The notes beneath the pieces were generated by a model that was given only the letters and a program-made list of their open reading frames with translations, was not told where the DNA came from and did no database searches. A stretch of DNA of 64,000 nt, taken from sequence record PQ741806.1. One strand, written 5' to 3'. This document shows, in pieces, positions 1 to 64,000 of the stretch (its first letter is position 1; every line of letters begins with the position of its first letter). The position numbers were made by a program, and so were the translations under genes.

Positions 1-2154
1 ATGGACGTTATACTTTTCAATAGTGATTGGGATAAATACTACAGCGCTAGTGTTGATCTTACTACTAAAAATAAATCTTTTATAAAGTTAGCCTTGACTT
101 ATAAAAAGATGGGTATTAAAAATTACAAATTTATACTAGCTATATTGGACCAAGGTTTAATTGGGGTGGATCCATATGACCCTAATCTTAGCGAAGAAAT
201 GAAGTTTCGTATTAACATGGAATGCAAATATAATCCTTGGTATTTTTTTAGGGAAGTGGCAAGAATCCCCCCTAACTCGGGTAATAATCCAATTCCATTC
301 CAAGCTAACCGTGGTAATATTGCTTTATTCTGGTGTTATTTCAATCACGTAGATTTTGGTTTATTACAGCCTCGTCAGACAGGTAAGTCCGTATCAACTG
401 ACGTGCTCAATACAGGCATGATGTATATCTGGGGTGAGAACACTAAGATTAACCTTATTACTAAAGATAACAAACTACGCAATGCTAACATCGAGCGTCT
501 AAAAGTAATGCGTGATTTGTTACCAGAGTATATCCACTATACTGATCCATTAGATGCGGATAACTCCGAATTGATGACATGTATTAGATTAGGTAATAGG
601 TATCTAACAGCTGTTGGTCGAAATGATGTTAACGCAGCTGATAAATTAGGTCGTGGTCTTACAGTACCAAATATGCACTTTGACGAACTTGCATATATTA
701 ATTTAATTGGTGTTTCACTACCTGTTGCACTTGCGTCAGGTTCAGCAGCTCGTGATGAAGCTCGCCGTGAGAACCAGCCTTATGGTAACATCTATACAAC
801 TACAGCTGGTAACATCACTACCCGTGATGGTGAATTTGCATATCACTTCTTAACAGGTGGCTGCCCATGGTCAGAGGAATTCTTTGATCTACCAGATCAG
901 AAAACTCTACATCGTGTTGTAGAAAAAGGCACTACTGGAAAGAAACCTCTAGTTTATGGTGCATTTAACCACCGTCAATTAGGACGTACCGATGAGTGGT
1001 TATATAACACACTTCGTGAATCAGGTTCATTCGGTGAAATTGCCGATAGGGACTTCTTCAATATTTGGACAGTTGGTGGTGAAGGTTCACCCTTATCATC
1101 AGATGAGAAAGATAAACTTAAAAACAATATGCGTGAGCCAAGCTGGACAGAAATCACGGATGATGGTTATACACTTCGTTGGTATATACCAAAAGATGAA
1201 GTAGCCTCACGGATGATGAAGGGTAGGTTCGTTATGGGTACCGACCCATCTGAACTTCTTGGTGAAGATAATGACGCCACTGGCACAGTTGTAGTTGACG
1301 TAGAAACACATGAGGTTATGTGTGTTGGTAGATACAATGAATCATCAGTGCCATCAATGGGTAATTTCTTTGCAACAATGCTATTGAGATATCCTAATAT
1401 TCTTTGGATACCAGAACGTAAATCAATAGGTATATCGTTAATTGACCATGTTATCTTGATTCTACATACTAAAGGAGTAGATCCATTCCGGCGTATCTTT
1501 AACAGAATTGTCAATGAATCATCAGAAAGAGAAAATGATTTCAGAGACATTCAGACTCCGCTATCAGCAAGACAACCATCGTTCTATGATAGGTTTAAAC
1601 GTTATTTTGGTTATGCAACGTCAGGTACTGGTGAGTATTCTCGTGATAATCTATTTAAGGTGGCATTACCATCAGCAATGCATTATGGGGTAAGGACCAT
1701 CTATGATAAACCACTTAGCACGGAGTTATTAGCACTTACTATCCGTAATGGTAGAATTGACCATGCTAAGGGGAACCATGACGACTTAGTGGTATCATTA
1801 TTATTAGCCCACTGGTTATTAATACAAGGTAAGAATTTATCTTATTATGGTATCAATGTTCCCATCTTAGGTAAATCAAAATTACGTGATAAAGAACCAA
1901 GTCAACTTGAAAAATATCATGAAGAGAAAGAACAGCAAGGTCGCAAAGAATTTGAAGAGATAATTGAGCAGCTTCGCGGTGAAAAGAACCCGATGATTGC
2001 AGCTAAATTAGAAATGCGTTTGAAACAATTGTCTAAACGTGTTAATATTGATGATAGCAGTGGTGTAGGTATTGATGCCATGTTAAATCAAGCTCGTGCA
2101 GAGCGTACACGTAGAGTGCGTATTAACAGATATTCTAGAAATAGTTGGTATTAA
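1..2154 (+). CDS. terL: Terminase large subunit (phiKZ gp25-like)
   Basis: Walker A PRQTGKS, Walker B MHFDE, RNase H-like nuclease acidic motifs GTDPSE and NHDDLVV; 717 aa, no intein or intron visible. Confidence 0.93.
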   Translation: MDVILFNSDWDKYYSASVDLTTKNKSFIKLALTYKKMGIKNYKFILAILDQGLIGVDPYDPNLSEEMKFRINMECKYNPWYFFREVARIPPNSGNNPIPFQANRGNIALFWCYFNHVDFGLLQPRQTGKSVSTDVLNTGMMYIWGENTKINLITKDNKLRNANIERLKVMRDLLPEYIHYTDPLDADNSELMTCIRLGNRYLTAVGRNDVNAADKLGRGLTVPNMHFDELAYINLIGVSLPVALASGSAARDEARRENQPYGNIYTTTAGNITTRDGEFAYHFLTGGCPWSEEFFDLPDQKTLHRVVEKGTTGKKPLVYGAFNHRQLGRTDEWLYNTLRESGSFGEIADRDFFNIWTVGGEGSPLSSDEKDKLKNNMREPSWTEITDDGYTLRWYIPKDEVASRMMKGRFVMGTDPSELLGEDNDATGTVVVDVETHEVMCVGRYNESSVPSMGNFFATMLLRYPNILWIPERKSIGISLIDHVILILHTKGVDPFRRIFNRIVNESSERENDFRDIQTPLSARQPSFYDRFKRYFGYATSGTGEYSRDNLFKVALPSAMHYGVRTIYDKPLSTELLALTIRNGRIDHAKGNHDDLVVSLLLAHWLLIQGKNLSYYGINVPILGKSKLRDKEPSQLEKYHEEKEQQGRKEFEEIIEQLRGEKNPMIAAKLEMRLKQLSKRVNIDDSSGVGIDAMLNQARAERTRRVRINRYSRNSWY

Positions 2155-2176
2155 ACAAAAAAAAATAATAATACGT

Positions 2177-2201
2177 TACCCTCTTCGCAATGAAGAGGGT
2201 A
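2177..2201. terminator. Bidirectional intrinsic terminator
   Basis: TACCCTCTTC-gcaat-GAAGAGGGTA between convergent genes. Confidence 0.85.
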
Positions 2202-2208
2202 TTTGAAG

Positions 2209-2556
2209 TTAAGCAACTCTAGCGAACAAAAGATTACTGGAGTTAGAATTAATATGATAGTTAGACGATCCGTCAATCCATTTAGCATCGGAAAGCTTGT
2301 TTACAAGCTGACCATTGCCAATGTAACCAAGGAACATCTTACCATCGTATACAGCAACTTTGATTTGCTCATTTCGCCCATAGACGATCGGCTTACCATT
2401 GAATGCTGTTACCTCTAGACCAGTCAAGTACCCGTGGTGGGGATCTGGTCTGGAACTTGTTTCAAAGACTTTCATTAGGAGTCTCCTCTGCAAGTGGGCC
2501 CATTTGGGCAAAAAGTCAAGCTTAAACTTGACGACATATAGCCCTCCTGGTTGCAC
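2209..2556 (-). CDS. Hypothetical protein
   Basis: 115-aa ORF ending at the terminator. Confidence 0.55.
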   Translation of the reverse strand: MQPGGLYVVKFKLDFLPKWAHLQRRLLMKVFETSSRPDPHHGYLTGLEVTAFNGKPIVYGRNEQIKVAVYDGKMFLGYIGNGQLVNKLSDAKWIDGSSNYHINSNSSNLLFARVA

Positions 2557-2728
2557 AGGAGGGCTAATCTTTTCAGAACGTACGGTGTTGTTATAATACT
2601 GCTAGTGAAAATGCCCACGAGGGGTAAGTAGCTAATCCGCAGTTCTCTTGGACGACACCTGCTGACAGTGTAGTCGCGAATGCACTGTTTGGAACCCCAT
2701 TGGTTTAGCGGCCAATGGGGATTTCCTT

Positions 2729-3166
2729 TTATGCCGCTTCGGACTTCTGTTTAACAGGTTTCTTGTACTTCCACTTGTACAGTTGGTGCAGGATGAAACT
2801 CGGAAGACCCAGTGCCAGTACACCAGCGACGGCTGTACCGACAATCTCTTGGAGAGTGATTGCATTGAACTCGGTGCCGAAAACAACCTGAGTAATGATA
2901 ATGATCATCAAACCGATCAGAGTGGTGATCCATAGACGTGGATGCAAGGAACGACTCAGACGAAGCCCTGGAGCAGAAACGCGTTCCATCCGAGTAGACC
3001 AGGTGTGGTTACGGTAGTACATCATGTCAGTGAAGTAATCACTGTAGATGTGCAGCAGTTCTCCACGTTGATCACCGGTACCATGAGCCAAGCCATGGTA
3101 GTAGTAAATACCACCATCTTCTTTGTGGGTGTAAAGTTCAGCGTTGTCTTTGGTATACATCGACAT
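2729..3166 (-). CDS. Membrane protein with DUF1653-like N-terminus
   Basis: YTHKEDGGIYYYHGLAH resembles the DUF1653 YxHxKGxxY motif; two C-terminal hydrophobic helices. Confidence 0.6.
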   Translation of the reverse strand: MSMYTKDNAELYTHKEDGGIYYYHGLAHGTGDQRGELLHIYSDYFTDMMYYRNHTWSTRMERVSAPGLRLSRSLHPRLWITTLIGLMIIIITQVVFGTEFNAITLQEIVGTAVAGVLALGLPSFILHQLYKWKYKKPVKQKSEAA

Positions 3167-3171
3167 TTTTA

Positions 3172-3438
3172 TTACTCCGGCATTCCAGTGTGCACAAGAG
3201 AATTGAAACGAACATCGAACGTATCGTACATATCCGATGTTAGTTCCTCGAAGACTGGACTATCCATGAAGGCTTCCAGTGCGCGGCGAGCTGCAAGACG
3301 CTTATCACCTTCACCATTAGCTCCGGGATAAACCGAATTACCCTCGCCAGGCTTGGCAAAGCCGTCAAAGATATGCGACTCGCCTTCACGGTCAGTCACA
3401 GTTGCTTTAACGGAATAACCCATGTAACGGAGTCCCAT
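3172..3438 (-). CDS. Hypothetical protein
   Basis: ORF in tightly packed operon. Confidence 0.75.
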   Translation of the reverse strand: MGLRYMGYSVKATVTDREGESHIFDGFAKPGEGNSVYPGANGEGDKRLAARRALEAFMDSPVFEELTSDMYDTFDVRFNSLVHTGMPE

Positions 3439-3680
3439 TATTCATCCCATCCTTTTACTTCGTACCAGAGACAGGCACTATTGTATTCAACAATGTAACC
3501 GTCTTTACGGAGGATTTCCGCTTGACGATTATTCATCTTCCCTTCAACTGGCGTGTTCTCGTTGCTGTAATCGAAGTTTACCTCTGAATCACCAGCGAGC
3601 GCCCGTTGCTTAATTTTAGCATGGATTGATTCCATACCAGCTTCTTTATAAAGAAGTTCACGCAGCTCTTGTAATGTCAT
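3438..3680 (-). CDS. Hypothetical protein
   Basis: Stop/start overlaps with neighbours. Confidence 0.8.
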   Translation of the reverse strand: MTLQELRELLYKEAGMESIHAKIKQRALAGDSEVNFDYSNENTPVEGKMNNRQAEILRKDGYIVEYNSACLWYEVKGWDE

Positions 3681-3886
3681 GTAACTACTCCTACAATAAA
3701 GACTCGACTGATTTCATTGAGATAAGCGAGCACTAGAAGAATACCTGTCCAGATAGCGATATTCAGTGTAGTACGCTTCTCTTCCAATCCAGGATTAGTG
3801 GAATTAACTATTCGATGACAGAAAGCACCGAATAAACCAAGACCCATCGCCACGAAGATGATGGTGAACCAACTAAGGTAGATCAT
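3677..3886 (-). CDS. Two-TM small membrane protein (paralogue of 6365..6583)
   Basis: Two hydrophobic helices; shares WFTIIFV, FCHR and LAYLNEISRV with 6365..6583. Confidence 0.85.
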   Translation of the reverse strand: MIYLSWFTIIFVAMGLGLFGAFCHRIVNSTNPGLEEKRTTLNIAIWTGILLVLAYLNEISRVFIVGVVT

Positions 3887-4437
3887 TGCTGTTGCACCGG
3901 GGTAAGTTGTTTGAGGGCATTGATGATACGGTGAACAGTATCACGTGCCAACTCGCGATTGTGGAAGTTATTGGAAATCTGATACTGAAGCTCTACTTCG
4001 CCCGTTTCCGAGTTCCGATCGAAATCTTTTACAGTGTAACTGCTATCCAAGATAGCTTCCACCATTTCGTCGTTAAGTTTGAACTCGGCAATCGTTGGCG
4101 AAACTAAACGCCCCTGGAGATTTCTGATGACCTCGTTACGGAACGCGATGGCGCCTTCTGCAATCTCCAGTCGTTCTTCAACAGAGATGAACGGGTTCTT
4201 CCAGAGTTCGGTTTCCATTGTAGGGCGAACAGAAGCTTTCTCCCATGCAATGCACCAGTAGAACCAACGTTCTTGAATTTCTTCGTTGGCTTTATCGAAT
4301 GCTGTTATCGCGTTTTTATTACGGTGACAATCCAGAGGATGAGTAGCCTTCGGAAGCCAGGTGTCAGTCTTCTCACAGTAAACGAAACGATCAACACCAG
4401 GGGTCACTGCTTGGAATTCCTTCAATTTTTTGTCCAT
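3883..4437 (-). CDS. Hypothetical protein
   Basis: 184-aa ORF, ATGA-coupled. Confidence 0.8.
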   Translation of the reverse strand: MDKKLKEFQAVTPGVDRFVYCEKTDTWLPKATHPLDCHRNKNAITAFDKANEEIQERWFYWCIAWEKASVRPTMETELWKNPFISVEERLEIAEGAIAFRNEVIRNLQGRLVSPTIAEFKLNDEMVEAILDSSYTVKDFDRNSETGEVELQYQISNNFHNRELARDTVHRIINALKQLTPVQQQ

Positions 4438-4444
4438 GATGACC

Positions 4445-4780
4445 TCAGATATTTACCATGTTCATAAATTCGGTGTAGTTGTAGCCGGTATTCATATCGA
4501 GGTAGTCTTGTTCGACCATGTCGTCATTCAGGTACTTGACGTAAGCCTCGGCGTGAGCAGTGGCTACCGACTTGGTGAAGAAGTAACGAGCGTGTTGACG
4601 GTTCTGTTCGAATCGACGCAGATTAGTAGTGGCCTGACCGCCGAAACCATTGACCTCCATTACCCCGTAAACAGTACGATCATCCAAAGTAGTGATCTGT
4701 GCAATCACTACACGAGAAGCATTTTCCGAATGGTCGATGAACGTCATACTGTAAATCTCGATTTCTTTGAAGTCTTCCAT
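4445..4780 (-). CDS. Hypothetical protein
   Basis: 111-aa ORF with AGGA RBS. Confidence 0.8.
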   Translation of the reverse strand: MEDFKEIEIYSMTFIDHSENASRVVIAQITTLDDRTVYGVMEVNGFGGQATTNLRRFEQNRQHARYFFTKSVATAHAEAYVKYLNDDMVEQDYLDMNTGYNYTEFMNMVNI

Positions 4781-4926
4781 TAGAATTTCCTGTTAAGAAA
4801 TGAATAGACAATCCCTACCCGAAGGGAGGGGCCTTATATCGTTACTTGCTGTGAAGATTTTTCTCGCGTACAGCGTCTGTTAACTGACGTGGCGGGTTGA
4901 GTTGATCTGACAGGAGCTTCCGGAGG

Positions 4927-5184
4927 TTATCCAGACCGATTACTTTCTTCTTGGATATTGAGATTATTCTCTTTAAGTAATTTGTTGAGGTGGTATTTAA
5001 CCTCCACCCATTCTAACCTACCCACGTCAATCCACTTCCGATAACCAGGAGCAGCAGGTTTGAGGACCTGGGTTTTCCAGCGCTGAAATCGGAAGTTGCC
5101 GACACGGATATCGGTGCTCTCAACAAAGCGAGGTGGGAGTATACCGAGGTCAGTCAGTATCCCTCGTAGCTTGTTAGAGTTCAT
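4927..5184 (-). CDS. Hypothetical protein
   Basis: 85-aa ORF. Confidence 0.7.
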   Translation of the reverse strand: MNSNKLRGILTDLGILPPRFVESTDIRVGNFRFQRWKTQVLKPAAPGYRKWIDVGRLEWVEVKYHLNKLLKENNLNIQEESNRSG

Positions 5185-5324
5185 CAGTAAGAACGCCTTG
5201 AGTTTCGAACACCGAAATGATCGATCATTCGTTGGAACAACTTGCCAAACGAGAACTTTTCATACTCGCAGTCGATATGGAGGACATCAACGGTGTCCAC
5301 CGGTGGATTATAACTACTGCTCAT
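5184..5324 (-). CDS. Small hypothetical protein
   Basis: Start re-set to ATG 5324 (MSSSYNPP), coupled to the upstream stop. Confidence 0.55.
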   Translation of the reverse strand: MSSSYNPPVDTVDVLHIDCEYEKFSFGKLFQRMIDHFGVRNSRRSY

Positions 5325-5652
5325 TGGCCATCTCCTTACGTTTGTTTTTGGCCCAGTTCTTTTCATAATCGGAACGGATGAACTTAGCGCCGGCGGCATT
5401 TAGCCAGTAACGCTCCCCTTTGAAATAACGTTCTCGTTTAGCACGGGTCAAGCGAAGAGGATCGAACATATCTTGTTCCTGACACATGAATCGATTACGC
5501 AAGAAGCAGTTATCATTCAGGATTCGAACCGAGTACAGTTGACCAAGCCGGCAGTTAGCCAACTCAGCTTTCTCGGTACGTAGCCGAGTTTCGTATTTCT
5601 TTGCATCTTCGTGATGATTGCGAGGATGTTTCTTTCCAAGTTTCCTAGACAT
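5314..5652 (-). CDS. Basic hypothetical protein
   Basis: 112-aa Lys/Arg-rich ORF. Confidence 0.75.
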   Translation of the reverse strand: MSRKLGKKHPRNHHEDAKKYETRLRTEKAELANCRLGQLYSVRILNDNCFLRNRFMCQEQDMFDPLRLTRAKRERYFKGERYWLNAAGAKFIRSDYEKNWAKNKRKEMANEQ

Positions 5653-5663
5653 TATGTTTTTTC

Positions 5664-5969
5664 CTATTCTGTTGTTTTACGAAAAATCTTATCATGGAAC
5701 GTCATTGCCAACACGACGCCTATCGAACCACCTAGACCGCTGGATATGATAGCAGGAAGACCCACTATTACAAATAGTCCAATGGTGGTCAACTCAAGGG
5801 TACTGATACCCCATGAGGTGAAGAAAGCAGCTTTTTTGTACCCATGAAAGATGTTTCTTTGTTGAAAGGTTTTTACAAAGGCATAGATGAATGATGTAGC
5901 TGTACTTAACAGTAGTAATATCCAGATAGGTAGATCATGATTAATGTTAATCACTTCTCTTGTTCCCAC
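5664..5969 (-). CDS. Membrane protein
   Basis: Three hydrophobic segments. Confidence 0.7.
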   Translation of the reverse strand: MGTREVININHDLPIWILLLLSTATSFIYAFVKTFQQRNIFHGYKKAAFFTSWGISTLELTTIGLFVIVGLPAIISSGLGGSIGVVLAMTFHDKIFRKTTE

Positions 5970-6019
5970 ACGGTGGGCTCACATTTAGTATGTTGGACAT
6001 TATGATTATCTTCCAGTTG

Positions 6020-6307
6020 TTAGATATTGTGTTCCTTCGTATCGATGGCCGCCAGTGCCAAGATTTCGACATGATAAGGATGATCCACATTATGGCTGAT
6101 ACATGCCTCGCATTTGAAGATACGCCACATTCCATACGAAGGCAGCTCGCGGTTTTTCACATAAACGTAGTCGTGCGCTGCCACGAGGTATTTTTGTTGA
6201 ATCGAGAATTCACAAGTGATGTAACCTTTTTCACGGATGAATTCTTGAGTCATCTGATCAAAAGTCTGTTTGAGTTCATCAGTAAGAGCGACTTGGGTTT
6301 CGAACAT
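6020..6307 (-). CDS. Hypothetical protein
   Basis: 95-aa ORF with AAGGA RBS. Confidence 0.75.
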   Translation of the reverse strand: MFETQVALTDELKQTFDQMTQEFIREKGYITCEFSIQQKYLVAAHDYVYVKNRELPSYGMWRIFKCEACISHNVDHPYHVEILALAAIDTKEHNI

Positions 6308-6364
6308 TGAAATATTCCTTTTGATATATTAAATAGTTTTGATTATTTCGGAGTTATTGAATAT

Positions 6365-6583
6365 TTAGGTTACCATCTGCTCTATATAGACTCGGCTGAT
6401 TTCATTTAAGTAAGCGAGTGCCAATAGAATACCAGCCCAAATAACAATTTTTCGAGTAGTCTGTTTTTCTATTACACCTGGGTGTGATTCACGAATACTA
6501 CGGTGACAAAATACATAAAACAGACATAGACTCATTGTAACAAAGATAATGGTAAACCATCCCAGATAGATCATTTTCTTCAC
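6365..6583 (-). CDS. Two-TM small membrane protein (paralogue of 3677..3886)
   Basis: Clear alignment to 3677..3886. Confidence 0.85.
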   Translation of the reverse strand: MKKMIYLGWFTIIFVTMSLCLFYVFCHRSIRESHPGVIEKQTTRKIVIWAGILLALAYLNEISRVYIEQMVT

Positions 6584-6603
6584 CTATTTTTTATAAATAG
6601 AGT

Positions 6604-6933
6604 TTATAGTTTAGTTAGGCGGATGATTTCTTCTAAAGCTGCATCAACTTGATAATACGGCCATGAATCAACACGAGGTTCGTTATCAAAGTATGTCCAA
6701 AGTTGAATACCTTGGAGTTTATTGTAGAATACATTGATTCTGATTCCTTCATGGCCAACAAGACCTTCAATGTAAGCTGCACCATGCACATACGTAACAT
6801 GTAGTGCGTACTCGCTATCTTCACCAGCGTATTGCATAGGTCTGGAGTAGATGAAGGAATAAGGATTAAATGGATCAGCCTGAGTGATATGTTCGAAGAA
6901 TTCTTTCAAACTAGATTTTTTCATATTGGACAT
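6604..6933 (-). CDS. Hypothetical protein
   Basis: 109-aa ORF with GAGGA RBS. Confidence 0.8.
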   Translation of the reverse strand: MSNMKKSSLKEFFEHITQADPFNPYSFIYSRPMQYAGEDSEYALHVTYVHGAAYIEGLVGHEGIRINVFYNKLQGIQLWTYFDNEPRVDSWPYYQVDAALEEIIRLTKL

Positions 6934-6995
6934 TATATTTTCCTCATGATTTATTAAGTATACCTCCTAGAAGATAGACTTAATACTATTCGATG

Positions 6996-7388
6996 TTATT
7001 TTAAGACACCTGCCTTGTAACCTTTAACAACAGTTCTAGCTTCTAATGCACTGATTTCGCCAATGTGTTTACGCAGTGCTTTAATAGCGTTGATGGTAGG
7101 TTCATTATCCGCGATATGTCGCCAGTTTCCCTTACCCTTAATGAGTTCAACATCCTGGACATATAGACCATCTTTAACTAGATCCATTGTTTCTACCAAC
7201 TTTTCGACTTCTTTAGTTAGATGCGTATGAAGACTGGCGAGGGACATGTCAGTCATTTGATGCACATTATAGAGAAAATCCCTATTATCAGAAGACGATA
7301 AAATTTCTTTGGTGAGTTTATTTACAGTGTCAATGTTTGCTGCAATTGAAACTAGCAGTGCGGCATATTTCTCTGCATTATAATTCAT
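6996..7388 (-). CDS. Protein with C-terminal ribosomal L7/L12 CTD-like motif
   Basis: TINAIKALRKHIGEISALEARTVVK aligns to bL12 KVAVIKAVRxxTGLGLKEAKDLVE. Confidence 0.65.
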   Translation of the reverse strand: MNYNAEKYAALLVSIAANIDTVNKLTKEILSSSDNRDFLYNVHQMTDMSLASLHTHLTKEVEKLVETMDLVKDGLYVQDVELIKGKGNWRHIADNEPTINAIKALRKHIGEISALEARTVVKGYKAGVLK

Positions 7389-7416
7389 TAATACGTATTC
7401 CTATTTAAAATTGGAT

Positions 7417-7560
7417 TTAGTGTAATGCGGTAATACTGCGAATATCTAATTCATGTAAATCATATTTCTTTAGGAACTCATTCACCGCTTGCTGAATGGT
7501 GTACCCACTCGGAGATTCCCACTGAGTACCATTAAAAGCAATAATGCGATAACCTACCAT
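7417..7560 (-). CDS. Small hypothetical protein (47 aa, not in ORF track)
   Basis: MVGYRIIAFNGTQWESPSG... with GAGGA RBS, fills the gap. Confidence 0.65.
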   Translation of the reverse strand: MVGYRIIAFNGTQWESPSGYTIQQAVNEFLKKYDLHELDIRSITALH

Positions 7561-7583
7561 TTTTTATTCCTCTAATCACAAAA

Positions 7584-7611
7584 TAAATACCCTCCCGAAG
7601 GAGGGTATTTA
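7584..7611 (-). terminator. Intrinsic terminator
   Basis: TAAATACCCTCC-cgaa-GGAGGGTATTTA. Confidence 0.85.
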
Positions 7612-7616
7612 TATCG

Positions 7617-8096
7617 TTACCAATTGATTACAGCGACAAACTCAAATACCCGACACAATTCTTTATCACGATGGGCATGATGAAAAGATTTACCTTCAAT
7701 ACCGCAATACGGATAAAACAATTTTCGGTGTTCCGTGTCGCCGAACCAGAAGGTGGTGTTATTGGAATCAACCACACCATGGATAGCCACATCACGAATG
7801 TACTGAAATACATGAACTGCCTTATCAGTGATCACTCGAAGTTCTACACCGTGTTCCTTCATCATAGCCAGGATGTCTTCCTTGGTGTAATCTGCTTGTT
7901 CAGCATTGGTCATGATCTTGTGAGTCAGAGAACGCTTTTCCTTGTCACCGAAACAGATACAGACCAATTGCACCAACTGACCTTCTACCTTGAGACCACT
8001 GGTCGGTTTTAGTAGAACGAACTCATCATATTTGTAATCATTGGTGACAATCAGTGCCGACTTATTGCGAGTGACAATGCCTAGGTTATACGACAT
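7617..8096 (-). CDS. Hypothetical protein
   Basis: 159-aa ORF. Confidence 0.8.
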   Translation of the reverse strand: MSYNLGIVTRNKSALIVTNDYKYDEFVLLKPTSGLKVEGQLVQLVCICFGDKEKRSLTHKIMTNAEQADYTKEDILAMMKEHGVELRVITDKAVHVFQYIRDVAIHGVVDSNNTTFWFGDTEHRKLFYPYCGIEGKSFHHAHRDKELCRVFEFVAVINW

Positions 8097-8108
8097 AATT
8101 AATCTTCC

Positions 8109-9110
8109 TCATTTTAGAATATGTTGAACCTTGTGGATGTCTTCCAGGCTATGACCAAGACCAGTGGCTTTGTAAGAATGTTCCTGATCAACACGCTTGT
8201 GATATGCAAGCAGTGCATCTACTGGATGTTCAGCGAAGAAGTATTCAGTGTTGTTGCAGTCCCAAGCGAACTCCCATTCACCATCACGAATCTCTATTTT
8301 GTTAGCACTGAGGTAAGTGATATTGATGGTATTTACAGTGGCATTACCACCAATGAGGTAGTACGATCCTTCATTGCTACGAACATCGATCCTGCCGCCA
8401 TCGATAGTATCCTGATAGTAGAAACCACGGTCGAAGAATAACTTCAGCATCGAAGTGAAGTAGCTGTTCAATACAGCTTGAGCATCTTTCTCTTCGACCA
8501 CCCATTTTCCATCAACGATGTTATTCAGGTAATTACGATCATGATTGATCCCGACATTATCCACGATGTCAGCGTAGTTCTTATGGAACTTAGCAATCTC
8601 GTACAAACGTTCCAGAGCAGCAAAACGGAAAGGGCTGGTGGGATGCAGAGCCAGAATGATCCGACCTACGCTCCACAAACCGGTCCCGTTGACCTCGTAA
8701 CTTTCTTCGAGGTAACCTTTGATACCACAGTTAACTTCAAGTTCATCTGCTGGGAAACCGGTGCGGAGCCGCCTACGGATAGCCAATAGTACCGATTCGG
8801 ATTCTTCCGGATCGAACAGGTCTATGCCGAAAGTAATCCAGCTACCACGTACTTTGTGCTGGTATGCCAGGCGTACAGTATCACCGAATGGAGAAATGAA
8901 CCAGCGTTCGTCTTCCGATACGACCAAATGGCAACCACATTGCCACAGGGTACTTAGAGGATCGTTAGAGGCGAGAATGCGCTTGGTGTCGTTCATATCC
9001 GACGAAGTAGCATCTGGACTGCCATGTAGGTGTGTCAGAATAAACAGAAGCGATGATTCTGTAGTTTGAGCACTCAACATTGCGCGAGTGATGGTTGCAT
9101 TGATGATCAT
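8109..9110 (-). CDS. Hypothetical protein
   Basis: 333-aa ORF with AAGGAG RBS. Confidence 0.85.
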   Translation of the reverse strand: MIINATITRAMLSAQTTESSLLFILTHLHGSPDATSSDMNDTKRILASNDPLSTLWQCGCHLVVSEDERWFISPFGDTVRLAYQHKVRGSWITFGIDLFDPEESESVLLAIRRRLRTGFPADELEVNCGIKGYLEESYEVNGTGLWSVGRIILALHPTSPFRFAALERLYEIAKFHKNYADIVDNVGINHDRNYLNNIVDGKWVVEEKDAQAVLNSYFTSMLKLFFDRGFYYQDTIDGGRIDVRSNEGSYYLIGGNATVNTINITYLSANKIEIRDGEWEFAWDCNNTEYFFAEHPVDALLAYHKRVDQEHSYKATGLGHSLEDIHKVQHILK

Positions 9111-9181
9111 GAGATATCTTCCTTTTTACAGTTTATGAATATATTGCTAAATAAAAAAATATTACGATGTAGAAAATAAAA

Positions 9182-9199
9182 GGGAGTCCGAAGACTCCC
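9182..9199 (-). terminator. Intrinsic terminator
   Basis: GGGAGTC-cgaa-GACTCCC with A-tract on + strand. Confidence 0.8.
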
Positions 9200-9214
9200 A
9201 TTATTGCGTGTAAT

Positions 9215-10327
9215 CTATTTGATGATAACCGCTTTAGAAAGAGTTTCCATACTTCCAATAACTAATTTGGATTTCTCTTCTTCAGGGTTCTCCATTGCTT
9301 CACGCAGGAGTTCACCAATAGTTTTGGGTTGAACATCATCACTGATTTCACGCGAGCATGCCGAGTCGTCGTACATATCAAACACATTCAGATCATCATC
9401 ATCCAGGGGCGTGCTGTCATTCCATGAATAGCTTGATTCATCCGAGGTATCATCAGACTCACCATACTGTTCACTGAGGTCACGGTCCAGTTCAGCCTCA
9501 TACATCTCGCTAATTGCTTTATCGTCTTCTTCTTGCGCCTTACGACGAGAAGTCTTGTAGAACGGAAGCAGGCGTTGCAGGACTTTATGGAACTTCTTCT
9601 TGCTGATCAACCAGCTAACAGAGTAGCGAGACAGCTTTACTTCAGCTGCTTTGATAGTCGGATCGGAGTACAGCGCCATGACTAGCTTGTCCAGTTTGTG
9701 CAGATGATCTTTAAACGAGTTTGCATAAGCAGGATGTTCCCGAAGAGTGAACATCACAAACGAACGCATGTCAGTGATATAGTACTGACTGTGATGTTTG
9801 TTGATTTCGATGTATACCGGATCTACTGCGCGGTTATAATCGAATTCCTCTGCCCAGGTAAGGCTACGTACTTTAGTAGGACGAGGACCTTCTGCCCAAC
9901 GAACAGTCGGATGTTTCTCACGGATGTTCCAACCATGATTGCGATCATACTCGGTTGACTCTTCTTTGAACCAGGTGAAATTACCTTCACCGCGCGATAC
10001 AATACCACGGCACCAACTGACGTTGATTGCCTTGTTACGGCTTTCAGTAAGATCACAGGGCATGTCCAGAATAGCGACATAACTGTTATGACCATTGGCC
10101 ACAACGCCGAGAACAGTAGCTTCGAATGTCTCGTAGCGCTGTCCAGGATACACACGTTCATTCTCATCCAGGTAACGAAGGGAGCAGGATTCGAAGATAG
10201 CACGAGTACCGGCAGGGAAATGGGCACGACCGAAAGGTTGTTCGGCCTTTCTTTCTTTACGACGGCTGATAACCCATTCCAGTTTTTCTTTGGTCAGACG
10301 GGTTACGGGTTCACGATACTGTTTCAT
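9215..10327 (-). CDS. Hypothetical protein with acidic C-terminal tail
   Basis: 370-aa ORF; Asp/Ser-rich low-complexity C-terminus. Confidence 0.85.
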   Translation of the reverse strand: MKQYREPVTRLTKEKLEWVISRRKERKAEQPFGRAHFPAGTRAIFESCSLRYLDENERVYPGQRYETFEATVLGVVANGHNSYVAILDMPCDLTESRNKAINVSWCRGIVSRGEGNFTWFKEESTEYDRNHGWNIREKHPTVRWAEGPRPTKVRSLTWAEEFDYNRAVDPVYIEINKHHSQYYITDMRSFVMFTLREHPAYANSFKDHLHKLDKLVMALYSDPTIKAAEVKLSRYSVSWLISKKKFHKVLQRLLPFYKTSRRKAQEEDDKAISEMYEAELDRDLSEQYGESDDTSDESSYSWNDSTPLDDDDLNVFDMYDDSACSREISDDVQPKTIGELLREAMENPEEEKSKLVIGSMETLSKAVIIK

Positions 10328-10421
10328 GGTAATTTCCTTTTTACGATTGATTGGGTTGAGTACATCTCAATGCATCCTTTTCAAGACGCATTGAGATGGG
10401 GTCTCCGAAGAGACCCATCTA

Positions 10422-11024
10422 TTATTCTTGGGTCAGTTCCCCAAGACGACCTTCGGCTTTCATGCGACGGATTTCCGAGATGGATTTACCGTACATTTTG
10501 GCCAGTTCTTTCACAGTACCTTCAGGCACAGGTTTGTTCATGTCGCGGAAGTTCTGCTTAGCGATATTGTAACGCTGATGTTGAAGAGTCTTCAGTTCCG
10601 AACGTACCAGAGCGTTACCGGCACATTGGGAGATGAATGTAACCATGAAGGTCTTCAGCTTGCCACGGTAGACGTTGACCCAAGCACAGGACTCATCCAC
10701 GTGGATGTTCTTGTACTCGGAAACCTTGGCGTATTCCAGCAGGCCGACGGCATCGGGACCGTTGTCCTGATAAACCATCTTGTTGAACAGGCCCAGGGCG
10801 ATATCGGAGGAACGCTCACCTTTTATGAAGGCGATGGCGTCTTCGATGATCTTGGTTTCCAGGTCTTTGTACTTGACCGGGTCGTTCTTGATCAACAGTA
10901 GCATGGCGTCGACCTTGACAGTCAAACCCATGTCGGCACCGCGTCGATCGATCAACTCGTTGTGCTGTTTCTGCGTGAACACGGGATCTATGTTCTTGAA
11001 AGCTTTCAGGAGACGCTGTTCCAT
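10422..11024 (-). CDS. Hypothetical protein
   Basis: 200-aa ORF, GC-richer codon usage. Confidence 0.85.
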   Translation of the reverse strand: MEQRLLKAFKNIDPVFTQKQHNELIDRRGADMGLTVKVDAMLLLIKNDPVKYKDLETKIIEDAIAFIKGERSSDIALGLFNKMVYQDNGPDAVGLLEYAKVSEYKNIHVDESCAWVNVYRGKLKTFMVTFISQCAGNALVRSELKTLQHQRYNIAKQNFRDMNKPVPEGTVKELAKMYGKSISEIRRMKAEGRLGELTQE

Positions 11025-11201
11025 TTACTTGTCCTCTTTGACGTTGAATGCATACATGGTACATTTCGGCTTAGCCGGGTGTTGGCACCACTCTTTAGAT
11101 ACCTTGCCCTCAGGTTTAGTGAGATCGTAATAGAACTCACCACCTGCGGCAGCGATACCCATCAGTACTACAATGAATCCCATTCCGATCTTTACTTTCA
11201 T
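11025..11201 (-). CDS. Small secreted/membrane protein (58 aa, not in ORF track)
   Basis: MKVKIGMGFIVVLMGIAAAGG... with two Cys; abuts both neighbours. Confidence 0.7.
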   Translation of the reverse strand: MKVKIGMGFIVVLMGIAAAGGEFYYDLTKPEGKVSKEWCQHPAKPKCTMYAFNVKEDK

Positions 11202-11590
11202 TTGGCAATGATCCGTTGTACGAAGTGTTGAAGGTTGGCTACCAGGCGTTCGAATTCTTCTTCGGTTACCTGGTCACGATGCGATTCCAGAAGTACTTCT
11301 ACTTCCGGCAGGACGTTCATGGCGATATCCAACTGGATACGGCTGATGAACTCTTCCGTTGTGATATTTCGATCACGACGAATACGACTTACCAGCTTGC
11401 GATGTTGTTCGCTGTTGCGGTAGGTGGAGATCTTATCGATAAGAATATCAGAGATACTGCTTTCGATCTGTTCGGCTACAGCCTGACCGTCTTCCTTTAC
11501 GGTAGCTTTGACCGCGAGGATGGCAGCAACGGCTGTTGCGCCAACTGCCAGTGCAATAAGACCAAGTGCGTTTTCTTTGATGAAGTTCAT
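11198..11590 (-). CDS. N-terminally anchored membrane protein
   Basis: Hydrophobic residues 9-27. Confidence 0.8.
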   Translation of the reverse strand: MNFIKENALGLIALAVGATAVAAILAVKATVKEDGQAVAEQIESSISDILIDKISTYRNSEQHRKLVSRIRRDRNITTEEFISRIQLDIAMNVLPEVEVLLESHRDQVTEEEFERLVANLQHFVQRIIAK

Positions 11591-11595
11591 ATTGA

Positions 11596-11937
11596 TTATC
11601 CTTTCAAAGTTGCATCATCATTGAAGATATCAGGACCCACCGAGAGACTTCCCAGAAGATCCGGAGCAATGTAAACAGAGTTGAGGGTTTCGTATACACC
11701 GGTAACAGCATCTACGTTAACCAGGCTAGAACTGCGCATGGGTACCCATTCACCGTTACGGAAGGCTTCACCGACCAGTACACGAACATCATCTACGTCA
11801 GTGCGGTTCGGCCATAGATCCTTACCTTCTACTATTTTTACATTACGAGCATGGTAGACCAGTTTACCATTCATGCGAGCAACGATATTCGGACGGCACA
11901 TGTTGTCGATTACTTTAACTGCTACGGACTTTTCCAT
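11596..11937 (-). CDS. Hypothetical protein
   Basis: 113-aa ORF. Confidence 0.8.
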   Translation of the reverse strand: MEKSVAVKVIDNMCRPNIVARMNGKLVYHARNVKIVEGKDLWPNRTDVDDVRVLVGEAFRNGEWVPMRSSSLVNVDAVTGVYETLNSVYIAPDLLGSLSVGPDIFNDDATLKG

Positions 11938-11947
11938 TTTTATTTCT

Positions 11948-12097
11948 CTATTTAGTTACGAGCATTTCTTGACCATTGGGACCGATACGATGACCGAGGA
12001 TAACAGTTTCATTAGAAATAGTTTGCTCTTCAAACTTAGCGTTTACAAACAGTCCACCAAAAGTCAAACCAATAACCACTAGTGCGAATGCTTTCAT
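11948..12097 (-). CDS. Small membrane/secreted protein (49 aa, not in ORF track)
   Basis: MKAFALVVIGLTFGGLFVNAK...; first ORF after early promoter 12144. Confidence 0.7.
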   Translation of the reverse strand: MKAFALVVIGLTFGGLFVNAKFEEQTISNETVILGHRIGPNGQEMLVTK

Positions 12098-12107
12098 TTT
12101 TAAAGTC

Positions 12108-12160
12108 CCTTTTTACATTAATTGAAGGTTAAATATCAAGTTAGTAATATACTGTTTAAA
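12108..12160 (-). repeat. 53-bp early promoter/leader/RBS duplication, copy 1
   Basis: Identical to 13959..14011. Confidence 0.95.
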
Positions 12161-12172
12161 TATGTTTGAATA
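12144..12172 (-). promoter_or_regulatory. phiKZ-type early promoter
   Basis: Minus strand TATTCAAACATATTTAAACAGTATATTAC. Confidence 0.85.
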
Positions 12173-12187
12173 AGGGAGTAGTAGTTA

Positions 12188-12448
12188 TTACATATCGTGC
12201 AGGTAGGTCTCATCAATGATGGCACGGGCTAGCTCAATGAGACTATCTTCATCAACAACAATGTTACCATCTTTCCAGGTAGCGCTATGGGATAACCAGT
12301 TACGGTAATCCTTACCTCGTACAGGATTGATGCATACCTGACGAGTAGCTGCATCACGGTCACCACGGAAACCCATGATAGCACGTGCACGACGGATTGC
12401 TTCTTTCTCCAAGTCTTCGTCAGATTTAAAAGTCAGGAAAGTTGTCAT
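12188..12448 (-). CDS. Hypothetical early protein
   Basis: 86-aa ORF behind promoter 12494. Confidence 0.8.
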   Translation of the reverse strand: MTTFLTFKSDEDLEKEAIRRARAIMGFRGDRDAATRQVCINPVRGKDYRNWLSHSATWKDGNIVVDEDSLIELARAIIDETYLHDM

Positions 12449-12493
12449 AGTTTGATTCCTTTTTACTGATTTAATAGGTTTAATTACACTGTT

Positions 12494-12521
12494 GTGATAT
12501 ACTGGTTAAAATGGTTTGAAT
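12494..12521 (-). promoter_or_regulatory. Early promoter variant
   Basis: ATTCAAACCATTTTAACCAGTATATCAC. Confidence 0.75.
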
Positions 12522-12529
12522 GTATTATT

Positions 12530-12862
12530 TCATTTCCACAGACGACAATAGTCATCTACATGTCGAGTGATTTCTGCAACAGCCCTGAGTCGCCGCCGGC
12601 CAGTTAATTTAGAGCAGTGTTTATTAACTAATGTATCAACAGTTTTACGTAACCTAACACAGCGTTCTTCATTAGGTATATCTTGTTCGATAAACAGGCT
12701 AGTTAATTTATGGATTTCCATATGGATTTTCTTACATACATCGTTAGCCGATTTTTCTTCATTTAATTTGTTGTATGATTCGACTAACTTAACAATAGTT
12801 GTAGCAACAGTAGTTGCGGCAACAAAAATTTGAATACCATTGATAAAATTTTTATTAAACAT
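12530..12862 (-). CDS. N-terminally anchored protein
   Basis: 110-aa ORF, hydrophobic N-terminal helix. Confidence 0.75.
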   Translation of the reverse strand: MFNKNFINGIQIFVAATTVATTIVKLVESYNKLNEEKSANDVCKKIHMEIHKLTSLFIEQDIPNEERCVRLRKTVDTLVNKHCSKLTGRRRLRAVAEITRHVDDYCRLWK

Positions 12863-12913
12863 TTTTAAACTCCAACTAATGTATTAAAAAAATATGTCTA
12901 TATTGAAAATAAA

Positions 12914-12933
12914 GCCCTCCCCGAAGGGAGGGT
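12914..12933 (-). terminator. Intrinsic terminator
   Basis: GCCCTCCC-cgaa-GGGAGGGT. Confidence 0.85.
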
Positions 12934-12963
12934 GTATGTCGCCAATAAGTGTTACTAATTTAT

Positions 12964-13176
12964 TTAGTTAGTTTGACCATACGTTCTTTCAAAGTTGTTT
13001 ACATCATAACCTGAGTGGTGTGTTGCAGAACCACCTGAAGTAGTATCTATAATCTTAACTACCACTTCATCATTTTCAATGTAAACCGACAGTTTATCTC
13101 GCATAAAATCCACGTGGTCATTTCGAGAACGTAGATATTTCATTACAGCTTCGCCACTGATTTTACTGTTAGCCAT
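12964..13176 (-). CDS. Hypothetical protein
   Basis: 70-aa ORF. Confidence 0.75.
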   Translation of the reverse strand: MANSKISGEAVMKYLRSRNDHVDFMRDKLSVYIENDEVVVKIIDTTSGGSATHHSGYDVNNFERTYGQTN

Positions 13177-13178
13177 TA

Positions 13179-13415
13179 TTATTTCCTCGATTGATTCCAG
13201 TTAAAATTATCTTTTGCATTTTTAGTGAAGAACCCGTTACCCCAACCAAATGAGTATCTAAAGTCCTTGATTACACCAACATCCGAATCGATAACCTTAT
13301 ATTCAATGACTTTATCACTATTCTCCAGAATGACTAAGATCGCGATAAGATCTTTAGGATCACCTACAGTCAATTCATGTCTTTCAGACTCGTCTCTGTG
13401 GATAACGATGTACAT
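13179..13415 (-). CDS. Hypothetical protein
   Basis: 78-aa ORF. Confidence 0.75.
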   Translation of the reverse strand: MYIVIHRDESERHELTVGDPKDLIAILVILENSDKVIEYKVIDSDVGVIKDFRYSFGWGNGFFTKNAKDNFNWNQSRK

Positions 13416-13432
13416 GGTACTTTATCCTCTAA

Positions 13433-13948
13433 TTATACCCATTTAGTTACTGGGAGTTCGAAGGTTTCACACAAGTCGAGTACTTTACGATGTTCCAAGT
13501 TATTTTCTGGATAGAAGGTAATGGGTGTAGTCGGACTACCCCAATTAACACGACATCCAGTTTCTTTATGGATTTCGCCAAGTACAGTATATGCACCTGC
13601 CCCATCTGCATAACCCATTTGATTAGGGTTAACGCAGATTTGAGTAAAACGCTCCGTCAATACTCGATTAATAGTGATGGTCAAGAGACGAACGAACTCA
13701 CGAGTCTTCTCGATGTCGTCTACCCAGAATTCCAGAAGGATCCATTTCCCATGAGGGTTATCATGCCCACCTTGGAAGAATACACAGAAACCTTCTTTTG
13801 CCTTATAAAACTCGTGATTGGTAATGTTACATTCAACCATTTGTTTCACTGCATGCCATACACGCTCGGTGACATAATCACCATAAAGTTCGATGCAGTG
13901 ACCACGGCCAGGGAATTGTTCTTTTTTAGAAAATTTAATTTCGAACAT
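13433..13948 (-). CDS. Hypothetical early protein
   Basis: 171-aa ORF behind promoter 13995. Confidence 0.85.
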   Translation of the reverse strand: MFEIKFSKKEQFPGRGHCIELYGDYVTERVWHAVKQMVECNITNHEFYKAKEGFCVFFQGGHDNPHGKWILLEFWVDDIEKTREFVRLLTITINRVLTERFTQICVNPNQMGYADGAGAYTVLGEIHKETGCRVNWGSPTTPITFYPENNLEHRKVLDLCETFELPVTKWV

Positions 13949-13958
13949 GGTATAGATT

Positions 13959-14011
13959 CCTTTTTACATTAATTGAAGGTTAAATATCAAGTTAGTAATA
14001 TACTGTTTAAA
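13959..14011 (-). repeat. 53-bp early promoter/leader/RBS duplication, copy 2
   Basis: Identical to 12108..12160. Confidence 0.95.
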
Positions 14012-14022
14012 ATGGTTTGAAT
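13995..14022 (-). promoter_or_regulatory. phiKZ-type early promoter
   Basis: ATTCAAACCATTTTAAACAGTATATTAC. Confidence 0.85.
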
Positions 14023-14042
14023 GTATTATCGGTAGGGGAGGG

Positions 14043-14447
14043 TTACCCTTTTAACTTTTTAATACTGTTGGATAAGTACATGACACTACGGAAAATTTTG
14101 AATCTTGAAAAGTATTCACGTACTTCTTCTTTAGTCAATACAAGTCTTCCATCTTTATTTACATTATCACCAAAGACAATTTCCTGAGTATTTTTCCATA
14201 AAGATCTATAAAGATAACATCCGTGTGGTGCATCATACCAATCATAGATCTTAAGTTCAAATTCAACTTTGTCGACAATATCGTTATCAAATAAAATAAT
14301 ATTTCCTTTACTATTTAATTCCATTAACTCATTTGCACAACTTATTGCAAACTCAACCGCTGCCCAGGTCCTACTACCACTGAACATATCTTTATTTAAT
14401 TTACTTAGATCGATAGCATTATAAGTTGTTTTCTTAGGTTTCTTCAT
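14043..14447 (-). CDS. Hypothetical early protein
   Basis: 134-aa ORF behind promoter 14500. Confidence 0.8.
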   Translation of the reverse strand: MKKPKKTTYNAIDLSKLNKDMFSGSRTWAAVEFAISCANELMELNSKGNIILFDNDIVDKVEFELKIYDWYDAPHGCYLYRSLWKNTQEIVFGDNVNKDGRLVLTKEEVREYFSRFKIFRSVMYLSNSIKKLKG

Positions 14448-14499
14448 GGACTGTACTCTCCAATAATAAATAGAATAATCTATATTTAATTACACTTTT

Positions 14500-14527
14500 G
14501 TAATATACCCTTTAAATAGGTTTGAAT
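14500..14527 (-). promoter_or_regulatory. phiKZ-type early promoter
   Basis: TATTCAAACCTATTTAAAGGGTATATTAC. Confidence 0.8.
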
Positions 14528-14538
14528 ACATGACATAA

Positions 14539-14560
14539 AGCCTTCCCATTAGGGAAGGCT
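14539..14560 (-). terminator. Intrinsic terminator after DHFR
   Basis: AGCCTTCCC-atta-GGGAAGGCT. Confidence 0.85.
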
Positions 14561-14564
14561 ATTA

Positions 14565-15086
14565 TTATGTTTTAATCCAACGTGTATATTTACACAAATC
14601 TGTTTCTTTAATAATGGTTGATTTCCATTTATCCCATTTAATGATTTCTTTAGGGAAATAAACACAACTACTATTATCGATTTCCATCTTGACAGTAGTA
14701 ATGTACATTTCGTCTAAAATATCCTTTTTAATGGCTTCTTTATAAAGTTGAGAACCACCAATGGCCCATACATCCTTTTTAGTTTCTTTACTAAAATGAT
14801 CAGCATATACAAGAGCCGCATCTAGATTAGGGAGTACACCTAATTTATTATCACAGGATACTGGGTAATTACCGTTACGATATAAACTTGATGATACAAC
14901 AATGTTATTACGATTAGGTAACGGTTTACTACCTAAGGATAAGAAAGTATTTTTACCCATGATAACACAGCAACCAGTTGTCATTTCTTTAAAGAAAGCT
15001 AAATCCTCAGGTATATGCCAAGGTAATAGATTATTATATCCAATGACACCATTTAGGTCATGGGCAACGATTAATTTAATAGCCAT
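14565..15086 (-). CDS. folA: Dihydrofolate reductase
   Basis: IVAHDLNGVIG, LPWHIPEDLAFFKEMT, VIMGKNT, PLPNRNNIVVS, IGGSQLY. Confidence 0.96.
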   Translation of the reverse strand: MAIKLIVAHDLNGVIGYNNLLPWHIPEDLAFFKEMTTGCCVIMGKNTFLSLGSKPLPNRNNIVVSSSLYRNGNYPVSCDNKLGVLPNLDAALVYADHFSKETKKDVWAIGGSQLYKEAIKKDILDEMYITTVKMEIDNSSCVYFPKEIIKWDKWKSTIIKETDLCKYTRWIKT

Positions 15087-15592
15087 CAATTTTCCTTAGG
15101 CCAGAATTTACAAGATACTTCATTATCTTTAAATTCAATAGCCCAACTACAGCAAGTGAAATTAGTTTTAAACTTAAATGTAGACGCTAATAGGTAATTA
15201 ATTTGAGCCATTTGTAATAGCGTTAATTCACCATATACTTTCTCATCAATTAATACACCAGGTCTTTTATGTTTAATAACTAATTCATTCAACTTAATAT
15301 CTTGTTCAATATAGAGGTATTCCACTTCGCCTTTTTCTAGTATGGGCATGTCCCAAAGAATCAGACTAATCTGCTGTGTGAATTCCTCAATATTAGTTGT
15401 AATATCTAGTCCTTCATAACCTATCAATAGATTTATAAGTACTTGTAGGCTAATCAGATTAACAGGTAAGTCTTTTAAATCGTCTTCTTTAATAGTTGTT
15501 CTAAAATAAACAGTGCCATCTAAGTTTTTAACTAATAATCTATTTAATAGATGATTGACTTCTGATTTAATCTGATAATCCAGTTTGATCAT
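15086..15592 (-). CDS. Hypothetical protein
   Basis: 168-aa ORF, TGATG-coupled to DHFR. Confidence 0.8.
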   Translation of the reverse strand: MIKLDYQIKSEVNHLLNRLLVKNLDGTVYFRTTIKEDDLKDLPVNLISLQVLINLLIGYEGLDITTNIEEFTQQISLILWDMPILEKGEVEYLYIEQDIKLNELVIKHKRPGVLIDEKVYGELTLLQMAQINYLLASTFKFKTNFTCCSWAIEFKDNEVSCKFWPKEN

Positions 15593-16151
15593 TAGCTAAC
15601 TCCTTGAGTCTAGTCATGCCATTACTAACTTCAATAATGTAACTAAAGTCAAAACTATATTTCATCATTTTGAATTCTTCTTTAAAGTTAGCGATATTTC
15701 CAGACAGAGCAATTTGTTCAAATCGACTAAAATCAGTAATAGTTTCATCGAACATTAGTTCTCTTGCGGTAATATCTGGATCATAGTTAGGATGATCAAT
15801 TACAGTACCTTCGTGATTTAAAGTACCTTGAAAATTCAAAGTCTTTTTAACATGGTCTACAGTTATTTTCCAACTAGTTGCAATATACCGAGCTTTAACT
15901 AAATTAGGAGCATACCTGTAAATACACCATTGTAATGGAGTGCCAACAGTTTGCGTATCATGCGTGGCTTTTATAACTTTAATAAAATTCTCAAGTTGAT
16001 CAAATGTAACATTCCTAGTTACACCATCATTAGTGGTTATATTAAGAGATGGTCGAAGACCAGTACCAAGATCATTGGTGATGATTATATCCTCAACTAA
16101 AGCTTCATATAACTTTAGTCCTTCTTTTCTGGATCCAACATCATTACCCAT
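15567..16151 (-). CDS. Hypothetical protein
   Basis: 194-aa ORF. Confidence 0.8.
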   Translation of the reverse strand: MGNDVGSRKEGLKLYEALVEDIIITNDLGTGLRPSLNITTNDGVTRNVTFDQLENFIKVIKATHDTQTVGTPLQWCIYRYAPNLVKARYIATSWKITVDHVKKTLNFQGTLNHEGTVIDHPNYDPDITARELMFDETITDFSRFEQIALSGNIANFKEEFKMMKYSFDFSYIIEVSNGMTRLKELANDQTGLSD

Positions 16152-16504
16152 TGTTTAGCTTCCTCTTTTGTTACCAGTTGATAAAGTTTATTAAATTCAC
16201 GTTGACGCATTAATTTGTAATCTAGTATACGCCCATTATTTTTACGAATTAAAATAATAAAATCACCCGGACAGACAATTTTATCTTTATCTGAACCCAC
16301 ACGTAAAATACCATGACTAGATTCAGTTAGATTACATAATGGACAAATCGTATTACTAAGAGTAGACTCTTTAGTAGGTATGACATAACCAACAATAGCA
16401 CCTTGATTGATATTGTTGATAACGCCATCACCAGGTATATCACCGTTCTTTTTCCATTCGATTGCTTCAATTGGATCGGTGTATCTCGGTAGATAAAAAG
16501 ACAT
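16115..16504 (-). CDS. Conserved phage protein (IEAIEW...CPGDFII type)
   Basis: Motifs resemble the widespread phage family with EAxxW and CPGDxII. Confidence 0.7.
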   Translation of the reverse strand: MSFYLPRYTDPIEAIEWKKNGDIPGDGVINNINQGAIVGYVIPTKESTLSNTICPLCNLTESSHGILRVGSDKDKIVCPGDFIILIRKNNGRILDYKLMRQREFNKLYQLVTKEEAKQWVMMLDPEKKD

Positions 16505-16848
16505 TCTTAATTAACTCCGATAAATAATAGTAGTATAGTAAAAAGCACTTAGGTATATTTCTATTTTAAGCTATATTGCGGATAAAATAAAACCTAAGGG
16601 TACATAGCGGGTTATTGTTTAAAGCTCTTAAATAGCGTGGTAGAACGATATTGGACTATATGGCTGTAACCCTTAAGACACTAAGGCTACAAGGATTTTT
16701 AAGATAAAGATATCCAATGTACCATAGTATGCTTTTACAATAGATCAACTAAATTCATTTAAAATGGGTCGTAAAAATACTAAGTTGATCTAAAGATATG
16801 TTGAATACTTTTTCACATGAACTTACGACTCACAATTGGAAATTAACA

Positions 16849-19137
16849 ATGTTAAAAACTATCATTAAACTAGACGGTACTGAAGAAGCATACTCACCTG
16901 CTAAGATCAATGGTTGGGGTGAATGGGCAGCCCAACATCTTGGTGATAAGGTAGATTGGAGCAGTGTTGTAATGGATGCTGTTCAAGCTCTTGGCGATAA
17001 AACTTCATCACAAGAACTACAATTACAACTTATTGAAGAATGTCTAAATCGCAAGACCTGGTCATATTACCTGATGGCGGGCCGACTGTATGCTATTTAT
17101 CTTCGCAAAAAGTTTTATGGTCTAAATGGTATCCCAACTGTTAAAGCGCTTCAAACTAGAATGCGCAAAGATGGTATCATTGTTAAACTAGATTATAGTA
17201 GTAAAGAATATGCACAAATTGAAAAGATCATTGATCACGACCTTGACCTACTTTGTCCACATTTCTCACTTCACCATATTCGTGGAAAGTATGCTCTACG
17301 TAATCGTAAAACTGGTCAAGAATATGAAACTGCACAATTTGTGTACATGCGTATGGCAATGGCATTAGCTGAGAAAGAACCAGTTGAAACCCGCATGACT
17401 CATGTTGAGAATTTCTATAAACTATTATCTAATAAGATTCTTAGCGCTCCAACACCTAATTATGTTAACCTAGGTACTAAGCTTCGTGGATTCGCATCAT
17501 GCTGCCTGTTTGCTTCTGGTGATAATGGTGTATCACTTGCAATGGGTGATTATATTGCCAACATCATGACGCAGTCATCGGCAGGTATTGGTGTTAACCT
17601 AATGACTCGGTCTATTGGTGATCCTATTCGTAATGGTCTAATCATCCACCAAGGTAAGAAACCATACATCGATGTAATGGGTAAAGCAGTACGGGCTAAC
17701 CTACAGAATGGTCGAGGCGGTGCTGTTACATGTTACTATAGTGCTTTCGACCCTGAAGCAGATATGATTACTCAGTTACGTAATCCACGTTCTACTGAGG
17801 ATAGGAAGAACCGCGATCTTCACTATGCATTCCTAAGTAATAAGTTCTTTGCTAAGAAAGCGGCTCAGAAAGATGGCATGATCTTTGTATTCAATCCATT
17901 TACTGCTCCAGATCTACATGATGCTTTCTATAGTGGTGATATTGATAAGTTTATTAAGCTTTATGAAAAATATGAAGCAGATCCTAAATTTGAGAAAACC
18001 TATGTAAATGCTCGGGATCTTCTCAAATCAATGCTAGTTGAAGCATATGAGACTGGAACCATCTATTCAGCTCAAATTGATGAGATCAATCACCATACCC
18101 CATTTAAAGAACCTATTTACAGTTCTAACCTCTGCCTTGAAATCGCAGAACCCACTAAGCCTTACTATCGAATGGAAGATCTTTATTCTAGTGAGGACCA
18201 CGGTCGAGGTGAGATTGCTACTTGTTCACTGGCCGCTATCGCAGTGGATAATGTTCCTGATAAGCAAACTTATGAAATGGCAGCTTACTACGCGCTTAAG
18301 ATGATTGACTATTGTATCCTTAATGCAAAATATGCCTTTCCACACCTTGCACTAACTGCTAAGAATCGAATGAGTGCTGGTGTTGGTATCATGGGTCTAG
18401 CCACGCATATGGCACGTGCTGGCCTTAAATATAGTAGTGATGCTGGTAAAGCTGAAATCCACTTCATTGCTGAACGGCATATGTACTTCCTTATTAAGGC
18501 GTCACTTAAGATTGCTAAAGAACGTGGTAATGCGCCTTGGATTCATAAGACTAAATGGCCAGAGGGATGGACTCCACGTAAGACTTATAATAAGTCAGTG
18601 GACACTATCATTGAAGGTGGTTTTGAAGAACTTTATCCATGGGATGAGCTAGAGAAAGAGATTAAGGAGAATGGTGGTATTGCACACTCCGTACTAGCTG
18701 CATACATGCCGGGTGAGGCGTCATCTAAAGCACTAGGATCAACTAATGGTCCATATCCGGTACGTCGTCTAATTCTTAATAAGACTGATAATGGCGCACG
18801 TGTACTATGGGCTGCTCCATATGGAGATGATGATTCTTATGTGTATGAATCAGCTTATGATATCCCCACTAAAGATCTTATTGATTGCTATGCCATTATT
18901 CAAAAGTGGACTGATCAAACAATCAGTGCGGACCTCTATCGACGCATTGTAGGTTCTGAAAAGATCTCTTCTAATGAAATGCTAAGTAATCACTTCTACA
19001 TGGTGAAACGTGGAATGAAAACCCGGTATTATGTAAATCTAGAAACAGCAGCAGGACTTGATATTAAATCACTCGAACGTGCTGTTGAGGTAACTAATGC
19101 CGAAGTTGGGTGTGCAGGCGGTTCGTGCACTCTTTAA
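16849..19137 (+). CDS. nrdA: Ribonucleotide reductase class Ia alpha subunit
   Basis: SAPTP, FASCC, SNLCLEI catalytic loop, MPGEASS, KTRYY, C-terminal CAGGSC; start re-set from 16798 to ATG 16849. Confidence 0.95.
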   Translation: MLKTIIKLDGTEEAYSPAKINGWGEWAAQHLGDKVDWSSVVMDAVQALGDKTSSQELQLQLIEECLNRKTWSYYLMAGRLYAIYLRKKFYGLNGIPTVKALQTRMRKDGIIVKLDYSSKEYAQIEKIIDHDLDLLCPHFSLHHIRGKYALRNRKTGQEYETAQFVYMRMAMALAEKEPVETRMTHVENFYKLLSNKILSAPTPNYVNLGTKLRGFASCCLFASGDNGVSLAMGDYIANIMTQSSAGIGVNLMTRSIGDPIRNGLIIHQGKKPYIDVMGKAVRANLQNGRGGAVTCYYSAFDPEADMITQLRNPRSTEDRKNRDLHYAFLSNKFFAKKAAQKDGMIFVFNPFTAPDLHDAFYSGDIDKFIKLYEKYEADPKFEKTYVNARDLLKSMLVEAYETGTIYSAQIDEINHHTPFKEPIYSSNLCLEIAEPTKPYYRMEDLYSSEDHGRGEIATCSLAAIAVDNVPDKQTYEMAAYYALKMIDYCILNAKYAFPHLALTAKNRMSAGVGIMGLATHMARAGLKYSSDAGKAEIHFIAERHMYFLIKASLKIAKERGNAPWIHKTKWPEGWTPRKTYNKSVDTIIEGGFEELYPWDELEKEIKENGGIAHSVLAAYMPGEASSKALGSTNGPYPVRRLILNKTDNGARVLWAAPYGDDDSYVYESAYDIPTKDLIDCYAIIQKWTDQTISADLYRRIVGSEKISSNEMLSNHFYMVKRGMKTRYYVNLETAAGLDIKSLERAVEVTNAEVGCAGGSCTL

Positions 19138-19143
19138 GTGTAT

Positions 19144-19169
19144 ACACCCTCCCTTAATTGGGAGGGTGT
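19144..19169 (+). terminator. Intrinsic terminator
   Basis: ACACCCTCCC-ttaatt-GGGAGGGTGT. Confidence 0.85.
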
Positions 19170-19237
19170 TATTCCCAATTTATACTAACCTCTATTATTT
19201 ATTGTAAGAAATATTTTTAAATTGTAAAGGAACTGAC

Positions 19238-20401
19238 ATGTCTACTAAATCACAACTACCAAAGAAAATCTTCAATGCGGCTAAGAGTGATTATCATCTA
19301 CCAGAAATTATTCTTGGAGATGACCCAGGTCTACTAGATTCAATCCACACTCATTATCCTAAAATGTGGGACCTATATAAGCGTCTAAAAATGCTTGATT
19401 GGGATGAGTTAGAATTTGACTTTTCTACTTGTCTAGTAGAATTTGAAACATGTGATAAATCAACTTATGACATGATGATTAAGACACTGGCGTGGCAATG
19501 GGAAGCTGACTCTGTAGCCAGTCGTTCCATTGTTAATATTCTATCACCTGTCATGACTGATTCACGAGTATGGGCAGGATATGTACGTATTAATGATAAT
19601 GAAGACGTACATGCTTTAACTTATTCTGAGATTGTACGTAATAGCTTTAAAGATCCTAAAGTTATTCTAGATGAAATTCTTAGGGTAGAAGAAGCACAAG
19701 AACGAATGGTTGCAGTAGCCCGCACTATGGGTGAAGCACATGACGCAGTTCACGCGTATGCTCTTAATCAGGTACCCAATGATCAAGAACTTTACAATAA
19801 GGTATTCATGTTCTTCATCGCTCTATATTTCCTTGAGCGTATTCAGTTCATGGCATCCTTTGCTGTAACTTTCGCTATTGGCCGCACCGGTGCATTCCAG
19901 CAAATTGCAGCTGCTGTTAAGAAGATTGCCCAAGACGAATTCGAAATCCATGCGCAGTATGGTCAAGAAGTTATTCGTGCACTACTGGCAACTGAACGTG
20001 GTAAACTCGCTTACAGCCAATGTAAAGATAAAATCATTGAACTACTATGGGAAATTGTAAAGACTGAAGTTACCTGGGTTAATTATCTATTCTCTGAAGG
20101 TCGTGAACTGACTGGTGTTAATGCGACTAAACTTATTAACTGGGTACTTTTCAATGCTAATGCCGCAGCAACATTCCTAAGTATTGAAAATGATGTTGTA
20201 GAACAGTATCAAGTAGAGTTTAAAGAATCAGCTGGATTTGATTTTGTTTGGCCAGAGAAGAACCCACTTCTTTATATGGAAGACTACCTAGATATTTCAT
20301 CAACCCAAGCATCTCCTCAGGAAGAAGAGAAGCCTGATTACATGGTCAACGTTGTAAATGATGTTGGTGAAGAAGAAGAATTTGAGGTTGACTTCTTATG
20401 A
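19238..20401 (+). CDS. nrdB: Ribonucleotide reductase class Ia beta subunit
   Basis: WEADSV, EDVHALTY (ligands plus radical Tyr), LERIQF, DEFEIH. Confidence 0.95.
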   Translation: MSTKSQLPKKIFNAAKSDYHLPEIILGDDPGLLDSIHTHYPKMWDLYKRLKMLDWDELEFDFSTCLVEFETCDKSTYDMMIKTLAWQWEADSVASRSIVNILSPVMTDSRVWAGYVRINDNEDVHALTYSEIVRNSFKDPKVILDEILRVEEAQERMVAVARTMGEAHDAVHAYALNQVPNDQELYNKVFMFFIALYFLERIQFMASFAVTFAIGRTGAFQQIAAAVKKIAQDEFEIHAQYGQEVIRALLATERGKLAYSQCKDKIIELLWEIVKTEVTWVNYLFSEGRELTGVNATKLINWVLFNANAAATFLSIENDVVEQYQVEFKESAGFDFVWPEKNPLLYMEDYLDISSTQASPQEEEKPDYMVNVVNDVGEEEEFEVDFL

Positions 20402-20811
20402 TTAAGATTATCGCATTCGTAGTTTTAATATGGTCTACTGTTCTATTTGCAGCAACTGAAGTAAAATCAACTACAGATGGTATTATTGCACATTCAGAAT
20501 GTCAGCTAGTTGCTAAAGATAGTAGTGTTGTCGGTACTACTGTTGGAGGTGCAGTTGGAGCCACCGCAGGCGCTGTATTAGGTCGAGCAATCTTTGGTAA
20601 ATCTGGAGGTTGGGTAGGTGGTTTAATCGGTGGTGCCGCTGGCGGTGCAGTCGGTAATAATGTTAGTGCTACTGAAACATTCCAATGTAAACTGATTGTT
20701 AATACAGATGGCAAGCAGTACATGGTTCAAACAGTTACCAATGAAAAACCAAAGGTTGGTGATAAAGTCACTGTTGTTGAAATGAATGATGGTACACGGG
20801 ATATAATGTAG
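20398..20811 (+). CDS. Secreted glycine-zipper 2TM protein (YcfJ/SlyB-like)
   Basis: Signal peptide then GGAVGATAGAVLG...GGLIGGAAGGAVG; C-terminal VGDKV strand. Confidence 0.85.
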   Translation: MIKIIAFVVLIWSTVLFAATEVKSTTDGIIAHSECQLVAKDSSVVGTTVGGAVGATAGAVLGRAIFGKSGGWVGGLIGGAAGGAVGNNVSATETFQCKLIVNTDGKQYMVQTVTNEKPKVGDKVTVVEMNDGTRDIM

Positions 20812-20819
20812 ACATAATG

Positions 20820-20841
20820 ACCCTCCCTTAATTGGGAGGGT
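20820..20841 (+). terminator. Intrinsic terminator
   Basis: ACCCTCCC-ttaatt-GGGAGGGT followed by T-tract. Confidence 0.85.
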
Positions 20842-20896
20842 TTATGCTAACAATTCTATAGCACTCTTATTAACAGTCATCAACGAGAGAGTAGAC

Positions 20897-22780
20897 ATGA
20901 ATAAAATGCTAAACTTCCTAAACCGTACGCTATATAGCGGTACTGAAAAAGTATCTTCAAAAGCTACACCAAGTCTAGAACACTTTAAAACAAATGTTGA
21001 ACAAGTAGATAAAAAGATTCTACAACCCTTTAGTACTAAATTTAAAACCATTCTAAAAGAATGTTACAGTAATGAGGAGTGGGTTGAAGAACAATCATTT
21101 ATTGAAGAACCTATTGATCTTGGTTCAGCTGCACGCGGTCTTACCGAGCGCGGTATTATGCGTGGTGATTGGGGACGCTTAGCGCATTCCACTATTAAAG
21201 AAGCAGAAGGTATGATGCGTACTTATAGTGGTCGTCTAAATGAAGATATGGAGGCATCTGAAATTAATGAAGTAATTCAAGATATGCCTTATAACTTCAC
21301 AGCTGGCTCAGCTAATACTAGCCGTTTAGAAGAAGATGATTCTATTTTTGTTGAAGCAGATACAACTGTAGTTGAACCTCTGTCTAAGCAGACTCTGCCA
21401 AAAGTAGCAGAACTTACTAACCAACTAGTAGAAGTTTATAACCGAATCACTGAAGAATTTACAGAAACTGGTATTGCTAAAGTTGAACAAGTTGAACAGC
21501 CAGCAGTTCTTGTAGCACTTGGTGAGATCATTAGTAGTTTTAATAAACTAATTGATGCTTCATGTGGTGCTCTACCAGTGGAAGAAACTGTTATTGTAGA
21601 GGAGGATCCGTTACCTGCCATTGTTACTGGTCCAACTACTGAACCCATTGATGGTGAAATTCCACCTGTTGATGCTATTAATAATTCTGCGGCATTAGAA
21701 GAGTTTATTGAAGAAGTACTAAGTACTAATCCAGAATTCATTAAATACCAAAGTATGAATGATAGTAATATTGATTCATATCTAACTGGAGATGACTGGA
21801 TTATACTAAAATTTAAAGATGGTTCTTATTATTTATACAATGCCCAGAGTGCTGGTGAAACAAATATAGAAATCATGAAAGATATGGCCGAAACTGGTAG
21901 TGGTCTTAATGGTTTTATAAATCGAGTTATTCGTGGCGGGTATGTAGAGAAGTCCATCATTAATACTCCCGGTTTTATACAAGTCTCAAATGAAGGTCTT
22001 ATCGACACCATTAAGAGTATCTTCGACTCTGGCCCTGAGATCAATCTTGATAAAAAGAAGAAAGCTATTGCTACACTGAAAAGTACCTATGGTGATGCCA
22101 AATGGGTGGCAGAAGCAAAGCTTAAAACCGGCGAAGTAAAAGTATCGAGTTACGAGACGTTCGCGTCTAATGATCCTAAGACCGCAAAAGCCAATATCAC
22201 TAATGCTGTAGCTAAAGCTGATCGTCACAACCAGAAAGTTCTGGATGAGAACAGTAAGATACTAGCCCCCGTGGTTAATCTGTTCAAAGGGAATGATTGG
22301 CAAGACCCTAAGAAAGTCGCTACTCTTCTGGCTGAATGGAAACCCAATGTAAAGACAAACTTCCAAGAACCCAAATGGCCAGATAATGCTGGTGCTAAGA
22401 TTAAGTTGCTTGATGCTACCGGTATTGTGGAAGCAGCTAACGTTATCATTGACGTTCTGTCTAACAACACTAAGACTATTGCGGACACTTGGGTAGCCCA
22501 GTATCCTGACCTATCTGTCAATGGGGATATCTACAAACATAAGCTATCCACTATTAAAGATAAAGATGCTCTTGAGGACGTATATCTGCTGGCTAAACGG
22601 GCCGATAATATCATTCTTAACATTCATGCAGCGTACGACGATGCTAAGGTCGAATCTACCTATCGAGTATTTGCTATCGATATGTTGAAACTAATGCAAG
22701 CGTCTATCAGTAGCTTCCCAAGTGGTTCATCCGTAGAGAACACTAATGAACGCAATACGCTCATTGGTATTGAAGAATAA
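20897..22780 (+). CDS. Putative protease-processed inner head/ejection protein
   Basis: Acidic propeptide with SLE/ALE/SNE sites matching the phiKZ gp175 S/A/G-X-E specificity; SNE-GLIDTIKSIF; embedded KTSC-like segment. Confidence 0.65.
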   Translation: MNKMLNFLNRTLYSGTEKVSSKATPSLEHFKTNVEQVDKKILQPFSTKFKTILKECYSNEEWVEEQSFIEEPIDLGSAARGLTERGIMRGDWGRLAHSTIKEAEGMMRTYSGRLNEDMEASEINEVIQDMPYNFTAGSANTSRLEEDDSIFVEADTTVVEPLSKQTLPKVAELTNQLVEVYNRITEEFTETGIAKVEQVEQPAVLVALGEIISSFNKLIDASCGALPVEETVIVEEDPLPAIVTGPTTEPIDGEIPPVDAINNSAALEEFIEEVLSTNPEFIKYQSMNDSNIDSYLTGDDWIILKFKDGSYYLYNAQSAGETNIEIMKDMAETGSGLNGFINRVIRGGYVEKSIINTPGFIQVSNEGLIDTIKSIFDSGPEINLDKKKKAIATLKSTYGDAKWVAEAKLKTGEVKVSSYETFASNDPKTAKANITNAVAKADRHNQKVLDENSKILAPVVNLFKGNDWQDPKKVATLLAEWKPNVKTNFQEPKWPDNAGAKIKLLDATGIVEAANVIIDVLSNNTKTIADTWVAQYPDLSVNGDIYKHKLSTIKDKDALEDVYLLAKRADNIILNIHAAYDDAKVESTYRVFAIDMLKLMQASISSFPSGSSVENTNERNTLIGIEE

Positions 22781-22789
22781 CTTACTGAG

Positions 22790-22809
22790 TATGTAATGAT
22801 ATGTAGAAA
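22790..22809 (+). promoter_or_regulatory. Late-type promoter, tandem TATG
   Basis: TTACTGAG-TATGTAATGA-TATGTAGAAA, near copy of the motif upstream of tRNA-Asp. Confidence 0.65.
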
Positions 22810-22945
22810 TGATCCCTCCCCCTCGTTTCTACATTAGTCATAATAAATCGGAGCCAGTCCCCCTTCCAACTGGCTCCCAGAGAGTAAAACTCTTTGCTGG
22901 GCATTAATGACGATATATCGCCTCCCTTCGGGGAGGCTTTATATT
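22801..22945 (+). ncRNA. Candidate structured sRNA with C-rich loops
   Basis: Three hairpins, a closing stem and a terminator; no ORF. Confidence 0.6.
22920..22937 (+). terminator. Intrinsic terminator
   Basis: GCCTCCC-ttcg-GGGAGGC plus T-tract. Confidence 0.9.
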
Positions 22946-23005
22946 TTTTTTGTTTTTTACTAGTGTACCTTAAAATATGTATAAATAAAATAGAGTAATT
23001 ATAAC

Positions 23006-23458
23006 ATGATCAAAAATGAACTTTTACCAGGGCTAATCTATGCCCAAAAAGAATTTGATAAAATTGCAGCTAATGTAAAAGACTATGATAAGTATAAAAG
23101 ACGCGAAGCTGGTAGGGCAAGTGCCGTTTTAAGAAGTCTAGTGAGCAATATTGTAAATCAGAATAAACCATCCTCACTTGAACATGAAGGCAAAGTTAGT
23201 ACTACTAATACTAATGAATATTTAGAAGAAGTTAATAATTACTTCTTTAACATTAATAATATTAAATTAATTTCTCCTAAACTCATAAAAGAGAAATTAA
23301 CAATTGATCTAATGAATATTTATGTTAAATGGAATATGATTGGAGTGGCTGGCCGAAATGATGTTCCAATTATTGAACACAGAATTAATGATTGGTGCGA
23401 AGTGACCGATGTCTACATTAATGGTAATAAGATAACTTCTTTACAATGGCCACGTTGA
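23006..23458 (+). CDS. Hypothetical protein
   Basis: 150-aa ORF behind TATGTA at 22976. Confidence 0.8.
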   Translation: MIKNELLPGLIYAQKEFDKIAANVKDYDKYKRREAGRASAVLRSLVSNIVNQNKPSSLEHEGKVSTTNTNEYLEEVNNYFFNINNIKLISPKLIKEKLTIDLMNIYVKWNMIGVAGRNDVPIIEHRINDWCEVTDVYINGNKITSLQWPR

Positions 23459-23516
23459 ATTTAAAATAAGTTGTAATAAAATACCTAGCATTACATGTTA
23501 TGTATTGAAGCACAAT

Positions 23517-23601
23517 GCCCGAATGGTGAAATTGGTAAACACAGAAGACTTAAAATCTTCCGGCTACGGTCTTGTCGGTTCGAATCCGACTTCGGGCACC
23601 A
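23517..23601 (+). tRNA. tRNA-Leu(UAA)
   Basis: 85-nt cloverleaf, long variable arm, GAAGA-CTTAAAA-TCTTC, encoded CCA. Confidence 0.95.
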
Positions 23602-23610
23602 ATTTAAATA

Positions 23611-23686
23611 CGGAGTGTAGCGCAGTTGGTAGCGCGCCTGCTTTGGGAGCAGGATGTCGGGAGTTCGAGTCTCCCCACTCCGACCA
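23611..23686 (+). tRNA. tRNA-Pro(UGG)
   Basis: C1-G72, CCTGC-TTTGGGA-GCAGG, encoded CCA. Confidence 0.95.
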
Positions 23687-23707
23687 TTTTAATAATAGGT
23701 AAATAGG

Positions 23708-24001
23708 ATGGATAATAAATGGATATCATGGGAACATCAAATTATAGGAACAGCTCTTTACGCTATTCTTAGTGACCCTGAATTAACTAATATTCAATTA
23801 GCTCAAGGCTTACACTATCTAACAGAAGCAAAGTCTTCTGTATTACATGTTTGTAATAACCATATTACATTCACTGTAACCTATCCACATGGCACATTTA
23901 GAACCAATGTAATTAGAGAGTGCCCTGCTAGTGATACAAATACATTCAAATGGTCAGGTGTATTAGTCCGTCAAAAAGATGGAACATTCTTACCAGAATA
24001 A
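23708..24001 (+). CDS. Hypothetical protein between tRNAs
   Basis: 97-aa ORF. Confidence 0.75.
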   Translation: MDNKWISWEHQIIGTALYAILSDPELTNIQLAQGLHYLTEAKSSVLHVCNNHITFTVTYPHGTFRTNVIRECPASDTNTFKWSGVLVRQKDGTFLPE

Positions 24002-24008
24002 ATAAAAA

Positions 24009-24085
24009 GGGCCTATAGCTCAGTTGGTTAGAGCAGGCGACTCATAATCGCTTGGTCGCAGGTTCAAGTCCTGCTGGGCCCACCA
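24009..24085 (+). tRNA. tRNA-Ile2(CAU, lysidine type)
   Basis: CAT anticodon; body GAGCAGGCGACTCATAATCGCTTGGTC matches enterobacterial ileX-type tRNA as I recall it. Confidence 0.85.
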
Positions 24086-24137
24086 TATACTAGCCTCCCA
24101 CTTGGGGGAGGTTTTATACTGTCTCATTGAGGAAAAC

Positions 24138-24359
24138 ATGAATACAGTAATAATGTTGGTATTATCTATCAAAGTTGGATTATTTGGTTTCATTTCGACT
24201 AATGAAAGTAATATCCTATTTGAAAATAGGGAACAGTGTATTTCTCATCTGGATATTCTGGAACATAAATACAAGTCTCTTGAAGTTATTCGAAATGAGA
24301 ATACTCTAAAGATAACCGAAAGAGATAACCATTCTATTTATATTTTTAAATGTCTCTAG
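24138..24359 (+). CDS. Hypothetical protein with hydrophobic N-terminus
   Basis: Start re-set to ATG 24138 after GAGGA. Confidence 0.7.
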   Translation: MNTVIMLVLSIKVGLFGFISTNESNILFENREQCISHLDILEHKYKSLEVIRNENTLKITERDNHSIYIFKCL

Positions 24360-24367
24360 GAAAATAC

Positions 24368-24655
24368 ATGGAACATCAAGAACAAAAAGAACTATTGAGA
24401 CAACCATTACAAACACTTTATAATCTTACTTTTAGTCCCCGTTTACGTAATGGAGCGAAGGCTCCCGATTGGATTCACCTGACCGATGAAGTAACCCTAT
24501 TCCCAAACGGATTAGATATTACAATCAACGCTGTTACACGTTGCATCAAATGGGAACTTATCGGCGAGGATGTAAGTAACATTACTTATGTTGAAGCTAT
24601 GTTCTTTAATAAAGGTCTTAAAGCAGTTAAAGCCTATCTCAAACATACGGAGTAA
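24368..24655 (+). CDS. Hypothetical protein
   Basis: ATG 24368 after AGGA. Confidence 0.75.
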   Translation: MEHQEQKELLRQPLQTLYNLTFSPRLRNGAKAPDWIHLTDEVTLFPNGLDITINAVTRCIKWELIGEDVSNITYVEAMFFNKGLKAVKAYLKHTE

Positions 24656-24657
24656 AT

Positions 24658-25005
24658 ATGGATCATCTAACCCCAACGCAGAGCGCTGTATATTTCACAT
24701 TTATTAGCCCTGAGTTTATAAAGCTAACTCTTGTTGAATCTTTTGTAACGATCCACAAGAAACATCCAGAAGTAAAGCATTGCGTTAAGAAAAAGATTAG
24801 TGCTAATGAAACGCAGTTTATCTTTATCTTCAAAGATGGGACTGATAATTTAATCATTACACGTAAAACTGAACCTTGCCCTGAACTGGATAGCCCAGTA
24901 GGCGATAGTATTAAGTTGTCCGGCGAAGAACTTAAAAATATTCTTGCTAAGTACGATCGTCCCAAGGATGGTAACTATTTCAAGCACTGGACTGATCGCC
25001 CGTAA
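24658..25005 (+). CDS. Hypothetical protein
   Basis: 115-aa ORF after GGAG. Confidence 0.8.
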   Translation: MDHLTPTQSAVYFTFISPEFIKLTLVESFVTIHKKHPEVKHCVKKKISANETQFIFIFKDGTDNLIITRKTEPCPELDSPVGDSIKLSGEELKNILAKYDRPKDGNYFKHWTDRP

Positions 25006-25020
25006 TAAAATATTACTGGT

Positions 25021-25040
25021 TATGTAATACTATGTAGGAA
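25021..25040 (+). promoter_or_regulatory. Late-type promoter upstream of tRNA-Asp/Asn
   Basis: TATGTAATAC-TATGTAGGAA. Confidence 0.65.
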
Positions 25041-25057
25041 GTCATGTCCATACGTTT

Positions 25058-25134
25058 GCGCTCATAGTTCAGTTGGTTAGAATACCCGCCTGTCACGCGG
25101 GTGGTCAGGGGTTCGAGTCCCCTTGGGCGCGCCA
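25058..25134 (+). tRNA. tRNA-Asp(GUC)
   Basis: CCCGC-CTGTCAC-GCGGG, G73, encoded CCA. Confidence 0.95.
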
Positions 25135-25140
25135 TTTAAT

Positions 25141-25216
<76 letters not shown>

Positions 25217-25222
25217 TATTCT

Positions 25223-25246
25223 AAAGAGTAGCTTCGGCTACTCTTT
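25223..25246 (+). terminator. Intrinsic terminator of tRNA-Asp/Asn unit
   Basis: AAAGAGTAGC-ttcg-GCTACTCTTT. Confidence 0.9.
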
Positions 25247-25300
25247 TATGTTGCCATGGGTTATCTTATGAATTAAAATGATTTACTTGAGAGCACACTC

Positions 25301-26308
25301 ATGTTTGAATTACTATTATCGCCAGATATAGGCGAAGAGTTACCCTTGGTTGGATTTAATGAAATTATTAAATTAGGTGATCTACCTGTAGCGTTAGCTG
25401 GTACAATGTCATATGTGGATGGAAATACACTGTATGTTGGATCTGGTCATCATACTGAAGGACAAACAGCTGCAACTGTGTTCAGACGTTTTACCATATC
25501 GCCATTTGCCGATATAGGTGCAACTGCTTCTGGAACATTCTTACCAGGGGTATCTTTAGGATTTGGGACATTACATAAGAATAACTTTATTGTTTATGGC
25601 GGTATTACTGGATGGAACTCGGCTGGTAATGGTGGTACGGGAACATCTAACTTTATACAACATTTTGATATAGCTACAGGCAATAGGGTTGAGCGATATA
25701 GTGGTCCCGTACCACTTTGGGGCACAGCCTCCGCATCAGATGGTAATGATCTTATTCTATGCGTTAACCCAATTGGCGTAAACGCAATGCGATTAAAACC
25801 ATCAAGTAAGTCTTGGCTTAGCGGGCAAGACTATTCAGGTGGTGCTCGTTCAGGTCAACAGTTATTCTTTTATAATGGTTACTTTTACCATTTTGGTGGT
25901 TGGGATAATACAAAGAACATACCTAATCTTGAAGTTTATCGATATAATGCAACTACCTTAATATGGGAGCAAACACCTTGGATGATTATACCTGCTGATA
26001 AAGGAACAATCTGGCAAGGTAATGGTTATGTAGATGGGGACTATTTTAATTACCTTAACGCTGTTGATGTCGGCGGTGTAACTAAAATGTTTGCACAACG
26101 TTTTAATATTAGGCGCCGGAAATGGGCTGAACCATTTGAACTAGGTATCGGATTCCTTAATATTTCATCTATAGCTAAAGGTCCGGATAATAGCATGATC
26201 ATTGTAGGTGGATCTAAAATGGCGGTTGGTGGTGGAGCATATATGTTGAAAAGCCAATTATTAACTGGTATATATCAAGTTAAAGTAGCCCCATTAGTTC
26301 TCGATTAA
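25301..26308 (+). CDS. Kelch-repeat beta-propeller protein (probably virion-associated)
   Basis: Repeated LYVGSG / FIVYGG / FYHFGGW / IIVGG blades with YxYNxxxxxW ends. Confidence 0.8.
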   Translation: MFELLLSPDIGEELPLVGFNEIIKLGDLPVALAGTMSYVDGNTLYVGSGHHTEGQTAATVFRRFTISPFADIGATASGTFLPGVSLGFGTLHKNNFIVYGGITGWNSAGNGGTGTSNFIQHFDIATGNRVERYSGPVPLWGTASASDGNDLILCVNPIGVNAMRLKPSSKSWLSGQDYSGGARSGQQLFFYNGYFYHFGGWDNTKNIPNLEVYRYNATTLIWEQTPWMIIPADKGTIWQGNGYVDGDYFNYLNAVDVGGVTKMFAQRFNIRRRKWAEPFELGIGFLNISSIAKGPDNSMIIVGGSKMAVGGGAYMLKSQLLTGIYQVKVAPLVLD

Positions 26309-26339
26309 ACTAAAGATAAAAATACTAGTGCGATGATAT

Positions 26340-26575
26340 TATGTAGGATTACTTTATCTAGATAATCCTAAAGCTATCCACTAAATACACTCGGTGGTAG
26401 ATTTAATTATAGAGTGTGTCTGAATGCCAGGGGTTTGCCACCCCTGGCTATATTATGTCAATGAGTGTATCTCGTTCTTTATAACCACTATTGATATTTA
26501 ATATAGGTGAAGGGAAGGTGACGAGGCCTTTTCCATAGCCGGTATATAACCTAATTTAATAAAGGTTATATACTA
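26340..26575 (+). ncRNA. Candidate structured RNA with possible pseudoknot
   Basis: TATGTAG start, several hairpins, loop-to-distal 8-bp pairing; no credible ORF. Confidence 0.5.
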
Positions 26576-26599
26576 CATTGTAATAAAGGAACTTCTATA

Positions 26600-27124
26600 A
26601 TGAATAACACAAATCAGTTTGTAAAAACTATTGTTGATTACCAGGCTATCCTGGATGCATTGATATATAAAACTAATGAGAATTGGAATAAGTATGGGAT
26701 GCATTATCATCTTAATGATGTCAGTCATATCACTATACGTGAACATAGAACAGTAGGGTTTTTTATTGGTCGTCAATCTGGTAGTACTACAGCATTAATG
26801 GAATTTTCAAAACGCTACCCTGGTGAATGTTTGGCAGTATTCACCGACGAAAGAATTCGACGTGGTGCTCAAGATAAACTATCCAAAACACCAGATAACA
26901 TTATTCCATATTTAACTACATTTAAACTACGTAGCTATATCCATAAATCTGGACTATCAACGATCCAGAAAGACTTTAATGAAAATTTACTTTCAGATAT
27001 CCGCTATATACTTGTAGATAACGCATCTTATAATCTGAATTTACGAGGTATTACTGATAAAGAATTTAATCAGTGGGTAGCTGATACTTTTGGTACTAGT
27101 GTAATTGTAGTTCGTTTTAGTTAA
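26600..27124 (+). CDS. P-loop-like protein with degenerate Walker A
   Basis: FFIGRQSGSTT and YILVD; lacks the Walker A Lys. Confidence 0.6.
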   Translation: MNNTNQFVKTIVDYQAILDALIYKTNENWNKYGMHYHLNDVSHITIREHRTVGFFIGRQSGSTTALMEFSKRYPGECLAVFTDERIRRGAQDKLSKTPDNIIPYLTTFKLRSYIHKSGLSTIQKDFNENLLSDIRYILVDNASYNLNLRGITDKEFNQWVADTFGTSVIVVRFS

Positions 27125-27141
27125 AGTATAAAAATAAAATA

Positions 27142-27166
27142 AAAGCCCTCCATCACGGAGGGCTTT
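27142..27166 (+). terminator. Intrinsic terminator
   Basis: AAAGCCCTCC-atcac-GGAGGGCTTT. Confidence 0.85.
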
Positions 27167-27245
27167 ATGTTGTTATGATATGAAGTTGTATCATCTTAAT
27201 AGATACGTGCCACGCATACGCGAAGTCATAAAAATGGCTTTGTGT

Positions 27246-27804
27246 ATGTCATTTAACTAAAACATATGTTCCAGAAAATAAACCAACCCATTCATTAATT
27301 GCGGCTACTCCTGGTAAACCTATTAAGTTTGCCGATTTAGATGCGGTGCCAGTAACATATGGGATTGGCGATAAATACATAGCTCTTTTCGATACAGCGT
27401 CAATATATTTAGTTAGTGCTGTAACTATATATCAAGCTGGTTTAATGGCGTCTTCCGGTGACATGACTGATAAGTTACCAAGTGCAATGATAACTGCTTT
27501 AGGAGGCCCTGTTCAACAAGGTCGTAATATCGAAATGCAGGATGTTACTTGGGAGGTTAGTATACCTACTATAGAAGAGTGTACTGAATACCTTTTAACA
27601 TTCTTCTGTAGTCGAGTTAAACGTACTCAACGCCCTTTAATTAGTATCCGATTAGCAGATTCGTATAAAATACTATCATCAACTGTATCCACTAATAATC
27701 CATCTAATCTTTTAGCAATCGATAGTGATGGTAAAGTAGTTGAAACCACAGTTACTGCTAACTGCTATATTTATCTAATATTAAAACCTGTTCTTAAAAG
27801 CTAA
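27246..27804 (+). pseudogene. Frameshifted gene, possibly of a phiKZ-like virion paralogue family
   Basis: ATG TCA then one extra T before the open frame LTKTYVPENK...IYQAGL...; the frame is open 27232-27804 with no ATG before codon 38. Confidence 0.5.
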
Positions 27805-27968
27805 TTATAACCCTCCCATTATGGGAGGGTTTTTATCAGGTTATATTAGTTTTTTTAATTTAATACTCTTGCGTATTTTATTATGTATGGATTAACCATA
27901 CTTTATCCTAACCAGAAACCGGGTGTGTGTTTATTCACTTCACTACGGAAAACATAAAGGTGATTAAA

Positions 27969-28595
27969 ATGGCTTTTCATTTTACTGAAGTAGATCTAGA
28001 CAACTTTATTAATGATTCAAATAAAGGATTAAAAATAAAAGTTGGCAAGCAAACATTAGAAGTTTATGATGTTGATAAACTAAATGTTGTTAATTCAGCT
28101 ATTAATAAATTAGTTTATCACTACCCTATAAGTGAAGAACATATCGAAGCATCATTGAGTGATGACTCATTAAAAGAACTTAATGAATATCTACTTAATA
28201 ACGGTATTCAAAATAGCGCCAAGATGATGATTGATGCTGTTCTAGAAATCAAAGAACATTATAAAGATATTGATTCTTTTAACCCACGTGTCTATAAATT
28301 AAAATCAATGCATACTAAAAACACAGATGATGTATATCTAATTATTGTTATTAGTAAAGCAGATGACTTTTTTGAGACAATGCAAGGTTATATTGTTAAT
28401 AAATCAGGTAATCTGATTAGAACCACTGTTCAGTCATGGCGATTCGAGAAAATTGAATTCAATGACTTAGCCGAATATGATCAGCGTTGGCTATCTATTG
28501 AATCTTATATTAATGTTAAGCAAACAAAAAATAATATAATCAAAGAGCAAGAAGCCGAATTAACTAAATTTATTTATTATAGTACCCCAAGTTAA
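27969..28595 (+). CDS. Hypothetical protein
   Basis: ATG 27969 after AAGGTG; TATGTA at 27882. Confidence 0.8.
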   Translation: MAFHFTEVDLDNFINDSNKGLKIKVGKQTLEVYDVDKLNVVNSAINKLVYHYPISEEHIEASLSDDSLKELNEYLLNNGIQNSAKMMIDAVLEIKEHYKDIDSFNPRVYKLKSMHTKNTDDVYLIIVISKADDFFETMQGYIVNKSGNLIRTTVQSWRFEKIEFNDLAEYDQRWLSIESYINVKQTKNNIIKEQEAELTKFIYYSTPS

Positions 28596-28653
28596 AACAA
28601 ATAAAAAAAATAAATATAAGAGCTAGCCCCTAATGGGCTAGCTCTATGTTATC

Positions 28654-28791
28654 TTACTCTGCTACATCTTTTACATCAGGTTTATTATTTCCACGCACTG
28701 CTCTCACGATACCATACGTAAGAATAAGAGCACCTACGGTGCCAATAGTGGCGCTAACAATAATACCAAAAGTTTTTGGATCAATATTCAT
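28654..28791 (-). CDS. Small single-TM early protein (45 aa, not in ORF track)
   Basis: MNIDPKTFGIIVSATIGTVGALILTYGIVRAV...; own early promoter and terminator (28620-28644). Confidence 0.75.
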   Translation of the reverse strand: MNIDPKTFGIIVSATIGTVGALILTYGIVRAVRGNNKPDVKDVAE

Positions 28792-28847
28792 ATTTAGTAT
28801 CCTATTTACAATTAATAGAAAATATTACATTTAGTAATATCAAGTTA

Positions 28848-28876
28848 ATAATATACTGTTTAAATAAGTTTGAATA
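28848..28876 (-). promoter_or_regulatory. Early promoter variant
   Basis: TATTCAAACTTATTTAAACAGTATATTAT; shares the leader tract AACTTGATAT with 12144/13995. Confidence 0.75.
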
Positions 28877-28934
28877 TAACTCTATTTATTATAATAAAAT
28901 AATACTTTCATATACACTATATGTAGAAGATTCC

Positions 28935-29011
28935 GCCGCTATAGCTCAGCTAGGTAGAGCAACGCACTTGTAATGCGTAGGTCCTCCGTTCGATTCGGAG
29001 TGGCGGCACCA
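28935..29011 (+). tRNA. tRNA-Thr(UGU)
   Basis: ACGCA-CTTGTAA-TGCGT, encoded CCA; TATGTAG at 28920. Confidence 0.95.
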
Positions 29012-29089
29012 AATTTACTGAGGTTTAAACTATTCTTAAATATATTAGTTAGGATGGGATTGAACGTGAAAGACTCAGTAAATCATATT

Positions 29090-29109
29090 GCCCCTCCATA
29101 TGGAGGGGC
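29090..29109 (+). terminator. Intrinsic terminator
   Basis: GCCCCTCC-atat-GGAGGGGC. Confidence 0.85.
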
Positions 29110-29140
29110 TTATGTTTGTCATTAATCAGGAAAATATAAA

Positions 29141-29317
29141 ATGAGGCATCTATTATTTATCATCCAAGAATACATTACTAATAAATTTGAGATAACACGA
29201 ATTGATATGAAGCCAGGCAATCGAATGTTACGCGTATGTGTATACGGTCAACATGAGGAAAAAGGTTTCGTCCGTGTAGATTTATGGTCAGTTGGTTATC
29301 GCATTACAAAGAAATAA
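29141..29317 (+). CDS. Small hypothetical protein (58 aa, not in ORF track)
   Basis: MRHLLFIIQEYITNKFE... after AGGA. Confidence 0.6.
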   Translation: MRHLLFIIQEYITNKFEITRIDMKPGNRMLRVCVYGQHEEKGFVRVDLWSVGYRITKK

Positions 29318-29359
29318 TACTCCAGATTATTTAATATGTATTAATCAAAGGAGTTTATA

Positions 29360-29770
29360 ATGAGTAATGAAACTAACTATCTAGGTTATGAATGGAAAAC
29401 AGATATAACTACTTCAAATATTAATAGAGTGGTTGATTTATATACACTTGAATTAGCATGGTTAAAAGAAGATTTTAATGATACTCTTTTTATAAAGTCT
29501 TATAAAGTTCTAGAGGGCCTATTAGAGGAACCGTCTAGGGCAATCCATGATGATACAGTAACCATTCAAGATCAATTAGATGAATTAAATACTGTTTTTA
29601 AATTAGTATTTGGAAAAGATAATAACGTAGAGTTATCAATTAATAATGATTCAATTATTGTGATCGGTGCTACAGATGCAACTAAAGAAAAGTTAGAAGT
29701 AGAGGTGCGTGAGTTTGCATATAGGAAATCATTAATTGATGAACGTTATCCAGATATTGTAACGGATTAA
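29360..29770 (+). CDS. Hypothetical protein
   Basis: 136-aa ORF after AAGGAG. Confidence 0.85.
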   Translation: MSNETNYLGYEWKTDITTSNINRVVDLYTLELAWLKEDFNDTLFIKSYKVLEGLLEEPSRAIHDDTVTIQDQLDELNTVFKLVFGKDNNVELSINNDSIIVIGATDATKEKLEVEVREFAYRKSLIDERYPDIVTD

Positions 29771-29850
29771 AATACTTACAGCTATCTAGTATGTAACTAG
29801 GCGGATTGCCATTTGTAAATTATCTATTTAATCAAACTGAGGAAATACTA

Positions 29851-30240
29851 ATGAAACAATTCTTTCAACTACTTCTAAGCCTGCTTTTCAAACTACCGGT
29901 TCTATCATATTTTGCTGAGAAGAAACGACTAGAGAAAGAGAAACAGGAAGAAGAAAAGCGTCAGCAAGAACAACGTCAAAAAGAACTACTTGATGAACAA
30001 CGTCGCGAACTAGAAGATCATTATCGAAAGACGGCTTACGATCGCCTAGCAAAACTTATTCATACTCGGTGGTATGATGAGTTTAATGCATACGAAAAGA
30101 AACTAGTTGATCTTGCTGTATCGAGTGGTAAAGCAGTTAGTGTTAAGTATGGTAAAGTTACTAAGATGCAGCACCCTCATCAATTTAAACTACTTAATGA
30201 TTGGCTGGATGATATTCCAGTAGAAGATTATTCTAAGTGA
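29851..30240 (+). CDS. Coiled-coil hypothetical protein
   Basis: ATG 29851 after GAGGA; E/K/Q-rich helix. Confidence 0.8.
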   Translation: MKQFFQLLLSLLFKLPVLSYFAEKKRLEKEKQEEEKRQQEQRQKELLDEQRRELEDHYRKTAYDRLAKLIHTRWYDEFNAYEKKLVDLAVSSGKAVSVKYGKVTKMQHPHQFKLLNDWLDDIPVEDYSK

Positions 30241-30302
30241 GTTTAAATAAAAGAAAATAAAGACATAGCCCCTCTCCATGTGGAGAGGGGTTTATGCCGT
30301 AA

Positions 30303-30983
30303 TTATACACTTACTTTGATAAGATTTTTAATATCAGTAAAATGGGTATATGTTGCCTTTTTATCTTTGTGAACCAGTAAGCAACAGGTACCTTCATTTA
30401 CTGTATTGGTTTGTTTTAATGGGATATTTAAAGCATATTCAAACAGATCATCCATCCAGTTAAATACCATGAACTTATTGATAAGGACATGATCGAAATC
30501 AATTAATCCAATAAATGAATCGATCTCAGATTGATAATACTCTACAACCATTTTAGACCATTCTTTGTTTATCGCCTCAATGACATTAGGATTATTTATT
30601 TTATTAAATAACGCAATACGTTCCTGAGTAGGTAAACTGAGGTAATAATTAATATTACTCCTAACGATATCTGGATTAGTGATATCCATTTTTTCTGGTA
30701 AGTTATATTTACTATCTACATAATTCTTAGTTTCTGGTGTCATTCTCCAGCAACCATAATCAGCAGTAGTACTTGATGGATCTATTTTAGTCTCCACTAC
30801 TTTAGAAAATACATCTACATATAAATTAACAGATTCGTATACATCAGGTCTGATTGGATTAAAGTTTAAACTTTTAATAAGACCCCTAACTGGCCGAGTA
30901 CCAATTAGACAATGCAATTCAAGCTTAACATTTTCCTCTTTAGCCATCTTAAATATATCAGCAAAACTGAGCTTTTCTGCCAT
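30303..30983 (-). CDS. Hypothetical protein
   Basis: 226-aa ORF. Confidence 0.85.
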   Translation of the reverse strand: MAEKLSFADIFKMAKEENVKLELHCLIGTRPVRGLIKSLNFNPIRPDVYESVNLYVDVFSKVVETKIDPSSTTADYGCWRMTPETKNYVDSKYNLPEKMDITNPDIVRSNINYYLSLPTQERIALFNKINNPNVIEAINKEWSKMVVEYYQSEIDSFIGLIDFDHVLINKFMVFNWMDDLFEYALNIPLKQTNTVNEGTCCLLVHKDKKATYTHFTDIKNLIKVSV

Positions 30984-31151
30984 TTAGAATATACCTTTTA
31001 TTAATTGGACAAATAGATTAGATACACATAGCAATAGAATAAACCATAAACCTAGTCTTTGTAATTTATCTATACGCTTAGCTTTTTGTTTCCTCTTTAA
31101 TCTAACTAATAATGTATTTTTAATATCATTCATTAAATTATCTCAGATTTT

Positions 31152-31667
31152 TTAGACGGTGTATAAACCCTCAGTATTACATGTTGTTATGATATTGTAA
31201 AGACGATGCCAATAGCGATCATACGTATTTTTACGTTTGTAGCTATTGGTGCGGATGACTAGATTGGCGACCCAGTGATTCTGATCAATGGTCTCATGTA
31301 GATGCCCGAAATAAGCCCCCAGTTCAATTTCGAATGGGATCTTACACTCACGCCCCTTACACATTGCTTCACGCAATAAACGCATTGCAGAATTCTCTGC
31401 ATTGGTATCTTTAAATAAAAGACTAATGTATCCAGGGCTACCACCAGTTTCTTCATCAACATGGCCTGAACAGCAATAAATAGTTGCAACATTGATAAAT
31501 TGATTAAACCATTTAATTAATGGCCTACATGCTTCATCAATAAGATCTTCATATTCAGGTTTATACATTACTTTAACAGTATCATCTGCACGTTGTTTCA
31601 CATGATGAAAATATTGCTCCCAATTTACATTAGTGTAATATAGCATATCCATATTAGAATTACTCAT
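31152..31667 (-). CDS. TYW3-like motif protein
   Basis: IDEACRPLIKWFNQFINVATIYCCSGH resembles the TYW3 DxxIxxLxxxIN...TTSSCSGR motif. Confidence 0.5.
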   Translation of the reverse strand: MSNSNMDMLYYTNVNWEQYFHHVKQRADDTVKVMYKPEYEDLIDEACRPLIKWFNQFINVATIYCCSGHVDEETGGSPGYISLLFKDTNAENSAMRLLREAMCKGRECKIPFEIELGAYFGHLHETIDQNHWVANLVIRTNSYKRKNTYDRYWHRLYNIITTCNTEGLYTV

Positions 31668-31672
31668 ACAAA

Positions 31673-32404
31673 TCAACCCCATATGTTATTGGCATATTCG
31701 CGGTCATTGAAAATGCGGGTAAGATCCATCCGCTTTTGAATGCGCGCTAGTATCCATTTTAGTTGTTTAGTTGATAGTTCTTGATTTTGCTTGTACTCAC
31801 CTGTAGCATGGATGTAATAATCAAATTTACGACTTACAGTAGTAGTATGTGCACATGCAATAGCAAATGCTTCAAGTGCAGTTAGTTTGGTTGATCCATT
31901 ATCATTACAATTAGGGATAAACTCAAGTACACTATTAACTGCATCTACACCACTACCCAAATGAGCCCAATCTTTCTTGGTGATGTTGATACCCATGTCT
32001 TTAAGAATAACTGTATATATGTCACCATTCTCCATAGTGAACATCATAGAAGTATTACCATTAAACAACCTGCGTTCTATGACTGGCAAGATATTTACTT
32101 CAACTTTAAACCAATCAGCTAAATCAACACCTGCGGTAAGGGCATTCAATAGATCATAAACATTATCTATAGTTCCAGCAAAAGCCATAGTTTTAACACG
32201 TTTACCTTGCCAAGTAACTGTCGGATGAAAAATTATCTTGTGGCAATCATTGTAATATACATCTACACCTTCAGCTTTAGCAGTTAGATCAATATAACCG
32301 TTATCTAATACTGGAAGTCGCCCAATGCTATCAGTTGCATTATTCCGCTCAATTAATAGGCAGTCTGCAATCATGACTTTACCATCATTTACGATATATG
32401 TCAT
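31673..32404 (-). CDS. HslV/proteasome-beta-like Ntn peptidase
   Basis: True start M-T-YIVNDGKVMIAD (Thr nucleophile; GGAG RBS fits ATG 32404), AFAG, HLGSG, TALEAFAIA. Confidence 0.7.
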   Translation of the reverse strand: MTYIVNDGKVMIADCLLIERNNATDSIGRLPVLDNGYIDLTAKAEGVDVYYNDCHKIIFHPTVTWQGKRVKTMAFAGTIDNVYDLLNALTAGVDLADWFKVEVNILPVIERRLFNGNTSMMFTMENGDIYTVILKDMGINITKKDWAHLGSGVDAVNSVLEFIPNCNDNGSTKLTALEAFAIACAHTTTVSRKFDYYIHATGEYKQNQELSTKQLKWILARIQKRMDLTRIFNDREYANNIWG

Positions 32405-32442
32405 TTTCACTCCTTATAATAAAATAAATAGGCTTAAGCGAA

Positions 32443-32472
32443 ATAATGCCCTCCCCGAAGGGAGGGCATTAT
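32443..32472 (-). terminator. Intrinsic terminator
   Basis: ATAATGCCCTCCC-cgaa-GGGAGGGCATTAT. Confidence 0.9.
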
Positions 32473-32565
32473 CAATAGGTGGGATCTCGGCGGCACCTTC
32501 ATTTGCGGACGGGAACGCTGAAGGGAGATAGTCCGGGAGATCCCGATTTGGGTATTCTTTACATA
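32443..32565 (-). ncRNA. Candidate sRNA: GC-rich long stem-loop between TATGTA and terminator
   Basis: GGGATCTC/GAGATCCC, CCTTCA/TGAAGG and GCG/CGC nested stems. Confidence 0.5.
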
Positions 32566-32570
32566 TGGTA

Positions 32571-32951
32571 TTACTGCAAGTATTTGTTCCCCGCAGTATA
32601 CTCACCATTGATCCAATTTTTGATTACAACACTGATCCCTTCATTTTCTTTAACGGTAACCCCCAACTCAAGATCGATTGATTGATAAGCTACAGCCGCC
32701 AGTGTTAACCGAAGATAAACGGATCCATCTTTTTCGATATCGTAGGATACTACGAACCCGTCTTGTAGATTTTGTAGCTGGAATGTATTAGCATGTTGCG
32801 GGTGGAGACGATCCATATTGTACTCAACGACATCTAATAGATATTGCCGAGCATCAGCAGCATTATCAAATCCGAGATCGCACAGACCGATCGGATAGCG
32901 AGCTTGCGTGCATGTAACTTTCATAGATACTACACGATGTTGTTTGCACAT
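32571..32951 (-). CDS. Hypothetical protein
   Basis: 126-aa ORF after GAGGA. Confidence 0.75.
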   Translation of the reverse strand: MCKQHRVVSMKVTCTQARYPIGLCDLGFDNAADARQYLLDVVEYNMDRLHPQHANTFQLQNLQDGFVVSYDIEKDGSVYLRLTLAAVAYQSIDLELGVTVKENEGISVVIKNWINGEYTAGNKYLQ

Positions 32952-32971
32952 TATATTTTCCTCTTAGATGT

Positions 32972-33066
32972 CAAAAACCCTCCCCGATCAGGGGAGGGTA
33001 TCTCATTGGTACTTCTTCAGCAAAACTGAAACTAAGATAAAAGAGCAATCGTAAAGGAACTACATA
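32972..33066 (-). ncRNA. Candidate short U-rich sRNA
   Basis: TACACTATTC-TATGTAG, about 90 nt without a credible ORF, then terminator 32977-32999. Confidence 0.45.
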
Positions 33067-33092
33067 GAATAGTGTATTTCTTTTACTATTTT

Positions 33093-33506
33093 TTACATAA
33101 CCTCTTTAGATGGGGGTTCTTTATGAATCCAGTCTAAAGTTGTTGGTAAACTATTATCTGATCTGAAGGTACACACCGTCCGGAACCGAGAGTGATCAAC
33201 TACAGATAATTGCCCGTTAATCGCAGCCTCATATTGCCTACACAACTTCACACACCTTTTCTCTAGATCAGTTGGTTCGTAACCTTCTTCTCTTGGTTCA
33301 GTGTATGGTCCATCCCAAAAGAATATTAATCTAAGATCAATCCCAGATTTATACTCCGCTTGGTATGAATATTGGTGAACATCAAAATCATCTAATTCTT
33401 CAACTAGATGTGATGTTATTGTTCTAGGATGTTCATGAGTTAATTCACTGTATATATGTTTATTTCTAGGGTTTTGTAAATCAACTACGATAAGTTGACT
33501 AGTCAT
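33093..33506 (-). CDS. Hypothetical protein
   Basis: Start re-set to ATG 33506, coupled to the upstream stop. Confidence 0.75.
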   Translation of the reverse strand: MTSQLIVVDLQNPRNKHIYSELTHEHPRTITSHLVEELDDFDVHQYSYQAEYKSGIDLRLIFFWDGPYTEPREEGYEPTDLEKRCVKLCRQYEAAINGQLSVVDHSRFRTVCTFRSDNSLPTTLDWIHKEPPSKEVM

Positions 33507-33507
33507 T

Positions 33508-34161
33508 TTAACTTTTATCCAGATGTCTATTACGAGTGCGTTCCACTGCTGTAGGTTCGACAGTGGCTCGCGGTAGATAAGTAATCTCCGGGAAAGTCTT
33601 ATTAAGAGCATCTTCAATTAGCTCTTTAGCAATCTCTGCATCGATGTAATGGTTTAGAATAATACCACGATGATACAGGAAGAAGTTATATTCTTCATAA
33701 CCATGGCGAAGACTTACTTTACCACGATACCCACCATAGGTTAGAGTATCTTCGTTAATTTCATTCCGATAAATATCAAGTTGGATATTATTTTGAAGAT
33801 GCATTTGAATGAAGTCATTACCATCACCGCCGAATAGGGTTGGTCGTTTCCGACCAGTAACAACATCTTGGATGGAATCCATTAGTCGGTTAATGTCTGT
33901 TTCTAATCGTTGGATATCACATTGAGAATTCATTGCCTCATGGAAACGAGTTACAACTGCATTGAATTCTTCTTCAGTCCAACCACTGGTACGTTTTTCA
34001 TAATCAACAATGATAATACCGAACCAGGCATAACCGTTAGAATGTTTTACTTTAACACATAGATGAGGTACATTATCAGTACCTGACTGATGGTTAACAG
34101 TGTAATTATTATTACGGCTGATTACTAGTTTGATAAAAGGTAGACTAATGATTGACGCCAT
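33508..34161 (-). CDS. Hypothetical protein
   Basis: 217-aa ORF after AAGGA. Confidence 0.85.
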   Translation of the reverse strand: MASIISLPFIKLVISRNNNYTVNHQSGTDNVPHLCVKVKHSNGYAWFGIIIVDYEKRTSGWTEEEFNAVVTRFHEAMNSQCDIQRLETDINRLMDSIQDVVTGRKRPTLFGGDGNDFIQMHLQNNIQLDIYRNEINEDTLTYGGYRGKVSLRHGYEEYNFFLYHRGIILNHYIDAEIAKELIEDALNKTFPEITYLPRATVEPTAVERTRNRHLDKS

Positions 34162-34252
34162 GGAAATATTCCTTTTGTATTTTTTAAATTAAAGTAGGAG
34201 TTATTATTGAGTTTCAACTCAATACATCAATAACTCCAGTATGTTTTCAAAA

Positions 34253-34651
34253 TTAAATACATGTATTTACAGTTACATTGTAACCAGTTAGTTTTGCCAA
34301 CAATACAAATGAGCGAACCTGTTCGATTTTTTCAGAAGCAATGAAGATATGTGTAATACGATCCTCATCAACATACTGATATCGAAATGAGGTATAACTA
34401 AATGACACATCCGTATCGTTTAAATAGGTGATATTAAAATCATCTACTTCCCTATCAAGCTTACTAAGCTCTGTAAGTAATACCTGATAGGGCGTAATGG
34501 TGATACGGTGGTTTTCACAACGTTGAATAAGCTGATGTAGTTTAGAAGGCAGTTTATCAACTACCTTTTTATAACTTTCATCACATTCTAGAAAGTTATG
34601 TACCAAACCATTAGCAGCCGCAACGGTATTTAGAATGTTGAGTAGACTCAT
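34253..34651 (-). CDS. Hypothetical protein
   Basis: 132-aa ORF. Confidence 0.8.
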   Translation of the reverse strand: MSLLNILNTVAAANGLVHNFLECDESYKKVVDKLPSKLHQLIQRCENHRITITPYQVLLTELSKLDREVDDFNITYLNDTDVSFSYTSFRYQYVDEDRITHIFIASEKIEQVRSFVLLAKLTGYNVTVNTCI

Positions 34652-34674
34652 TTTACAGATTCCTTTTTAGTATA

Positions 34675-36201
34675 TTAATATTTCAATAGACTATTGATAA
34701 AAGCATTAGGGTCATAACGGTTATTTGAAAAAGCCGCCATTACATCACACCCTGGTTGATCTTTAAATCTGATATCTTCAGGAATATCGAAGTCAGGGAA
34801 CATTAGTTTAATATACTCCCTAACCTCTTGATCTCGTAGATATGGAATCTCCACCATGTAATCAACGCGACCTTTCCTTAGAAGTGCTTTATCAATATTC
34901 TCAGGATGGTTTGTAGTTAGAATGGTCATAGTTTCATCTAGTGGAACAATGCCATCTAGACCATTTAATAGAGCTGACAAAGTTAATCCGCTAGCTGGTT
35001 GTTCATACGTGATTCCATTCTTCATGCACTTCTTTAATTTCCACCATCGGCGAATTGTGGTAAATAATGGATCTTTTTCATCGGCCCATTTTGAAACACC
35101 CAGTTCAGCCATAGCATAAGCACTTATCCCAAAACCTTGATCATCGCTATTTTCATCAAAGATATAGATGGTGTCATTAAACCCAACTACAGAGTATCCT
35201 TCATAGTCATCTTTAAGATCAACCCATGCAGACGGATATTTTTCAATTAAATCAATAAAAGAATATTTCCTCTCTAATTCCTTTATCTCTTTATCTAGTT
35301 TTACAGGATCATTTAAAACACGATCTTTAACTGCCGGGGTATCATCGAAATCTTCAATTAGAAGAATATTACCTTTAGGTAGTGTAGTAAATGCCCGCCT
35401 AAGACTATCATTGGTCATAGAGGCTAATGACAGTGCACTAACATTTTTATTAAAATGTGAGGCAATCGCTTTACTGATTGAGGTTTTACCAGTACCAGGA
35501 GGACCTGTTAGAACACAAGTGAATTTATAGGGTAGTCCACGATCATCGTACCATTTCCGATCAGAATAGAATTCTTCAATCTTATTAAGGAATTCTTCTT
35601 TGATCTCTTTACGCAAAATCACCGTGTTGATATCGCGTTTAGTAACTTCGATTTCATTACCCCAGCGATTACCATCCCAATGTGAGATAGTAAGACCCAT
35701 TTCATTTGGACGCCAGTGGTACGCATCAACTAAATCAATAATAAGTTTACTACTTCTAGATAATCCACGGATAGTAATGTCCATCTGGTCTCGACTGGCA
35801 TTTTGGCTATCCCGGCGTGCTTTTACAAACCAGAATAACCTACCTTTAAACAGAAAGAAATGTAAGCCAAAACCAACACCAATTTTCTGTTTAGTTGCAC
35901 TATAACTTTGCTCATCAACGTTGGTTGAAAAACGGCGATTAAATCCAGCTAATGGTTGTTTAATATACCACTCCATAAATGAGTCAAAGTTTTTCTCATT
36001 TAAACCATTACCAGTATTAGTGATATGTAAACTAACTGTAAATTGATTTAATGTGAATCTAACTATCTTACTTGGTAGACCTCGGATAGTGGTCCATAAT
36101 ACACCACCAATCGCCATACCAATCGCACCACCCATCACCATATTCTTTTGAGAGATGTCGATGAACATGGCGTAATATTGCAATAAGGTCTCTATAATCA
36201 T
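34675..36201 (-). CDS. Bcs1-like membrane-anchored AAA+ ATPase
   Basis: N-terminal TM; WYDDRGLPY; Walker A GPPGTGKT; Walker B LLIED; LSALLNGLDG; TTNHPENIDKALLRKGRVD. Confidence 0.88.
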   Translation of the reverse strand: MIIETLLQYYAMFIDISQKNMVMGGAIGMAIGGVLWTTIRGLPSKIVRFTLNQFTVSLHITNTGNGLNEKNFDSFMEWYIKQPLAGFNRRFSTNVDEQSYSATKQKIGVGFGLHFFLFKGRLFWFVKARRDSQNASRDQMDITIRGLSRSSKLIIDLVDAYHWRPNEMGLTISHWDGNRWGNEIEVTKRDINTVILRKEIKEEFLNKIEEFYSDRKWYDDRGLPYKFTCVLTGPPGTGKTSISKAIASHFNKNVSALSLASMTNDSLRRAFTTLPKGNILLIEDFDDTPAVKDRVLNDPVKLDKEIKELERKYSFIDLIEKYPSAWVDLKDDYEGYSVVGFNDTIYIFDENSDDQGFGISAYAMAELGVSKWADEKDPLFTTIRRWWKLKKCMKNGITYEQPASGLTLSALLNGLDGIVPLDETMTILTTNHPENIDKALLRKGRVDYMVEIPYLRDQEVREYIKLMFPDFDIPEDIRFKDQPGCDVMAAFSNNRYDPNAFINSLLKY

Positions 36202-36983
36202 ACTAGCAGCCCTCTGGATAACATGGGAAAATATTGTCCACAGATCATGTACTCACGCTCTAGGAAATCTAGAGTATGACTTTCAAATACTTCACCTACA
36301 TCTTTACCATAGATTTCCGTATACCCATTTTTGAATACGGCCATTACATAAACATCAGACATAGTCATGCCGTAGTTATAAATTTGATTGTCTCTGTATT
36401 TTGGATGAAATAGGTCATGTAAAAAACGAGCCATTGAACTATTGGCAACAGTTGTCACCCCTTTCTGCTTTAAGGCATAACGTACTTGTTTAACCACATA
36501 GTTAACTTTAGAGCGCTCGCCAAATACCGTCAGTTTATCTACATTGCAATTACGATATCCCATAACATCAGGATTAGCTATCACGGTGTGTTTTGGAACA
36601 CGTACATCAAAGATAATGCCATTAGGGGATAGAATAATCTTTTCATGGTTAAATAGAACATGAAATAAATGTCGTTCTGGTTTAGTGATTTTGATACTTA
36701 ACCCAATCACTCCACTAATCTTTCTTTCTAGATCTTCTAGTGACTGCATCACCATGTGATATTGATTGAAGAAAGCATTGTTCTTATATTGATCTAATTC
36801 AAAGTATTTCCAACTTCCACGAAAATGAATAGCATGGCTTTTGGTATAACCTTTAGTTAATCGGCACTTGAGTTTGTCAAACCAGCTTTCAAGATAACTC
36901 TCGACTGTAAAGCCAAGTGGGTTATTATTAATAAGTTTATTGGAATATGATAAGCTAAATCTGTACATAGTTCGACGATGCAT
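36198..36983 (-). CDS. Hypothetical protein
   Basis: Start re-set to ATG 36983, downstream of terminator 37012-37033. Confidence 0.8.
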   Translation of the reverse strand: MHRRTMYRFSLSYSNKLINNNPLGFTVESYLESWFDKLKCRLTKGYTKSHAIHFRGSWKYFELDQYKNNAFFNQYHMVMQSLEDLERKISGVIGLSIKITKPERHLFHVLFNHEKIILSPNGIIFDVRVPKHTVIANPDVMGYRNCNVDKLTVFGERSKVNYVVKQVRYALKQKGVTTVANSSMARFLHDLFHPKYRDNQIYNYGMTMSDVYVMAVFKNGYTEIYGKDVGEVFESHTLDFLEREYMICGQYFPMLSRGLLV

Positions 36984-37039
36984 TTTATATTCCTGCCAAA
37001 TAAAGAAAAAATAAAGGGCTCCGAAGAGCCCTTTATGTA

Positions 37040-37912
37040 TTAGATTTTTACAGACCAACTTTGCTCGAATTCCTGATATAGGAAATTGTCTGACGCATTA
37101 TCCCAATTTTCTCGATCAGTTACACCATAATAATGGAATTCTAGTTCAGTAGGTCCACCAACAAAACCATTCTTAGCATAGCTATAAACATTGCCATTGG
37201 TTAGCTTAATCAGTGTATCCACATAGAAACTATTACGGTTCCATATTTCATTGTGGATGTACTTAAATACCACACTGTGGATATACTTAAATTGCGCACT
37301 TGGTTTTCCGAGTACACTCCAATAGAATTTACGGATACCTATTTCGGTCTTGAAATTAAACTCTCCGTTGCGAATGTTGTTAGAAACAATACGTGCCAGT
37401 TTATTAACCCGATTTTCTTCACCGATTAGATAGATCCCGGAAACACTACATCCATCTCCTATTGATCCATTATTAACTAGTGGATCAACACCATATTCAT
37501 CAGTGAAAATGGTTTTGATAACCTCTTTACCTTCTCGACGCACTAACATATTCAGGTGACCATCTTCGATATATGACATATGGCTAGGCTGAATATATTC
37601 ACTTGTATCGACGATAACATCATTCGCCATTACATTAAACTGTAGATGGTTTACCAGATCACTAATACCTTTAAAACGAATGGCTTGGTTCGCTGTATTT
37701 AGATCGACATACACCACGACATCAATAATGCCTTGTTTTAGTGATTTGTCATCTTTGTCAGTAGTTGTATCAATTTTTACGTAATTTTGATATAGTTCAC
37801 TAAAACAAGATATGATGTCATCATGTAGTTTAATTACATCAGATCCATTTCGTTCAAGCGCTTTAAGCGATACGTTAAAACCAATACGAATTTTATTAGA
37901 ACGACGTGCCAT
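37040..37912 (-). CDS. Hypothetical protein
   Basis: 290-aa ORF. Confidence 0.85.
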   Translation of the reverse strand: MARRSNKIRIGFNVSLKALERNGSDVIKLHDDIISCFSELYQNYVKIDTTTDKDDKSLKQGIIDVVVYVDLNTANQAIRFKGISDLVNHLQFNVMANDVIVDTSEYIQPSHMSYIEDGHLNMLVRREGKEVIKTIFTDEYGVDPLVNNGSIGDGCSVSGIYLIGEENRVNKLARIVSNNIRNGEFNFKTEIGIRKFYWSVLGKPSAQFKYIHSVVFKYIHNEIWNRNSFYVDTLIKLTNGNVYSYAKNGFVGGPTELEFHYYGVTDRENWDNASDNFLYQEFEQSWSVKI

Positions 37913-37953
37913 GGTTATATCACCTATGTTAAATTAATGAATTATTTATTCAA

Positions 37954-38316
37954 TTACCGTACTACATCTGTGATTAGAATAAGTTCATCATCACTATTGA
38001 TAACACTATAGCTTTTTACAATTTCGATGCGCTTACTAATAATCTTATTCTCTAGATCTACTTTTACGATATTAACACGAATTACCTTATTTGATTGATC
38101 ATACATTTCTTTAAAAATGCATTCGATATTTTTACCAATGACAGCTTTTAATTTTTCAATGCTGTCAATGGATGAATATTTAAAACTATATGCTTCTGCC
38201 AGGGTTTTTGCATTACCCACAACCGTAGTTAGGGTACCCCAATAATCATAAACATACAACGCAGTATCACTATTGGGATTATCGATAATTTCAATTATAA
38301 AATCCACTTGTATCAC
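37954..38316 (-). CDS. Hypothetical early protein
   Basis: GTG start after AGGAG; promoter 38344. Confidence 0.75.
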   Translation of the reverse strand: MIQVDFIIEIIDNPNSDTALYVYDYWGTLTTVVGNAKTLAEAYSFKYSSIDSIEKLKAVIGKNIECIFKEMYDQSNKVIRVNIVKVDLENKIISKRIEIVKSYSVINSDDELILITDVVR

Positions 38317-38343
38317 TCCTATTAGTTTATTGATAGTACACTT

Positions 38344-38367
38344 GTAATATAGATCTTAAATAAATTA
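38344..38367 (-). promoter_or_regulatory. Early promoter, type B
   Basis: AATTTATTTAAGATCTATATTAC. Confidence 0.7.
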
Positions 38368-38371
38368 TGAT

Positions 38372-38836
38372 CTAACCATTTAAAATAGATAAAGCCTCTA
38401 TATGCCAATGGTGTATTAGTTCTTCTTTACTAATAATATTATTGAAGTAGTTTAACCGATGTGATACCATTAATTTAGAATGCATATCGACTTCACTACT
38501 TACCTTAATCACCCCAGTCTCTAATAATCGCAGAGAGCCAACATACGTAAATAAAGTTGGTTTTAAATACCAGTGTTCCCTATATTGTTTTTGATCAGGT
38601 ACATTTCCTACAATGTAGTCAGTAGAATTACTTCGGTATGCGTAAATAGTTGATTTAGAACCAAGTAAATTAAGATCGATATCATAACTCCCGCTTTTAG
38701 CTGCAATACATTCAATAACTGATGGGGCCACACATATACGGTTGGTTACACTGTCTTCGCCATCAGCTCTATTACTTGGAATATATGGCCTTAATAAAAC
38801 ATAATCCCCAAGGTATACTGTCGATATGTGATACAT
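38372..38836 (-). CDS. Putative ADP-ribosyltransferase-fold protein
   Basis: YHIS...RICVAPS...VPDQKQYREHW pattern. Confidence 0.5.
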   Translation of the reverse strand: MYHISTVYLGDYVLLRPYIPSNRADGEDSVTNRICVAPSVIECIAAKSGSYDIDLNLLGSKSTIYAYRSNSTDYIVGNVPDQKQYREHWYLKPTLFTYVGSLRLLETGVIKVSSEVDMHSKLMVSHRLNYFNNIISKEELIHHWHIEALSILNG

Positions 38837-38851
38837 AATTAACCTATTTAA

Positions 38852-39379
38852 TTAAAACAGATAACGCTCTGTTACTGAACGATATTGTGACATGATGTTT
38901 AATGGATCAACATCCACTGGTGCTTTAGTGACAGTTAAGCGAGCACCTTTTAAAAATTCACCAATATCTAATTTCCTTACAGTAACATCATGGATAGTGT
39001 TTTTCGTAATCCACTCAGTATCAATGCTATTGTGAGGATTATTATTCTTAATCCATTTGTCAGAGTCCCTAAATGGAATGGTATAAACATACACAACCAT
39101 TTTTAAAATATCACTTTTATCGATATTATTTTGACAATAGATTGTAATATCCCTATCAACAGTAGCATATCTATCACTATCAAATAACTTTTCGATAGCG
39201 CTACCAATACCTAAATAAGATGCATCTTTTTCAGATGACGTTGCATATAGGTATTGGTTAGACTCAATACCATCCCACATAACAAGTTCACCAGATCTTT
39301 TAAATCCTGGCATTAATTCATCTTGTTTATAAAGAGAACCATGGTAAAGTAATTCTGGTTTATTCATAATAAAATCCAC
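38852..39379 (-). CDS. Putative H-Y-E ADP-ribosyltransferase-fold protein
   Basis: LYHGS, YLYAT, DTEWI. Confidence 0.6.
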   Translation of the reverse strand: MDFIMNKPELLYHGSLYKQDELMPGFKRSGELVMWDGIESNQYLYATSSEKDASYLGIGSAIEKLFDSDRYATVDRDITIYCQNNIDKSDILKMVVYVYTIPFRDSDKWIKNNNPHNSIDTEWITKNTIHDVTVRKLDIGEFLKGARLTVTKAPVDVDPLNIMSQYRSVTERYLF

Positions 39380-39413
39380 TATGCTTTATAAGAGTTATGG
39401 TTATCAATTAACT

Positions 39414-39770
39414 TCAAGGTAGCAGTGTGGCCGTATTGAAGTGATTGGTTACTGCTTCGATCAGCATATGCTCGATGTTGATTTTGTAGTATTCCGGTTC
39501 TTCGTTCAATTCCCAAATGACAGTCGCACGTAATAGTGCAGGTGCTATGAATCTAACTACCTTACCATGTGTGTCAAACTCTACATTAAACATTGCATAA
39601 TGTTCAGTGGTATGATCTTTGTAAAAAGTGAAAGTACCAGCGTAACTGCGAACCTCTATTTCACCGTGAACACTGGAGTAGACTTCCTGGTGGAATACTT
39701 TACCTTTAAGGCGTGTATTCTCTTCAATGATATTTACCAATTCTTTCAATTTGTCTTTATCTAGTTGCAT
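39414..39770 (-). CDS. Hypothetical protein
   Basis: 118-aa ORF. Confidence 0.8.
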   Translation of the reverse strand: MQLDKDKLKELVNIIEENTRLKGKVFHQEVYSSVHGEIEVRSYAGTFTFYKDHTTEHYAMFNVEFDTHGKVVRFIAPALLRATVIWELNEEPEYYKINIEHMLIEAVTNHFNTATLLP

Positions 39771-39810
39771 TTGTAGGTTCCTATTAATAAATGTATACGA
39801 TGGATATCTT

Positions 39811-40176
39811 TTACGATTTCCGGTGCTTATCCATATCTAGTTTTACATCAGCATATATCTTGAATCTATCAGATAGACTATCCATATCTACACGCAATGC
39901 CCGAATATGCATATGAGTATCTTTTGGTTTACCTTCAGACTCCCATACGGCCTTTACGATATCAAATACCACATTGTTCAAATAGTATTCGACTTCATGT
40001 TCATCAAGCAAAAGAGTGTCATGGAAACCAATACGTGATAAAATGGCGTAATCACGCTGATTAACATCTCTCCAACCTTTACGTACTAAGTAACTTTTAC
40101 AGATTCCATCTTTTTTACAACTTTTACTAATAATTTCTATAATGAACTTATCATGCCATTTATAATCCATAATCAT
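39811..40176 (-). CDS. Hypothetical protein
   Basis: 121-aa ORF. Confidence 0.8.
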   Translation of the reverse strand: MIMDYKWHDKFIIEIISKSCKKDGICKSYLVRKGWRDVNQRDYAILSRIGFHDTLLLDEHEVEYYLNNVVFDIVKAVWESEGKPKDTHMHIRALRVDMDSLSDRFKIYADVKLDMDKHRKS

Positions 40177-40183
40177 TACTCCT

Positions 40184-40696
40184 TCATTTAATCAGCTTCA
40201 TTACTAGAGGAACAGATAGACTTATGCCATTGGCCATTTTAGCTAGGCTATGATAGACATCGTCTGCTTCTTGATTATTGGTACAAGGTATAGAAATGGC
40301 ATCACCATAGTAAGGACTGTAGTTAATACGGTCGCCATACACACCACTCACAAAACTATAATCTAATCCATCCGTAGTAGTCATAATAACTACAACATGA
40401 TCATCCCCAACTATACCGGATTCTAAATCCTCACATAGTTCCAGTTTTTGTTGCACACCTCGTTGACAGATCCATACCTCACGGTATTGATGATGGGGAT
40501 ATGGATTACATGCTACATCATTTTCACTAACGAAGTACATAGTCCCCCAGTTGTAAGACTGGAATTGGGTTGTTTGTTTGTGGGCTTCCCATACCTCCTC
40601 CATACAAAAGGTATGTTTGTTAACCCATAGACCATCGTTATTAAGACTATCAACGATCCCATCACGGACACGTACTACACGGAGTGTTTTAGTCAT
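40184..40696 (-). CDS. Hypothetical protein
   Basis: 170-aa ORF. Confidence 0.8.
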   Translation of the reverse strand: MTKTLRVVRVRDGIVDSLNNDGLWVNKHTFCMEEVWEAHKQTTQFQSYNWGTMYFVSENDVACNPYPHHQYREVWICQRGVQQKLELCEDLESGIVGDDHVVVIMTTTDGLDYSFVSGVYGDRINYSPYYGDAISIPCTNNQEADDVYHSLAKMANGISLSVPLVMKLIK

Positions 40697-41129
40697 CTAC
40701 GTAACCCTCATCAGATACATAAGTGCGTTCAGGGCTGAACACATATTTGATGTTATTAATTACAGCTGTGATATAAACCTGATATTCTTTTGAAATAGAT
40801 TCCATCAGTTCAATAGATACGGAATTTGAACTCTGAATAAGTTTATTTACTTTCTTTAGTTCATCAAATTCTAACCGACCGTAGATTACACCAACATCTC
40901 TGAAACTGATAACTGGATAGTGTTTCCAAATATAACAATTCAGTTTACCAAGATGAATTACTTGAATTGTTTCATCGCACCATTGTTTCTTTTTCTTATT
41001 GTAGTATTCAACACGACGTTCGATGAAGACGCGAGTACCAGAAACAGAGGTGTACGCATTCAGTTCATAACCATACTTATGGTCAACGTTATTTGGATCT
41101 TGGCGCCATTTTGGAATGAATGCTTTCAT
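40689..41129 (-). CDS. Hypothetical protein
   Basis: 146-aa ORF after AAGGA. Confidence 0.8.
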   Translation of the reverse strand: MKAFIPKWRQDPNNVDHKYGYELNAYTSVSGTRVFIERRVEYYNKKKKQWCDETIQVIHLGKLNCYIWKHYPVISFRDVGVIYGRLEFDELKKVNKLIQSSNSVSIELMESISKEYQVYITAVINNIKYVFSPERTYVSDEGYVDD

Positions 41130-41187
41130 TTGTATTTTCCTTTTTACGAAATAGAAGCCCTCCCGAAGGAGGGCAATTATACCATTA

Positions 41188-41487
41188 TTAAATTACGAGT
41201 CTATATACTTCTTTTAATTTTTCACCAGGGGTAGCTAGATAATCTACATTATATTTAATAGCAATTACACCCACAAGTTCTTTTCTCAGTAGCTGTTCTA
41301 CCTGATCGCATAATTTATCAATAGCTCCATCTTCTACATCCTCGTATAATGGATATTGACTATAAATATTATCAGGTGTAAGTACAGACAGTTTCAATTC
41401 CCCATCTTTACCAATGACTGGGTGATATGTCTGTTTAAGACCTTTACAATGATAGTGATAGGTAATGCGCTGTTGTTTAGTGGTCAT
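41188..41487 (-). CDS. Hypothetical protein
   Basis: 99-aa ORF ending at terminator 41157-41175. Confidence 0.8.
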   Translation of the reverse strand: MTTKQQRITYHYHCKGLKQTYHPVIGKDGELKLSVLTPDNIYSQYPLYEDVEDGAIDKLCDQVEQLLRKELVGVIAIKYNVDYLATPGEKLKEVYRLVI

Positions 41488-41498
41488 GTAAAGATACC

Positions 41499-42020
41499 TT
41501 AAATAAACCGTTGGGTAGTTCCGTCTTTAAAGACAGTTAGTTGATTAACATCTTTCAATGAATTATCTGCAATATTCTTAGCCAATAACAATAGATCATC
41601 GTGATATGTTTTAATGAGAACTTTAAGCCTCTCCCTTTGTTTATATCGGAAACCTTTATTAATCACAGTAACTCCATCCGGGTTATTTTTATAATTCAGT
41701 ACAGTGATTGGTGTATTCGGTACAAAGACGGCTAGTTCGTCATCGAATACAATGTAAACCATCACTTTATAATTATTAACCGATTCTTGGAATTGTTGTG
41801 TGATTACATTATAGTCTTTTGTGCGATGGCTAAGAAACAGCTCACTATTAGCTCGGCAGAAACTATGTCGCGCTTTTTTATCAGCACTCATAACAGCGAT
41901 ACCACGGATAATGAATTTATTATCTAAGGTATATTTTCTTTGAGACATCGCATAGTCGACTACATCAACATCGCCGCCAAATAGCACGGCATTTTCACCG
42001 TATCCACAAATAAGAGCCAT
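41499..42020 (-). CDS. Hypothetical protein
   Basis: 173-aa ORF. Confidence 0.8.
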   Translation of the reverse strand: MALICGYGENAVLFGGDVDVVDYAMSQRKYTLDNKFIIRGIAVMSADKKARHSFCRANSELFLSHRTKDYNVITQQFQESVNNYKVMVYIVFDDELAVFVPNTPITVLNYKNNPDGVTVINKGFRYKQRERLKVLIKTYHDDLLLLAKNIADNSLKDVNQLTVFKDGTTQRFI

Positions 42021-42034
42021 TTATAATTACCTGT

Positions 42035-42394
42035 TTAAAAATTATATTCAATAAATTGAAGAGTGAATAGTTCACTACATTCCCATGTACGACTTGCTAA
42101 TTTATATTTACCTTTAACAGGTAAGTCAAAATAACGTAATGCTTTTTCTACTGAACCAGCCTCATGATTAACCAATAGAACATTCCTAGCCTTCAGAATA
42201 TTTGAACAATTTACAAGTTCATAATCATCTCGCTTAGGTGTCAACATAGCTACATTAGTGCCTGGTTTTCTAGCATACCAGAGCACCTCATGACCCTCTG
42301 GATTAATAATAGAGATATATAGCTGACGTTCAGCGGGTAACCACAAGTTACGTGGATCATACTCTCCATTAACATCAAAGAATTTAAATATCAT
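42035..42394 (-). CDS. Hypothetical protein
   Basis: 119-aa ORF, ATGA-coupled. Confidence 0.8.
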   Translation of the reverse strand: MIFKFFDVNGEYDPRNLWLPAERQLYISIINPEGHEVLWYARKPGTNVAMLTPKRDDYELVNCSNILKARNVLLVNHEAGSVEKALRYFDLPVKGKYKLASRTWECSELFTLQFIEYNF

Positions 42395-42630
42395 AGAGTT
42401 GGAACCGGTTTTGATGGATCAGCAATTAGTGCAGATTCTTCTACATAAACCATTGCGAAGTTTTCACCTTCTTTACGAATACCAGTAGAAGGTGTTTTCG
42501 ATGGATCATAAACGATAATTTGGCACTGCTGTCCAGCTGTTAAATAAGTTGGGCCAGTTAATGCATTGGGTTTTGGATGAGGAATATCAATTTTAGTAAT
42601 ACAATATTGACCAGTACGAAACTCACGCAT
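42391..42630 (-). CDS. Small SH3-like protein
   Basis: FRTGQYC...LTAGQQCQI pattern. Confidence 0.65.
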   Translation of the reverse strand: MREFRTGQYCITKIDIPHPKPNALTGPTYLTAGQQCQIIVYDPSKTPSTGIRKEGENFAMVYVEESALIADPSKPVPTL

Positions 42631-42642
42631 TATATTAACCTC

Positions 42643-43329
42643 TTAATGAATAACTGTTGCAGAAGGACGACATTTCATAGTTTTAAAAATGTCAGTAGGA
42701 TAGATATTACCAGCTTGTCCGAAAGGTTTATCGGCTAGAAGAAACTGCGGACAAACTGTTTGTAGATAACCACTATCAGTGGGTAGGAATCCTTCAATAT
42801 CACTGATGAGAATTTGCCAGATGGGCAATTGGTTATAATAGTCATCCATATTGTAGTATGCGTGGAGTTTACCACCGAACCCATATACAAACTGATGAGT
42901 ATCAATTAGACGAATACCAAATTTAGGTTGTCGTCCCATCCTTTGATCTTCTTCAAATGCGCTCAGTAAATCTGCAATCTCTACGCTACCCGTGATCTGT
43001 TTCACTTCTTTTAATTTTTCAAAAATGGCGTAAAAGGTATTTACTGCCGATTCCTTAGTGATGCATGCAGTGATCACCAGTTCAGGAAAGAGTGGATCTT
43101 CTTTATTACACCCACACGTGTAATAAACAACATTGGGACCAATATCACCTTCTCGTTCAAGCACGGCAAAAGGCTTTTTGGATAGTTTCATTTGCTTTTC
43201 AATTAACTGTCTGCTATTCTCACGAATAGATGCATATTCGTGACTGGCCTTAAAAATAGGCGCTTTGTAATCTATCTCTTTTGGTTCTACTAGATCACTT
43301 GCCGATTTGATAACTAACGGGTTACTCAT
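42643..43329 (-). CDS. DUF4262-like protein
   Basis: YYTCG...FPELVI and WQILISDIEGFLP...Y...Q. Confidence 0.6.
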   Translation of the reverse strand: MSNPLVIKSASDLVEPKEIDYKAPIFKASHEYASIRENSRQLIEKQMKLSKKPFAVLEREGDIGPNVVYYTCGCNKEDPLFPELVITACITKESAVNTFYAIFEKLKEVKQITGSVEIADLLSAFEEDQRMGRQPKFGIRLIDTHQFVYGFGGKLHAYYNMDDYYNQLPIWQILISDIEGFLPTDSGYLQTVCPQFLLADKPFGQAGNIYPTDIFKTMKCRPSATVIH

Positions 43330-43374
43330 TGTATATTTCCTTTTCTTATATAAAAAAGGGAGGTATTACCCTCC

Positions 43375-43710
43375 CTAATTAAGCATTAGATATTTAGGTT
43401 CAGTGGTGGCTCGGATCTTAGCAATAAGTGCTTTCTGATCACTAACCTTACTAATGGGGTATTCTAATAAACGTAAATCCATGTCCCGATGTACTAAACC
43501 CAACATTGCCTTATTTTGATGACTATTATTACGTAATGCAGCGATATGTTTATCAACTTCATTACTAACAGTCTTTGAAAGCCCTACTAAATACTTCCCA
43601 GTTGCAATGTGTTCAATAACATAAACACCTGCTCCAACTATTTCACTTCTTTTCCCACGACCGTGCGAAGTACTCGACCAACTATAACACTTATCATCAA
43701 CTATAAACAT
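43375..43710 (-). CDS. Degenerate GIY-YIG-like protein
   Basis: AGVYVIEHIATGKYLVGLS...HIAALRNNSHQN; catalytic Arg apparently missing. Confidence 0.65.
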   Translation of the reverse strand: MFIVDDKCYSWSSTSHGRGKRSEIVGAGVYVIEHIATGKYLVGLSKTVSNEVDKHIAALRNNSHQNKAMLGLVHRDMDLRLLEYPISKVSDQKALIAKIRATTEPKYLMLN

Positions 43711-43753
43711 GGTTAATTCCCGTCCTATAACTATCTAATTGGACGGTCAAGTA

Positions 43754-44119
43754 TTAGCTACCAGTCCATGAATACTTATCATAAACTGACCACATTGAAT
43801 GGATCTTATTGATGATATTGAAAATAGGTTCTTGGACCTCTTCAAAATCACCTAGATCAGCTGCCAGATTGGCCATATATTGGAATAACCACTCAGTCGA
43901 TACATCCACTAGATTGGTAAATGGGATACTGGCATATGGGATTTGCTTTGACATACCAAACTGATAAATTTTAGCAAACCATGCATCCAACATTGCAACA
44001 TCTGTTTTAAACATCCAATAAGTTTCAGCTGGATATGTGCCGTCATGGATAGAGTATAACAGATCACCAGTAATCGTTTTAACAAGCATTTCTACTTCAG
44101 CAGAATTAATTTCGATCAT
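43754..44119 (-). CDS. Hypothetical protein
   Basis: 121-aa ORF. Confidence 0.8.
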   Translation of the reverse strand: MIEINSAEVEMLVKTITGDLLYSIHDGTYPAETYWMFKTDVAMLDAWFAKIYQFGMSKQIPYASIPFTNLVDVSTEWLFQYMANLAADLGDFEEVQEPIFNIINKIHSMWSVYDKYSWTGS

Positions 44120-44120
44120 C

Positions 44121-44498
44121 TCAACCCACCTTTAGTTTACTGCAATATAGTCTAAACTTAAGAATATCCTCTACTAAGTTAGACCACAGAGTATACCTAT
44201 TTCGTGATGCATTTACTTCTTCAATCTTAGCATTTATATTTTGGCGAAGAACTTTGTAATGCTGGTACGCATTAGTCGCATGTTTAGAGAACAAGATAAT
44301 AATATCATCAGGACTTTTATTTAGCACATCAGTTAGTGAATCATCATCATATATTTCAATAAGCGCATTAACGATACGATGATGAAGATGGGTTAGTAAT
44401 TGGTAAATATGATATTCGCTACCAATATAATTACCTTTTATAAAAGCTCTTTTACTATAGAGGATCTGTGCAGTATCTCTTACGCATTCAAGTTTCAT
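44121..44498 (-). CDS. Hypothetical protein
   Basis: 125-aa ORF. Confidence 0.8.
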   Translation of the reverse strand: MKLECVRDTAQILYSKRAFIKGNYIGSEYHIYQLLTHLHHRIVNALIEIYDDDSLTDVLNKSPDDIIILFSKHATNAYQHYKVLRQNINAKIEEVNASRNRYTLWSNLVEDILKFRLYCSKLKVG

Positions 44499-44707
44499 TG
44501 TGCATTAACCTGATGTAGATGAACATAAAACCCATTACTAGGACCACTATTAGATGGATAAACTAACAGATGGTCTCCATTAACAGACTCGATTATAACT
44601 ACAGTGCCAGCTTTGCATAGTGTAAGATCATAGCCGCATTCACCGGTGCTATTAATAATATCTGTATTGACTACAACTTTGTCACCGGCTTTAAATGAAT
44701 TTGACAT
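44495..44707 (-). CDS. Small SH3-like protein
   Basis: FKAGDKVVV...GTVVII. Confidence 0.7.
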   Translation of the reverse strand: MSNSFKAGDKVVVNTDIINSTGECGYDLTLCKAGTVVIIESVNGDHLLVYPSNSGPSNGFYVHLHQVNAQ

Positions 44708-44715
44708 ATATCACC

Positions 44716-45018
44716 TCAGTTATAGGCGTGAAGAATATCATCCATATCTGTACATTGTACAGTTTCAATTTGATTATAATTGTCGGCATTTAAAACTCTA
44801 AAGCCGCCTTCGGGATTACCCTCATCAACACCTAATACGGTTAGGTCATCACCTTCATTAGCAAACTTCCATTCTAAATAACCATTCTTTTTACAAGTAC
44901 GCATGATCCAAATATCCTGTGTTGCTTGTAGAATCATACCTACTTGAACTTTATTCTTAGCGATAAGACTAATACCATTAGCTAGCACGTTTGCTAGACA
45001 GCTCACTGTTGTACTCAT
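44716..45018 (-). CDS. Hypothetical protein
   Basis: 100-aa ORF after GAGG. Confidence 0.8.
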   Translation of the reverse strand: MSTTVSCLANVLANGISLIAKNKVQVGMILQATQDIWIMRTCKKNGYLEWKFANEGDDLTVLGVDEGNPEGGFRVLNADNYNQIETVQCTDMDDILHAYN

Positions 45019-45310
45019 TTCTTTTTACCTCTTTACCACTTTTATCTTCAGTTAACCATGACTTGTTAAAGATACTATTTATGATGGGATTGAATTTCGG
45101 TGATTCTTTCTTTTTCTGATCTATATCCATCGATATCACCTATACTAATAATTTTATTAATACCAACTAATGTACTACTTAAAATAGCTATAATCAAAAA
45201 CAGTGCTACATATTTGATTCCTTCCATTTTGAGTACCTCAAATAATGATTATCTAACTTAGCATGGTTATTATATATTTTTAAATTTACTTATAATAAAC
45301 CATTTATGCA

Positions 45311-45613
45311 TTATGGCAATAGTTCACTGTATTTAGAATAGTTGTCAATCACCCATTGATTAGACATATACTTAGGAGTATCACCTAGTAGTTTAGTATA
45401 GGTTAGAAGATAGATTATTTGTGCTTTATTAAAGTCTAATCCAGCCTCTTCCCAACCATTACGGTACTGCTCCACCTTATCACCATGTGCGCTAATGAGC
45501 CCAGTACAGGACTCAATATACCGGTCTTCACCAGCGAATACAGTACTAATGAACTTATCGGTATTAGCCAACATATACGACGCCGAGTCAATTACCTTAT
45601 TATTCATTTTCAT
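45311..45613 (-). CDS. Hypothetical protein
   Basis: 100-aa ORF. Confidence 0.8.
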   Translation of the reverse strand: MKMNNKVIDSASYMLANTDKFISTVFAGEDRYIESCTGLISAHGDKVEQYRNGWEEAGLDFNKAQIIYLLTYTKLLGDTPKYMSNQWVIDNYSKYSELLP

Positions 45614-45675
45614 TTGAATATACCTGTTTATATAAAGGGATATAAAAGCCTCCCCGAAGGGAGGCCATTATGGCG

Positions 45676-46107
45676 TTACATTGTGAAACGAATTGACACA
45701 CCACAAATAGGACTATTAGAATCTGTCCAAATTTTAGCTGTACCATCATTTTTAATAGTTACACAATAACCCCAGCGAAGGTTATTTATTTTAGTGGTAT
45801 ACCCACTTTTAAATACAGTCATGTCTTTATAAAGCTGTGGGATAGTTGGTACTTTTTTAGACTGCATTTTACCAGATAAATCACGATAGTAGAGTTTATC
45901 TACAATCACATTATCGAATTTTTTATAATCACCAAAGACTTCAGATAGATTGAACTCTACCCCATCTGTTTTTAGTGGGGCAGTCATAAAACTACCTTGC
46001 TCAGTTGTAACCATGCTGATAGCAACATCATGGTCTAATAGAAATCGAGTTTCACCATTAGTTTTCTTATATACTGGGAAACTTCCTAGCTGTTGTAGAA
46101 CACTCAT
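45676..46107 (-). CDS. Hypothetical protein
   Basis: 143-aa ORF after AGGAG. Confidence 0.8.
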   Translation of the reverse strand: MSVLQQLGSFPVYKKTNGETRFLLDHDVAISMVTTEQGSFMTAPLKTDGVEFNLSEVFGDYKKFDNVIVDKLYYRDLSGKMQSKKVPTIPQLYKDMTVFKSGYTTKINNLRWGYCVTIKNDGTAKIWTDSNSPICGVSIRFTM

Positions 46108-46143
46108 TATTAACTCCTGATTGATGGTCTATAAAATTGACCA

Positions 46144-46590
46144 TTATAAACCTTTATAGCATTCTACACTAATTTTCTTTATGACCATATCAAACTCACT
46201 ATCAACATACTCATTGTCATGATAGTACTCATCTGAATAACCGATGAGTTTTTTCTGGTTATGATAATTTAAAAAGAAAATAACACGCATTACAATACAA
46301 GCATGTTCGGGATGATTAAGATATAATTCTTTCTTATCTAGGTCTAAATAAAGTGTTTTTATTTGAACTGGTTCATTAGTGAAAACTAGTTTTACAGGGT
46401 TATCCAGCTGTATTACTTTGGGTTCACTATTAAAAAATGTATCACCGGATTCACCTAAGTAATACGTAATTGATTTAACATAATAGGCTATATCTTCGGT
46501 TTTCTCTAACCGGGTTATACAATAGCCGGTTATGACTGAAAGAACAAACAATGATAAAATAACTAATATTATCTCAGTCACATTGACCAC
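46144..46590 (-). CDS. N-terminally anchored membrane protein
   Basis: Hydrophobic residues 6-25. Confidence 0.8.
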   Translation of the reverse strand: MVNVTEIILVILSLFVLSVITGYCITRLEKTEDIAYYVKSITYYLGESGDTFFNSEPKVIQLDNPVKLVFTNEPVQIKTLYLDLDKKELYLNHPEHACIVMRVIFFLNYHNQKKLIGYSDEYYHDNEYVDSEFDMVIKKISVECYKGL

Positions 46591-46870
46591 CTATGTAAAG
46601 TGTTGTTATATCGATACACTGTGAAACAGAATGTTTACGTGGAATAAATATTTCATCGATGGTTAAATCATCATCAATGGGTTGAATACTTTCTAATCTA
46701 CCAAATCCATCACAGTTAAATTTAAGTGCTGGATAACCTTCAATACCCATGCTAACCCAGCTATTATTCTGTTTAGTTACATGGTTGAATTTAAAATTAC
46801 GCATCTTTCCTAGAAATTCAATTGTCCATGTAGCATCCTTCTGTTTCTTCAAATGGTAATATTTATTCAT
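46574..46870 (-). CDS. Hypothetical protein
   Basis: 98-aa ORF. Confidence 0.75.
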   Translation of the reverse strand: MNKYYHLKKQKDATWTIEFLGKMRNFKFNHVTKQNNSWVSMGIEGYPALKFNCDGFGRLESIQPIDDDLTIDEIFIPRKHSVSQCIDITTLYIGGQCD

Positions 46871-46948
46871 TAGTATTCACCATTATTAAGATTAGTTTCA
46901 TTCTATTAAATAGATAGGGGGTCTTTAGACCCCCATTTTCATAATTAA

Positions 46949-47368
46949 TTAGAATGCAGAAATGGCCAACTCATTGCATTTAACGGCAGCGAGTTTTTCC
47001 CAATCTTCTTCATGTTCCATCAAGCATTCAATTACAACATGCATGGACCATGACTCGCCATCAATATTTGCAAATACAAAGAAACCATCATCAAGCTCAG
47101 TGATACCACTAATCAGATTATTTTTGATCAGGTAGACCAACTGATCATTAACGATTTTAACTTCATTATCAATGAGATGGCTGACATATTTGCTAGTGAT
47201 ATCAAACACTTCTTTTGATGAAAGTGTCCCATCCCGTTTGACAGCAGTTAGGCTCCAATTAACCAAAGACGGTGAATACCAATGAAGACCATGTACATTC
47301 ATCAAAACTGGATGTTTGTTATCCATAGCTTTTACAGAATAAGCCCAATACTTTTCATCAAGATACAT
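46949..47368 (-). CDS. Hypothetical protein
   Basis: 139-aa ORF after AAGGA. Confidence 0.8.
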   Translation of the reverse strand: MYLDEKYWAYSVKAMDNKHPVLMNVHGLHWYSPSLVNWSLTAVKRDGTLSSKEVFDITSKYVSHLIDNEVKIVNDQLVYLIKNNLISGITELDDGFFVFANIDGESWSMHVVIECLMEHEEDWEKLAAVKCNELAISAF

Positions 47369-47392
47369 TTATATTTCCTTTTTCCAGATTGA

Positions 47393-47671
47393 TTATTTTA
47401 TTACAATGCCTTCAGCATTGCGTACTGCTTCTTTAGCAAATTGAACATCTCCAAATACATGTTCAATAAACTTTGATGCATCTGACCCAGCTACATCGCT
47501 TGATAGTAGTTTCACAGTCTTGGTAATCTTACCAGGATAATAGAGGATGATATCCCATCCATCACTTTCTTTAACAGAGCGAATTTTTAGAATAGGCTCT
47601 TCTTTACCAAGGTGTTCAAGACTAACACCACTTTTGACAGCGGCTTCAAATACTACATCAGAGATAGACAT
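47393..47671 (-). CDS. Hypothetical protein
   Basis: 92-aa ORF. Confidence 0.8.
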   Translation of the reverse strand: MSISDVVFEAAVKSGVSLEHLGKEEPILKIRSVKESDGWDIILYYPGKITKTVKLLSSDVAGSDASKFIEHVFGDVQFAKEAVRNAEGIVIK

Positions 47672-47698
47672 ATTAGTTACCTTCTTAAAAGAAAGCGG

Positions 47699-47932
47699 TC
47701 ATGCGACCGCATCTTTAATCAGCGAGATAATTCGCGCTGATGGTTCGCGCCAAAATTCAATACGTACATTATTGAACTGGCTATCGTGATGCATAAAAGC
47801 TGATGATTGCTTTGCTGCATCGTGATTCATAATAGAACGTAGCTGGATAATATTTTTTTCTTTGAGTCGGATACCATCCAAATCAATGACTTTCAGTCCA
47901 GAGTTCATAGTCTTTACAGTTACATGTTGCAT
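47699..47932 (-). CDS. Hypothetical protein
   Basis: 77-aa ORF after AAGGA. Confidence 0.75.
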   Translation of the reverse strand: MQHVTVKTMNSGLKVIDLDGIRLKEKNIIQLRSIMNHDAAKQSSAFMHHDSQFNNVRIEFWREPSARIISLIKDAVA

Positions 47933-47985
47933 TTACAATTTCCTTTTAGTTGGATTAAAAAAATCTGTTAAACTTCTTTTATAAG

Positions 47986-48408
47986 TTATTCCGGTTTTGC
48001 GATGGCTTTGATGAGTTCCTGTTCAAGTTGTACGAGTTCATCATCAGTCAGATTACGAGAAATACACATACATCGACCTGGTCTTTTATACCACGTAATA
48101 CAGACATCACGCCAAACCAGAGCCCCTTCATCTGCACCTGGAAGCCTGAATGTTTCAAGTTCGCCAGTGTTAAGAGAAGGACCACCAGGATAAGGATAAA
48201 ATCTTTCGTAATCAATTCCACTATATTTCATCACTAGGTCATATAGTGGTGGTTGGACCATTTTCCAATATGAAGCTAATTTAATATCCTCACTTGGTAC
48301 AGATGCCCAATACTCTTTTTCAGCCTCATCCATTTCTTCTGGTTTAGGAAGTCCACCAACCAGACAATAAGCATGTGTTGCTACTTCAACTAAGTGTGTA
48401 TTTTTCAT
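47986..48408 (-). CDS. Hypothetical protein
   Basis: 140-aa ORF. Confidence 0.8.
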   Translation of the reverse strand: MKNTHLVEVATHAYCLVGGLPKPEEMDEAEKEYWASVPSEDIKLASYWKMVQPPLYDLVMKYSGIDYERFYPYPGGPSLNTGELETFRLPGADEGALVWRDVCITWYKRPGRCMCISRNLTDDELVQLEQELIKAIAKPE

Positions 48409-48428
48409 AGTTTGATCCTAATTAAATT

Positions 48429-48959
48429 CTAGAACATCAAAATGCCTACATCAGTATCCTTAAGTGTTGGTAAGCTGGTAGTGATGACTAATTTAATATT
48501 ACGTTTGGTAATTTCTTCACTAGCATTAATGATAGCTGACATAACCCCATTACCACCTGTACGTGCACGCACTACTTTATCAACATCTTCGGCAATAATA
48601 ACAGATCCATTTGGAAAACCTCTAATGAGGTCAGCGAATTCAGGATGTTCTAAAATATCGGACCGATCAGCTAAATAAATTTTATCATCCCAGCCTCGAT
48701 GATTCAACATTTCTCTAGCGAAGATTGACTCACCGGTATCTGGTTTACCAAAAATAGTTAGTACATTAAAACTAGATTCAGAAAATTTATCCCAAAGTTC
48801 CGCTGGTGTAAAATTGAAGTAAGGATAGAACTTGTGGATATCACTAACTGGTTGATATTCTAGACATGTTTCTACAGTTGTAGCCAATGTACCATTTGCT
48901 GTAAGATGAATCCTCTTAAGATATTTGGATGGTTTATTATTTAAATAATCATTAGGCAT
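48429..48959 (-). CDS. Truncated, degenerate AAA+ ATPase homologue
   Basis: IFGKPDTGES (K to E), IIAEDVD, KLVITTSLP; stops before the RxGR arginine finger. Confidence 0.7.
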   Translation of the reverse strand: MPNDYLNNKPSKYLKRIHLTANGTLATTVETCLEYQPVSDIHKFYPYFNFTPAELWDKFSESSFNVLTIFGKPDTGESIFAREMLNHRGWDDKIYLADRSDILEHPEFADLIRGFPNGSVIIAEDVDKVVRARTGGNGVMSAIINASEEITKRNIKLVITTSLPTLKDTDVGILMF

Positions 48960-49004
48960 TATATTTTCCTTTTTAAATAAATAAGGAAATTAACTATAGT
49001 GTTA

Positions 49005-49364
49005 TTATTTACCAATAGATACAATTACCTCTTTTAATTTACCATGGTCATTAATTGCCATTTGACAAGTGGGACACGGATATGCATCTAATGGCCTACC
49101 ATCAGAACCGACTCGCGCAACATAGATCCTATATCCTTTTCCCTTGGAGAGGATGATAGAACGCAACTCACTATGCATCTCACAACGTAGATCGGACAAT
49201 CCTGCTTTTAGAGAATAACGTTTCTGAGCAGGATGTGTTTTACCATACATATTTTGGCTTTCACTAATGATCCTACCACGTTTATCAGTAATGACTGAAT
49301 AAACACGTTGACGATGTTTTACATAAGGGATTTCACGACACTTTTCCAAAGCATAGTCCAACAT
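49005..49364 (-). CDS. Zn-dependent cytidine/dCMP-deaminase-fold protein
   Basis: MHSE...YPCPTCQ; start re-set to ATG 49364, downstream of the early promoter. Confidence 0.85.
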   Translation of the reverse strand: MLDYALEKCREIPYVKHRQRVYSVITDKRGRIISESQNMYGKTHPAQKRYSLKAGLSDLRCEMHSELRSIILSKGKGYRIYVARVGSDGRPLDAYPCPTCQMAINDHGKLKEVIVSIGK

Positions 49365-49407
49365 AATTGATTTACCTATTTGCAATTTAGATAGTAATAT
49401 CACATTT

Positions 49408-49436
49408 GTAATATACTGTTTAAAATGCTTTAAATA
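49408..49436 (-). promoter_or_regulatory. phiKZ-type early promoter
   Basis: TATTTAAAGCATTTTAAACAGTATATTAC. Confidence 0.85.
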
Positions 49437-49454
49437 CAAAAAAATAAAATATAA

Positions 49455-49475
49455 GCCCTCCCGCAATGGGAGGGC
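49455..49475 (-). terminator. Intrinsic terminator
   Basis: GCCCTCCC-gcaat-GGGAGGGC. Confidence 0.85.
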
Positions 49476-49488
49476 ATTATAATAACTA

Positions 49489-49923
49489 TTACAACTTATT
49501 CACCATTTTACTTGGTGCTATAACCCAGTGTAAATTACATTTCATGCTTTTATTTTTAAGAGGTATTCCTGAGATACACACATCCTCTTTAGTTATGCTA
49601 ATTTTAAATAAAGCTTCCCATTTATTAGCTGTGATGATTTCATCAACAGTGTGATGGAATTTAAGTGTGTTATCTAATACTGAAATATAAAAGTCTTTAT
49701 TGGGTTGACCTTTAGTTAAATCAATTATTAACCTATTATTTAATTTAGGTGAAAAAGTTGTTAATGTACCGTCCTCATTATTTTCTGATATGTAAGTACA
49801 ACCAGTAACAACAAAGACATTATCATTTATGGCATTAGTATAAATTACTTTCGATTGTTTAAAAATATTAATTAAGTAAACAATAATTGCTGACAGGATA
49901 AGTGCAATCACTACCTCAGTCAT
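49489..49923 (-). CDS. N-terminally anchored membrane protein
   Basis: Hydrophobic residues 4-21. Confidence 0.8.
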   Translation of the reverse strand: MTEVVIALILSAIIVYLINIFKQSKVIYTNAINDNVFVVTGCTYISENNEDGTLTTFSPKLNNRLIIDLTKGQPNKDFYISVLDNTLKFHHTVDEIITANKWEALFKISITKEDVCISGIPLKNKSMKCNLHWVIAPSKMVNKL

Positions 49924-49925
49924 TA

Positions 49926-50300
49926 CTAACCCCTATTAACAAAGATAAAATAATCTCGTAGTTCACCAGCTAAATCTAATGGTTGATAATTATCACTACC
50001 ATCATCATAAGGGATATAATCAGCACCTGCTTCTACAGCCGCTAAATATTCTTCCTCACCAACTGCTGGAATTAAATGAAACGCTGGGCAATCGTCATTA
50101 TTGCCATCTAGTATATCTAGCATGCCTGTAATGACACTATCTGCTACAGCCCTGTCCCGATCAGCTGGCTCTGTAAATTGATCAAGTTTAGAGTTATTGA
50201 TAGCATTATCACGCATATTGACAACACTACTAATAAATAGTTCTTTAACTTGTTCCTGTGTTACAGGTTTAACATTACCATCGCCTTCAAAATAGATCAT
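49926..50300 (-). CDS. Hypothetical protein (paralogue of 50345..51031 core)
   Basis: LDGNxxxxPxFxLIP motif. Confidence 0.8.
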   Translation of the reverse strand: MIYFEGDGNVKPVTQEQVKELFISSVVNMRDNAINNSKLDQFTEPADRDRAVADSVITGMLDILDGNNDDCPAFHLIPAVGEEEYLAAVEAGADYIPYDDGSDNYQPLDLAGELRDYFIFVNRG

Positions 50301-50344
50301 AATTACATACCTTGTTATCAGTAGCTTATAAATTTATTAGTTCA

Positions 50345-51031
50345 TTAACGCATTATTCGACTGATATCATCAGCTATTTGTGATTGTATCTTTTCCGCTT
50401 TTTCTTTAGCTTTTTCTACTAACATAGCAAGTTGCTCTTGCGTAAAATTACCCGAGTAATACTTAACAGGTTTCTCACCTGCTAAACTAAGGAAATGGTT
50501 CAATAGTGCATGTGGTCCTTTGAAAGGTTCCGTAAATGTCTTAGAAACTTGATAACGTAGATTACCAGAAATATCAACTGCATCACACTTTGCACGGATA
50601 TTATCTTTTAAATTTTCAACTGGGTTTACTGGCCAATAATTCTCACCAATACTTATTAGGTAGTCAATATCCTCTTGAGTAACATTAGGTATAAGTTTGA
50701 ATCCGGGTATATTTGGATCATTGCCATCTAGGCCAGCTGCGATGCTATATATAAATCCATCAAGCATATCTCTGATAGATAGTGCCTTATCTGTATTTTG
50801 AGTATCGGTATACTGTTTATGCCAGTAATTACGTGTGCTTTGAAGCCAATTTACAAAGAGAGAAGTTTGTTCCTCTTTTGTATATTCTCTCGGATCATCT
50901 ACTTTCTCCCATTCTTTTTGTTTATTTATCTTAGGAGTCTTAGTTTTCTTTACAGGTTGTTCAATCGGTGAATCTGAAACCTTTGTTTCAAATCCTATAC
51001 CAACTATAGTTTTATCGGTTGTATTGATCAT
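50345..51031 (-). CDS. Hypothetical protein (paralogue of 49926..50300)
   Basis: LDGNDPNIPGFKLIP motif. Confidence 0.85.
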   Translation of the reverse strand: MINTTDKTIVGIGFETKVSDSPIEQPVKKTKTPKINKQKEWEKVDDPREYTKEEQTSLFVNWLQSTRNYWHKQYTDTQNTDKALSIRDMLDGFIYSIAAGLDGNDPNIPGFKLIPNVTQEDIDYLISIGENYWPVNPVENLKDNIRAKCDAVDISGNLRYQVSKTFTEPFKGPHALLNHFLSLAGEKPVKYYSGNFTQEQLAMLVEKAKEKAEKIQSQIADDISRIMR

Positions 51032-51258
51032 AGAACATGAAACCTTTGTATATAGTTTGGTTTTATGCGTTTAGTAAATTGCGCTGAATGCTCAATGTAA
51101 TAAATGCATTTATCATTAAGTGAATACACTGTATAATAGGTTTTAGCACATATATGTCGTATGCCAATAGTAACACATATTTCCCAACCGATCTTTGTAA
51201 ATACATAACCTAACTGATTAGGCTCTATTTCTAAACATCTTTTGTCGAAGTTAACCAT
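51028..51258 (-). CDS. Hypothetical protein
   Basis: 76-aa ORF. Confidence 0.65.
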   Translation of the reverse strand: MVNFDKRCLEIEPNQLGYVFTKIGWEICVTIGIRHICAKTYYTVYSLNDKCIYYIEHSAQFTKRIKPNYIQRFHVL

Positions 51259-51698
51259 TGTGGCTTCCTCGGAATAGTTCGCAAGTACTGAACAATAAGT
51301 CGCGCGAATTCATCCATATCGTCTTCAACTAGAATTAACTCATCCAATGTATACCAGCCATCATCAGTTGTTTCAATTAGATTAGAATCATCTTTGATTT
51401 CTCTATCTAAGATGGCGTATAATCTAGTTGGTCCAAAATCAGGCTCTTCTATAACCCCAAGATGTATCAAAGAATTTCTATTATTAGTATCATCTGTGAT
51501 AGTTGGCTGAACACTAATATTGGAAGTTTCCTCTGGGAAGTTATAACTATCTAAAATAGCAAAATCAGTTAATTGTCTAATAGCCTTTCTAGTGAAATCA
51601 TAAACCTTCACTATGGGATGAATCACATAGGTTAGTTTATCATTAACTAAACGTTGCCTTAAATTAATAAATGCGCAGTTATTCATCGACATACTCAT
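51231..51698 (-). CDS. Hypothetical protein
   Basis: 155-aa ORF. Confidence 0.75.
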   Translation of the reverse strand: MSMSMNNCAFINLRQRLVNDKLTYVIHPIVKVYDFTRKAIRQLTDFAILDSYNFPEETSNISVQPTITDDTNNRNSLIHLGVIEEPDFGPTRLYAILDREIKDDSNLIETTDDGWYTLDELILVEDDMDEFARLIVQYLRTIPRKPQWLTSTKDV

Positions 51699-52053
51699 GT
51701 ACCATTTTAATAGTTTTCAAAAATACTTCTTGATTATTACTATCATCTGCTTTTAGAATAACAGGATGACACATAAATTCATTTTCCAATGATACTCGAT
51801 AATATTCATTAATTGTCTGAATGAAATCAAGCGGGGGATAAATAATAATATCCTTATCTGTTTCGGCGTAATTAACTACATTTGGTTCATGTTTAAATTT
51901 GGATTTATTTAATTTATAAACAAAGTATTTTATATCATTTTTATCTACTTGTGATACAAATACAATTCGTTCATACATTGATAAATCAATATCTTTACCA
52001 ATATTGATAGACAGTGGCATACCAATAAATGAGCGTTTAATATTTTCATTCAT
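51679..52053 (-). CDS. Hypothetical early protein
   Basis: 124-aa ORF behind promoter 52093. Confidence 0.8.
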   Translation of the reverse strand: MNENIKRSFIGMPLSINIGKDIDLSMYERIVFVSQVDKNDIKYFVYKLNKSKFKHEPNVVNYAETDKDIIIYPPLDFIQTINEYYRVSLENEFMCHPVILKADDSNNQEVFLKTIKMVHEYVDE

Positions 52054-52092
52054 TTTTTAATTACCTATTTAATAGTTTAATGTTGTATTAGT

Positions 52093-52119
52093 GTAATATA
52101 GATTTCAAAAAAAATTTAA
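52093..52119 (-). promoter_or_regulatory. Early promoter, type B
   Basis: ATTAAATTTTTTTTGAAATCTATATTAC. Confidence 0.7.
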
Positions 52120-52156
52120 TGTAAAAGCCCTCTCCTTTGGGAGAGGGTTTATGACT

Positions 52157-52264
52157 TTATTTATATTTTTTCTTATGAGTGTGATAAATATAGCTAAATA
52201 GCATACCGATTGACATTGATACAGCTACCATACCCACATAGAAAAGTTCATTACTAAGTTGCAT
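52157..52264 (-). CDS. Small single-TM protein (35 aa, not in ORF track)
   Basis: [35 protein letters not shown] after GAGGA. Confidence 0.6.
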
Positions 52265-52346
52265 TAGATTTCCTCAAATAGTTTAATTTATCCCACCTAG
52301 TTTTAACCGTCCAGTCGGTTAAAAAGAGGACCCGAAGGTCCTCTAA

Positions 52347-52586
52347 TTATTTCTTATAACTCTCAGGGCATCCCATTTTGAGTTTGCCATCCTTTGGGTC
52401 TTCAGCGAATAATACTTCATCTGGACACTTCTTAACAGGAGTGTCCTTCGCCTTATCTTCCCATTCTACAACAGGCATTTCTAATTTCTTACGAAATTGA
52501 TACGTATCATAAAGAACATACGTAATCATTCCCATAAGAGAGATTACCCATACCCATGCAACAATTAGGATGATTCTAGTTATCAT
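52347..52586 (-). CDS. Single-TM membrane protein
   Basis: Hydrophobic N-terminus, two Cys in the C-terminus. Confidence 0.8.
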   Translation of the reverse strand: MITRIILIVAWVWVISLMGMITYVLYDTYQFRKKLEMPVVEWEDKAKDTPVKKCPDEVLFAEDPKDGKLKMGCPESYKK

Positions 52587-52953
52587 ACAACTCCTCGCCG
52601 ACTATATTGAAACACCCATTACTGAGTTTTTCAGTCAGCATCTCACCAAGATCACTTCCCTCGCTCTTTGCCAAAAGCTTAAGTGCGGGATCAGTGAGAT
52701 TTTGGTATATTACATCGACATTATCCAATGCGATATTAATAGCGAGTGCCTTATCACTCTGGTTTTTATCTATGGCAATGGATAGTTCATCTTGCAGTAT
52801 TGCATACATCTCCAATGGCTCACCGCCATTAGTGTAGAATTGAACCATATTCTTTGCCAAGCTGTGCAGCACGTAGCAAGATGACACGGTTACGGGTTGT
52901 GCATTAACCGACATTGCTACCATAGTGATAATGAGCGAGAAGACGTATTTCAT
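52576..52953 (-). CDS. Secreted two-Cys helical protein (array member)
   Basis: Signal peptide AMSVNA-Q, VTVSSC...NGCFNIVGE. Confidence 0.8.
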   Translation of the reverse strand: MKYVFSLIITMVAMSVNAQPVTVSSCYVLHSLAKNMVQFYTNGGEPLEMYAILQDELSIAIDKNQSDKALAINIALDNVDVIYQNLTDPALKLLAKSEGSDLGEMLTEKLSNGCFNIVGEELYDN

Positions 52954-52985
52954 CCTATTTTCCTTTTGAAAGTATTCGATATGAA

Positions 52986-53441
52986 TTAAATGAGTTCAAC
53001 AATTACCATGTGAGTGAATTTCTCACCAATATGCTTCATGCAGTAATTGCCATAATACCCGCTGATAAAAGCTGCCAGATTAGGAGTAGTCACATTGTAA
53101 CCTTGACTACGGATATAATCATGGATCTCTTTACTGTTAAGGTCATTATTGATTTTATTAAGACTATTGAATACGAATGTTAACGCAATCCAATTATTGG
53201 TATCCAACTCATCTTTTAGTTTAGCAGAGTTGTTGAGCATAAGCACACCAACTTCATCTGCGCTATGACCTTCACTCATTCGAAATACAGCTTGTTTAGT
53301 AATGGTTTCAACCATTGCACACGACTGCACAGTGAGTTGAGCATCTTTTTTACCAATCTTGATTTCAGCCATTGCGGTATTGAACATGATACCGGTAATG
53401 GCAATGAGACCAGCGAAAGCTGCTGCAATTACATTTTTCAT
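52986..53441 (-). CDS. Secreted two-Cys helical protein (array member)
   Basis: Signal peptide TAMA-E, LTVQSC...NYCMKHIGE. Confidence 0.8.
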   Translation of the reverse strand: MKNVIAAAFAGLIAITGIMFNTAMAEIKIGKKDAQLTVQSCAMVETITKQAVFRMSEGHSADEVGVLMLNNSAKLKDELDTNNWIALTFVFNSLNKINNDLNSKEIHDYIRSQGYNVTTPNLAAFISGYYGNYCMKHIGEKFTHMVIVELI

Positions 53442-53458
53442 TTTAAATCCTTCTTCAT

Positions 53459-53842
53459 TTATTTAATGGTAAGAATAGTAATTTTTTCAGGATTTACTGG
53501 AACTTTAATTTTAGATTTATGTTGGAGAAACTCAACAACCACCATAGACTTATCCATTTTATACACTTCACATACTTTGACAAGCCTATCTACTACGCAA
53601 CCAATTTTACCGGCATTTTGAGAAAAGAAAGATTTTGCTTTTCTAATAGCCTCGCGTTTCTCAAGCATTTCCATATGCATATTTTCAATATGTTTATCGC
53701 GTTGAACACGATTAAACTTACGCATATGTCGTTCGATCTTACTAATTTCAGAAGAGTGTAATGAATAAGCAGCAGCTTCTTTCAGTTTCTCATATACTTC
53801 CACTGCCATTACCACGTGATCATCTTCAAAATTTCTTTTCAT
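53459..53842 (-). CDS. Hypothetical protein
   Basis: 127-aa ORF. Confidence 0.8.
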   Translation of the reverse strand: MKRNFEDDHVVMAVEVYEKLKEAAAYSLHSSEISKIERHMRKFNRVQRDKHIENMHMEMLEKREAIRKAKSFFSQNAGKIGCVVDRLVKVCEVYKMDKSMVVVEFLQHKSKIKVPVNPEKITILTIK

Positions 53843-53855
53843 ATCTATGCCTTTT

Positions 53856-54650
53856 TTACTGTTTGATTAAATTTGACACTGCTTCTTGTTTACATTGAGT
53901 ATTCATCCATAATGCAATGTCTTTGGGTTCTTGTCCAGTTTCCACCATATCGATAATGATACGGGTATTACGTTGTGCTTTCTCACGGGCATTTAACATA
54001 TCAGGATCATTAATAATGAATTCCCTACCCATAACTGGATCTAATCCAATATAAGCTTTAGATGCAATAGTTCTCACCATTGCTTCATATTGGTCACATC
54101 CACGTTCAGTTAATACAAGGTTATCTGCATTGGCACTACCGCCAAATAGCAAACCTAGGAATCCATAGAAAAAAGTGTGACGTATTGTCTTCCAACAAAT
54201 ACGCATCTCTTCATTTTTTGTATAAAGCTTTTCCCAATCAAACATTAAATAGAAACTTTCTTTTTGGATAGAAGGGTGTAACCAAATAGGTTTAATACTT
54301 ACTTCAAGAAGTTTACTATTTGGATTTTTACCAATAAAGATAACTTCAACAATGGCTCGTGCTAAAGCATCTTTTTCTTTACCATTCCATCCAAATTTTA
54401 TTTCATCAGCCGTGATATAAAGACGTATTCCGTCACCCACGTATTTGGGTAACCAAACAGCTTTACCTAGTTGCATTGGAACACTATTAGGGATCCCCCC
54501 AACCATCCAGGTAGCATTGGTGAAATGAATAGCGACATCATCATTTAACCACTTTAGAATAGCTGGCCTTACCCAGCTATCTACCAAATTACCACATGTC
54601 AATGCAGCTAGCATAGCCATGAGTATAATGACAATATAAATACTAACCAT
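53856..54650 (-). CDS. Membrane protein fused to a secreted two-Cys domain
   Basis: N-terminal TM; internal signal-like FYGFLGLLFGGSANA-D then LTERGC...TQC. Confidence 0.75.
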   Translation of the reverse strand: MVSIYIVIILMAMLAALTCGNLVDSWVRPAILKWLNDDVAIHFTNATWMVGGIPNSVPMQLGKAVWLPKYVGDGIRLYITADEIKFGWNGKEKDALARAIVEVIFIGKNPNSKLLEVSIKPIWLHPSIQKESFYLMFDWEKLYTKNEEMRICWKTIRHTFFYGFLGLLFGGSANADNLVLTERGCDQYEAMVRTIASKAYIGLDPVMGREFIINDPDMLNAREKAQRNTRIIIDMVETGQEPKDIALWMNTQCKQEAVSNLIKQ

Positions 54651-54653
54651 ATT

Positions 54654-55013
54654 CTACTCCAAGTTAAATTTAGTACCAATTGCTTCAACACAGTTTTCAG
54701 CTAGCCTATCTAGAATAGCTCCATTGGTAAATCCTTTTCGTTTATTTACGCGAATATCAACTAAGTTTAATTTAGCATATACGGTACCTGCATAGAACTC
54801 TAAGTCATCCATATCCTTACGAGAGATCATATCTAACTGCATCATTATCTCAAATTGGGATAGGTTCTTATCATAAAGCTCAGTTGCTTTTTGTGAAAGA
54901 TTTACTGCCACATTACATGATTTCTTAGTAATACCCACTTCTACAGCGTGGGCAGGCTGACATGCAATGGACAGGATTGGCAGGAAAAGGAATAATAGCC
55001 AATTCTTAAGCAT
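54654..55013 (-). CDS. Secreted two-Cys helical protein (array member)
   Basis: Signal peptide PAHA-V, ITKKSC...ENCVEAIG. Confidence 0.8.
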   Translation of the reverse strand: MLKNWLLFLFLPILSIACQPAHAVEVGITKKSCNVAVNLSQKATELYDKNLSQFEIMMQLDMISRKDMDDLEFYAGTVYAKLNLVDIRVNKRKGFTNGAILDRLAENCVEAIGTKFNLE

Positions 55014-55025
55014 GTTGTACCTCCA

Positions 55026-55433
55026 TTATTTTAGAGTAAGTGGTTTTGCTTCAAACGCACCTGCCGCTACACAACGCTGGAAATAACCATCAATGATGAA
55101 TTTCTCAGGAGTGGTCTTATAGACTTTAGCAGCATTTGTTGCACGTGGCAAACTTGCCTCAATTGCCATTTTATCTACCTTAGACCATAGGTAAAATAGA
55201 CCAGTGAGTTCTTCAACTTTAGACTGGTTGGTCTTTAGATCTTTAGTGTTATTAAGGATATAATGAATCCTTTCATAAGTCTTCATTTGCACTTCAGTTA
55301 CAGATGCACCTTTTACAAACAATTCATCTGCCTGTTTTACAAACTCGATGCATGAATCACGATTAGTGTACATGACAGCCGAGTTAGCAGTGATAGTTAC
55401 AATAGACAACATAAATACAATTACATATTTCAT
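55026..55433 (-). CDS. Secreted two-Cys helical protein (array member)
   Basis: Signal peptide TANS-A, TNRDSC...QRCVAAG. Confidence 0.75.
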   Translation of the reverse strand: MKYVIVFMLSIVTITANSAVMYTNRDSCIEFVKQADELFVKGASVTEVQMKTYERIHYILNNTKDLKTNQSKVEELTGLFYLWSKVDKMAIEASLPRATNAAKVYKTTPEKFIIDGYFQRCVAAGAFEAKPLTLK

Positions 55434-55459
55434 AATGAATTACCTCAAAATTAATTTTA

Positions 55460-55723
55460 TTAACTATTGGTTTCACCACGAGTATTGAATTCTAAATCCA
55501 ATACAACTTTAGTAAATTCTTCCAGTGCACCACCCTCGTAGATGAGTGGGTCACTGTCACCCCGGTACATGCTACCTACCGGTACTTGACCACGAAACAC
55601 CATCAGCATATCGTTTTTTACTATGACATGATGTTCATCCCCGACAGCAATGTCTTGGATGTGTCTCCAGCGTTCACGCAGTAAGCTGCAAGCGCACCAT
55701 ACGGATTTCAAACGTTCAGTCAT
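55460..55723 (-). CDS. Hypothetical early protein
   Basis: 87-aa ORF behind promoter 55757. Confidence 0.8.
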   Translation of the reverse strand: MTERLKSVWCACSLLRERWRHIQDIAVGDEHHVIVKNDMLMVFRGQVPVGSMYRGDSDPLIYEGGALEEFTKVVLDLEFNTRGETNS

Positions 55724-55756
55724 TGTATTGCCCTCTTGGTTATTAAATTCATATTT

Positions 55757-55785
55757 GTAATATAGCTTTTTAAATAGTTTAAATA
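55757..55785 (-). promoter_or_regulatory. phiKZ-type early promoter
   Basis: TATTTAAACTATTTAAAAAGCTATATTAC. Confidence 0.8.
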
Positions 55786-55804
55786 CAAAAAAAAGATAAA
55801 TAAA

Positions 55805-55824
55805 ACCCTCCCCGAAGGGAGGGT
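55805..55824 (-). terminator. Intrinsic terminator
   Basis: ACCCTCCC-cgaa-GGGAGGGT. Confidence 0.85.
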
Positions 55825-55842
55825 GTATATTAAGTAATTATT

Positions 55843-56499
55843 TTAACATACAATTTCATTATCAGAAAATAGTTTATTATATTCTTTTAGTGCATCCCCA
55901 CCAACCATAGTACACCTGCCATAGAGAACAGATATAGCCAGATCTTTAATAGCGGGGTGACAATTATTTAACTTACTGATTAGTTGAGCTTTCTCAGTCA
56001 GATACAGTTCAGCAAAATCAGGCTTATCATTAACAATCGACCACATGTTTGAAATGGAATCTAGTAACTTAAGAGATTGACCACTCCATGAAATGCGAGA
56101 AAGTCTTTCATGTTGTAAACTAATCCTAGTTTTACGATTACCTTCGTAAGTTACATTTGTTAGTTCAGTTACTAAATTAACAACAGGGATTGAGAATAGT
56201 TTAGTTAGATCAGAAGCAGTTACAGCAGTATCCTCAATTACATCATGTAACCATGCTGCTTTATAAGCAGCGTGAGATAGGTCGAATAATTGCGCCATCT
56301 CAGCTACTTGTAATAAATGATGCCAGTAAGGTTTTCCTGAACCATCTCGCAATTGACCAACAGCAGTATGTGCCGCAATGGCATATGATGCAGCCATTGC
56401 ATTACCCGCATTGGAATATTTGCCATTACCTAGATGGTTAGTTAAGAGAATATTCTCTTTCCCTCCTTCTAGAATATCGATAATTTCATTCATTAGCAT
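55843..56499 (-). CDS. HD-domain protein, RelA/SpoT small alarmone hydrolase (Mesh1-like)
   Basis: AAHxxxGQLRDGSGKPYWHH, AAWLHDVIEDT, LVTELT, LKLLDSISNM. Confidence 0.88.
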   Translation of the reverse strand: MLMNEIIDILEGGKENILLTNHLGNGKYSNAGNAMAASYAIAAHTAVGQLRDGSGKPYWHHLLQVAEMAQLFDLSHAAYKAAWLHDVIEDTAVTASDLTKLFSIPVVNLVTELTNVTYEGNRKTRISLQHERLSRISWSGQSLKLLDSISNMWSIVNDKPDFAELYLTEKAQLISKLNNCHPAIKDLAISVLYGRCTMVGGDALKEYNKLFSDNEIVC

Positions 56500-56529
56500 A
56501 GCTATATTCCTATTTAAATTATTGGAAAC

Positions 56530-56964
56530 CTAATATAGGTCTTCACTAAATAAATATTTAGTTACTAATCTATTTTCTAATTCAGCTCGATATAACTGAT
56601 TATTATTCTTAGCGATAATTACTGCTTCTTCCCTAGAGTGGAAGTTTTCATACTGATCAATAAAACCTTGTTCATGATCATCTCCTGCATATTCATGCAA
56701 TACCTTAAGACCACCATACATTAGCTGTTGTTGAGTCATTATGATTGATGAATGCCTCGCTGCAATGAAATAAACATCCTTCCATCTATTGCAGGCGGCA
56801 ACTATCCTTAATTTCACATCGGGATGTTGTTCCCACCACCATAGACCAGTTTCCTCATTCCAATACCTTTCTTTCATTTGAGTTTTTCTAAACTCACCTT
56901 GTATGTCTAAAAGTCTAAATGCCTCTTCTTTAGACATAGCTTGTAGAATAGGATACTTATCCAT
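56530..56964 (-). CDS. Conserved phage hypothetical protein
   Basis: EQGFIDQYENFHSREEA...LFSEDLY family motif. Confidence 0.85.
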   Translation of the reverse strand: MDKYPILQAMSKEEAFRLLDIQGEFRKTQMKERYWNEETGLWWWEQHPDVKLRIVAACNRWKDVYFIAARHSSIIMTQQQLMYGGLKVLHEYAGDDHEQGFIDQYENFHSREEAVIIAKNNNQLYRAELENRLVTKYLFSEDLY

Positions 56965-56993
56965 TTAATACAGATACCTAATTGCGAAATAGA

Positions 56994-57013
56994 AAGAGCC
57001 CCGAAGGGCTCTT
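56994..57013 (-). terminator. Intrinsic terminator
   Basis: AAGAGCCC-cgaa-GGGCTCTT. Confidence 0.85.
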
Positions 57014-57014
57014 A

Positions 57015-57371
57015 TTATACAAGTAGCTTTTCAATAGTGAAGCTTGTCCAGACCATTGCCCTATAACCAACACTCTCTTCAGTATAAGTGATATCATCAA
57101 ACTTATTAGGTGGCATGAAACCACGTTGTGTACTAGCATCAGTCACAACAAGATTAGAATCTTTTAAAGTTTCATTTAGAGCCTTAAGTTTATCCTTACT
57201 AATTGATCCCTTAACATGGAACTTAAAATAAGCATAGCCTTTATGATTGATACGACAACTGTCAAGAACAGTTTGTTTATCATTCATTTGACTCATCAGA
57301 TCACTAATAACTGCATCATCTTCAGGAGTATCGTCATTGACAATATTGATTAATTCAATATAAGTTGGCAT
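57015..57371 (-). CDS. Hypothetical protein, probably late-expressed
   Basis: 118-aa ORF; TATGTAG at 57398-57404 and AAGGA RBS. Confidence 0.8.
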   Translation of the reverse strand: MPTYIELINIVNDDTPEDDAVISDLMSQMNDKQTVLDSCRINHKGYAYFKFHVKGSISKDKLKALNETLKDSNLVVTDASTQRGFMPPNKFDDITYTEESVGYRAMVWTSFTIEKLLV

Positions 57372-57428
57372 TCTTTTTGTTTCCTTAATTAGATAAACTA
57401 CATAAGATAATTTTTAATTGATATTCTA

Positions 57429-58325
57429 TTAAATTTTCAATAGGAACCCATTGTGATTAAATGAGATAATACAGTTATGCCCCATCATGACAGTATGATA
57501 AGATACTATATTGTCACGTGTATTATTTGAAATCTTGTTCACCTTAAATTCATTCATGATCGCATTATGAATGGCTAAGTCTTTTTCTCGATACTGGTTT
57601 GAAAAAATAATAGAAGTAGGGTTAATATTGATAGTATCCATTGCATTAAGAAAATCTTCAACATCAAACTTTTTAATAGTTTCAGATTTTCCAACACAAC
57701 ATTCGGTTTTATCAATTAATGAAAAACCAATAGTCCTAATTGGTTCATCCTTATTATGGAAGCTATAATTGGTAATGCTCATACCTATCAATAGTCCATT
57801 TTTATCTACATTAACTACTTTAGAATCAGTGTACTTATAAATATCACTGATTGCATAACCAGCCGAATACAATACATCTTTAAAATGACTAGTTACTTTA
57901 TCAATAATAAAGTTTTGATAATCTGTTTGATATAGTTTATCACTATGTTCAAGCTTTTTGATAATATCACTTAGTTCATGATACACGTTAGTGCAACTAT
58001 TCGAAAAATAATTATCTTTTATTCCTAAACTAGTTAACAGGTCTAGTTGGATTTCTTTTTTAGATAGTTTCGTAGAATTACTAAGTTTTTCAATGACGGA
58101 TGTAATTGTACGTAGATCAATTGCTAGTGAAAGTGATTTAAAGATATTATTAATTGGTGTATCAGATAGCTTTGAAATAGCTATTAGTAGATTATCTAAT
58201 TCATCATTAGTAATTTTCAGTTCTTTCACAATATCATTATATTCAATTAGTTTACCATCAATAATATTACAGATTAGAAGTTTATGTAATTCTTTAATAG
58301 TGGTATTAACTTGTAGATTATTCAT
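57429..58325 (-). CDS. Hypothetical protein
   Basis: 298-aa very AT-rich ORF. Confidence 0.8.
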
Positions 58326-58345
58326 TTTTTTACCTTTTAGTTAAT

Positions 58346-58783
58346 TTAAAATTTATTTACAGCTCTAAGAAAATATTCAGATGGATCATCGAAGAAGACA
58401 ATACTATCAACAACACTATTTTGTCGAGTACACCTTACTTTGATAAGATTATATTCTCTGAATTTATTAAGCCCCCAAGCTTCTTTAGCACGATGGCGTA
58501 ACCCACTACCAACAATAGCCCCATACCTAGTTTGTTCAACAAATAAATAAACATCCCAGCCATGATGATTATCATGGTATTTTGCGTAGTATTTATTGTC
58601 TTTAGTTTTGTTTAAACTAAGACTATACCTTTCTGTCTGTAGTTGATTAATATTCGATTTAATCATTTCATTTAATTTGGGTTCCACTGTATGAATGACA
58701 TCGCCAGCAGTAGTGGCCATTACCTTTAGTTTGTGGTGCACGTTCGTAAGAACGTCCTCCCAAATGTTAGTAACTACGTCCAT
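58346..58783 (-). CDS. Hypothetical early protein
   Basis: 145-aa ORF behind promoter 58829. Confidence 0.8.
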   Translation of the reverse strand: MDVVTNIWEDVLTNVHHKLKVMATTAGDVIHTVEPKLNEMIKSNINQLQTERYSLSLNKTKDNKYYAKYHDNHHGWDVYLFVEQTRYGAIVGSGLRHRAKEAWGLNKFREYNLIKVRCTRQNSVVDSIVFFDDPSEYFLRAVNKF

Positions 58784-58828
58784 CTATTAAAACCTCGACA
58801 CATTAATTTGATTTTGTAATACACACAT

Positions 58829-58853
58829 GTAATATAGATCTCAAATAAAATTT
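58829..58853 (-). promoter_or_regulatory. Early promoter, type B
   Basis: AAATTTTATTTGAGATCTATATTAC. Confidence 0.75.
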
Positions 58854-58894
58854 AGTGCAATAGCCCTCCCCGAAGGGAGGGCTTTATGCTCTTA

Positions 58895-59224
58895 TTATCT
58901 GTTAACTACACGGTAATTATCAATAATAAAATCGATATGTTGTTCAACCTCAGCTAGGAAACACCCATAGGTGAATCGATCTAGTTTATTAAGGGCCTCA
59001 GTTAGTAGAGGTTCGATATAAATATTTACTTCAGCTGTTGAGGGTACTTCTACATATTTGTTTTCATATTCGGTGAGTTTCTCTTTTACTTTTGTCAATT
59101 GCTTTTTATAATAGATTTCCATAGCCAGTTCTTTATAAACTGAATGCACACCATTGCAAATGCTATAACCAAATGCCAGTCCGCCCAGCACCAGAATACC
59201 AGTAGAAATAGTGGACATATTCAT
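58895..59224 (-). CDS. N-terminally anchored early protein
   Basis: Hydrophobic N-terminus; first gene after promoter 59261. Confidence 0.8.
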   Translation of the reverse strand: MNMSTISTGILVLGGLAFGYSICNGVHSVYKELAMEIYYKKQLTKVKEKLTEYENKYVEVPSTAEVNIYIEPLLTEALNKLDRFTYGCFLAEVEQHIDFIIDNYRVVNR

Positions 59225-59260
59225 GGTATATCTCCTTTTTTCAAGATTGAATTCACTGTT

Positions 59261-59289
59261 GTAATATACTGTTTAAATATGTTTGAATA
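59261..59289 (-). promoter_or_regulatory. phiKZ-type early promoter
   Basis: TATTCAAACATATTTAAACAGTATATTAC, same core as 12144. Confidence 0.85.
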
Positions 59290-59353
59290 CAAAAAAACAC
59301 AATATAAAACCTCCCCGAAGGGAGGTATTTATGGTAACTTTGTAAAATACTTA

Positions 59354-59884
59354 TTATAGTTGAAAGTCTTTATCTTCTTCAATGATTTTATAACCTGGTG
59401 AATTAACTATATTTTTATTTAAACGAACTCGTTCATCTACTAAGTATTTAACTACTTTAAGTAATTGACTTATCGACAGGTCATTATTTCCATCAGTATC
59501 TGATTTAAAGATACGACCACTGGTAGGTGAAGAATTTGTAAAACAAATACTACTTTCATCATCTACATAAATATCGTAATACCATACTGCATGTGGCTTT
59601 TCAGTATTACTTATGACGAATACTAAAAATAGATCTTCATCATCACCTTGACCACACAGGATCCCGATATTTTTTCGATGCGTTATACCACCTGTAATTA
59701 CCAGGCCATTAACATCATCACTGAATTTAAATATACTATAACCACCTTCAAGTTTACCATTTTCAAAATACTGTAATAGTGCACCACCTACTACAGCACC
59801 CCATGAAAAGAAGTTATCTTTATTTAAAATATCAGTCATTTTAAAAATCCTCTTTGGGTTCAATAAGTCAAGAATAAAGAACAA
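59354..59884 (-). CDS. Hypothetical protein
   Basis: ORF; true start probably the internal MTDILNK. Confidence 0.75.
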   Translation of the reverse strand: MFFILDLLNPKRIFKMTDILNKDNFFSWGAVVGGALLQYFENGKLEGGYSIFKFSDDVNGLVITGGITHRKNIGILCGQGDDEDLFLVFVISNTEKPHAVWYYDIYVDDESSICFTNSSPTSGRIFKSDTDGNNDLSISQLLKVVKYLVDERVRLNKNIVNSPGYKIIEEDKDFQL

Positions 59885-60004
59885 ACATATCAGTTAGGAT
59901 ATTTTTTGTTTATTCCATAATTATCTTTTAGACTAAATATAAGTTATAAAACAACATAAAAAGAGAGAGGAATTTATCCTCTCTCTTTATGCAATCAAAT
60001 AGTT

Positions 60005-60127
60005 TTATTCTTTTTGCTTTTCTTTAGCTTCCCGCTTAGCTTTAAGCTCTGCGTTATTTAAACGCCATGCGGCTTGCATAGTAGCTAGATTGACAAATTT
60101 AGGCTGTTGCTTATTTTTAACTTTCAT
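60005..60127 (-). CDS. Small basic protein (40 aa, not in ORF track)
   Basis: MKVKNKQQPKFVNLATMQAAWRLNNAELKAKREAKEKQKE, ends at terminator. Confidence 0.55.
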   Translation of the reverse strand: MKVKNKQQPKFVNLATMQAAWRLNNAELKAKREAKEKQKE

Positions 60128-60198
60128 TTAATTATTCCAAATTTATTTCGAATGGTTAATCTAAACTATTAAATTGCTTCGTACTCTTCATACATTGT

Positions 60199-60492
60199 TC
60201 AATCCTCATTTAGCTCAGCAATGTCTCTACTAATTTCAGTTAATTGTTCTTTTAATGAAATATTAATTTTAATCTCATTAAGAGTAAGTCTATTCCAACG
60301 CTTACGGGGATTACCACATAGCATACAACGAGACCTACCACAATTAAATGGATTATGTTTACGCCATTTACCTTTAGCTTTTGCTGAAGGATTGGTGTCG
60401 CCATAACGACTTGCGGCTAGTGAGACATAATAATTAACTATACGAGTATTGTGATGAAGATTGAGTTGTGCAGATAGTTTGTTGCTTGACAT
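60199..60492 (-). CDS. Basic Cys-motif protein
   Basis: CGRSRCMLCGNPRK motif. Confidence 0.75.
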   Translation of the reverse strand: MSSNKLSAQLNLHHNTRIVNYYVSLAASRYGDTNPSAKAKGKWRKHNPFNCGRSRCMLCGNPRKRWNRLTLNEIKINISLKEQLTEISRDIAELNED

Positions 60493-60581
60493 ATTTATAC
60501 CCCACCTTAATACCCCTACCCCAATATGGAGTAGGGTAACGTATGTAATGGAGTATATTAGATGAATATGTTTTTAACATA

Positions 60582-61076
60582 TTAACTTTCCATGATATCA
60601 AGAATATCTAGTAAACGGCCATGCACCGTCTTTAAGAAATTATAATCTTGATTATTTGTCCATCTAAAATGTTTTAATGCTTTGGTAGTATTTTCTAGGC
60701 AGTCGACATACTTATAAAGATTGATGGTATATGATCGATTATTAAGATTAGGATGAGTAGTAACTGGAATAATATAATTCAAGATAGTGTATTCATTAAC
60801 AATACGACTATTATCGTGTTCTACAATAATAGGCATTTTATCAATGTATTCTTGAGCTTCTTTTTCTTTTAGAATATAATCTTCCCGTTCAACAATCTCA
60901 TGTAATAATGGACCTAAGAAGTCCATTGGAATTTTACCATAGGTTTTGGTAAATTTCTTAATATCTTCATAAGTTACCTCTGGATTAGGATAGATATTAT
61001 CCTTACGATTAGTAACCATGTATAGTTTTTCTAGTACTAGGATATTCTCAATACATACTTCTTTTTTAAATAACAT
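60582..61076 (-). CDS. Hypothetical protein
   Basis: 164-aa ORF after AAGGA. Confidence 0.8.
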   Translation of the reverse strand: MLFKKEVCIENILVLEKLYMVTNRKDNIYPNPEVTYEDIKKFTKTYGKIPMDFLGPLLHEIVEREDYILKEKEAQEYIDKMPIIVEHDNSRIVNEYTILNYIIPVTTHPNLNNRSYTINLYKYVDCLENTTKALKHFRWTNNQDYNFLKTVHGRLLDILDIMES

Positions 61077-61136
61077 AGTATATTTCCTTTTAATAAGATG
61101 GTATTAGACTTTTTTCTTTATTGACTAATATTTTCT

Positions 61137-61859
61137 TCATTCGGTACCAGGTAGTTTTACGAATGTGTCGAGCTTGTACTGGTCAACAAAATGCCAGGCT
61201 AGGTCGGTAAGTGCATAGATGTCCGGACGTTTATATTTACCGAAGTTGGGTTTCTCTTTAGCCAGATGGAAGTCAATGAACCGATCCAGAACTGGGCAAC
61301 GATCAATCAGATCCTATTCAGTAGCTCCAACCTTAGCGTTAACCAATTCTTGGATACGTTTATACAAGATAGGATCTGACAGGATAGGTAACAGTTCATG
61401 GAAAACCATGGGCGGATGTTCATGGCTAGTCTCAACCCACAATGCTGCAAGGAGAGGACGCAATGAATAGAAGTATTTCTTCATCCGAACCTTCTCATCT
61501 GACAACCAACGCATTTTGTTTTGTTTGGCCATCGAGATATAATGCATGTAACTCGATACAATGGATCACCGAGTTCTGCCAAGCGCTCGTTGACCTTATC
61601 GAGGAAGTAAGGTGAGATCGGGTTGATAGCCTTACCAGCAGTATCCATCAGTAGATTGTCGATAAGGAATGCCGTGGTATATTTCCTGACAGCTGCTTCA
61701 AAATCAGCCATTGATTGATGGTAACCGAGAGCTGGAAGATCATCCAAATAGAGCTTCTTCATCTCAGTATAATTGGGTAAAGCGAACCATTGGGAGATAA
61801 CTTTCTCACCAACTTTGATATTTTCAATATTACTGGGTAGATCACTTTTTTACAAACAT
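61137..61859 (-). pseudogene. Decayed locus: frameshifted ORF fused to the 3' half of a YcgL/PF10127-like nucleotidyltransferase with an internal amber stop
   Basis: Extra A in an A6 run after ATG 61859; frame switch near 61570; HYISMAK...KKYFYSLRPLLAA...PPMVF; TAG at 61314 followed by in-frame DLIDRCPVLDRFI. Confidence 0.7.
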
Positions 61860-61887
61860 TTGGACCTCACATGTTTACGATATAAAA

Positions 61888-61907
61888 GGGAGTCCAAATG
61901 GACTCCC
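61888..61907 (-). terminator. Intrinsic terminator
   Basis: GGGAGTCCA-aa-TGGACTCCC with T-tract on minus strand. Confidence 0.85.
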
Positions 61908-61917
61908 GATATACTGT

Positions 61918-62430
61918 TTAACGACTCTGGTTTTCCGTAGTGGTGTGAACAATATAACCAGATCCCGTCTTGACAACAATGTCACCTGGATAAAGAGTAA
62001 TATACTTTCCATCAGTATCTGGATCATTGATCTGGAATACAGCATAATCGTGCTCGCTGGTCAGATCAGAGATCTTGAAGCCCGCAGTTTGAATCAGATC
62101 ACGAACAAAGACGATGTTGTCATCATGGTCACTCAGTACCCGAATAGGTTTACCGTCAAGTTCACCATTACCACAACGTTCAGCGAAGTCAATCTTGAAA
62201 CCGATCAGTTCTTTATGGTTGACAATGTGATCACCAACAACAGAACCCAATAGAGTCAACTCAATGCCGGAACCATCCGGGAAGTAATCAATCAGTCGAA
62301 GCTGTTCAAGATCGACGGCGCCAGCTTTAGATGGGATCTCACCTGGTTCACGGAAACCATGACGAACTAGTTGATATAGCGTGTCCAGAGCACCGCCATT
62401 TAAATCCCAACCAAGAGTAGACATAGTCAT
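61918..62430 (-). CDS. Hypothetical protein
   Basis: 170-aa ORF; LDTLYQLVRHG...GEIPSKAG motif. Confidence 0.8.
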   Translation of the reverse strand: MTMSTLGWDLNGGALDTLYQLVRHGFREPGEIPSKAGAVDLEQLRLIDYFPDGSGIELTLLGSVVGDHIVNHKELIGFKIDFAERCGNGELDGKPIRVLSDHDDNIVFVRDLIQTAGFKISDLTSEHDYAVFQINDPDTDGKYITLYPGDIVVKTGSGYIVHTTTENQSR

Positions 62431-62441
62431 TTCATTTTTCC

Positions 62442-62783
62442 TTATTTAAGTTTTTCTGTTTTACCAGCATCAAGCCACATGAATATCGGTGTCCTGAGAA
62501 TATTGTAGACCAACCATCCTTCCGAGATCAGTTCTTCCTCGAATTCAAGAGAAGTAGGCATGTCGTAGATAGCTTTGTATGGGATGACAATAGGCTCTTT
62601 CTCGGGCTTATTGAGAATCAATGCATCGTCAGTGTGTTCAAGCAATTGCTTTCGGCTAACAATTCCAAGACTGATACTGAATTCCCTACCTGGATCTTTC
62701 CCATTGAAAATACTGCATCGAGTTGCAGTATCAACTCGATCACCAGCGATACCGATTTTAAGTGGAGCAGGGTCTATACCCAT
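62442..62783 (-). CDS. Hypothetical protein
   Basis: 113-aa ORF after GAGGA. Confidence 0.75.
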   Translation of the reverse strand: MGIDPAPLKIGIAGDRVDTATRCSIFNGKDPGREFSISLGIVSRKQLLEHTDDALILNKPEKEPIVIPYKAIYDMPTSLEFEEELISEGWLVYNILRTPIFMWLDAGKTEKLK

Positions 62784-62859
62784 CAGTTCCTCGGCGAGTT
62801 AAAGTTGACGTTTAAGTTCGATAATGTTCATAAGAAGTATACCTCCAAAGGAAAATAAA

Positions 62860-62877
62860 GCCTCCCCGAAGGGAGGC
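62860..62877 (-). terminator. Intrinsic terminator after thyA
   Basis: GCCTCCC-cgaa-GGGAGGC. Confidence 0.85.
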
Positions 62878-62885
62878 GTTTTATG

Positions 62886-64000
62886 TTAAACAGCAACTTT
62901 ACCAGCAATGTGTGGATGATATTCATAGTTCTCGATAACAAAATCATCTACACCAATTTCCCGAATATCTTTACCAATAGCTTCTTCTTTAAAACGGATG
63001 GTAGGTAGAACCTTCGGTTCACGAGTTAATTGAAGATCAGTTTGTTCTTGGTGGTTAGAGTAAATATGTACATCACCACCAGTCCAGATAAACTCTTCAG
63101 CAATCATATTCATTTGGTTAGCTAACATATGGGTCAGCAGACTGTAGAACGTGATATTAAAAGGTTTTCCTAAGAAAGTATCACAAGATCTTTGATAGAG
63201 TTGGCAACTCAATGCACGTTTAGGAACACCATGTTGATCCAGCCATTCTACTACTGCTTCATCTGTAGCCTTTTCATAACCACGACAGACACGCAGAAGT
63301 GCTTTAACCTGCTCAGCACTATCGAATGGAGGTTGACCACGAGTAATCTCACCACTAATCTTATCATGATAAGCATCAGCTTCGAACTGGGTTTGGTCTA
63401 GAGCTTGCACTCGTTCATCTACGGTCAGTTCACGGGTCCAGAACTGAATAAATGCGTGGCAAGGTGGGAGTGCCTGCTCATCAATAAGATGTGGCGCCCA
63501 TGCACAAACAATGATCCGACGAGAATCCGGGTTGGTGCGAAGTTGATCGATGATGTCTTGGATTTGGTCGATACGTCGAGTAACCACGCATCGATCGGTT
63601 TCCATGGTTGTACCTGGGATATCCGCCACGAAGTCAAAACCACGCTTCTCATAATCAAACCACTCATATTTAGGGATTACACGAGTGTCTTCAAGATTAC
63701 GCCATGTCTTACCGTAAACAGCACCTAGATCGCCGCCGACCAGACGCTCTGGTTCTTTATGCATCAAAGCACGATACAGTCGCTTGTTATATTCAGCACG
63801 AATACCTTCAGGATTTTTGGCTTCATCGAACCCTTCAGTAGCGAACCTATTCCACGACGTTACGCTAACTCCAATGATGTATTGGATTTCCTCACGGTTA
63901 ACTGGATATTCATCCCAGAAGGCCTGAATAGTCTCTGGAGTCATACCCGACTCGAATTCCGCTACAGTCTCAATGAATGGAGTAGAGTCATCGTTCATAC
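62886..64000 (-). CDS. thyA: Thymidylate synthase, 5'-truncated by window edge
   Basis: LGAVYG, SRRII, ALPPCH, YQRSCD, PFNI, GDVHIYSNH; Asn at the N177-equivalent position suggests dUMP specificity. Confidence 0.95.
   Translation of the reverse strand, partial: MNDDSTPFIETVAEFESGMTPETIQAFWDEYPVNREEIQYIIGVSVTSWNRFATEGFDEAKNPEGIRAEYNKRLYRALMHKEPERLVGGDLGAVYGKTWRNLEDTRVIPKYEWFDYEKRGFDFVADIPGTTMETDRCVVTRRIDQIQDIIDQLRTNPDSRRIIVCAWAPHLIDEQALPPCHAFIQFWTRELTVDERVQALDQTQFEADAYHDKISGEITRGQPPFDSAEQVKALLRVCRGYEKATDEAVVEWLDQHGVPKRALSCQLYQRSCDTFLGKPFNITFYSLLTHMLANQMNMIAEEFIWTGGDVHIYSNHQEQTDLQLTREPKVLPTIRFKEEAIGKDIREIGVDDFVIENYEYHPHIAGKVAV

What the first reader, a model, noticed from the sequence alone, without database searches (positions are those of the whole stretch)
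26340..26575. About 230-nt structured RNA with a possible pseudoknot
It starts at TATGTAG and contains hairpins TAGGATTA/TAATCCTA (26344-26370), CCAC/GTGG (26378-26397), GCCAGGGG/CCCCTGGC (26426-26448) and GTATATAACCT/AGGTTATATAC (26542-26573). The loop sequence ATACACTC (26385-26392) pairs perfectly with GAGTGTAT (26463-26470) and alternatively with GAGTGTGT (26412), suggesting a pseudoknot or switch. It may be an independent ncRNA or a regulatory leader for 26600..27124.
Basis: partly seen in the sequence, partly recalled or inferred. Interest (0 to 1): 0.65.

Follow-up and report, generated by a model that had tools for sequence, protein, structure and literature searches.

The report
Known phiKZ small RNA plus leader
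The flagged stretch is the 256-base leader of a jumbo-phage gene, and its first 111 bases match a small RNA already detected experimentally in phage phiKZ, so it is real but mostly already known.

Summary
The window is a phiKZ-like jumbo phage of Pseudomonas aeruginosa, 100% identical to Pa_AttikonH10, KTN4 and fnug over the 2.1 kb compared.

It is not one 230-nt RNA. It is the 5' leader of the PHIKZ297 homologue (26600-27124), in two modules.

- **Module 1 (26344-26454, 111 nt).** This is the orthologue of the published phiKZ ncRNA "3'UTR_PHIKZ298" (Grad-seq and northern blot, 2021). ONT-cappable-seq re-mapped that RNA in 2024 to phiKZ 270595-270485(-), with its own start site. Here it begins just after a conserved TACT-N13-TATG promoter, has three hairpins, and ends at an intrinsic terminator (26426-26448).
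- **Module 2 (26466-26599).** This leader segment is also conserved in phiPA3. It has two covarying hairpins. A candidate loop-to-upstream pairing (26471-76 with 26520-25) has not, as far as I found, been described.

That segment is lineage-specific and lies downstream of the terminator.

The function is still unknown. The most likely mechanism is promoter-proximal termination that limits gp297 expression and releases a stable small RNA.

The parts
25301..26308 (+). Upstream gene, the homologue of PHIKZ298 (virion structural protein)
   Evidence: phrog_19623, E = 1.9e-218. Annotated as such.
26311..26343 (+). Phage promoter: an A-rich tract, TACT (26323-26), 13 nt, then TATG (26340-43)
   Evidence: ATACT and TATG are conserved in all 10 aligned phages, including phiPA3. 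TACT-N13-TATG occurs 9 times in the window against 4.1 expected, and no shuffle of 100 reached 9. Copies at 25014 and 28903 precede tRNA genes. Wicke et al. describe a TACT motif about 22 nt upstream of start sites, preceded by an A-rich repeat, resembling the phiKZ middle-gene promoter motif.
26344..26454 (+). The 111-nt small RNA, orthologue of the phiKZ ncRNA at 270595-270485(-)
   Evidence: BLAST maps window 26314-26454 onto phiKZ 270625-270485. Covariance model R1 scores 146.9 bits here and 144.9 bits in phiKZ. The published boundaries, start site and northern blot are in PMC10914365, and the Grad-seq data in PMC8545117.
26344..26370 (+). SL1, the 5' hairpin (8 bp, plus 2 more with a bulge)
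   Evidence: Two pairs change on both sides and stay paired: G-C to A-U and U-A to G-U. This segment is only 63% identical to phiKZ, yet it folds in both.
26378..26385 (+). Invariant single-stranded CCACUAAA linker, a candidate recognition site
   Evidence: Identical in all 9 Phikzvirus-type sequences, including the diverged L023.
26385..26419 (+). SL2, the long hairpin (26385-92 paired with 26412-19)
   Evidence: It is in both the RNAalifold consensus and the minimum-energy fold. C-to-U changes opposite G keep the pairs intact. L023 has 2 mismatches out of 8 pairs.
26426..26454 (+). SL3, the intrinsic terminator hairpin (26426-34 with 26440-48), plus a UAUAUU tail that gives the 3' end of the small RNA
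   Evidence: The terminator scan finds it. It is worth -18.6 kcal/mol. L023 keeps an 8-9 bp stem built from different inner bases, read in its own register and folded. In the column count, L022 keeps every pair through G-U wobbles, while L023 scores as partly unpaired because its stem is offset by one base. The mapped phiKZ 3' end, 270485, corresponds to window 26454.
26455..26470 (+).
   Evidence: Absent from phiKZ, SL2, PA7 and L022. Changed in T2P, L024 and L023.
26471..26476 (+). CUCGUU, the 5' strand of the candidate pseudoknot with the H4 loop
   Evidence: It pairs with GACGAG 26520-25, with duplex energies of -6.6 to -8.8 kcal/mol in the window type, the T2P type, L023 and phiPA3. Of the cells with letters, 84.9% are paired, and loop-side changes keep the pairing. 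Both strands are lost together in the phiKZ type and in L022.
26512..26533 (+). H4 hairpin, with the 6-nt loop GACGAG (26520-25)
   Evidence: It folds in all 9 sequences, phiPA3 included, using different stem sequences.
26541..26574 (+).
   Evidence: A hairpin is present at the same place in all 9 sequences, from -8.1 to -24.1 kcal/mol. A base pair covaries between U-A and C-G, with 4 double-changed cells and 100% of cells paired. In phiPA3 it is GC-rich and followed by TTTATGTTG, like the phiKZ terminator motif quoted.
26575..26599 (+). Near-invariant stretch carrying the Shine-Dalgarno sequence (AAGGA, 26586-90), 9 nt before the ATG
   Evidence: CATTGTAATA followed by GGA is identical in all 10 sequences, including phiPA3.
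26600..27124 (+). Downstream gene, the homologue of PHIKZ297 (174 aa, function unknown)
   Evidence: phrog_2586, E = 5.8e-43, with no Pfam match. It is 63% identical to PHIKZ297 and 61% to phiPA3 gp367. The AlphaFold2 model has mean pLDDT 62.8, and only weak hits to P-loop/RecA-like folds.
27142..27166 (+). Terminator that ends the read-through gp297 transcript
   Evidence: The terminator scan finds it on both strands. It is followed by TTTATGTTGT, which fits the phiKZ terminator motif quoted.

Best explanation
The region is the 256-nt 5' leader of the PHIKZ297-family gene of a phiKZ-like jumbo phage.

A phage promoter of the class that also drives the neighbouring tRNA genes (A-rich tract, TACT, 13 nt, TATG) starts transcription at about 26344.

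Most transcripts are inferred to stop at the strong hairpin 26426-48 plus its U/A tail. This releases a stable 111-nt RNA with three hairpins (26344-26454). It is the orthologue of the phiKZ ncRNA first called 3'UTR_PHIKZ298 and later reassigned to the 5'UTR of PHIKZ297.

A fraction of transcripts reads through. These continue across a second conserved structured segment and on into the gene. That segment holds a possible pseudoknot (26471-76 with the loop of hairpin 26512-33), then hairpin 26541-74, then the ribosome-binding site.

**Shown here or in the literature:** the homology, the synteny, the conserved promoter and terminator, structure-preserving substitutions, and the existence, ends and abundance of the RNA in phiKZ.

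**Inferred:** that this phage makes the same RNA; that termination at 26454 works as an attenuator limiting gp297 output; and that the released RNA or the second module has a further role.
For: **Identity of the window**
- It is 100% identical to Pa_AttikonH10, KTN4 and fnug over 25300-27400.
- The gap lies between the PHIKZ298 and PHIKZ297 homologues.

**Homology to the published RNA**
- Window 26314-26454 aligns to phiKZ 270625-270485(-).
- The published RNA, 270595-270485(-), therefore equals window 26344-26454.
- Model R1 scores 146.9 bits in the window and 144.9 bits in phiKZ, with one copy per genome.

**Literature**
- An abundant RNA of about 100 nt between PHIKZ298 and PHIKZ297 was seen by Grad-seq and northern blot (PMC8545117).
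- Its boundaries were refined, and a start site was identified, by ONT-cappable-seq and northern blot (PMC10914365). That paper suggests it is generated from the 5'UTR of the PHIKZ297 mRNA.
- Many phiKZ 5'UTRs show a predominant short transcript plus a read-through form.

**Promoter**
- The motif is conserved and enriched in the window, and it matches the published TACT motif.

**Structure**
- The overall pair counts beat the shuffle controls.
- SL1 keeps its pairs through changes on both sides.
- L023 keeps the SL3 stem using different bases.
- All substitutions in SL2 among the close relatives are wobble-compatible.

**RNA libraries from phiKZ-infected cells**
- In two phiKZ RNA libraries, contigs break at about 26341-44.
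- In the nanopore library, several short contigs also end at 26452-55.
- The core segment has the highest word depth: 64.8 against 26.6 for gp298 and 19.6 for gp297.
- One contig runs from 26341 through the terminator into gp297.

**Second module**
- It is significantly homologous to the phiPA3 leader: score 40, 0 of 1000 shuffles as high.
- Its hairpins are conserved.
Against: - No RNA data exist for this phage lineage itself. The libraries found are of phiKZ, and Logan contigs cannot prove starts, ends or abundance.
- Differential RNA-seq at the early time point found no start site here (cited). Promoter use may therefore be limited to middle or late infection.
- Only six to nine distinct sequences are available, falling into about four lineages, so the covariation rests on few independent events.
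- No alternative (antiterminator) structure was found, so regulated attenuation is unproven. Termination may simply be constitutive and partial.
- No function is known for the RNA or for gp297.
Confidence: 0.8

Rival explanations
1. One reading: one independent structured RNA of about 230 nt (26340-26575). Its loop ATACACTC would alternate between GAGTGTGT (26412) and GAGTGTAT (26463), forming a pseudoknot or switch.
For: All the complementary segments exist as described. The whole region folds well, z = -4.37.
Against: - The 26463-70 partner is missing or altered in every lineage except the window/OMKO1 type.
- It lies beyond the mapped 3' end of the small RNA and beyond the terminator. It is therefore transcribed too late to affect termination.
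- The pairing is 2.9 kcal/mol less stable than the local SL2.
- Homology to the phiKZ type drops sharply at 26454, so the two halves have separate histories.
- CCAC/GTGG is not maintained in L023.
Confidence: 0.05
2. The small RNA is a 3'UTR fragment cut from the PHIKZ298 (25301-26308) mRNA, as first proposed in the Grad-seq paper. It would not be a primary transcript.
For: - No start site was mapped here by early-infection dRNA-seq.
- The northern probe also detected longer, mRNA-like species.
- The gp298 contig in the RNA libraries runs into SL1.
Against: - ONT-cappable-seq identified a start site for this RNA and reassigned it to the PHIKZ297 5'UTR.
- A conserved, enriched promoter motif ends exactly one base before the mapped 5' end.
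- phiPA3 keeps the same promoter and first hairpin in front of its gp297 homologue. There that gene is not downstream of the gp298 homologue.
Confidence: 0.1
3. The released 111-nt RNA acts in trans, as a base-pairing sRNA or as a protein-binding decoy. It would use the invariant single-stranded CCACUAAA linker and the conserved SL2 apical sequence. This could hold alongside the attenuator role.
For: - SL2 to SL3 is 92% identical between the window and phiKZ. SL1 is 63% identical, and the last ~90 nt of gp298 differ from phiKZ at about 15 positions. This points to constraint on the sequence itself, not only on the structure.
- CCACUAAA is invariant in 9 of 9 sequences.
- The RNA is abundant and sediments in light fractions, away from ribosomes.
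Against: - No partner is known.
- A duplex scan of the exposed segments against 198 start regions in the window gave no credible sense-strand target. The one outlier is a same-strand 13-nt repeat at 22541-53, inside a coding region.
- The host genome was not scanned.
- No functional study was found in the literature up to 2026.
Confidence: 0.25
4. The body of the small RNA is a decayed tRNA gene in this tRNA island, with the old anticodon arm now serving as the terminator.
For: - It lies among six tRNA genes and shares their promoter type.
- 26391-26401 resembles a tRNA D-loop.
- The best local alignment is to the anticodon-arm region of a phiPA3 tRNA-like gene. Only 8 to 19 of 500 shuffles score as high.
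Against: - ARAGORN finds nothing here.
- The Rfam tRNA models give no hit even at E up to 10.
- The similarity is marginal and rests mostly on a G/C-rich hairpin of a kind common among phiKZ terminators.
- There is no cloverleaf, no T-loop and no acceptor stem.
Confidence: 0.05

Closest known systems
phiKZ ncRNA '3'UTR_PHIKZ298', also described as the 5'UTR-derived ncRNA of PHIKZ297 (Gerovac et al. 2021, PMC8545117; Putzeys et al. 2024, PMC10914365)
   Same: - Same locus, between the gp298 and gp297 homologues.
- 84-87% nucleotide identity over 141 nt.
- Same promoter, same three hairpins, same terminator and the same 111-nt length.
   Different: - SL1 has diverged to 63% identity, with compensating changes.
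- This lineage carries an extra insert of about 16-22 nt after the terminator, and a different gp297 allele (63% amino-acid identity).
- Expression has not been measured in this lineage.
Other phiKZ and 201phi2-1 5'UTR-derived short RNAs made by premature termination, for example upstream of PHIKZ221 and PHIKZ302 (PMC10914365; PMC11512511)
   Same: The start site is followed within 250 nt by an intrinsic terminator. This gives a predominant short RNA plus a read-through mRNA.
   Different: There is no sequence or covariance-model similarity to any other site in the window or in the phiKZ genome.
Bacterial transcription attenuators and riboswitch leaders
   Same: A structured leader with a terminator sits between the promoter and the gene. 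Two tandem structured modules precede the ribosome-binding site.
   Different: No conserved antiterminator alternative was found, no ligand or leader peptide is evident, and there is no Rfam match.

Membership tests
phiKZ ncRNA between PHIKZ298 and PHIKZ297 | Located in the gap between the gp298 and gp297 homologues, on the same strand | tested here: met
phiKZ ncRNA between PHIKZ298 and PHIKZ297 | Sequence and structure homology to phiKZ 270595-270485(-) | tested here: met
   BLAST E = 5e-36. Model R1 scores 146.9 bits against 144.9 in phiKZ.
phiKZ ncRNA between PHIKZ298 and PHIKZ297 | Its own promoter and start site directly upstream | tested here: met
   At the sequence level only. TACT-N13-TATG is conserved and enriched. 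The start site itself is published for phiKZ only.
phiKZ ncRNA between PHIKZ298 and PHIKZ297 | An RNA of about 111 nt that accumulates during infection | not testable with these tools
   Only phiKZ RNA libraries were found, and those are kept as contigs. The two raw-read runs tried held no phage reads.
Intrinsic terminator of the phiKZ type | A G+C-rich hairpin followed by a T/A-rich tail containing TTAT | tested here: met
   Nine base pairs, 7 of them G-C, with tail TATATTATGT. The published motif is quoted. Unlike that motif, the G-rich arm comes first here.
Riboswitch or regulated attenuator | A conserved alternative structure that competes with the terminator | tested here: not met
   No conserved complement to either terminator arm lies upstream. 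There are no Rfam hits.
   The 26463-70 strand is not conserved. CCAC/GTGG is broken in L023.
tRNA or tRNA-like RNA | A cloverleaf detectable by ARAGORN or the Rfam tRNA models | tested here: not met
   Only a marginal local similarity was found.
Any Rfam 15 family | A score at or near the gathering threshold | tested here: not met
   The best hit is 20.4 bits against a gathering score of 70, E = 0.28.

The most novel reading that the evidence does not exclude
The second half of the leader (26466-26599) may be a conserved cis-regulatory RNA element of the gp297 gene family. It is shared by two jumbo-phage genera, Phikzvirus and Miltoncavirus (phiPA3).

Its parts would be:
- a pseudoknot between CUCGUU and the GACGAG loop of hairpin H4;
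- a covarying hairpin, H5, which in phiPA3 looks like a canonical terminator;
- the ribosome-binding site that follows.

Together with the 111-nt RNA released upstream, this would form a two-step RNA control system read by a phage factor, possibly gp297 itself, or by the phage RNA polymerase.
Probability: 0.2. Interest if true: 0.55.

Novelty: already known. Interest (0 to 1): 0.3.

Why it matters
phiKZ-like phages transcribe their genomes with their own RNA polymerases inside a protein shell, and very little is known about RNA-based control in them. This locus holds one of the few experimentally seen phiKZ non-coding RNAs.

This work adds four things:
- the exact orthologue in the KTN4/AttikonH10 lineage;
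- the promoter class the RNA shares with the phage tRNA genes;
- which helices the comparison of relatives supports and which it does not;
- a second conserved leader module, shared with phiPA3, with a testable pseudoknot.

These give concrete mutants for anyone who wants to find out what the RNA does. They do not change the current picture, in which the function is unknown.

Tried and rejected
**Known RNA families.** Rfam at gathering and at relaxed thresholds finds only the six tRNAs elsewhere in the window. The hits in the region are noise.

**More relatives**
- A pattern scan and a gp298-based scan of IMG/VR found only one known PA7-like contig.
- The metagenome scan found none.
- Extra diversity came only from three contigs that encode gp297 variants.

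**Other copies.** Model R1 finds no second copy in the window or in phiKZ. It finds no copy at all in phiPA3, BRkr or phiHQ. BRkr and phiHQ also lack gp297, and in them gp298 is followed directly by the tRNA-Asn promoter.

**Rejected ideas**
- *Tandem duplication of the two modules:* not significant, 142 of 1000 shuffles score as high.
- *tRNA relic:* marginal only.
- *Kissing interaction between the SL1 loop and the SL2 apical loop:* 83% of cells are paired and one pair is compensatory, but this is no better than the shuffles.
- *Small ORFs in the leader (22 and 25 aa):* they have no Shine-Dalgarno sequence, and relatives break their frame with indels.

**Target scan.** Trans-target duplex scan in the window found no credible target.

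**gp297 function.** No Pfam and no PDB sequence hit. The fold search gives only weak matches to P-loop/RecA-like folds, all with E > 5e-3.

**Raw RNA reads.** The two 2026 runs tried contained no phage reads.

Full report
**What the window is.** The 2.1 kb around the finding is 100% identical to Pseudomonas phages Pa_AttikonH10, KTN4 and fnug. It is 90-97% identical to other Phikzvirus members. The finding sits in the 291-nt gap between the homologue of PHIKZ298 and the homologue of PHIKZ297. PHIKZ298 is a virion structural protein (25301-26308). The PHIKZ297 homologue (26600-27124) belongs to phrog_2586, of unknown function. Both lie on the + strand, inside a cluster of six phage tRNA genes.

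**Observation check.** Every motif and coordinate in the finding is correct. The region folds far better than shuffled sequence:
- 26340-26600: -78.3 kcal/mol, z = -4.37, 0 of 200 shuffles as good.
- 26344-26454: -38.5 kcal/mol, z = -4.27, 0 of 200 shuffles as good.

**It is a known RNA.** BLAST aligns window 26314-26454 to phiKZ 270625-270485 on the minus strand, without gaps.
- Gerovac et al. found an abundant RNA of about 100 nt between PHIKZ298 and PHIKZ297 by Grad-seq and northern blot. It sedimented in light fractions. They took it for a 3'UTR fragment, because no start site had been mapped (PMC8545117).
- Putzeys et al. re-mapped it to 270595-270485(-) by ONT-cappable-seq and northern blot. 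They identified a start site and suggested that it arises from the 5'UTR of the PHIKZ297 mRNA (PMC10914365). They describe a general pattern in phiKZ 5'UTRs: a predominant short transcript plus a read-through form.
- Transferred to the window, the RNA is 26344-26454, 111 nt.
- A covariance model built from six relatives scores 146.9 bits here and 144.9 bits in phiKZ, once per genome.
- No later functional study was found. A 2026 review still says only that phiKZ expresses non-coding RNAs.

**Promoter.** The mapped 5' end follows TATG (26340-43) directly. Thirteen bases upstream lies TACT (26323-26), preceded by an A-rich run.
- ATACT and TATG are conserved in all ten aligned sequences, including phiPA3.
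- TACT-N13-TATG occurs 9 times in the window against 4.1 expected, and none of 100 shuffles reached 9. Six of the nine lie on the + strand between 22783 and 29793. The copies at 25014 and 28903 precede tRNA genes.
- Wicke et al. describe a TACT motif centred 22 nt upstream of start sites and preceded by an A-rich repeat. They say it resembles the phiKZ middle-gene promoter motif, and they saw it on this strand, for example at PHIKZ301, 305 and 306.
- The same architecture, with the same spacing, precedes the tRNA-Asn downstream of PHIKZ297 in phiKZ. It also lies directly after gp298 in BRkr and phiHQ, which lack both the small RNA and gp297.

**Structure of the 111-nt RNA.** RNAalifold and the single-sequence folds agree on three hairpins.
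- *SL1 (26344-70)* is only 63% identical between the window and phiKZ. It keeps its pairs through two changes on both sides.
- *SL2 (26385-92 with 26412-19)* shows only C/U changes opposite G among the close relatives. The diverged contig L023 has two mismatches out of eight pairs.
- *SL3 (26426-34 with 26440-48)* is the terminator hairpin, worth -18.6 kcal/mol. L023 keeps an 8-9 bp stem with different inner bases, seen in its own register. L022 keeps every pair through G-U wobbles.
- Over nine sequences, 95.4% of cells are paired. Four pairs show changes on both sides, and the covariation score is reached by 1 of 500 shuffles.
- The sequences fall into about four lineages, so this is moderate support, not strong.

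- The third strand (26463-70) lies in a segment absent from phiKZ, SL2, PA7 and L022, and altered in T2P, L024 and L023.
- It lies beyond the terminator and beyond the mapped 3' end.
- The pairing is 2.9 kcal/mol worse than SL2.
- CCAC/GTGG is worth only -2.6 kcal/mol. It never varies among the close relatives, and 3 of its 4 pairs are lost in L023.
- A pseudoknot of CCAC/GTGG with SL2 is geometrically possible, but nothing supports it.

**Conservation pattern.** Between the window and phiKZ, SL2 to SL3 is 92% identical and SL1 is 63%. The last 90 nt or so of gp298 differ from phiKZ at about 15 positions. CCACUAAA (26378-85) is invariant in 9 of 9 sequences. Similarity to the phiKZ-type phages falls sharply at 26454. 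Downstream of that point the gp297 alleles are only 63% identical in protein.

**Second module.** The rest of the leader, 26466-26599, has its own history. It is significantly similar to the leader of the gp297 homologue of phiPA3, a phage of another genus: score 40, and none of 1000 shuffles scored as high. In phiPA3 the SL2 and SL3 module is replaced by about 190 nt of unrelated G+C-rich sequence. The conserved parts are:
- *Hairpin H4 (26512-33).* It folds in all nine sequences with different stem bases.
A base pair covaries between U-A and C-G, with four double-changed cells and 100% of cells paired. In phiPA3 it is G+C-rich and followed by a tail like the published phiKZ terminator motif.
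- *A near-invariant stretch* carrying the Shine-Dalgarno sequence.

**A candidate pseudoknot in the second module.**
- The six-base H4 loop (26520-25) is complementary to 26471-76.
- The duplex is -6.6 to -8.8 kcal/mol in four lineages, phiPA3 included.
- Three different loop variants all keep the pairing.
- Two lineages, the phiKZ type and L022, have lost both strands.

I found no description of this pairing. It is a candidate pseudoknot, not a demonstrated one.

**RNA evidence I could obtain.** Only phiKZ RNA libraries hold this locus, and they are available as contigs, which cannot prove ends or abundance.
- Contig breaks fall at the equivalent of 26341-44 in both libraries. In the nanopore library several short contigs also end at 26452-55.
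- The core has the highest word depth (64.8, against 26.6 for gp298 and 19.6 for gp297).
- One contig runs from 26341 through the terminator into gp297.
- This is consistent with the published picture but is not independent proof. The two raw-read runs tried held no phage reads.

**The downstream gene.** gp297 homologues occur across the nucleus-forming jumbo phages phiPA3, Psa21, Phabio, 201phi2-1 and EL. In Psa21 and Phabio they sit next to tRNA genes. There is no Pfam or PDB sequence match. The AlphaFold2 model is moderate, with mean pLDDT 62.8 and the first 60 residues poor. It resembles P-loop/RecA-like folds only weakly, with best E = 5e-3. The conserved GRQSGSTT and LVDNAS motifs look like degenerate Walker motifs; this is my reading and was not tested.

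**Most likely mechanism.** This part is inferred.
- The phage polymerase starts at about 26344.
- Most transcripts stop at SL3 and release the stable 111-nt RNA.
- A fraction continues through the second module into gp297.
- Termination thus acts as an attenuator, keeping gp297 output low relative to promoter strength.

I found no conserved antiterminator, so regulated termination is not shown. A trans-acting role is possible and not exclusive, but it has no evidence yet. A duplex scan of the window found no credible target.

**Verdict.** The core feature is already known from phiKZ. The new, modest additions are the exact orthologue and promoter class in this lineage, the comparative test of each helix, and the second leader module shared with phiPA3, with its candidate pseudoknot.

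Noticed in passing
L003:2436-2568 (phiKZ, downstream of PHIKZ297); L012:3103-3236 (BRkr): Behind a TACT-N13-TATG promoter lies what looks like the 5' half of a tRNA-Asn. Directly after it comes an 87-nt tRNA with a long variable arm and a GUU (Asn) anticodon, called by ARAGORN. A class-II-shaped tRNA with an Asn anticodon is unusual. This gene is absent from the window's lineage.
   Followed up: partly
window 25014-25034 and 28903-28923; also 22783, 29318 and 29773: TACT-N13-TATG promoter-like sites cluster on the + strand in the tRNA island. Two of them lie directly upstream of tRNA-Asp/Asn and tRNA-Thr.
   Followed up: partly
window 26454 (boundary) and about 26220: There are mosaic boundaries. 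Identity to phiKZ-type phages is about 97-100% through most of gp298. It falls to roughly 81-85% from about 26220, and is no longer detected by megablast after 26454. The gp297 alleles are only 63% identical in protein, which suggests allele exchange by recombination at the terminator.
   Followed up: partly
window 22541-22553: An exact 13-nt same-strand copy of the small RNA's linker (26371-83) sits inside the coding region of the large virion structural gene. It is probably chance.
   Followed up: partly
window 28776-29125: The deposited annotation of the identical phage places two short protein-coding genes over tRNA-Thr (28935-29011). These are probably spurious gene calls.
   Followed up: no
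L013:1680-1995 (phiPA3): The 315-nt gap before the phiPA3 gp297 homologue is annotated with an antisense ORF (gp368). It looks instead like a structured leader, with z = -3.58. It ends in a canonical terminator-like hairpin just before the ribosome-binding site, so phiPA3 may make a leader RNA of about 270 nt.
   Followed up: partly
window 26600-27124: The gp297 family has conserved GRQSGSTT and LVDNAS motifs and a weak P-loop/RecA-like predicted fold. In Psa21, Phabio and 201phi2-1 it lies near a radical-SAM/RlmN-like gene, and in Psa21 and Phabio next to tRNA genes. This hints at a role in RNA or tRNA metabolism.
   Followed up: partly

What the first reader, a model, noticed from the sequence alone, without database searches (positions are those of the whole stretch)
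52576..55433. Array of five secreted two-cysteine helical paralogues in an early operon
Four signal-peptide proteins and one fused domain share a mature N-terminal T-x2/3-(S/G)C and a second Cys near the C-terminus (NGCFNIVGE, NYCMKHIGE, TQCKQEA, ENCVEAIG, QRCVAAG), while being highly divergent in between. Small disulphide-bonded periplasmic helical proteins recall HdeA or T6SS-immunity-type binders. A diversifying array exported within minutes of infection suggests periplasmic inhibitors, for example receptor masking, superinfection exclusion or neutralising envelope-sensing defences.
Basis: partly seen in the sequence, partly recalled or inferred. Interest (0 to 1): 0.7.

Follow-up and report, generated by a model that had tools for sequence, protein, structure and literature searches.

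The report
Early exported two-cysteine phage proteins
A giant Pseudomonas phage of the phiKZ type makes, early in infection, a set of small helical proteins that appear to be sent into the cell envelope and held in shape by one disulphide bond; they are unstudied and their job is unknown.

Summary
The window is a phiKZ-type jumbo phage, identical to Pa_AttikonH10/KTN4. The finding covers PHIKZ247, 248, 249, 251 and 252 on the minus strand.

**Observation:** confirmed. Four proteins have Sec-type signal peptides. gp249 has an internal signal-like segment. Each exported domain has exactly two Cys, one near each end.

**Paralogy:** partly supported.
- gp248, gp251 and gp252 are homologous by profile comparison.
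- The gp249 C-domain probably shares the fold, judged from a structure-library hit.
- gp247 forms a separate sequence family with the same design, and its model was too poor to decide.

**Fold:** a confident gp248 model (pLDDT 90) shows a five-helix bundle with paired terminal strands. Its best solved-structure matches are all saposins, but weak. No HdeA or T6SS-immunity protein appears.

**Other points:**
- gp248 probably carries a lipoprotein signal.
- The genes follow a terminator and an early-type promoter motif.
- gp248 and gp252 orthologues were detected 15 minutes after infection, and gp248 is not toxic when overexpressed.
- Orthologues evolve under purifying selection, so the array is not diversifying.
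- A sixth likely member, PHIKZ229, lies outside the window.

**Function:** untested. I favour non-toxic envelope-binding modules, most likely for exclusion of other phages.

The parts
55805..55824 (-). Intrinsic terminator after gp246, marking the upstream edge of the transcription unit
   Evidence: Stem of 8 pairs with a T-run. The same hairpin is conserved in the relative L007.
55757..55794 (-). Early-type promoter motif: T-run, AT-rich extended element and an 8-base core
   Evidence: Read. The same extended motif occurs at about six other intergenic sites on this strand in the window. It is conserved directly upstream of gp247 in L007. Reviews describe such conserved AT-rich motifs as early promoters used by the virion RNA polymerase (PMC7598289).
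55460..55723 (-). gp246.1, 87 aa, first gene of the unit; no signal peptide; not a family member
   Evidence: It is absent from the relative L007.
55026..55433 (-). gp247, 135 aa: signal peptide (residues 1-19) plus a 116-aa two-Cys domain. Same design as the others, but a separate sequence family shared with Pawinskivirus 149-aa proteins
   Evidence: hhalign to the Pawinskivirus proteins gives E 1.2e-4, z 7.9, with no link to gp248/251/252. The AF2 model has pLDDT 58 with five predicted helices and is unreliable.
54654..55013 (-). gp248, 119 aa: signal peptide with a lipobox-like Cys18 and an AHA|V site, then a 96-aa five-helix two-Cys domain. This is the best-conserved member
   Evidence: AF2 pLDDT 89.9, pTM 0.79. 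Orthologues occur in phiPA3, Phabio, Pawinskivirus, Psa21, D6 and 201phi2-1. 11 of 16 orthologues fit a lipobox rule and 13 of 16 keep the Cys. UniRef names the protein 'Lipoprotein'. It was detected 15 min after infection and is not growth-inhibitory.
53856..54650 (-). gp249, 264 aa: N-terminal hydrophobic segment, a domain of about 125 aa with no known relative, an internal signal-like segment, and a C-terminal two-Cys domain
   Evidence: Found only in Phikzvirus. The layout is conserved in L007.
54126..54206 (-). gp249 residues 149-175: internal signal-peptide-like unit (basic stretch, hydrophobic core, ANA|D)
   Evidence: The purine-rich stretch upstream abuts the internal ATG, so a separate translation start is not well supported.
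53859..54125 (-). gp249 residues 176-264: two-Cys domain of 89 aa
   Evidence: A 264-aa BFVD entry matches the gp248 model over 94 columns, TMq 0.68, probability 0.96. Its identity as a gp249 orthologue is inferred from length and accession series. Sequence-profile support is marginal: E 0.004-0.011, and 3 of 40 shuffles reach the score.
53459..53842 (-). gp250, 127 aa, no signal peptide; interrupts the array and is not a member
52986..53441 (-). gp251, 151 aa: signal peptide (residues 1-25) plus a 126-aa two-Cys domain; homologous to gp252 and gp248
   Evidence: hhalign 251-252: E 1.9e-6 over 103 columns, z 16. 248-251: E 0.005, z 5.5. A 151-aa BFVD entry matches the gp248 model with TMq 0.71.
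52576..52953 (-). gp252, 125 aa: signal peptide (residues 1-18) plus a 107-aa two-Cys domain
   Evidence: Its Churi orthologue (annotated short, as gp055) was detected 15 min after infection.
52347..52586 (-). gp253, 79 aa: N-terminal membrane segment and a small C-terminal part with two Cys. It overlaps gp252 by 11 bases. A further envelope-directed product of the same unit, not a family member
52325..52344 (-). Hairpin followed by four T, directly after gp253; the likely end of the unit
52157..52264 (-). gp253.1, 35 aa, a single hydrophobic segment
   Evidence: It is followed by the terminator at 52128-52147.

Best explanation
What is shown from sequence, models and published proteomics:
- One early transcription unit of a phiKZ-type phage (promoter motif at 55757-55794, hairpin at 52325-52344) encodes several small envelope-directed proteins.
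- Five of them carry a helical domain of about 90-125 residues behind a Sec-type signal.
- In the confident gp248 model the domain is a five-helix bundle. A short N-terminal strand pairs with a C-terminal strand.
- The only two invariant Cys sit at the start of helix 1 and the end of helix 5.

What is inferred:
- The proteins are exported through Sec.
- The two Cys form a disulphide in the periplasm that staples the ends of the domain together.
- The domain comes in three formats: soluble (gp251, gp252, probably gp247), lipid-anchored (gp248, through a lipobox-like Cys) and membrane-tethered (gp249, whose internal signal acts as a second membrane pass or is cleaved).

Proposed mechanism, which is a guess: they are non-toxic binding modules that occupy protein or lipid components of the infected cell's envelope within the first minutes. 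The most likely purpose is to close the cell to further phage attack, that is superinfection exclusion or receptor or entry-site masking. The different paralogues would address different targets.
For: - Signal peptides and two-Cys placement.
- Both Cys are invariant across 23 family sequences that otherwise fall below 20% identity.
- gp248 model, pLDDT 89.9.
- Homology of gp248/251/252 and of relatives in other genera.
- Fold matches in BFVD, including entries of 151 aa and 264 aa.
- Lipobox conservation and the UniRef name 'Lipoprotein'.
- Terminator and early-type promoter arrangement, conserved in a diverged relative: with PMC7598289.
- gp248 and gp252 orthologues detected 15 min after infection; gp248 overexpression did not inhibit PAO1 growth: PMC11849849.
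- Purifying selection, so the genes are functional.
- The family is confined to Pseudomonas phiKZ-like phages, which suggests a Pseudomonas-specific envelope target.
- By established knowledge, early exported or lipoprotein phage products such as T5 Llp and T4 Imm and Sp typically act in exclusion. This is an analogy, not a test.
Against: - There is no direct evidence of export, of the disulphide or of any binding partner.
- No similarity to any known exclusion protein was found in PHROGs, Pfam, NCBIfam or the PDB.
- gp247 and the gp249 C-domain are tied to the family only by design or by an inferred library hit.
- 3 of 16 gp248 orthologues lack the lipobox Cys, so lipidation is not universal.
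- The best solved-structure neighbours are lipid-binding saposins, which points to a different activity.
- The topology of gp249 is unresolved.
Confidence: 0.4

Rival explanations
1. Saposin-like lipid binders. The exported domains bind or extract membrane lipid and remodel or stabilise the inner or outer membrane of the infected cell, rather than masking a protein receptor.
For: The five best PDB matches of the gp248 model are all saposins or saposin-like proteins: TM 0.49-0.68, probability 0.69-0.93. A disulphide linking the first and last helices is a saposin hallmark (established knowledge). A lipid anchor on gp248 and a membrane tether on gp249 would place the domains at membranes.
Against: The Foldseek E-values are 0.4-0.8, which is not significant for a small helical bundle. 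Only one of the three saposin disulphides is present, and there is no Pfam SapB hit. Overexpressed gp248 is not growth-inhibitory, so it is not a lytic saposin-type protein on its own.
Confidence: 0.2
2. Inhibitors of host periplasmic enzymes or envelope-based defence (an immunity-protein-like or anti-defence role).
For: The proteins are early and exported, come in several diverged paralogues, and are restricted to phages of one host genus.
Against: There is no similarity to known immunity or anti-defence proteins. No effector or enzyme partner is encoded in the unit. Purifying rather than diversifying selection is not what an arms-race inhibitor typically shows.
Confidence: 0.15
3. Periplasmic lysis-timing factors: antiholin-type or lysis-inhibition sensors, by analogy with T4 RI.
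For: phiKZ shows slower lysis at high multiplicity, which suggests a lysis-inhibition system whose periplasmic sensor is unknown (PMC12894885). T4 RI is a small exported helical protein (established knowledge).
Against: The lysis cassette lies elsewhere in the genome, and that paper does not mention these genes. No T4 RI structure appears among the fold matches. Five to six paralogues are more than such a role needs.
Confidence: 0.08
4. The pattern is coincidental. The N-terminal hydrophobic segments are membrane anchors or are not used, and the proteins are unrelated cytoplasmic or membrane ORFans.
For: No experimental evidence of export exists. gp247 and the gp249 C-domain lack sequence links to the rest.
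Against: The signal-bearing genes are clustered (p about 6e-4) and share the two-Cys placement. Homology among gp248, gp251 and gp252 is significant. The signals and both Cys are conserved in relatives down to 25% identity.
Confidence: 0.03

Closest known systems
phiPA3 gp303, 201phi2-1 gp367 and the Phabio, Psa21, D6 and Pawinskivirus orthologues (uncharacterised)
   Same: True orthologues of gp248: 25-40% identity, the same signal, the same two Cys, the same predicted fold (TM 0.79-0.86) and the same position downstream of the gp246 HD-domain gene.
   Different: Those phages carry one to three copies, not five. None has the gp249-type fusion. None has been studied.
Saposin-like proteins (saposins A and C, Na-SLP-1)
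   Same: A small bundle of four to five helices whose first and last helices are tied by a disulphide. They are the top five solved-structure matches of the gp248 model.
   Different: The match is weak (E 0.4-0.8). The phage domain has one disulphide instead of three and an extra pair of terminal strands. There is no SapB Pfam match. Saposins are eukaryotic lysosomal or secreted proteins; these are phage proteins predicted to be periplasmic.
Phage exclusion proteins of the envelope (T5 Llp lipoprotein, T4 Imm and Sp, P22 SieA)
   Same: Made early, directed to the envelope, small, and one member is probably lipidated. This is a functional analogy only.
   Different: No sequence or fold similarity came back from any search. 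No exclusion phenotype is known.
HdeA/HdeB periplasmic chaperones
   Same: Small periplasmic helical proteins with one disulphide.
   Different: No Pfam HdeA hit, and none among the top 50 fold matches. In the phage domain the disulphide joins the termini.
T4 RI antiholin
   Same: A small exported helical phage protein.
   Different: No fold match. These genes are not next to the lysis genes.

Membership tests
Sec/signal peptidase I secretory proteins | N-terminal basic region, hydrophobic core and small residues at -3 and -1 | tested here: met
   Met by a crude rule and by eye for gp247, 248, 251 and 252, and for the internal segment of gp249. SignalP was not available.
Sec/signal peptidase I secretory proteins | Cleavage and periplasmic location shown experimentally | not testable with these tools
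   Published proteomics shows that gp248 and gp252 are expressed, but not where they are or how they are processed.
Bacterial lipoproteins (signal peptidase II), gp248 only | Lipobox ending in Cys at the end of the hydrophobic core | tested here: inconclusive
   11 of 16 orthologues fit a recalled PROSITE-like rule, 13 of 16 keep the Cys and 3 lack it. UniRef names the protein 'Lipoprotein'. A well-formed AXA site follows five residues later, so either processing route is possible. The rule also gave a false positive on gp252.
Saposin-like proteins | Saposin helix topology | tested here: inconclusive
   The top five PDB matches are saposins, but with TM 0.49-0.68 and E 0.4-0.8.
Saposin-like proteins | Six Cys forming three conserved disulphides; SapB_1/SapB_2 profile match | tested here: not met
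   There are only two Cys per domain and no Pfam hit at E up to 1.
Saposin-like proteins | Lipid binding | not testable with these tools
   -
HdeA family | Pfam HdeA profile match or HdeA-like fold | tested here: not met
T6SS immunity proteins | Similarity to a known immunity family and adjacency to a cognate effector | tested here: not met
   No hits in Pfam, NCBIfam or PDB fold search. No effector-like gene lies in the unit.
Phage superinfection-exclusion envelope proteins | Early expression and envelope targeting | tested here: met
   Promoter motif and 15-min proteomics. Envelope targeting is predicted only.
Phage superinfection-exclusion envelope proteins | Homology to a characterised exclusion protein | tested here: not met
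   The PHROGs hits are families of unknown function only. No named hit came back elsewhere.
Phage superinfection-exclusion envelope proteins | Exclusion phenotype | not tested
   Outside what this report may propose or run.
One paralogous family of five (the finding's claim) | Significant profile or fold similarity among all five | tested here: inconclusive
   Met for gp248/251/252. Probable for the gp249 C-domain. Not shown for gp247.

The most novel reading that the evidence does not exclude
The exported domains are true saposin-type lipid handlers. phiKZ-like phages would send them across the inner membrane, or into the lumen of the early infection vesicle if that lumen is topologically periplasmic as I assume, to build, stabilise or open lipid membranes around the incoming genome. 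This would give the phage a membrane-remodelling toolkit of a kind known from eukaryotes.
Probability: 0.07. Interest if true: 0.85.

Novelty: new variant of a known kind. Interest (0 to 1): 0.5.

Why it matters
phiKZ is the model for phages that build compartments inside the cell, and work on it has centred on the cytoplasm. A 2026 review of jumbo phages does not contain the words periplasm, secreted, lipoprotein or superinfection.

A conserved early-expressed family of at least five or six exported proteins, one probably lipid-anchored and one fused to a membrane protein, would show that these phages also act on the envelope from the first minutes. The family has no Pfam, NCBIfam or solved-structure relative. 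It occurs only in Pseudomonas phiKZ-like phages: only 9 clusters in 1.84 billion representatives. Its target is therefore likely to be specific to the Pseudomonas envelope, which is of interest for understanding competition between therapeutic phages.

This is a lead, not a result. No function has been shown.

Tried and rejected
- The three word-indexed homologue searches (gp251, gp248, gp247) returned only near-identical Phikzvirus proteins and short 'Klebsiella' fragments.
- Pfam and NCBIfam gave nothing above noise. PHROGs gave only singleton families of unknown function.
- A profile search of PDB sequences returned only Fab light-chain constructs, apparently matching on the signal peptide, and was discarded.
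The model built from three near-identical rows had pLDDT 58, and its fold search found only itself, so gp247 stays undecided.
- A superfamily profile did not pull in gp247 or the gp249 C-domain.
- An internal translation start for the gp249 C-domain was considered and judged unlikely. The purine-rich stretch abuts the ATG with no spacer.
- The 'diversifying' reading was rejected from dN/dS.
- Literature searches for PHIKZ247-253 and for exported phiKZ proteins found nothing specific. One search on the promoter core was uninformative. TSS supplements were not held.
- The genome between 114 kb and 228 kb of PQ741806 was not scanned for further members.
Full report
**Identity of the window.** Bases 52000-56000 are 100% identical to Pseudomonas phages KTN4 and Pa_AttikonH10 and 99.9% identical to phiKZ. 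Window coordinates equal those of PQ741806.1. In phiKZ numbering the finding covers PHIKZ247, 248, 249, 251 and 252, all annotated only by number or as hypothetical. PHIKZ250 lies between 249 and 251. PHIKZ253 and 253.1 follow.

**The observation.**
- gp247, gp248, gp251 and gp252 begin with a typical Sec signal: a basic residue, a hydrophobic core and an AXA-type site.
- gp249 has a hydrophobic N-terminus. At residues 149-175 it has a complete internal signal-like unit ending in ANA|D.
- Downstream of these sites every domain has exactly two Cys, 8-16 residues from its start and 11-17 from its end.
- A crude signal rule flags 9 of 111 ORFs in the window, and five of them lie in this run of six genes (p about 6e-4 after scanning). 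The Cys placement has a chance of 1-2% per protein.
No dedicated signal-peptide predictor was available.

**Are they paralogues?** I collected relatives from annotated phage genomes and a diverged Phikzvirus contig from a sequencing run (L007). I then compared profiles of the mature domains only, so that signal peptides could not drive the scores.

| Pair | hhalign E | Aligned columns | z against 40 column shuffles |
|---|---|---|---|
| gp251 - gp252 | 1.9e-6 | 103 | 16 |
| gp248 - Psa21/D6 second protein | 9e-5 | 63 | 12 |
| gp248 - gp252 | 8e-4 | 35 | 5.7 |
| gp248 - gp251 | 5e-3 | 53 | 5.5 |
| gp247 - Pawinskivirus 149-aa proteins | 1.2e-4 | 78 | 7.9 |

- For these five pairs the reversed profiles scored at background.
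- gp247 shows nothing to gp248, gp251 or gp252.
- The gp249 C-domain is marginal: E 0.004-0.011, and 3 of 40 shuffles reach its score.
- A profile built from gp248, gp251 and gp252 alone recovers the second proteins of Psa21 and D6, which were not used to build it.
- So three of the five are demonstrably one family. gp247 is a second family with the same design. The gp249 C-domain needs structural evidence.

**Structure.**
- A gp248 model from residue 18, with nine aligned sequences, is confident: pLDDT 89.9, pTM 0.79. It has a short strand, five helices and a closing strand.
- The conserved N-terminal T-x-x-S-C is the first strand plus the cap of helix 1.
- The conserved C-terminal Cys-x4-Gly-x2-Phe is the end of helix 5, a glycine stop and the second strand.
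- The two Cys and one Asn are the only invariant positions among nine orthologues. Both Cys are invariant in 23 family sequences.
- I infer a disulphide that staples the two ends. I could not measure the distance because model coordinates are not exposed.
- Against predicted viral structures the model matches the phiPA3, Psa21 and 201phi2-1 orthologues (E below 1e-3).
- It also matches further phiKZ-like proteins with probability 0.96-1.0:
  - a 151-aa entry (TMq 0.71);
  - a 264-aa entry aligned over 94 columns (TMq 0.68);
  - the 150-aa Psa21 protein;
  - a 121-aa PS119XW protein (TMq 0.74);
  - proteins of Phabio, 201phi2-1 and BcepSauron.
- The 151-aa and 264-aa entries share an accession series and have the lengths of gp251 and gp249. 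I take them to be those orthologues, but I could not verify this.
- The gp247 model was poor (pLDDT 58) and its search found only itself. It predicts five helices starting at the first Cys and ending at the second. That is suggestive, no more.

**Nearest solved folds.** The five best PDB matches of the gp248 model are all saposins or a saposin-like protein: TM 0.49-0.68, probability 0.69-0.93, E 0.4-0.8. This is a consistent but statistically weak lead. Saposins have three disulphides and no terminal strands, and no SapB profile matches. HdeA, T6SS immunity proteins and T4 RI do not appear among the top 50.

**Lipoprotein signal.** In gp248 and most orthologues a Cys ends the hydrophobic core. 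It is followed by (Q/H/S/T)-P-x-x-A and then the mature domain.
- 11 of 16 orthologues fit a lipobox rule, 13 of 16 keep the Cys and 3 lack it.
- UniRef labels the cluster 'Lipoprotein'.
- Lipidation is therefore probable for phiKZ gp248 but not universal. A signal peptidase I site is also present.

**gp249.** This protein is restricted to Phikzvirus. It looks like a complete preprotein fused in frame behind another membrane protein.
- The basic residues lie before the internal hydrophobic core and acidic residues lie after it. This fits an orientation that puts the C-domain in the periplasm and the N-domain in the cytoplasm.
- That topology is an inference. Cleavage at ANA|D would release the domain.
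- The N-domain has no detectable relatives.

**Transcription and expression.**
- A strong terminator (55824-55805) follows gp246.
- About 40 bases downstream of it lie a T-run, an AT-rich element and an 8-base core. These are shared almost letter for letter with about six other intergenic sites on the same strand.
- The same terminator-promoter arrangement sits directly upstream of gp247 in the diverged relative, which lacks gp246.1.
- Reviews state that such conserved AT-rich motifs upstream of early operons are the promoters used by the virion RNA polymerase (PMC7598289; PMC4666361).
- A hairpin with four T follows gp253.
- In phage Churi, whose gp059 is 100% identical to gp248, gp059 was among 19 non-virion proteins found 15 min after infection in both infection formats. 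gp055, a short annotation of gp252, was found in one format.
- Overexpressed gp059 did not inhibit PAO1 growth.

**Evolution and distribution.**
- Against L007 the five proteins are 70-85% identical. dN/dS is 0.03-0.16 for four of them, like their neighbours; for gp251 dS was saturated and gave no ratio.
- The 47 Phikzvirus genomes are at least 98% identical here. This is old divergence under purifying selection, not ongoing diversification.
- Copy number varies by genus:

| Genus or phage | Copies found in the syntenic region |
|---|---|
| Phikzvirus | 5 |
| Pawinskivirus | 3 |
| Tepukevirus | 2 |
| phiPA3, Phabio | 1 |

- The copies always lie just downstream of the gp246 HD-domain gene.
- A full HMMER scan of 1.84 billion representatives with gp248 found nine clusters, all of this type.
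- Outside the window, PHIKZ229 (PQ741806 68258-68623) has the same design. It is 54% identical to a 121-aa Pawinskivirus protein, very likely the PS119XW entry that matches the gp248 fold. That would make it a sixth member.

**Mechanism.**
- Shown: the sequence design, homology of three members, a confident fold for one, early expression of two, and non-toxicity of one.
- Inferred: Sec export, disulphide formation in the periplasm, and the soluble, lipid-anchored and tethered formats.
- Guessed: the function.
- I favour non-toxic envelope-binding modules that change the infected cell's surface or periplasm early, most likely to keep out further phages. That is what early exported phage proteins usually do, and the family is tied to one host genus.
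- The saposin-like lead keeps a lipid-handling role alive. Anti-defence and lysis-timing roles are possible but have less support.

1. The 8-base promoter core I searched for is visible in the window. It also matched my recollection of the published consensus, which I could not verify in the library.
3. It derives from an enterotoxin precursor.

Noticed in passing
outside the window: PQ741806.1 68258-68623 (L011:4258-4623, minus strand) = PHIKZ229: A 121-aa protein with a signal peptide, a Cys 9 residues into the mature part and a Cys 13 residues from the end. It is conserved in Pawinskivirus (54%), phiPA3 gp269 (45%) and 201phi2-1 (39%). A 121-aa PS119XW protein matches the gp248 fold (TMq 0.74). 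It is probably a sixth family member and is more widely conserved than the array.
   Followed up: partly
outside the window: PQ741806.1 65695-65952 (L011:1695-1952, minus strand); also L006:1650-1898 and L008:887-1141: A second small (82-85 aa) family of signal-peptide proteins with two Cys, present in phiKZ-type, Psa21 and D6 phages.
   Followed up: no
window 20398-20811 (+): A 137-aa protein with a signal peptide, two Cys and a glycine-zipper stretch. It gives weak NCBIfam hits to YiaD-type glycine-zipper/OmpA-like lipoproteins (E 2.7e-6, below the cut-off). It is unrelated to the array.
   Followed up: partly
window 12144-12151, 13995-14002, 14500-14507, 49408-49415, 55757-55764, 59261-59268 (minus strand); variant at 38344-38351, 52093-52100, 58829-58836: A repeated extended AT-rich promoter-like motif in intergenic regions 33-52 bases upstream of the next gene at six of the nine sites (about 200 and 430 bases at 12144 and 38344), often just after a terminator. 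It occurs in two subtypes. These are probably the early promoters of this part of the genome.
   Followed up: partly
window 3677-3886 and 6365-6574 (minus strand): Two paralogous 69-aa ORFs with nearly identical hydrophobic N-termini.
   Followed up: no
window 52347-52586 and 52157-52264 (minus strand): gp253 (79 aa, membrane segment plus two Cys) and gp253.1 (35 aa, one hydrophobic segment) end the same unit. At least seven of its ten products are therefore envelope-directed.
   Followed up: partly
L013:4766-5038 (Churi gp055); L009:4908-5336 (PS119XW): Annotation differences. Churi gp055 is annotated from an internal Met and so lacks the signal peptide of the gp252 orthologue. The PS119XW gp248-like gene is annotated 24 residues too long.
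   Followed up: no
protein clusters of gp247-252: Many short 'Klebsiella pneumoniae, partial' and some 'Pseudomonas aeruginosa' database proteins are identical or near-identical to these phage proteins. They come from contigs of 200-700 bases and look like phiKZ-type DNA carried over into bacterial assemblies.
   Followed up: no
L007 (Logan SRR33991144 contig, 6390 bases): A Phikzvirus relative 60-96% identical in protein, with the same gene order but no gp246.1. Here the promoter motif sits directly before gp247.
   Followed up: yes
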